A DNA stretch of 20,000 nt from Sarea resinae (taxonomy: Eukaryota), in the NCBI GenBank assembly GCA_026026165.1, contig JAPEUD010000013.1:489594-509593 (forward strand), written 5' to 3'. A program made the position numbers and the translations under genes. Within the stretch, counting starts at the first letter, position 1. Each line of letters begins with the position of its first letter. Positions 1 to 20,000 of the stretch are shown one piece after another. The notes below the pieces were generated by a model that saw only the letters and a program-made list of their open reading frames with translations, was not told the origin of the DNA and did no database searches.

Positions 1-97
1 CACTGGTCGTTCGCTTTTTTTTTGCTGGAATTGCCCTTGTATCTTCCGTTCGGACTGGGAGTTCGCGCTGACTCTAATTGCGGATACGATAATTTAG

Positions 98-388
98 GGA
101 ATATACGTCCTCACAGACAGCAGCTTTCGGCCCTTCTCTCGCATGAGTATGGAGGCGGGGTCTCCTGTGATCAACCGCGCACAGCCGGTACGTTTTCCCT
201 GTTGACCTCTATCCCCTGCTTTAGGCACATTGAAGCGTGGCTGACTACGACTGAAGTTTCTCTGGTTTCCATGTGGTATCATACGGGGAGCTCTGGCAAA
301 TATGGGCATCGATGCGACTGTCCAAGCGGAGACGACTGAATTGCCTGGTGCTACTTTTCAGATCAAGACGGTCAATGCGAAGACATGA
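98..388 (+). CDS. TRS33: TRAPP complex subunit Trs33/TRAPPC6 (Bet3 family), last two exons of a gene that begins before the window
   Basis: Exons 98-187 and 257-388. The upstream intron ends at TTAG 97. Intron 188-256 is GTACGT...GCTGAC...GAAG. The spliced translation GIYVLTDSSFRPFSRMSMEAGSPVINRAQP|FLWFPCGIIRGALANMGIDATVQAETTELPGATFQIKTVNAKT* carries the Trs33-type motifs G(I/V)YVLTD..F and FPCGIIRGAL. The ORF track misses it because of the introns. Confidence 0.9.
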
Positions 389-609
389 GATTGGTGCTTG
401 AAATTGGTGTCATTTATGATTTAGCGGCATTGGGCGGCGTTTTCAGGCATTTTCACTTTGCATCATGTCCTTTGGGACAATGAGGAATTATGAAGTGAAC
501 ATTATCAGTGCTTAAATCCTCGTTGATGCTTCATTGAAATATTTGATGCGTCGCTCATATCCTTTGATCTTCTTGACGGCTGATCTAGGATTATTCGTCT
601 AGGATCTCA

Positions 610-616
610 TTACAAC
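610..616 (-). CDS. MDH: Putative alternative terminal micro-exon of MDH (G-TTG-TAA), giving the C-terminus ...PPPKL*
   Basis: Minus strand: donor AA|GTGATC at 763, branch GCTGAC at 641-636, acceptors CAG (623-621) and TAG (619-617). Splicing to the TAG gives AA+G TTG TAA = Lys-Leu-stop. Inferred from sequence only. Confidence 0.65.
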
Positions 617-759
617 CTATCTGACCACGCCAGCAGTCAGCCTAAAACGAGCTTTCAGAGTCGTAGTGTCACCCGCACAATTTGCACGCAGTGACGCACT
701 GAGAGCGCACACTACTTGAGACTTGCCGATAGGTAGTAGTATAAAGAAAGTGGGGTGGA

Positions 760-2150
760 TCACTTCGGTGGGGGGTTCTTGACGAAATCAATCCCTTTCT
801 CGATATTGCCCTTCAATCCCTTTGCGCTCGCTTCAAGTAACTTCTTTTCGTACTCATTGGCGTGTGGGAGAGGGTTGAGTGCTTTTTCGGCCCCAGAAGG
901 CTAAAAAAATTATGGTTAGTAAACATTGGGCTGGAGAATGTTTGAAGGGGGGGCATACTCCGAGCTCGATAGGCACAGAGAAGAAATCGACACCGGTTTC
1001 TTTAGCGATAGCGTCACCACCTTTAACACCAGGAAGATAGACATAAGTTGGCTCAATGATGCCATTTTCACCCTTAAAGGCCTGTATGACCTTCTCCGCG
1101 AAACTGAACCCGTTGATCAGTCATCATAACTCTTGAGAGAATCCAAAACGAGAATTTTACCGGAACCCAGCATAGGCCATTGACAGGGTCGCAGACCCTG
1201 CACCATCCTTGGCCTTGACAACCTCATCACCACCAAATTGAACACCTAAGATTTGATTAGTTGATCAACTCTTTGATTTCGTTGGAACCGAAAACTCACG
1301 GTTGACTAGAGCGTCCAATTTGTCCGCTGGGATATTGATACTCGGCTTGGCCTGGCTGAAGAGGGGAACAATTGTCTCTCCGGAATGGCCACCAACAACT
1401 GGTATGACCGTCTTTGCGGGATCCTTCTCGCCGGTGATGCTCTGCACAAAGGTTTCGGCACGAACGACATCTAGTGTCGTTACACCAAAGAGGCGCTTGG
1501 GGTCGAATACATCCGCAGCCTTCAGTACTTCGGCGGCAATGGGGACCGTAGAGTTGACGGGATTCGAAATAATGAGGACAAAAGCTTTAGGGCTGAATTC
1601 TGCGATTCCCTTTACGAGGTCTCGTACAATGCTGGCATTGATCTTGAACAAATCGTCCCGCGTCATGCCGGGCTTTCCTACAGAAATGTTAGCTCTCAAA
1701 TCCTCTCAGATTTGGGATATGTGAGGAATCTACTGGGAATTCCGGCCGGGATGAGGACAACGTCAGCCCCCGTCAATGCATGCCTGAGGCCGTCATTGGC
1801 TGGCAGATATCCAGAAATTTTCTACTCTTTCGTCAGCTTCAGTCACCCAATTCCCAGTGATGACAAGACATATTTACCGCTATTGACGAAATATGAGAAA
1901 GATCTGCAGTGACACCCGGTGTATTGACGACATCATAGAGAGCCAGATCGTCGACAAGAGGGCTAGCCTTCAAGAGAAGTGAAAGTGGCTAGCAGACTCA
2001 TTATCACCTCATCGTCCAAGTGAGAAATTGGCCATGGACTTACCTGTCCGATTCCGCCGGAGGCACCGAGAACAACTAAGCAGCAATCAATAACACATTC
2101 AAAAGAATTTATTAAGTGGATGGGTGCTTCTGAATACCTGCTTTGACCAT
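760..2150 (-). CDS. MDH: NAD-dependent malate dehydrogenase, cytosolic/peroxisomal type (no mitochondrial presequence), 330 aa
   Basis: Eight exons: 2150-2138, 2075-2044, 1988-1878, 1821-1734, 1677-1300, 1245-1161, 1103-959, 900-760 (993 nt). All introns are GT-AG, 54-62 nt. The protein starts [22 protein letters not shown] (Rossmann motif), contains [46 protein letters not shown] and [16 protein letters not shown], and ends VKNPPPK*. Confidence 0.97.
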
Positions 2151-2197
2151 TGTTGCTGTAATGAGAATATAAGTATCGAACGATGTGGTTCGAAGCT

Positions 2198-2256
2198 CTG
2201 GAAAACATTGATTTTAGCATGCTAGAAAGCTACATCAATTGCGCAAGGACACAGAC
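2198..2256 (-). other. Probable 5'-UTR intron of MDH (59 nt)
   Basis: AAAG|GTCTGT ... GCTAAA ... TTTTCCAG. The length matches the other MDH introns, and removing it eliminates both upstream ATGs (2220 and 2208). The branch site is non-consensus. Confidence 0.5.
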
Positions 2257-3603
2257 CTTTGAAGGGGGAGGGAATAGATTTATGTTTCTCCTGTGGGCTG
2301 GTGAAAAGGAAGAAAGTTTTATGCCTGTATGGGTTGGCTTTGAGGTCGAGAGGACAGATTTTAAATGCTGTAGGGAAGGGGAATCGAGGAGACGATTTGA
2401 TAATGGACGATGGCGGGGTATGTGTTCACACCGCAGTCAAGTAGGCAAAACACCCCCAGCTTAGCTGTCGGGTCTACCGTAAGCGAAGACGTAGAGATGG
2501 TAGAATGATACCCACCTGGCAGATTGGCAAGACAAATTACATGATGGCACTTCGAGGTTGAGTACTGCTACCTCCGGGTAGCTAGGTCTGCAGCGTCAAG
2601 CATGAGGATCTACGTAGTGGACAGTACATATGGCGACATGAGAAGATGGGGAATTTTGGTGGGGAAATGACGGAGGAGAGTGCTCGCCCGATCAAGGTTG
2701 ACGTGCGGAGGAGAGCCCGGAGAAAATGCTACCCGATAATTACCTACCTCCGGCTTCAGCTTATCGACGCTGGAGCAGCACCTTGCCGTACGACGTACGT
2801 TCGAAGTACATGTACCTGACCGGTGATCCTTTTAGCAAGGTCCCTCGGTCCAAGCCCATCCATCGCATGGATCCGTTCTTGTTGCCTCGCCCTGCTCCTC
2901 TCGGGACTCTTCGGCGTCAATATCCAGAGTCGCGGGGATAAATCGGAACTGAAGTGGCGCTCTAATGTCAGTACGATGTTCTAAAGAGGGTCACTATTGG
3001 AGAGACCACGGCAACTCCTCCAGCTTCCAGTCCATGGGCAGAGTATGTGACGTTCGATTGGCCTCCGATCGGCAGTGTTCATCTGCCTTAACCTTGGGCG
3101 ATACGTTCCTCTGGTGGACTCCGGGTTCGCCATACAACGCTTACTCTGGAGTAGACTCGTTGCGTGGCGAATTACGGCCGGAAAAACCTCGAGGGCCGAG
3201 GCAATGTCGCCGTTGCTCTCTACCTCAGGACTACTACGTAGTACATACTCACAGTGGTCTATCAAATCAAAGATCCGGGACTGCCCGTCAGTCTTCGAGC
3301 CGGCGACCTACTCCGAGTGGAGCAGCTTGGTGCTTCACATAGCTGGACAAGGATATTCACACAGCGCACATACGATATCCAGGCCGGTAACAAGAGGGCA
3401 CTGGAGAAGCGTTCCTTTCCTCAAGATCTCGATACGTGTTGCTAGCACCGTGTCACAAAGATTGTTGCTGAAAACATGCCATCATGGATACCTCTGTAGG
3501 TCCCGGTGGTGACACAGCTAGGCCGTCAAACAGTGGATTCTCGCCATCTTGACCTAGATGCCCCTCCCTGCCCTTCCATCTAACAGGCACAGCTCCCAAA
3601 CCC

Positions 3604-4343
3604 TTAGGCAGAATCCTTCTCCGCAGCTTTCTTCGCCTTTACACCACGAAGTTTCTTCTCTGGGGTCTCCTTCTTCGGTCGCTGGGATTGGCGAAGAGCG
3701 CTGGCACGGGCCACGGCTTCTGCGCGAAGGTCCGATCTGTAGCCATTCTTCGCTGTCGTGTTGGCCACAATTTTATAAAGCCTAGAGTCAAACACTTTGA
3801 GCCTCTGGAATAATCAGGGGAGCACGAGCCGTAGACTTACTTCCGGCTAGGAGTGCTGGCGCTGAAGGTCGTCTCGTTGAAGCCGGATGCAGGCTTGTTG
3901 ACGTTCTTGGTTCTCTTCGTGATCACGGTGACGCCATTCTTCTCAGAAGACTGAACACCAACAGCCTATAAAAGCCATACCCGTTAGACTCGTCGAATTA
4001 GGTCCCGAAGGGATACCATCATGACTGAAAGGGTGAGGGTGCAGCGAGCGTTTTGCGGCGTACCTTATCGTTCACGAAGCCGCTGTACTGTACCAATTGT
4101 TAGTCCCTCATCGCCCTTCAAGAAGCTCAATGCGCCGAACCTTTCTAGAGTGCTTGTTCACCAAATTCAGGGGATCCCGGGAGAATTGAGCACCACCACC
4201 AGTTCTCCGCTTCACCAGATAGGTGTTGTAGGGGCCTGATATTGATTTTCAATCGGTCAATTTCTCCCCTATCATCACAACTTCTGGGGGAGATGATTCT
4301 CACGGGTAAGTTCCCAGATCAGGTCGGAAGGAGCGTCAGCCAT
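3604..4343 (-). CDS. RPL28: 60S ribosomal protein L28e (eL28), 153 aa
   Basis: Five exons: 4343-4304, 4235-4141, 4087-4064, 3965-3841, 3781-3604 (462 nt). Translation MADAPSDLIWELTRPYNTYLVKRRTGGGAQFSRDPLNLVNKHSRKYSGFVNDKAVGVQ...YRSDLRAEAVARASALRQSQRPKKETPEKKLRGVKAKKAAEKDSA* has the eL28 signatures (S.DLIW, FSRDPLNL.N.HS.KYSG, YR.DL...A.ARASA). Confidence 0.96.
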
Positions 4344-4817
4344 TTTTTGCGATATTCGTCAATCTTTGAATCCGTAACAGATCAACTCGAAGATGCAGAC
4401 AAACCAGTCGAAGTCGAATTCGTGACTTCGCTCAATCCATTGTGCGTCCTGCGAAACCCTCGGCATAAGCCGCTCGCTTAATGCGGCTGAACGCAAGAGA
4501 GCAAGAACGTTGATTTATTAGTCATCGTATGCCTGGAGAGCTGGTCCCGATCTGTCTGGATCTTACGTTGGGGTATGCGTATTCGCTCATTTATCGTGTA
4601 TGCGCCTAAACAACAGTTCCACTTCGTAGCTTCATCGCAACAGCTGCTCCTACAGGAGTCATTTTGACTGAGGATTCTCTATCTCGTCCTCTTCCTCCCT
4701 CTCTTCCAGGCCTCTTGGAGCTGTTCTGCTTTGACCATCAAAACCTCAAGTCTCTAGACAGAAAGACATCCTTCTTTTGAGCGTCCGTACATTTTTCAGC
4801 TAGACCACACCTTTGCC

Positions 4818-5247
4818 ATGGGCTATCTCCTCTACTCCCTTTCCTTTTCTTTCTTAGTCCTAGCTACAGGTTGGTGTCTTCATAAAGCTATCTTTACGAA
4901 ATACTTGTCGCTGACTAGAGTATGCAGCGCTTTACTTTACCCGCAAGCACTGGATTCCTTACCTGCCCTTTGCCGACTACGTTTATCAGCGCCTTCCTTC
5001 CTCATTCGCTGGCGATATTGAAGCCGGCCTCAGCTCCAACGAATTTGATCTTTCTACCAATCTTGCGTCTGGTGACTCAAGAGCAGGTCTTGACGAACAT
5101 GGCAAGCGTGAGGTGCGGAGGATTATGAAACGACGAAGAGTCGGCTTCGACGAGGCGCGTCGGATATACACGGAGCAGCGTTTTGCAAAAAATAACATCG
5201 GCCCTGATGGGCGTCCCCGCGATCCTAAATTTGTCTCTTTTTCCTAA
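4818..5247 (+). CDS. Small conserved fungal protein, DUF2015/UPF0357 family (YCL012C-like), with an N-terminal hydrophobic anchor, 123 aa
   Basis: Exons 4818-4869 and 4928-5247; intron GTTGGT...GCTGAC...GCAG. Protein MGYLLYSLSFSFLVLATALYFTRKHW...YQRLPSSFAGDIEAGLSSNEFDLSTNL..GDSRAGLD...VGFDEARRIYTEQRFAKNNIGPDGRPRDPKFVSFS*, with the family-typical SF..DIE.GLSS..FDL and IGPDG.P.DPK.V.FS motifs. Confidence 0.88.
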
Positions 5248-5816
5248 AGATCCAAGATGTCCGAGATGTCGATACTGGCTTCGGGGACTGGTCAACAATT
5301 TGCGCGCCTGGAGACCCTCTTTGGTAACAGGCGTGTATGAATCAGCTCACGTTCAAAAATATCACTTGCGGCATGAAAATCTCTTTTGTATGGAGCTCTA
5401 GGAGCATTTTGATTCATTTTCTATCCGGAAGCGTCGGTGTCTAAGGCGCTCTGCTGCACAGTAAATCTTTTTCGAATTTTCTGTACCCTTAGCGCATCTT
5501 GTCTTCCAGCTTCTGCCACAAAATTCTGGCCATTGTTTTCAAGTCGTCCTGCCCGGTCTGCACCTTCTAATCACTACTCCAATAGTATACAAACCTTTTG
5601 GTCAATTTATCCTTGGCTGGAGCCCAATGACCGCTTAGGAATGAGAATAGCACACTGAGTTTGATGTCAAATTCGAGCTTCAGCGTCTCTCATAGTGTTT
5701 CTTGCAGCTCACCTAACGGCCTTTTAAGACAGACGGAAGTCCGAGCGTGTTCTTGAGGTTTTATGATAGCCCACCGTATGAACTTCATAGTTACACTTCA
5801 ACCAAATATTCAATCC

Positions 5817-6979
5817 TCATCTGCCACCTCTACCATATCCCTGTTGCTGAAAACCTGGTGGTAGGCCTGGCGGAGCGCCTGGTCCGGGCGGAGGTCCGAA
5901 TCCGGGAGGCGGTCCAAAGTTAGGCGGGGGAATTCCCATCCCAGGTGGCGGGGTAGCTTGTGAGGGATATGCAACCTGCTGCGGGGGCCCAAAGCCAGGG
6001 GGAACGAAGCCTTGAGGGCCACCGTATCCAGCTCGGGATGGTGGTGGTCGCGCTGGCAATCCCGATGGCGGGGCCGAGAGAGGTTGCGACATCTGTGGAA
6101 CTGGACGCTGCGCCGGCGGCTGGACATTCGGGTAAGCGCTTGCAGGAGGGCCTCCTCTCCCATTCAAGAAGCCGTCGGGCCGAGCAATGTTCCCATCCAA
6201 AAGTGCAGCTGGTGCCGTTGGAGTATTCACGCTGAAGAGCTGAGGAGGTAGTGGCTGCGTTTGCGGTTGCACATTGTGTTTCTGGGCCTGTCTCGCAAGC
6301 TCTCTTTCTGCCGCATCTCCATGTCGTTCTCCCTTCCCGTCCTTCTTGTAGGCATACTGGACTGATATTTCGTGATTCATGAGATATTGCTTGTCCATGT
6401 TCCGTATTGCGTCATCGGAAGCGTCGAAGTTGGAGAACGACACGAACCCATAGCCTTTAGAAAGGTTGGCTTCATCGCGCGCCACCTAGAAGATGATAAG
6501 CAACGTTTTATCTTATGATCTAGAATATGACGAACCTTGGGAGCGGCCACCAGGCTGCCAAAACGGCTGAACGTATCATAGAGAGTCTTCTCATCCACCA
6601 TGGGATCCAAATTCCCAACAAACAACTCCGCTCCCACTTCAACAGTCTTTTGCTTGTCCGCAGAGGCCTTGTTGACCCTGATGGGCTTCCCATACAGCCG
6701 CACCTGATTCATAATCTTGGCCGCATACTCGGCGTCCTCTTCGCTGATGAACTCGACGAAGCCATATCCCTGATGGGTCTGGGTAACTCGGTCTTTGGGC
6801 AGGTGGACGTTAACAATTCGACCCGCCTGAAGCATCAATTCCCATACCAGGGCGTCTGTAACCCGTTCGTCGAGATTGCCCACGTAGACAGTAGCCTCTT
6901 TATCCTGTTCCCTGCGCAGCTGTCAGAGAGCAACATGGACAGCAAGGAGTCAAATTTACCAATGTCTCGCGCCAGACAT
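5817..6979 (-). CDS. HSH49: Splicing factor 3B subunit 4 (SF3B4/SAP49/Hsh49): two RRMs and a Pro/Gly-rich tail, 354 aa
   Basis: Exons 6979-6960, 6911-6536, 6485-5817 (1065 nt). Translation [61 protein letters not shown]...[12 protein letters not shown]...[10 protein letters not shown]...[21 protein letters not shown] is characteristic of SF3B4. Confidence 0.96.
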
Positions 6980-8180
6980 GCTAGCGATCTAGTGACGATC
7001 CTCTCGAGTATGACAAAATTTCCGAATCTCTGCTGGAAGTCGATGATGGGCTCAAATTGGTTCTCCGACTCTTGCTCACTGCTCGAATGGTGTTCCAATT
7101 TTGGTATACCGCTTTCGAAGCGCAAGCACAAGAGGGTAGGCCGCTTAGTCAGCCACGGTCTGTGAAGGCGGGTTTTCTACTGCGGTAGAGATATCACAAT
7201 CATATTTTACCTTCATTTCCACATCTCAGTTTGATACTTCTTCGCCATTGTCGCAAACAGCCGGATATCATCTGTCTTCTGCATTCGCCAAAATGCAACT
7301 CTCAGAAGAATCAAAAGTATGTTCCTCGAGGCTCTTCCTGCTTCTTCGTTAGTTCGCGACTGACAGATGCCAGGAGCGGATCACCAAGGTTATCGACCTT
7401 TCGAGGGTCGCCATCCATTAGTATGTTACTCATATGGGAGCATGCGCCTCTGGCTCCATCCTATGGCATTATAAGCTGATACTTGCTAGTGGCTACCTGC
7501 CCCTAATTATCTATCTTGGTATGGCGAGCTTTACCTGACCTTAAAATAATTTTGAGACTGATCTGTCGTACATAGGCTACACTCGCAGCGAGCCCCGACC
7601 CGCTCTTATCAGGTATGGAGTTTTGTATATGGCGCAGCCACCAGCGACGATTCGAGACTAACTGGAATTCTGTTGCCTTGATAGACTGTTCTCTCCACTT
7701 GCTTGAGCACGGCATCAAAACCAACTCGCTGGAGTGAGTCGTTTGCGTTGGAGGGGGTAGTTCTACAGAATACGGACACAATGGTCCCCGCTTGAGTGAA
7801 AATTGGTCTGGTGCATTGAGATGGAGTTGTAGGTCCGATTTGGCAGCTTGACGGGCATGGTGTATTTGCCTCAGAGACTCCAATGTATTATAGTATTTGC
7901 TTCATGCACAGAAAGCCTACCTAGCGACTCGCTCTTTTACAAACACATGTTACCCGTAGCATCCTGGTGATACCTGAGCCATGATATCACCAAATTCGGA
8001 TTTTCAAGAGAGGTAGAGTTGCCAGCTCCTTTACATCCCGCCCTTGTCGGGTTTTATTCGGGCAGACAGAAATGGGTAGGTATATGTATACCGTCATCAT
8101 TGATTCCTGAACCCTTCAAACCTCACCACATTTCACGACCCAGTTGACGATCTCCACATCAAGCCGCTCCATTGCTATCG

Positions 8181-9420
8181 ATGACTAGCAATAATGGGCT
8201 GTCGACGTCTTCGATTGAAACAATAGCCGGTGCAACAGCGGGCATTGTATCTACACTCGTTGTTCATCCTCTCGAACTGCTCAAAACCCGTCTACAAGGC
8301 AAGCAAGCAACAACAGACCTCCATTTTCCATGAGCGCATAGATTGTTATCATCAAGCAGGCGGCTGACGCCCGCTTCCATCTAGTCGATCGAGTGCACAA
8401 ATCCCATGTCGGCGGCTCCGTGAAGATCATTCGTGACATTGCCCGAAAGGAGGGGAGCTTTACGGCTTTCTACCGCGGCTTGACGCCGAACGTTGTCGGT
8501 AATACTGTGGCCTGGGCATTTTATTTTCTCTGGTATTATATCGGTCTCCTCTTCGCCAGCTCTGTATAGCCTCTCCGAAAACAAAACACTGCTGATGTTA
8601 CCCTTAAAAGGTACGGCAATCTCAAAGATGCGCTCAGCCAATACCACGGTTCCCAACATGGCCTATCATCGTCGGATTACTTTCTGGCGTCCGCCGCGGC
8701 AGGTATAGCACACCCGAACAAGATCGCCTTCAAACCAACCTGATGCTAATTCCAGCTTTCACAACACATGGTTAGGCGCCCTAACGGCCGTCTGTACAAA
8801 CCCAATTTGGGTCATCAAAACCCGCATGCTTTCAACCGGTTCCAGCGCTCCAGGCGCCTACACCAGCGTTGTCCATGGTGTGCGTGAGATTCTCCGCAGC
8901 GAAGGCCCCCGCGGCTTCTACCGCGGTCTACTCCCTGCTTTACTTGGCGTCTCGCACGGCGCCGTCCAGTTCGTTGCCTACGAGCGCTTAAAATCGTACC
9001 GCCTCGGGCAGAAGTTGCGTGGGACCAATGAAGGGAACTCGAACCCCAGCGACGGTGGACCATCAAAGCCACCAGTGCTAAGCAATTCGGACTATTTGGC
9101 CTGCTCCGCTGTCTCGAAGTCGCTGGCCGGCACGATCACGTATCCATACCAGGTCGTCAAGGCCCGACTGCAGACGTATGACGCTGGCACGACGTATAAA
9201 TCCGCCACGGATGTGGTTGTGCAACTATGGAGGAGGGAGGGCGCCAGCGGGTTCTACAAGGGGTATGGCCTTGATCTTTGTTAGTCCTTTGCGTGCAAGT
9301 CAATACTCATACTCTGATATCCGCAGGCTCGGCCCAAATATAGTGCGCGTTCTTCCCGCCACATGTGTGACGTTTGTTGTTTACGAGAACACAAAGTATT
9401 ATCTCCAGTCTTTGAAGTGA
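8181..9420 (+). CDS. FLX1: Mitochondrial carrier (SLC25), FAD/folate carrier of the Flx1/SLC25A32 type, 312 aa
   Basis: Exons 8181-8298, 8385-8532, 8611-8702, 8776-9262, 9327-9420 (939 nt). Three carrier repeats: HPLELLKTRLQ...FYRGLTPN, NPIWVIKTRM...FYRGLLPALLGVSHGAVQFVAYE, YPYQVVKARLQ...[24 protein letters not shown]. The W in the second signature and the GVSHGA.QF..YE motif are typical of FAD/folate carriers. Intron 1 is GC-AG and intron 2 ends in AAG. Confidence 0.88.
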
Positions 9421-10094
9421 AGAGGTCTAGCCGTTTAAGAAGGCTTGAAAATGACACTGTCACACAAGAGGCGTAAGAAGCCGTTCTGATCAAAGTCTTC
9501 CTAGCTTTCATCATGCGAGCATGCACAATTTACCGAGCAATTGCCATTTGTTGGACCATTCGCAATGACTCAGATATTCGCATATCATAGATATTGACAT
9601 GAATTCTTGCAGAGACATTGTTAACCGCCAGTGTTGCCTATGTTGCCTATATTGTTAAAGACTTAAGACTGCCAGACTTCACAAAGCACACCATGGTAAG
9701 AAACAACTCAAAGTCATCAAACAATCAATCTAGTCATATACACACCACGCTATGGTATATAGACAAACCAAGTAGACAAAGATACAGGTTTAGCAGCCCA
9801 ATCGTCCGTCTTCATCTCGGGCATCTCCATCAAATCAAAATCATCCCAACACTGTGAATGCCCCATGATTGCCATCGCTATCGCCCTCTATGCCCATCTA
9901 AACGTTATTTCCCACAATCCAAACCTAAACAGAGTGCACCCATATCGTATCATCAGCACCCACCCCCCCCCCCATTCCAAGCTAAACACCTTCGAAGACT
10001 CCCATAAATCAACCATGCTGTTTCCAAGCATTCTTCATCATCTTTTGATACTCTTCGTCCTACTTTGGACGCGTCTAACCAATTGGCAAATTGA

Positions 10095-12142
10095 TCAGTA
10101 CCCTCTCCTCTGCACCGCAAACCCGTAACCCGCATTCCCAGCCCCAGGCCCTCCCCGACCATAACCACCAGCGTCCAGCAACTCACTCCCTCCAGGGCCA
10201 GCGCCAGTACTAGGCATGCCGAGACCAGCCCGACGTTGCCAGCTTTCTTCCACCGCAGAACTAGTAGTGGTGGCATTATTCGTACTTGCCGTAGATGATG
10301 ACACGCCACCCTCGCTGCGGGTGTCATAGGCTTGCACGTGTTGCGAGACAGATCCGTGGCCCATCTGAACACCCGACGACGGTAGATCAGAGGCCGACGT
10401 CATGCCCACATTCCTTCCTCCAGCATAGTACCTGGCCTCGCTATCGAGCGTACTAGCACACGAACTGCTCTGGCTAGCGCTTCTTCCCTTTCCTCGCTCA
10501 TCCCCATCGTCTCCGTCCTCGTCATCATCGTTATTGCTGCTGCCGTTGTGATTATTAATCGAGGCAAAGATGCGGCGGTCCTTGCCGCGACCTTTAATTC
10601 CTTTGTTGGCGTTCTTGTAAAGGGAGGCGAAATACTCCCAGAGGTCCTTGTCTTGGGCCGACACGGGGTCGCCCTCACGCATGGTAGCGAAGCGCTCGGT
10701 CAGTTTGCGGAGGGAGTTGGCGTGGAATTTGTTTTGGTGGGACTTCAAGATTGTTAGCCAGGACTTTTGGTTGCTCATGGACTGCTAGCTGTCTTCAAGA
10801 TATGGTGGCAACAAGCAAATACGAGAGAGTAAGAAAACCTAAGAAATGGGTTTTCGAGAGTGGGGTAAAAGTGATGAACCAACGGACCTTCAAATTCCCA
10901 AGCTGACTAAATTGTTTATCGCACGAGTCTAGCCGGCAGGTGAACGGCTTGGTGTTTTGATGGACGATCTTGTGTGCGCGGACGTTGCCGCGTTGTGCAA
11001 AAGCTTTGCCGCACTCGTCACATTGATAGGGACGCTCGCCGGTGTGTCGACGCTCGTGTGTCTAGAGAACAAGGACATCAGCGGATAAGTGGAGATAATT
11101 CGGGCAGAGGCAGTCTAAACGGGCGTCTGGAAAGAGCGATGTTAGAGGATGGATATGAAAAGGGATGACTACCTTGAGATTCCCTAGCTGGCTGAAACGC
11201 TGTCCACAAGATGGTTCTCTACACACCTGCATAGTTCGGCAACATCAGCATTTATCTCTTGGCGTAGGCCTCCAGCGGAGACTGCCGCTCATCCCAAATG
11301 ACAATGGAAGACTCAAGGCAACTAACAAAAGGTTTGAAACCAGTATGGGCTCTCGTGTGAATCTCCAGATGTGTCTTCTGATAGAAGCTTTTATAGCAGC
11401 CCGGCACCTCACACTGATATCTTTTCTTCGCCTTCGATCTTGCCCCGTGCTGTTGCTGAGGGCTTGTTTCTCCAGTGACGACATTGTTCGAATGGCTGGC
11501 CGTTTCGTTGGTCCAGTCGTTGTATACGTTGTCATACGGAATATTGAAGCCAACCTGCGGTTGACGATTGGAGAAGTAGGAAGTTGATGGACGAATTTCT
11601 GGAGAAACGGTCGGAGATTGCTGTTGTTGACCTGGCTGAGATTTGGCCTGGATTGCTTTCATCAGGGTATCTACACCCGTGGCAAAGCGGCCCTCGTCGG
11701 TCGAATTGGTAGGTCCAGCGATGTCGTGTTCCATATAGGAGTTGATGGGATAGTAGGTCGACCCCGAGCGCATTGGCATCTCTTCCTCCGCTTTGACGTG
11801 AGCGCTCCTATCGCTGACAGGCATGGCGTTCCGTGCTTCCCGCACCGGCGGTAGGTCTCTGGACGCTGGTGTTCGTCCCACGTGCATGTGGGAAAGGCTG
11901 TGGGGCAGATAGGTGGGGTTTGGGCCATGGGAATAAGGGCTATAGCTCGTGGTCGCTGGGAGACTGTTGAAGCCATATCCACTGGGGGGGAGAGACATCA
12001 AATTCCCCATGCTACTGTTCGAATATGATAGCATATTCAAGTCGGCAGGGCCCCCAATTGTTCCAGCACTGGCGAGGGGAGGAGAATCAGACGCAGACCG
12101 CGGGCCTAGGCCGTAGGGAGCGACTAGGCCAGGAATATCCAT
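10095..12142 (-). CDS. AZF1: Azf1-type C2H2 zinc-finger transcription factor, four fingers (563 aa from the ATG at 12142; 585 aa if the CTG at 12208 is used)
   Basis: Exons 12142-11327, 11226-11173, 11061-10888, 10742-10095. The fingers read [114 protein letters not shown]. They are followed by the Azf1 hallmark [18 protein letters not shown]. The start codon is uncertain. Confidence 0.92.
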
Positions 12143-12387
12143 CAAGATTTCGTCCCTGTCCCTGCGCCGCCAGTCCGAGGCCGGGTACAAGGGCTCGGCG
12201 ACGGCCAGCTTTGCGGTATTCTGATGCCCCAAGCTAAACAAGAAGTTGCTTGCAACCGGGTAAGAGGGCGCTCTGGTAGAACTCGACTGATGAATGGCGC
12301 AAAGACGATGTCTTTTGATGATGTGACAGATATGTAAGATTAGATGAGAGACAGCGATGAGTGGAAGCAACAGATGTCAACGAGCTT

Positions 12388-12478
12388 CTGTGGCCATGTC
12401 GGGTCAGAGAAGCTGTTATTCGCGTTCAAGCAAGCTATGGGGCTCTGCACGAGAACTGCATTGAGACTTATAACTGAC
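12388..12478 (-). other. Candidate 5'-UTR intron of AZF1 (91 nt) containing an upstream ATG
   Basis: GAC|GTCAGT ... TCTGAC-CCGACATGGCCACAG|: donor, branch site and CAG at normal spacing. The transcription start is unknown. Confidence 0.4.
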
Positions 12479-13053
12479 GTCTGTTGTCCAAGCAAGGACA
12501 ATAGCTGACAACAAATAAGCCGAGCAAGGCGTGACGGGCTCGTGGAGAGGCAGAGGCGCGCGGGACAACGAGCCGGGCCGCCACGGAGGGCAAGAGCGAG
12601 AACAGGGCAGTACTATCAGAGAAGCTCTCGAACATCTTGACGGCGATATGAGCAACGTAAAAAGCACAGGAAAAAGGTATGCCGCGGGAGGGAGCCCTGC
12701 CATTTTCCCTGGCATGCCATGCCGGTCATGCATGCGACCCGAAGACCGAGCTTCTTTCGCACTCGAAGATTACAGGTAAGGTTCTCTCCTGCTCCCTTCT
12801 CAAACACCGCCGTCAGAAAAGATCTCTGTCAGACTGGCGGTATCCCCCACATGAGTGTGCCTCAACCCAGGATCATTACATGACAATGGCGAGTGGTCTC
12901 CTCGGGGCCCCTTGTGTCGGTGGCTTGTCCGTGTGTAGTCGCCGTAGCAGTACGAGACGACGCGCGAAGCACGAACCCGGGTGGTGTGGGGGTTAGCAGA
13001 GGTAGGTCGTCGTTCCGGACGAAGTACTGCTAGCAGCAGTGCAGTCGAGTACT

Positions 13054-13101
13054 GTCTGCTCGTCTGCTCGTCTGTTCATCTGTTCGTCTGTCCGTCTGCT
13101 C
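13054..13101. repeat. Tandem repeat, 6 x 8 bp (consensus GTCTGYTC)
   Basis: gtctgctc gtctgctc gtctgttc atctgttc gtctgtcc gtctgctc, read directly from the sequence. Confidence 0.85.
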
Positions 13102-13569
13102 CCCACCACGCTTCTCATGTGCGTTCGACAGACCGTGGCAGCTCCACGCGGGCCACTCACAAATCTTTCAGGTAATAATGTAACAATGAGACGCGACAGC
13201 AAGGCAGATCTTATCGGGCAAAGATGTCGGTCTGCCAGAAAGTGAATGCTAGATCCATGCTCTGCTCCCATGCCAAGTCGACAGGGTGCCGCTGGAAGCC
13301 TGGCTGGGGTAGGGAGGAGTACTCTATGTACTCCGTACTGTACGCTGTACTGCGCTGCACTCGCTCCGAGAACAGAGCAGGGGGCCCGGTGCAGGGGGCC
13401 GGTGCAGGGAGAGGGGGAAAGGGGGGTGCGTTCGAGGCTTTTGACATCACCATCTTGTATAGCAGCACCGCTAATCTGTAACATTTTCATCGCAGGACAA
13501 TGTAGTCTCGAGCACGCAAGCACATCATCTCGACTTCTGCAGAATCGAAAGGTGTGGCCGCCCATTTGC

Positions 13570-13600
13570 AGCAGGTAGGGAGCAGGTAGGTAGCAGGTAG
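13570..13600. repeat. Three copies of AGCAGGTAG at 11-bp spacing
   Basis: Copies at 13570-13578, 13581-13589 and 13592-13600. Confidence 0.8.
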
Positions 13601-13644
13601 AAGGTCGAATGGGGAACGCCTGATGTTGACCTGTAGAGGAGCTA

Positions 13645-13662
13645 CTACGTAGTACTACGTAG
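13645..13662. repeat. Perfect 18-bp palindrome CTACGTAGTACTACGTAG (two CTACGTAG units)
   Basis: The sequence equals its own reverse complement. Confidence 0.85.
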
Positions 13663-16600
13663 ATGAGGTCTCGAGAGCCCCCACTCGGTCGTGGCCGGAG
13701 ATGGAGTCTCTGATAATAATACCAAGTAATACAAAGTGACACCCCATGAGTTCATCACTCACCCTCTCCCCAGCCTTACCCTCGGCGCTCATTCACTGTA
13801 ATCTCGCACGCTCTAGCTGTAGTCGACCTCTTTGAGGCGATGGGGAGGGGGGGCCCTGAGAAGCTGCAGGCTCTCACGATCGTGTTATACGCGAGTACGA
13901 AACAGTATGGCGGCGACCTTTCCACGATCAATTTGCATAAGACCCTCGGCCATTATCAGCTTCACGATCCGGTGCAACGATGCATCTTGACGATTTACAT
14001 CGATTTCGTGCCAAGGGAATGAACAATTATTGGCGTCTGAGACTTTAAATTGACCAAGGAAAAGAACACACATAGCTCTGATTGTGATCAAAGGGCGGGG
14101 TCGAGTGCCATAGAAGCAATGCATTTTACTGCAGATTTCAACAAGAATGAACTCTTCGATATGGTAGGTAGCCTTCGTCGACTGCGGATCCTGTAGGGAT
14201 CTTGCCAGTTAAAGGGACAAGGAAAGTCAACAGTCTACCACCTCGCCTATCCCTTCCCGGTCATAAATGATGGGGAAGGAAATATGCGCAGCCCCCATGC
14301 TATGGAGTTTATTATTATGAGTGTGGGGTATCGACCTCATGCTTTATCGGACGGAGGGCGGAACACAGACACCCCGCAGCGGGAGCGCCCTATGGGGTAG
14401 GCCTGTGAGGCCGAGATGACTTCTCACCCAGAGGAGAAATGGATATGGTAGCAATCCTGATGATTGTAACTATAATGGTAATTATAAGAGAATGGGGAGA
14501 GGAGAGAAACATCATCTTCGACTGTTGATAGAAAGACGAGTAGTGAGTGCATCCTCGACCTTCCTGCTCTGAGCGCCCGTGCCGCCGCCCCATTGATTTG
14601 TTTATCCATGTGTTTGGTTCATCTGGTCAGTCGCCAATGGAACTCATTGCTGTTCATTCGTCCATCCATTCAATCACTGATTATACAAGACTATCCGACT
14701 AGGAGATAGGTACAGTAGAGATACCTTAGATGCTGCACGAATTAGCCTACAAGCAGAATCGTGATCATCATAAGAGGAATGATATACATCGGTCTAAACA
14801 GGACGGCGAGCAGCGTTGTAGTATTGTTGATCCTTACTGGTGGCTCATCTCGCCGTTGACTCCTGGGGAAAGTAATTCAGGGAGGTAATAATGTGGTTAT
14901 TCGTAAAGGTACCGGAGGTCAGGTTGAGTGGAGGTAATGCGTTGATTAGTACGAAGTTACCTTAGTAGTGGGAGTAGTAGGAGCAACTATTTAGTAACGG
15001 CCCCTCGGGCCCAGCAGCGTGTGTGACCCATCTCGGTAGGTCTACGCCTGCCACAACTAGACTCAAGGGGGCAGCTCCTTATTCGAATAATCTCCAGCTA
15101 TCTGATCAACATATTCTGTAATCTGTAATCGTCATCACCACCCTTCGTCTGGGATCCCAGATGCATGCATGCGCCGTATGAAGTTCCTTGTACGAAGGTA
15201 CTAATCCGGCCTACCTTACCCTCCAGCTCTCTAGAGTATCTGAGCATCGCAGGAACAGCAGCCACCACCTTTTTCAGAAGCTTCCCCTGTCAATCTTCAA
15301 GTGTCAGAAGAGAGTCAGAAGGTAAAATGTAGTCAAGATCAACATAGTCAAATTCGAACAACCAGCCGCACATGGGATCTCGGAGCGGCCCTTTCCATTC
15401 CACACCGTCCGTATCCACTCCCACCACCATGGCCAATATTACCCGGTACTGGCCGTCCGCCGTCAATCACCACCACACCTCCTGCCAGAAACACCCCCAA
15501 TCAGTCATCGAGACTAACCCCCATCCCCCCAACCGCCCTACTGCCCAAATCTGCACATCCCCGCGCGCTTCTCCCACCCTCTCTTTCTCCCTTCCTGACC
15601 CGGCTTTCCCACTGCTCATTCAGGTAATCAGCTCGAGGCAGCAATCCACAGGGCCGAGGGGCCCTACCTAATCGTACTTCGTATACTTGAACCTACCCTA
15701 GCTTGAGCCACCTCCTAATTCCATCTGCGGAAGCTACTCGATACCCTACCTGACAGCATTGGAAGCCAACGCACCCGGGGGCATTATTGGGGCACTCAGC
15801 CCACTCAGGGTCCATCCAACTACCTAAGCTTGCCTACCTTACCCAAGGTACCATACATTTTTACCTTACCTTAGGCACGACGGATCCTAGACCTGGGACT
15901 TCAAAAGCATCACCGCCTCAAACTTTCAGACATACTGCGCAGTAGTACTTCCCTTTTCCAGCCTTAGGAGAAGTTGATTACCATATCAAAACCCCCGTGC
16001 ACTTTTCACACGTCAGTGCTTCGAGTTCCTGGCTCGGTAGGTGAGCCAACACGAACGCGACTTGACGCGGAGATCGGCAACAACCGCTGTCTCTCCGCCC
16101 TGTCCGCGCAAGGGTAGATGTCGAAGCCTGGTGGAATTATTGTTCTCCGGTCAGCGGGTATCAGAGGCGCGTGAGTGAGACAAGACGAAACCAGACACGT
16201 TGATCGTTGTGCATTTCCATCCTTCCCGAAAGTCCCAGATCTGAATGCTAACATAACACCACGACCACGAAAACGATCGCTACGACCGCTACAACCTTCT
16301 GCTTCTCCCAATTCTTTCGCCATGCTCCCCCATCTCCTCCACACCTCCTCCATCCCTCCTTCCTCCGATCTGGATGATTGTGAACGAAAATGACGATAGT
16401 GGTTACCAAGTAACGTAGATATAGATAGAGTGTACGAGAAGATAAACCACCTGCCGTCCTGCCTTCCCCTTCCATCTTAAACCACCATTATCATGGCTGT
16501 CAGTCCGATCCAGGCAACAGGACAGTCGCGCGACGCAGCCGTCTACTTCTCATCCTCCGGCTCTTGCGATCGAGTGAAATCGAAGCCAGGAACAGCATTC

Positions 16601-17593
16601 ATGCTCGCGGCACCTTCCCCATTATTCCATTGTTGGATCATATCCAGTCGACCAGTGAATCGATGAGCAAGGCACACATGATCCACCCACCCGACGAATG
16701 CATTACTTCAACTAGATACGCGCTCGAATCTTTCAATTGATCAATACATTGACATACAGTCATACACCGCACTTCTGCAGCCACAGCCATGACCCGATTT
16801 GAAAAGAGAAAAGAGATCCGTGGATAACCGCTGGTCTCGGTCGGCCATACATACCATGTGGTAAACGGCTGGCACGAACGAGAACCGGTCAATCCATCTG
16901 CTTGTCTTATCACTCACCCACTCACACATTCGGCGATTCCGCATGTGACATGATGAGAGATGCTGCTCGATCACCCAACCTTGAAAGGGTTGACGATGCG
17001 AGACGTCCGCCCTCGGGGAAAATGATGCATTGTGTCATTTGAGCTGAAACGCTGCTCAGAGCATTGTAGGCAAAGAACTTTCCATTTTTATTGGAATACG
17101 ACAACATGGAGAACAATTGCCAAAGACGGAAAATTGACAGAAAGACACCTGGAAGCGAAAGGACCCCGCTTGGTAAGACAACTGGAGAAAGCACAATCGA
17201 CTTTCCTTGCGGAGAGCCCCAGTAAAAAGGCAAACGGGAGGCCTCTCTTCGCAATGTCCTCATTCATGCCTCGTCAAACCAGCAGGTACATGGGAGAATG
17301 CACAAAACGCGATCGTATCCGACCCTCAATCCATAATATTTCGTTTATCACGGTCCCAAAAAGTAAGAGTCTTCAGCGCAGCGGCGGTAGAATGCGCGCG
17401 ACAGGTAGGCACAGCAGACCGCGGCATCCATATAGATGCCCACCTAAGCTCTTCCTGAACAAGAGATTGGAATTCTTTTCCTCCTCCCAACCCGATGAAT
17501 CGGCTAGTCGATCAGTGGTAGACAATATAACAACATTATTCTATGACCGTACCAGCAAGCGTCAACGATTGCATCTCTTCTCTTTCGGCATAA

Positions 17594-19834
17594 TTAAGGC
17601 ACGTATGGCCCGTAACTAACAACAAAGAAATGTTAGCACAAGCGATACAGATGTATCCCAGATATTTCCAAAGCTGGGGGAATATGAATGGCCAACCAAA
17701 AGCGAAAGAGATGGACCAAGTGGTGCAGAAAAGAAAAATGCCGAGAAACTGACCTCCAAATACGCGCGCGCATATCTCCGCTGCCAGTGGCGAAAAGGTT
17801 GCCCGTAGGACTCGGGGCAACTGAGATGACTATACAAGAGAACCAGAGATTAGCTGAGAATGAACCGATCTCGGGGAATTTCTGGGCAGCTACCGGAGTT
17901 TTTATGCCCTTGAAGCATTAGTTGAGTATTGCCAGTCCGACGGTCCCAGAATTGGACGCCTCTGTCTTTGGAACCGCTCAACACCCATTGGCCGTCAGGG
18001 GTCAAAGCCACACTCAGAACGAAGTCCTGGATTCCTCAAGATTAACCTCGTTCTAGCATGCCATTAAGGGACAAAGGATCTCTCAAGCAAACAGCAAAGA
18101 TATTTAATCAGACTGTTTCGAGGGTGACATATTCATGCGTACCTTGTGGCCCTCAAAAGTTCTCACACATTTCCCTCCCTTTGGTCCACTTCCAGGAAGC
18201 ATACCTCTAGGGGGAGTCAATTCCCACATCTTGATTGTCTTGTCTAAGCTTCCGCTAACAAGGTCCCTGCCGTCAGGGGCGAATGCGACTGAGTAGACGC
18301 TGTCCTTGTGACCTTCCGGACCCTCAAGTCGCTCAACAAGATAGCCGCTAGTAGCATCCCAGACGCGAACACTCTTGTCGAGCGAGCCAGCAGCCACATA
18401 TCTGGCATCGGGAGAGATTGCGACAGTTGTGACACCATCTTCGATACTTAGGACCAGGGTCTGCTGGCCAGCTTCGACATCCCAAAGACGAACGGTGCGG
18501 TCTCCACTGCCAGACGCGATAAGCCGCCCATCACGAGCAAAGTCAAGCGAATAGATGTCCTGCTCATGTCCAGTGAAAGTGTGTTTGATGGTACGAGATT
18601 GAATATCCCAGACCTGATAAACGGAATTTGATTAGCTCCGTGGTAAATAGCCTTCGATGCACGTAGATGCCATCTTACCCTAATTTGCCTATCCTCTGCT
18701 CCGGTGGCAAGGTATCTGCCATCGGGGCTGAAGCAGACACTCCGAATATATAAATCTCCATCCTTGTCCACGGAATCATCTTGGAGATGTGAGACCATCT
18801 TCCCATTCGTGACATCAAAGATCTGAGCCGATCGATTACAGCCAGTGGCAACGTATTTTCCGTCATTGCTGAACCTCACGCAGCAAACGACACTGTCGTG
18901 AGAGAGTGTGTGCACGAGATCGACGTCGAGAACGCGCGGGACACGAGGATTGAAGACCGCAAACCAGTCAGAACCTTCTCTTTTTTGATTTGGGGCTAGA
19001 CGGTCTGGATCGAGATCCGCAAGATTGTTTCCAACGTTCGGAATCGCCCCTGGTGGTGGGGGTGGCGTTGGGCGAGGGACTTGAGGCGATGCTCTTGGAT
19101 CAGGATAGGGAGCTTGATGATTTTGCTGCGGTGTGGCGGGCCCTGGTGGACCGCGGGTATTGCGAACCTTAGCAGGACCAGGAGATGCAGGTGCTTGTGG
19201 TAACTGAGGGCCATAACCTGTTGGGAGCAAAAAGTGTGAGCCAGACGCCCAGAAGAAATTTGGATTCGAATCTGCGGCTTTTCAACAGCAGTCGCTGGTC
19301 GGAAAGCGGGTCATGGTCATGCTTACCATTGACACCAGGACCCCCTTGGTAACCTTGAAATGGACCTTGCTGCGATGGGGGAGGCCCAGGTTGCTGCAAC
19401 GGAGGAGGCTGCGGCATTTGATGCGGTGGTGGAGGTGGGGGTTGTTCCTGTGGAGGAGGCGCAAGTCCTGGACCCCCTTGCCCGCCTTGTCCGGTCATTA
19501 TACCTCCGAATAGATTGCTCGGTCCATGTCCAATCGAAGGAGGTGGAGGCTGGGACGGGCCTGTGTGCTGGGGGGGACCACCAATGTGAGACTGTTGGGA
19601 AGGGCCTCCGCGGGCCTCAAGTTCCCGGTGAAGCCGCTGAATCTCATCATCATATCTAGATAACGTTATAATGCTGTCAGCATTTTGTTCAAGAACGCAC
19701 TCAAAGGAAAGTAGATATCCGTGTTGGCGCTTGGATTTAGATGAGAGCTCACTTTTGTTTGATGCTGATCTGCGCCTGCTCTAATTGAAAGACTTTTTGC
19801 CGCACCATTTCCATCTCATTCAATTGGTTGGCAA
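17594..19834 (-). CDS. TUP1: Transcriptional co-repressor Tup1/RcoA/Rco-1 (Tup_N coiled coil, Pro/Gln-rich linker, WD40 propeller); first exon(s) lie beyond the window
   Basis: Exons 19834-19753, 19655-19327, 19217-18679, 18613-18143, 18026-17894, 17829-17754, 17615-17594. Translation includes [43 protein letters not shown] (Tup_N), [79 protein letters not shown] and [14 protein letters not shown]...[20 protein letters not shown]. Confidence 0.97.
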
Positions 19835-19965
19835 CTGTAACGAAGAGTCTGCGTCAGTTATAGGCTCGATTCTCCCGTGTCACCCTTCCAACCGCTCCGT
19901 CGTTGCTGCGCATCAAGTGCCATTCAAGAAGATGCCAGAGCATCTGTAAGTATGCCTGTCCAAAC

Positions 19966-19993
19966 GGGGGGGGGGGGGGGGGGGGGGGGGGGG
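19966..19993. repeat. G28 homopolymer (poly-C on the TUP1 sense strand), within a TUP1 intron
   Basis: 28 consecutive G, upstream of the branch/acceptor (CTGAC...TTACAG at 19835). Confidence 0.8.
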
Positions 19994-20000
19994 AGAAGGG

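Follow-up and report, generated by a model that had tools for sequence, protein, structure and literature searches.

In Aspergillus fumigatus, three mRNAs arise from the malate dehydrogenase (MDH) orthologue through 3′ splice sites separated by 4 nt (Hurtig et al., RNA 2020, PMC7491326). The form spliced at the proximal site encodes the same protein as the form retaining the intron, which is the most abundant, and distal splicing appends a single residue to create a putative type-1 peroxisomal targeting signal (PTS1). The authors call such three-mRNA splicing the ancestral ascomycete state. In Yarrowia lipolytica, two MDH2 isoforms are likewise produced through 3′ splice sites 4 nt apart in the last intron and are directed to the cytosol and the peroxisome, as shown with fluorescent fusions (Kabran et al. 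2012, PMC3372373). This intron is described as lying inside the coding region and being always spliced, and the frame shift between its acceptors yields isoforms ending in AN and AKI, of which one carries a PTS1. Saccharomyces cerevisiae has a peroxisomal MDH3 with a C-terminal PTS1 (SKL) and a cytosolic MDH2 (PMC3798809), and this pair has been read as replacing an alternatively spliced single gene (PMC7491326). Cryptic PTS1s arising by alternative splicing or readthrough are also described for fungal GAPDH and PGK (Freitag et al. 2012, cited in PMC3798809 and PMC12316961).

Here we describe an MDH gene in a 20,000-nt window of the Sarea resinae genome (contig JAPEUD010000013.1), in which we found each element of the A. 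fumigatus type: the gene type, a stop codon within the donor, a retained form, tandem acceptors and three mRNAs. The two genes are orthologous as judged from exon 5 matches to Aspergillus entries. Sarea resinae, however, belongs to another class, Sareomycetes, its proximal acceptor is CAG where that reported for A. fumigatus is AAG, its donor is weak (GTGATC) and its intron is long (143/147 nt). The retained form is reported to be the most abundant in A. fumigatus, whereas the Sarea resinae contigs were comparable in depth, which is not a measurement of abundance. The constitutive splicing reported for Y. lipolytica MDH2 is replaced here by a stop codon within the 5′ splice site, retention as a third outcome and isoforms ending in K and KL, so that the gene works like the Y. 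lipolytica one but has the A. fumigatus-type architecture. As in S. cerevisiae, one MDH would be peroxisomal and one cytosolic, but the yeast pair stems from gene duplication without introns. The likeness to the enzymes of Freitag et al. is that a minor mRNA or translation product equips a cytosolic enzyme with a C-terminal PTS1 unseen in the annotated coding sequence, while those cases concern GAPDH and PGK and, as cited, longer extensions. The mechanism is therefore not new, its architecture having been published for the A. fumigatus orthologue; new here are the Sarea resinae member and the breadth of the survey.

The malate dehydrogenase gene and its product

The gene was modelled on the minus strand of the window as follows.

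760..2150, minus strand, cytosolic-type NAD-malate dehydrogenase gene (993-nt in-frame model, RNA contig, protein match and Pfam)
2150-2138, 2075-2044, 1988-1878 and 1821-1734, minus strand, MDH coding exons 1-4 (gene model)
1677-1300, 1245-1161, 1103-959 and 900-760, minus strand, MDH coding exons 5-8, exon 8 including the stop TGA at 762-760

The eight coding exons join in frame into 993 nt, with seven coding introns of 54-62 nt between them, and encode a protein of 330 aa that has no presequence and ends in NPPPK before the TGA. An identical protein of 330 aa, named Sarea resinae by its source, was present in the database (P0001). The product contains the Pfam domains Ldh_1_N and Ldh_1_C, and its N-terminus resembles those of ‘cytoplasmic’ MDH entries of Aspergillus, Talaromyces and Blastomyces. 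The protein search used a single exon of the window as its reference, and exon 5 showed 81-90% identity to Aspergillus ‘malate dehydrogenase, cytoplasmic’ entries among the matches listed. Judged from these sequence features, the gene is a cytosolic-type NAD-MDH orthologue without a mitochondrial presequence.

Two other features of the window were considered in relation to this gene. A repeat of ATGGTCAAAGCAG at 4738-4726, a possible MDH duplicate, was surrounded by no MDH reading frame and was dismissed as a chance match. The hexamer CCTCGG is the motif of the fatty-acid regulators FarA and FarB. It matched 11 times in the window against 11.1 expected, giving no signal; the matches nearest the MDH start were at 2843 and 3196.

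The terminal intron and its tandem acceptors

The end of the coding sequence was found to overlap an intron with two alternative ends, for which we annotated the following elements.

758..763, minus strand, GTGATC, 5′ splice site at the start of the alternative terminal intron (sequence; both RNA joints start at 764)
621..763, minus strand, proximal version of the terminal intron, 143 nt, with the acceptor CAG at 623-621 (RNA joint 620 to 764 and translation)
617..763, minus strand, distal version of the terminal intron, 147 nt, with the acceptor TAG at 619-617 (RNA joint 616 to 764 and translation)
617..620, minus strand, tetranucleotide ATAG between the acceptors (translation and RNA joints)
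636..640, minus strand, candidate branch site CTGAC, within GCTGAC at 641-636 (sequence only)

The coding sequence ends in CCG AAG TGA (768-760), where the GT at 763-762 straddles the boundary between the final Lys codon and the stop. The exon ends after the AA (765-764) of this Lys codon, and the first four bases of the intron comprise the final G of AAG followed by TGA. The acceptor region at 623-610 reads CAG/ATAG/GTTGTAA on the minus strand, with its two AG acceptors 4 nt apart. On splicing to the proximal CAG, AA is completed by A (620) and followed by TAG (619-617), giving Lys-stop and leaving the protein no different from that of the unspliced mRNA. On splicing to the distal TAG, AA is completed by G (616) and followed by TTG (615-613) and TAA (612-610), giving Lys-Leu-stop and a protein of 331 aa that ends in NPPPKL. 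The proximal form accordingly takes both its Lys wobble base and its TAG stop from the ATAG unit, whose AG also serves as the distal 3′ splice site. A hidden terminal intron with this donor at 763 and with acceptors at CAG (621) and TAG (617) leading to these two ends had been proposed in the earlier note on this DNA, and the translations and the RNA joints starting at 764 confirmed it.

The terminal intron is long compared with the coding introns, and its donor is weak. GCTGAC lies at 641-636 as the same note had it, and the candidate branch site within it resembles CTAAC, CTGAC, CTGAT and CTAAT found near the ends of introns 3-7. Its candidate branch A is at 637, 16 nt before the proximal acceptor. 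In the strain represented by the RNA, which differs at position 636, the candidate site reads CTGAT.

Three mRNA forms in a wood-decay metatranscriptome

RNA evidence came from run X1, a wood-decay metatranscriptome available as assembled contigs, not reads, and the sole public run matching the locus. The two junctions that had been predicted from the sequence alone, 764^620 (skipping 143 nt) and 764^616 (skipping 147 nt), were both present in these contigs with GT..AG ends, and the unspliced form was found beside them. The joint 620 to 764 was carried by one contig with a depth of 52.7 and a side of 30 nt, reading CT..AC on the plus strand, and the joint 616 to 764, placed as 614 to 762 with the cut shifted by +2, by one contig with a depth of 53.4 and a side of 28 nt, also reading CT..AC. 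The retained form was represented by a 200-nt contig spanning 591-791 unspliced with a depth of 77.7; these three contig depths cannot rank the isoforms. In the contigs of this one run, three mRNA forms of the gene are present: retained, proximal and distal. The X1 strain differs from the window by 6 substitutions and 1 deletion, all within the intron.

The coding part of the transcript was recovered as a 1045-nt contig with a depth of 35, from which the seven coding introns had been removed; its listed pieces show five junctions, and the table of joints gives all seven at depth 35. This contig ends exactly at 764, as would be expected of a k-mer assembly graph at a three-way branch. Introns 6 and 7 were uncovered, their bins having no more depth than the adjoining exon bases contribute, and DNA carry-over is therefore not the source of the retained terminal intron.

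Downstream of the intron, the summed depth in X1 was 269 in the bin 568-634, 26.6 in the bin 501-567 and 2 in the bin 434-500, and a loose end with Illumina adapter was found at 554, beyond both acceptors, as the only 3′-end signal in the X1 contigs. This one run suggests that the RNA 3′ end is probably near 554, and the following feature was tentatively added; the low cover in bins 300-500 forms no part of the evidence.

554..616, minus strand, putative common last exon with 3′ UTR, following the intron (X1 contig depth and adapter end, one run)

Polyadenylation before about position 640, named in the earlier note as evidence that would speak against the intron, was not encountered, as the retained contig reads from 791 to 591 and the adapter end lies further on. 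Other X1 joints (e.g. 1240 to 1359) and several loose ends were non-canonical and ran into unlike sequence; they were taken as MDH transcripts of other organisms.

Conservation among fungal relatives

We compared the MDH 3′ regions of 26 non-duplicate loci (25 environmental loci and the window) that have an AAG codon followed by a stop and at least 250 nt of 3′ flank. An AG giving Lys-Leu/Met-stop was present in 20 of the 26 loci, and in 14 it was paired with an AG giving Lys-stop 4 nt upstream. When the 3′ flanks at the same loci were subjected to 1000 mononucleotide shuffles, the Lys-Leu/Met-stop acceptor occurred in a mean of 1.5 loci (maximum 6; ∼6% per locus) and the paired form in a mean of 0.011 loci (maximum 1; ∼0.04% per locus). 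The tandem-acceptor pattern exceeds chance and the design is conserved in relatives, in agreement with the prior suggestion that two such clean outcomes were unlikely to be accidental; a lack of conservation, named in the earlier note as counter-evidence, was not found.

An RTAG unit following an AG was found in 14/26 loci. The stop codon of most relatives is embedded in a donor of consensus type, AA/GTGAGT, GTAAGT or GTAAGC. The distal acceptor alone was present in L012, L022, L031, L047, L066 and L072, and the weak donor GTGATT in L031, L066 and L072. Transcript-like contigs of other fungi represented the proximal-spliced form (L002, L004, L005 and L009), the KL-ending form (L001, L014, L016, L017 and L018) and the retained form (L010 and L024). 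Six of the 26 loci (L006, L007, L008, L032, L046 and L050) had no Lys-Leu/Met acceptor under the search rule. When a wider rule was applied to these six, L007 gave Lys-Phe-stop, L050 gave a spliced tail ending in ...NPTKL, and L006, L008, L032 and L046 gave no acceptor product. For loci ending in ...NPPS, ...NPPQ or ...AKGA, the wider rule found no PTS1-like splice product.

Among annotated proteins, a Lys-Leu C-terminus was found in 3 of the best 120 matches, and most orthologues end in ...K. Histoplasma entries of 331 aa end in ...NPPTKL (P0076 and P0121) and others have 330 aa (P0122 and P0124), and in Blastomyces an entry of 331 aa ending in ...SPPPKL (P0156) stands beside a 330-aa ‘variant’ (P0154). 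An Aspergillus vadensis annotation (P0147) ends in ...NPPPKL and a JGI transcript (P0077) in ...SPPPKL.

Probable peroxisomal targeting and alternative explanations

The PTS1 consensus is (S/A/C and variants)-(K/R/H)-(L/M/I), in which Pro at position −3 is a non-canonical residue. The PKL tripeptide of the distal isoform fits this consensus with its variants. It has been given as a fungal PTS1 variant (PMC3709128), and -PKL on mNeonGreen is reported to suffice for peroxisomal localisation in Histoplasma, another Pezizomycotina fungus (PMC13343957). Both the reading of -PKL as a PTS1 variant and the citation of Y. lipolytica MDH2 as a precedent for close alternative 3′ sites, as put forward in the earlier note, agree with what these publications report on the two points. 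In the TurboID peroxisome lists of Histoplasma (five supplementary files), MDH was absent and ‘malate’ occurred only in malate synthase rows; labelling in the peroxisome is set against labelling in the cytosol in this design, which works against proteins that are mostly cytosolic. Among the 20 listed of 66 literature matches on a peroxisomal MDH of this kind, none concerned, by its title, a fungal MDH.

We consider it probable that this Sarea resinae MDH orthologue has its last intron processed in three ways and that one of the resulting isoforms, ending in PKL, is imported through Pex5, giving a dual supply to cytosol and peroxisome. With the intron retained, translation would stop at the TGA within the 5′ splice site and yield ...NPPPK, and splicing to the proximal CAG would yield the same protein with Lys-stop. 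Splicing to the TAG 4 nt further would shift the frame and add one Leu (...NPPPKL), and the PKL of this third isoform would act as a PTS1 for Pex5-dependent import. One gene would then serve the cytosol and also the peroxisome, in the glyoxylate cycle or a β-oxidation NADH redox shuttle. Such a metabolic role is conceivable, as is any regulation of the isoform ratio or a carbon-source ‘switch’.

The KL isoform might instead be a by-product of sloppy acceptor choice without a targeting function, what matters being the removal of 143-147 nt of 3′ UTR for mRNA stability or translation. Such a view would account for retention and proximal splicing yielding one protein with different 3′ UTRs, and for the upkeep of the proximal acceptor in the 14 paired loci, which protein targeting alone does not explain; the absence of MDH from the Histoplasma lists searched would also suit it. 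Yet Leu or Met followed immediately by a stop persists in the distal frame of 20 loci despite a diverged intron, far above the shuffle mean, and several lineages retain the distal acceptor only. The equivalent Y. lipolytica isoform is reported to be peroxisomal (PMC3372373), and budding yeasts are reported to have swapped the event for a separate gene ending in a PTS1 (PMC7491326). On balance we regard the by-product reading as rather improbable.

Less probable still is that the junction contigs are assembly artefacts or another organism's sequence and not transcripts of this gene. The suspicion arises from their short sides of 28 and 30 nt, with one contig for each joint and a likeness threshold of 90, and from the fact that such joints in metagenomes can stem from other organisms. 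Against it, both joints match the positions predicted beforehand to the base, with GT..AG ends, and the contig ends at 764 and at 591-791 coincide with the boundaries of a k = 31 three-way bubble, as worked out from the contig tables and not from an assembly, for which sides of ∼30 nt are typical of the branches. The same spliced forms are also carried by independent transcript contigs of other fungi, and pairs of 330 and 331 aa are annotated in curated genomes. Finally, the PTS1 of animal MDH1 is reported to form by stop-codon readthrough at UGA CU (PMC4207609), but a peroxisomal form made here by readthrough of the TGA instead of splicing is scarcely credible: the context is TGA TC and not TGA CT, and the readthrough frame reaches a TAG after 15 codons, with the C-terminus ...ASLK, which is not a PTS1, so that a readthrough-derived PTS1 was ruled out from the sequence.

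Beyond dual targeting by three-way processing, the three-way choice across Pezizomycotina could be a selected, tunable device that does more than turn a PTS1 on or off, a proposal that we make tentatively and consider doubtful. It would have the stop codon built into the 5′ splice site, and a single RTAG would serve as Lys wobble base, proximal stop and distal 3′ splice site at once. The ‘silent’ proximal acceptor would be kept as a competitor that caps or sets the share of the peroxisomal transcript, and through it the cytosolic protein would also be encoded by a second mRNA whose 3′ UTR is shorter. The device might have been re-tuned in lineages combining a weak donor with a single distal acceptor (GTGATT in L031, L066 and L072; compare GTGATC of the window). 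If this were true, the isoform ratio should change with the carbon source, for instance on fatty acids, acetate or resin compounds.

Consequences for annotation and metabolic models

With this survey, a finding published for a single species, A. fumigatus, is carried over to a further class, Sareomycetes, and to about twenty environmental fungal loci. In metabolic models, a peroxisomal MDH formed in this way would close both the glyoxylate cycle and the shuttle for NADH without a second gene. As the deposited P0001 and most orthologues end in ...K, inventories built from annotated C-termini would miss peroxisomal MDH in most filamentous ascomycetes. The survey also yielded a short sequence rule suitable for gene finders, consisting of the donor AA/GT(R)A... 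followed by yAG/RTAG/R-Leu-stop.

MDH gene model and terminal intron

An eight-exon gene lies on the minus strand within the window's first 2,200 bases:

2150-2138, minus, MDH exon 1
2075-2044, minus, MDH exon 2
1988-1878, minus, MDH exon 3
1821-1734, minus, MDH exon 4
1677-1300, minus, MDH exon 5
1245-1161, minus, MDH exon 6
1103-959, minus, MDH exon 7
900-760, minus, MDH exon 8

Joined, the exons give 993 nt in frame and encode a 330-aa NAD-malate dehydrogenase (MDH) with both lactate/malate dehydrogenase domains detected by Pfam and the C-terminus NPPPK followed by TGA. An identical 330-aa protein is present in the protein database (P0001, labelled as a metagenome-assembled Sarea resinae protein), and the closest named relatives are 'cytoplasmic' MDHs of Aspergillus, Talaromyces, Blastomyces and many lichen-forming fungi, with 81-90% identity over exon 5. 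The MDH start recurs exactly over 13 nt (ATGGTCAAAGCAG) at 4726-4738 on the minus strand; no MDH reading frame surrounds this copy, which is probably a chance match.

The coding sequence closes with AAG TGA (765-760), which places a GT at 763-762, across the final codon and the stop, with its G where the earlier note had put the donor. The candidate branch GCTGAC (641-636) and two acceptors, CAG ending at 621 and TAG ending at 617, were likewise found where they had been described. Joining 764 to 620 gives AAA TAG (Lys-stop), and joining 764 to 616 gives AAG TTG TAA (Lys-Leu-stop, hereafter the +L form). The terminal intron would thus be 143 or 147 nt long, whereas the seven coding introns are 54-62 nt. 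The GTGATC donor is weak; this is plausible in a gene where four of the seven coding introns (introns 1, 3, 4 and 6, entered at window 1734-2138, minus strand; donors GTATTC, GTAAAT, GTAGAT and GTAAAA) also lack G at +5. All four were fully removed in an RNA contig, so the strength of a donor evidently says little about its use in this fungus.

RNA evidence for three terminal forms

Public RNA holding the locus came from one run of one study, a wood-decay metatranscriptome (0.38 share of sampled words), as assembled contigs rather than reads, and its contigs were compared with window positions 300-2300. A 1045-nt contig (depth 35) lacks all seven coding introns and ends exactly at 764; all seven junctions are in the table of contig junctions at depth 35, five of them among the listed pieces of this contig. 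The predicted junction 764^620 was recovered as a joint 620->764 skipping 143 nt (GT..AG on the gene strand, depth 52.7), and 764^616 as a joint 614->762, equivalent to 616->764 after a shift of 2, skipping 147 nt (GT..AG, depth 53.4); the shorter sides are 30 and 28 nt, respectively, and the tool itself cautions on such joints. A 200-nt contig spanning 591-791 shows no gap at the intron (depth 77.7). Both junctions therefore match the advance prediction to the base and occur together with the unspliced form, although the depths of these three contigs are not readable as isoform ratios.

We considered whether the junction contigs could be assembly artefacts or belong to a different organism. 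The contig limits, as worked out from the contig tables (the coding contig stopping at 764, the retained one running from 791 to 591), fit the branches of a three-way bubble in a 31-mer graph, and this coherence, with the base-exact agreement, makes either option unlikely. Six substitutions and one single-base deletion, all within the intron, separate the retained contig from the window, so the RNA comes from a close relative or a different strain and not from the assembled genome itself; one of these differences changes the candidate branch CTGAC to CTGAT. Nor does intron retention reflect DNA carry-over, since the ordinary introns 6 and 7 are uncovered, the bins containing them drawing depth only from adjoining exon bases. 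Stop-codon readthrough as a route to the peroxisomal signal was excluded by the sequence (context TGA TC, extension ending ...ASLK).

A loose contig end with adapter at 554, together with a depth drop below about 560, suggests an RNA 3' end near 554, well past both acceptors and contrary to polyadenylation before about 640, which would have spoken against the intron. Positions 300-459 match a separate 295-nt contig (depth 5.2) oriented against the MDH contigs, which suggests a transcribed neighbour just past the MDH 3' end, with the proviso that contigs do not show RNA strand.

Conservation of the paired acceptors

A scan of the metagenome contig collection with P0001 gave 595 matching stretches, 352 of which encode relatives, and the best 80 of the 352 were kept. 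Among these 80, the last-exon peptide was matched in 66, and AAG was the final Lys codon in 33 of the 40 Lys-ending loci. Loci ending in AAG plus stop with at least 250 nt of 3' flank were tested after dropping the exact duplicates L053, L065 and L073 and adding the window (n = 26), against 1000 mononucleotide shuffles of the flanks.

Acceptors downstream of the MDH stop in 26 mutually related, hence not independent, loci
Rule; observed; shuffles
AG 35-450 nt downstream giving K-L/M-stop; 20/26; mean 1.5, maximum 6
plus AG exactly 4 nt upstream giving K-stop; 14/26; mean 0.011, maximum 1

With the window left out, the counts were 19/25 and 13/25. The earlier argument that two clean outcomes are unlikely by chance is thus borne out, and the orthologous 3' regions share a common design, yAG/RTAG/R-Leu codon-stop (slashes, splice sites), in which RTAG supplies the Lys wobble base and the TAG stop of the proximal form while its AG is the distal acceptor. 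The intron sequence printed around this motif has little else in common among loci. In most relatives the stop codon lies within a consensus donor (AA/GTGAGT, AA/GTAAGT or AA/GTAAGC); L031, L066 and L072 are closer to the window, with an AA/GTGATT donor, introns of 156-163 nt and the distal acceptor only. The K-L/M acceptor was absent from 6 of the 26 loci. Under a wider rule L007 gives K-F-stop, L050 gains ...NPTKL as a spliced tail, and L006, L008, L032 and L046 yield nothing.

Transcript-like contigs showed all three forms. Three of the seven AAA loci (L002, L004, L005) read AAA TAG and then R-Leu/Phe-stop, the expected look of a proximal-spliced mRNA, and L009 does the same with AAG TAG; five end in KL (L001, L014, L016, L017, L018) and two keep the intron (L010, L024).

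The conserved Leu-stop of the distal frame and the lineages that keep the distal acceptor only are not easily explained by splicing noise or by a role confined to the 3' UTR. The 'silent' proximal acceptor is itself conserved, however, so either may still contribute.

The environmental loci ending ...FVHNPPAK (L031, L066, L072 and L073) share the weak AA/GTGATT donor and the 156-163 nt intron and have a K-L-stop acceptor without a K-stop acceptor 4 nt upstream, a state described for Lipomyces starkeyi (PMC7491326). In L005 and L007 the distal frame gives K-F-stop rather than K-L-stop; SKF suffices on yeast MDH3 though not on luciferase (PMC12316961), so a terminal Phe may remain functional on an MDH. 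L050/L053, a more distant relative, ends ...SGVTFATK; there an AA/GTAGTA donor and an acceptor 113 nt downstream would lead to the longer tail ...NPTKL, and the conserved 'NPP.K(L)' end appears to lie wholly in the downstream exon.

Annotation and predicted targeting of the +L form

Among the 120 best protein matches, the commonest ends were PPK (47), PQK (12), PAK (11) and PSK (9), and only three ended in K-L (PKL, TKL and EKL, one each). Ten protein clusters were opened for annotation pairs differing by the final Leu. Histoplasma has 331-aa ...NPPTKL (P0076, P0121) and 330-aa ...NPPTK (P0122, P0124) entries, Blastomyces a 331-aa ...SPPPKL (P0156) next to a 330-aa 'variant' entry (P0154), and Aspergillus vadensis ...NPPPKL (P0147) amid the 330-aa entries of its relatives. 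Some pipelines therefore already annotate the +L form; the expectation that standard annotation would miss it held for most, including that of this genome, but not for these.

Cryptic PTS1 signals were reportedly described by Freitag et al. in 2012. The claim that PKL is a PTS1 variant agrees with published data: -PKL on mNeonGreen suffices for peroxisomal localisation in Histoplasma, where it also terminates several Pex5-dependent matrix proteins (PMC13343957). Siderophore enzymes of several Pezizomycotina have PKL as their predicted PTS1, and function is cited for it in human, yeast and Penicillium (PMC3709128). On the other side, the supplementary files searched for the Histoplasma study list malate synthase and no malate dehydrogenase; its comparison of peroxisome-targeted with cytosolic labelling is biased against a mostly cytosolic protein (PMC13343957).

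Relation to known systems

The mechanism is already published. In Y. lipolytica, the choice between two 3' splice sites separated by 4 nt yields cytosolic (..AN) and peroxisomal (..AKI) isoforms of MDH2, with localisation data, an event called unique among the hemiascomycetes examined (Kabran et al. 2012, PMC3372373). In A. fumigatus three mRNAs occur, the intron-retaining one being most abundant; of two 3' sites 4 nt apart, the proximal leaves the protein unchanged and the distal adds one residue and a putative PTS1. The authors infer an ancestral state shared by Saccharomycotina and A. fumigatus, with an age above 590 million years, which a duplicated gene pair replaced in most budding yeasts (Hurtig et al., RNA 2020, PMC7491326). 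The window MDH has the same architecture, in an organism of another class of Pezizomycotina (Sareomycetes). Our literature search, with subscription journals largely beyond its scope, found no account of the event in Sarea and no Pezizomycotina-wide survey.

The original observation is thus confirmed, MDH undergoing alternative terminal splicing at the RNA level, and its interpretation is supported: from the orthologues and the known behaviour of PKL, we infer that the +L form would be imported into peroxisomes, and any carbon-source regulation would likewise be argued from them. Added here are RNA confirmation in a further class, a survey of the design in about twenty environmental fungal loci, a compact sequence rule, and the remark that most annotations leave out the predicted peroxisomal isoform.

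Neighbouring L28e gene

Another gene on the MDH strand lies immediately upstream of MDH:

3600-4345, minus, ribosomal protein L28e gene

It starts with ATGGCTGACGCT near 4342, and its exon 3965-3843 matched Pfam Ribosomal_L28e with an E of 8e-5, short of the curated cut-off because the query was just 41 aa long. In Talaromyces the accession numbers of the L28 and MDH entries are adjacent, and the MDH cluster also lists L28 proteins, which suggests that the L28-MDH neighbourhood is conserved.
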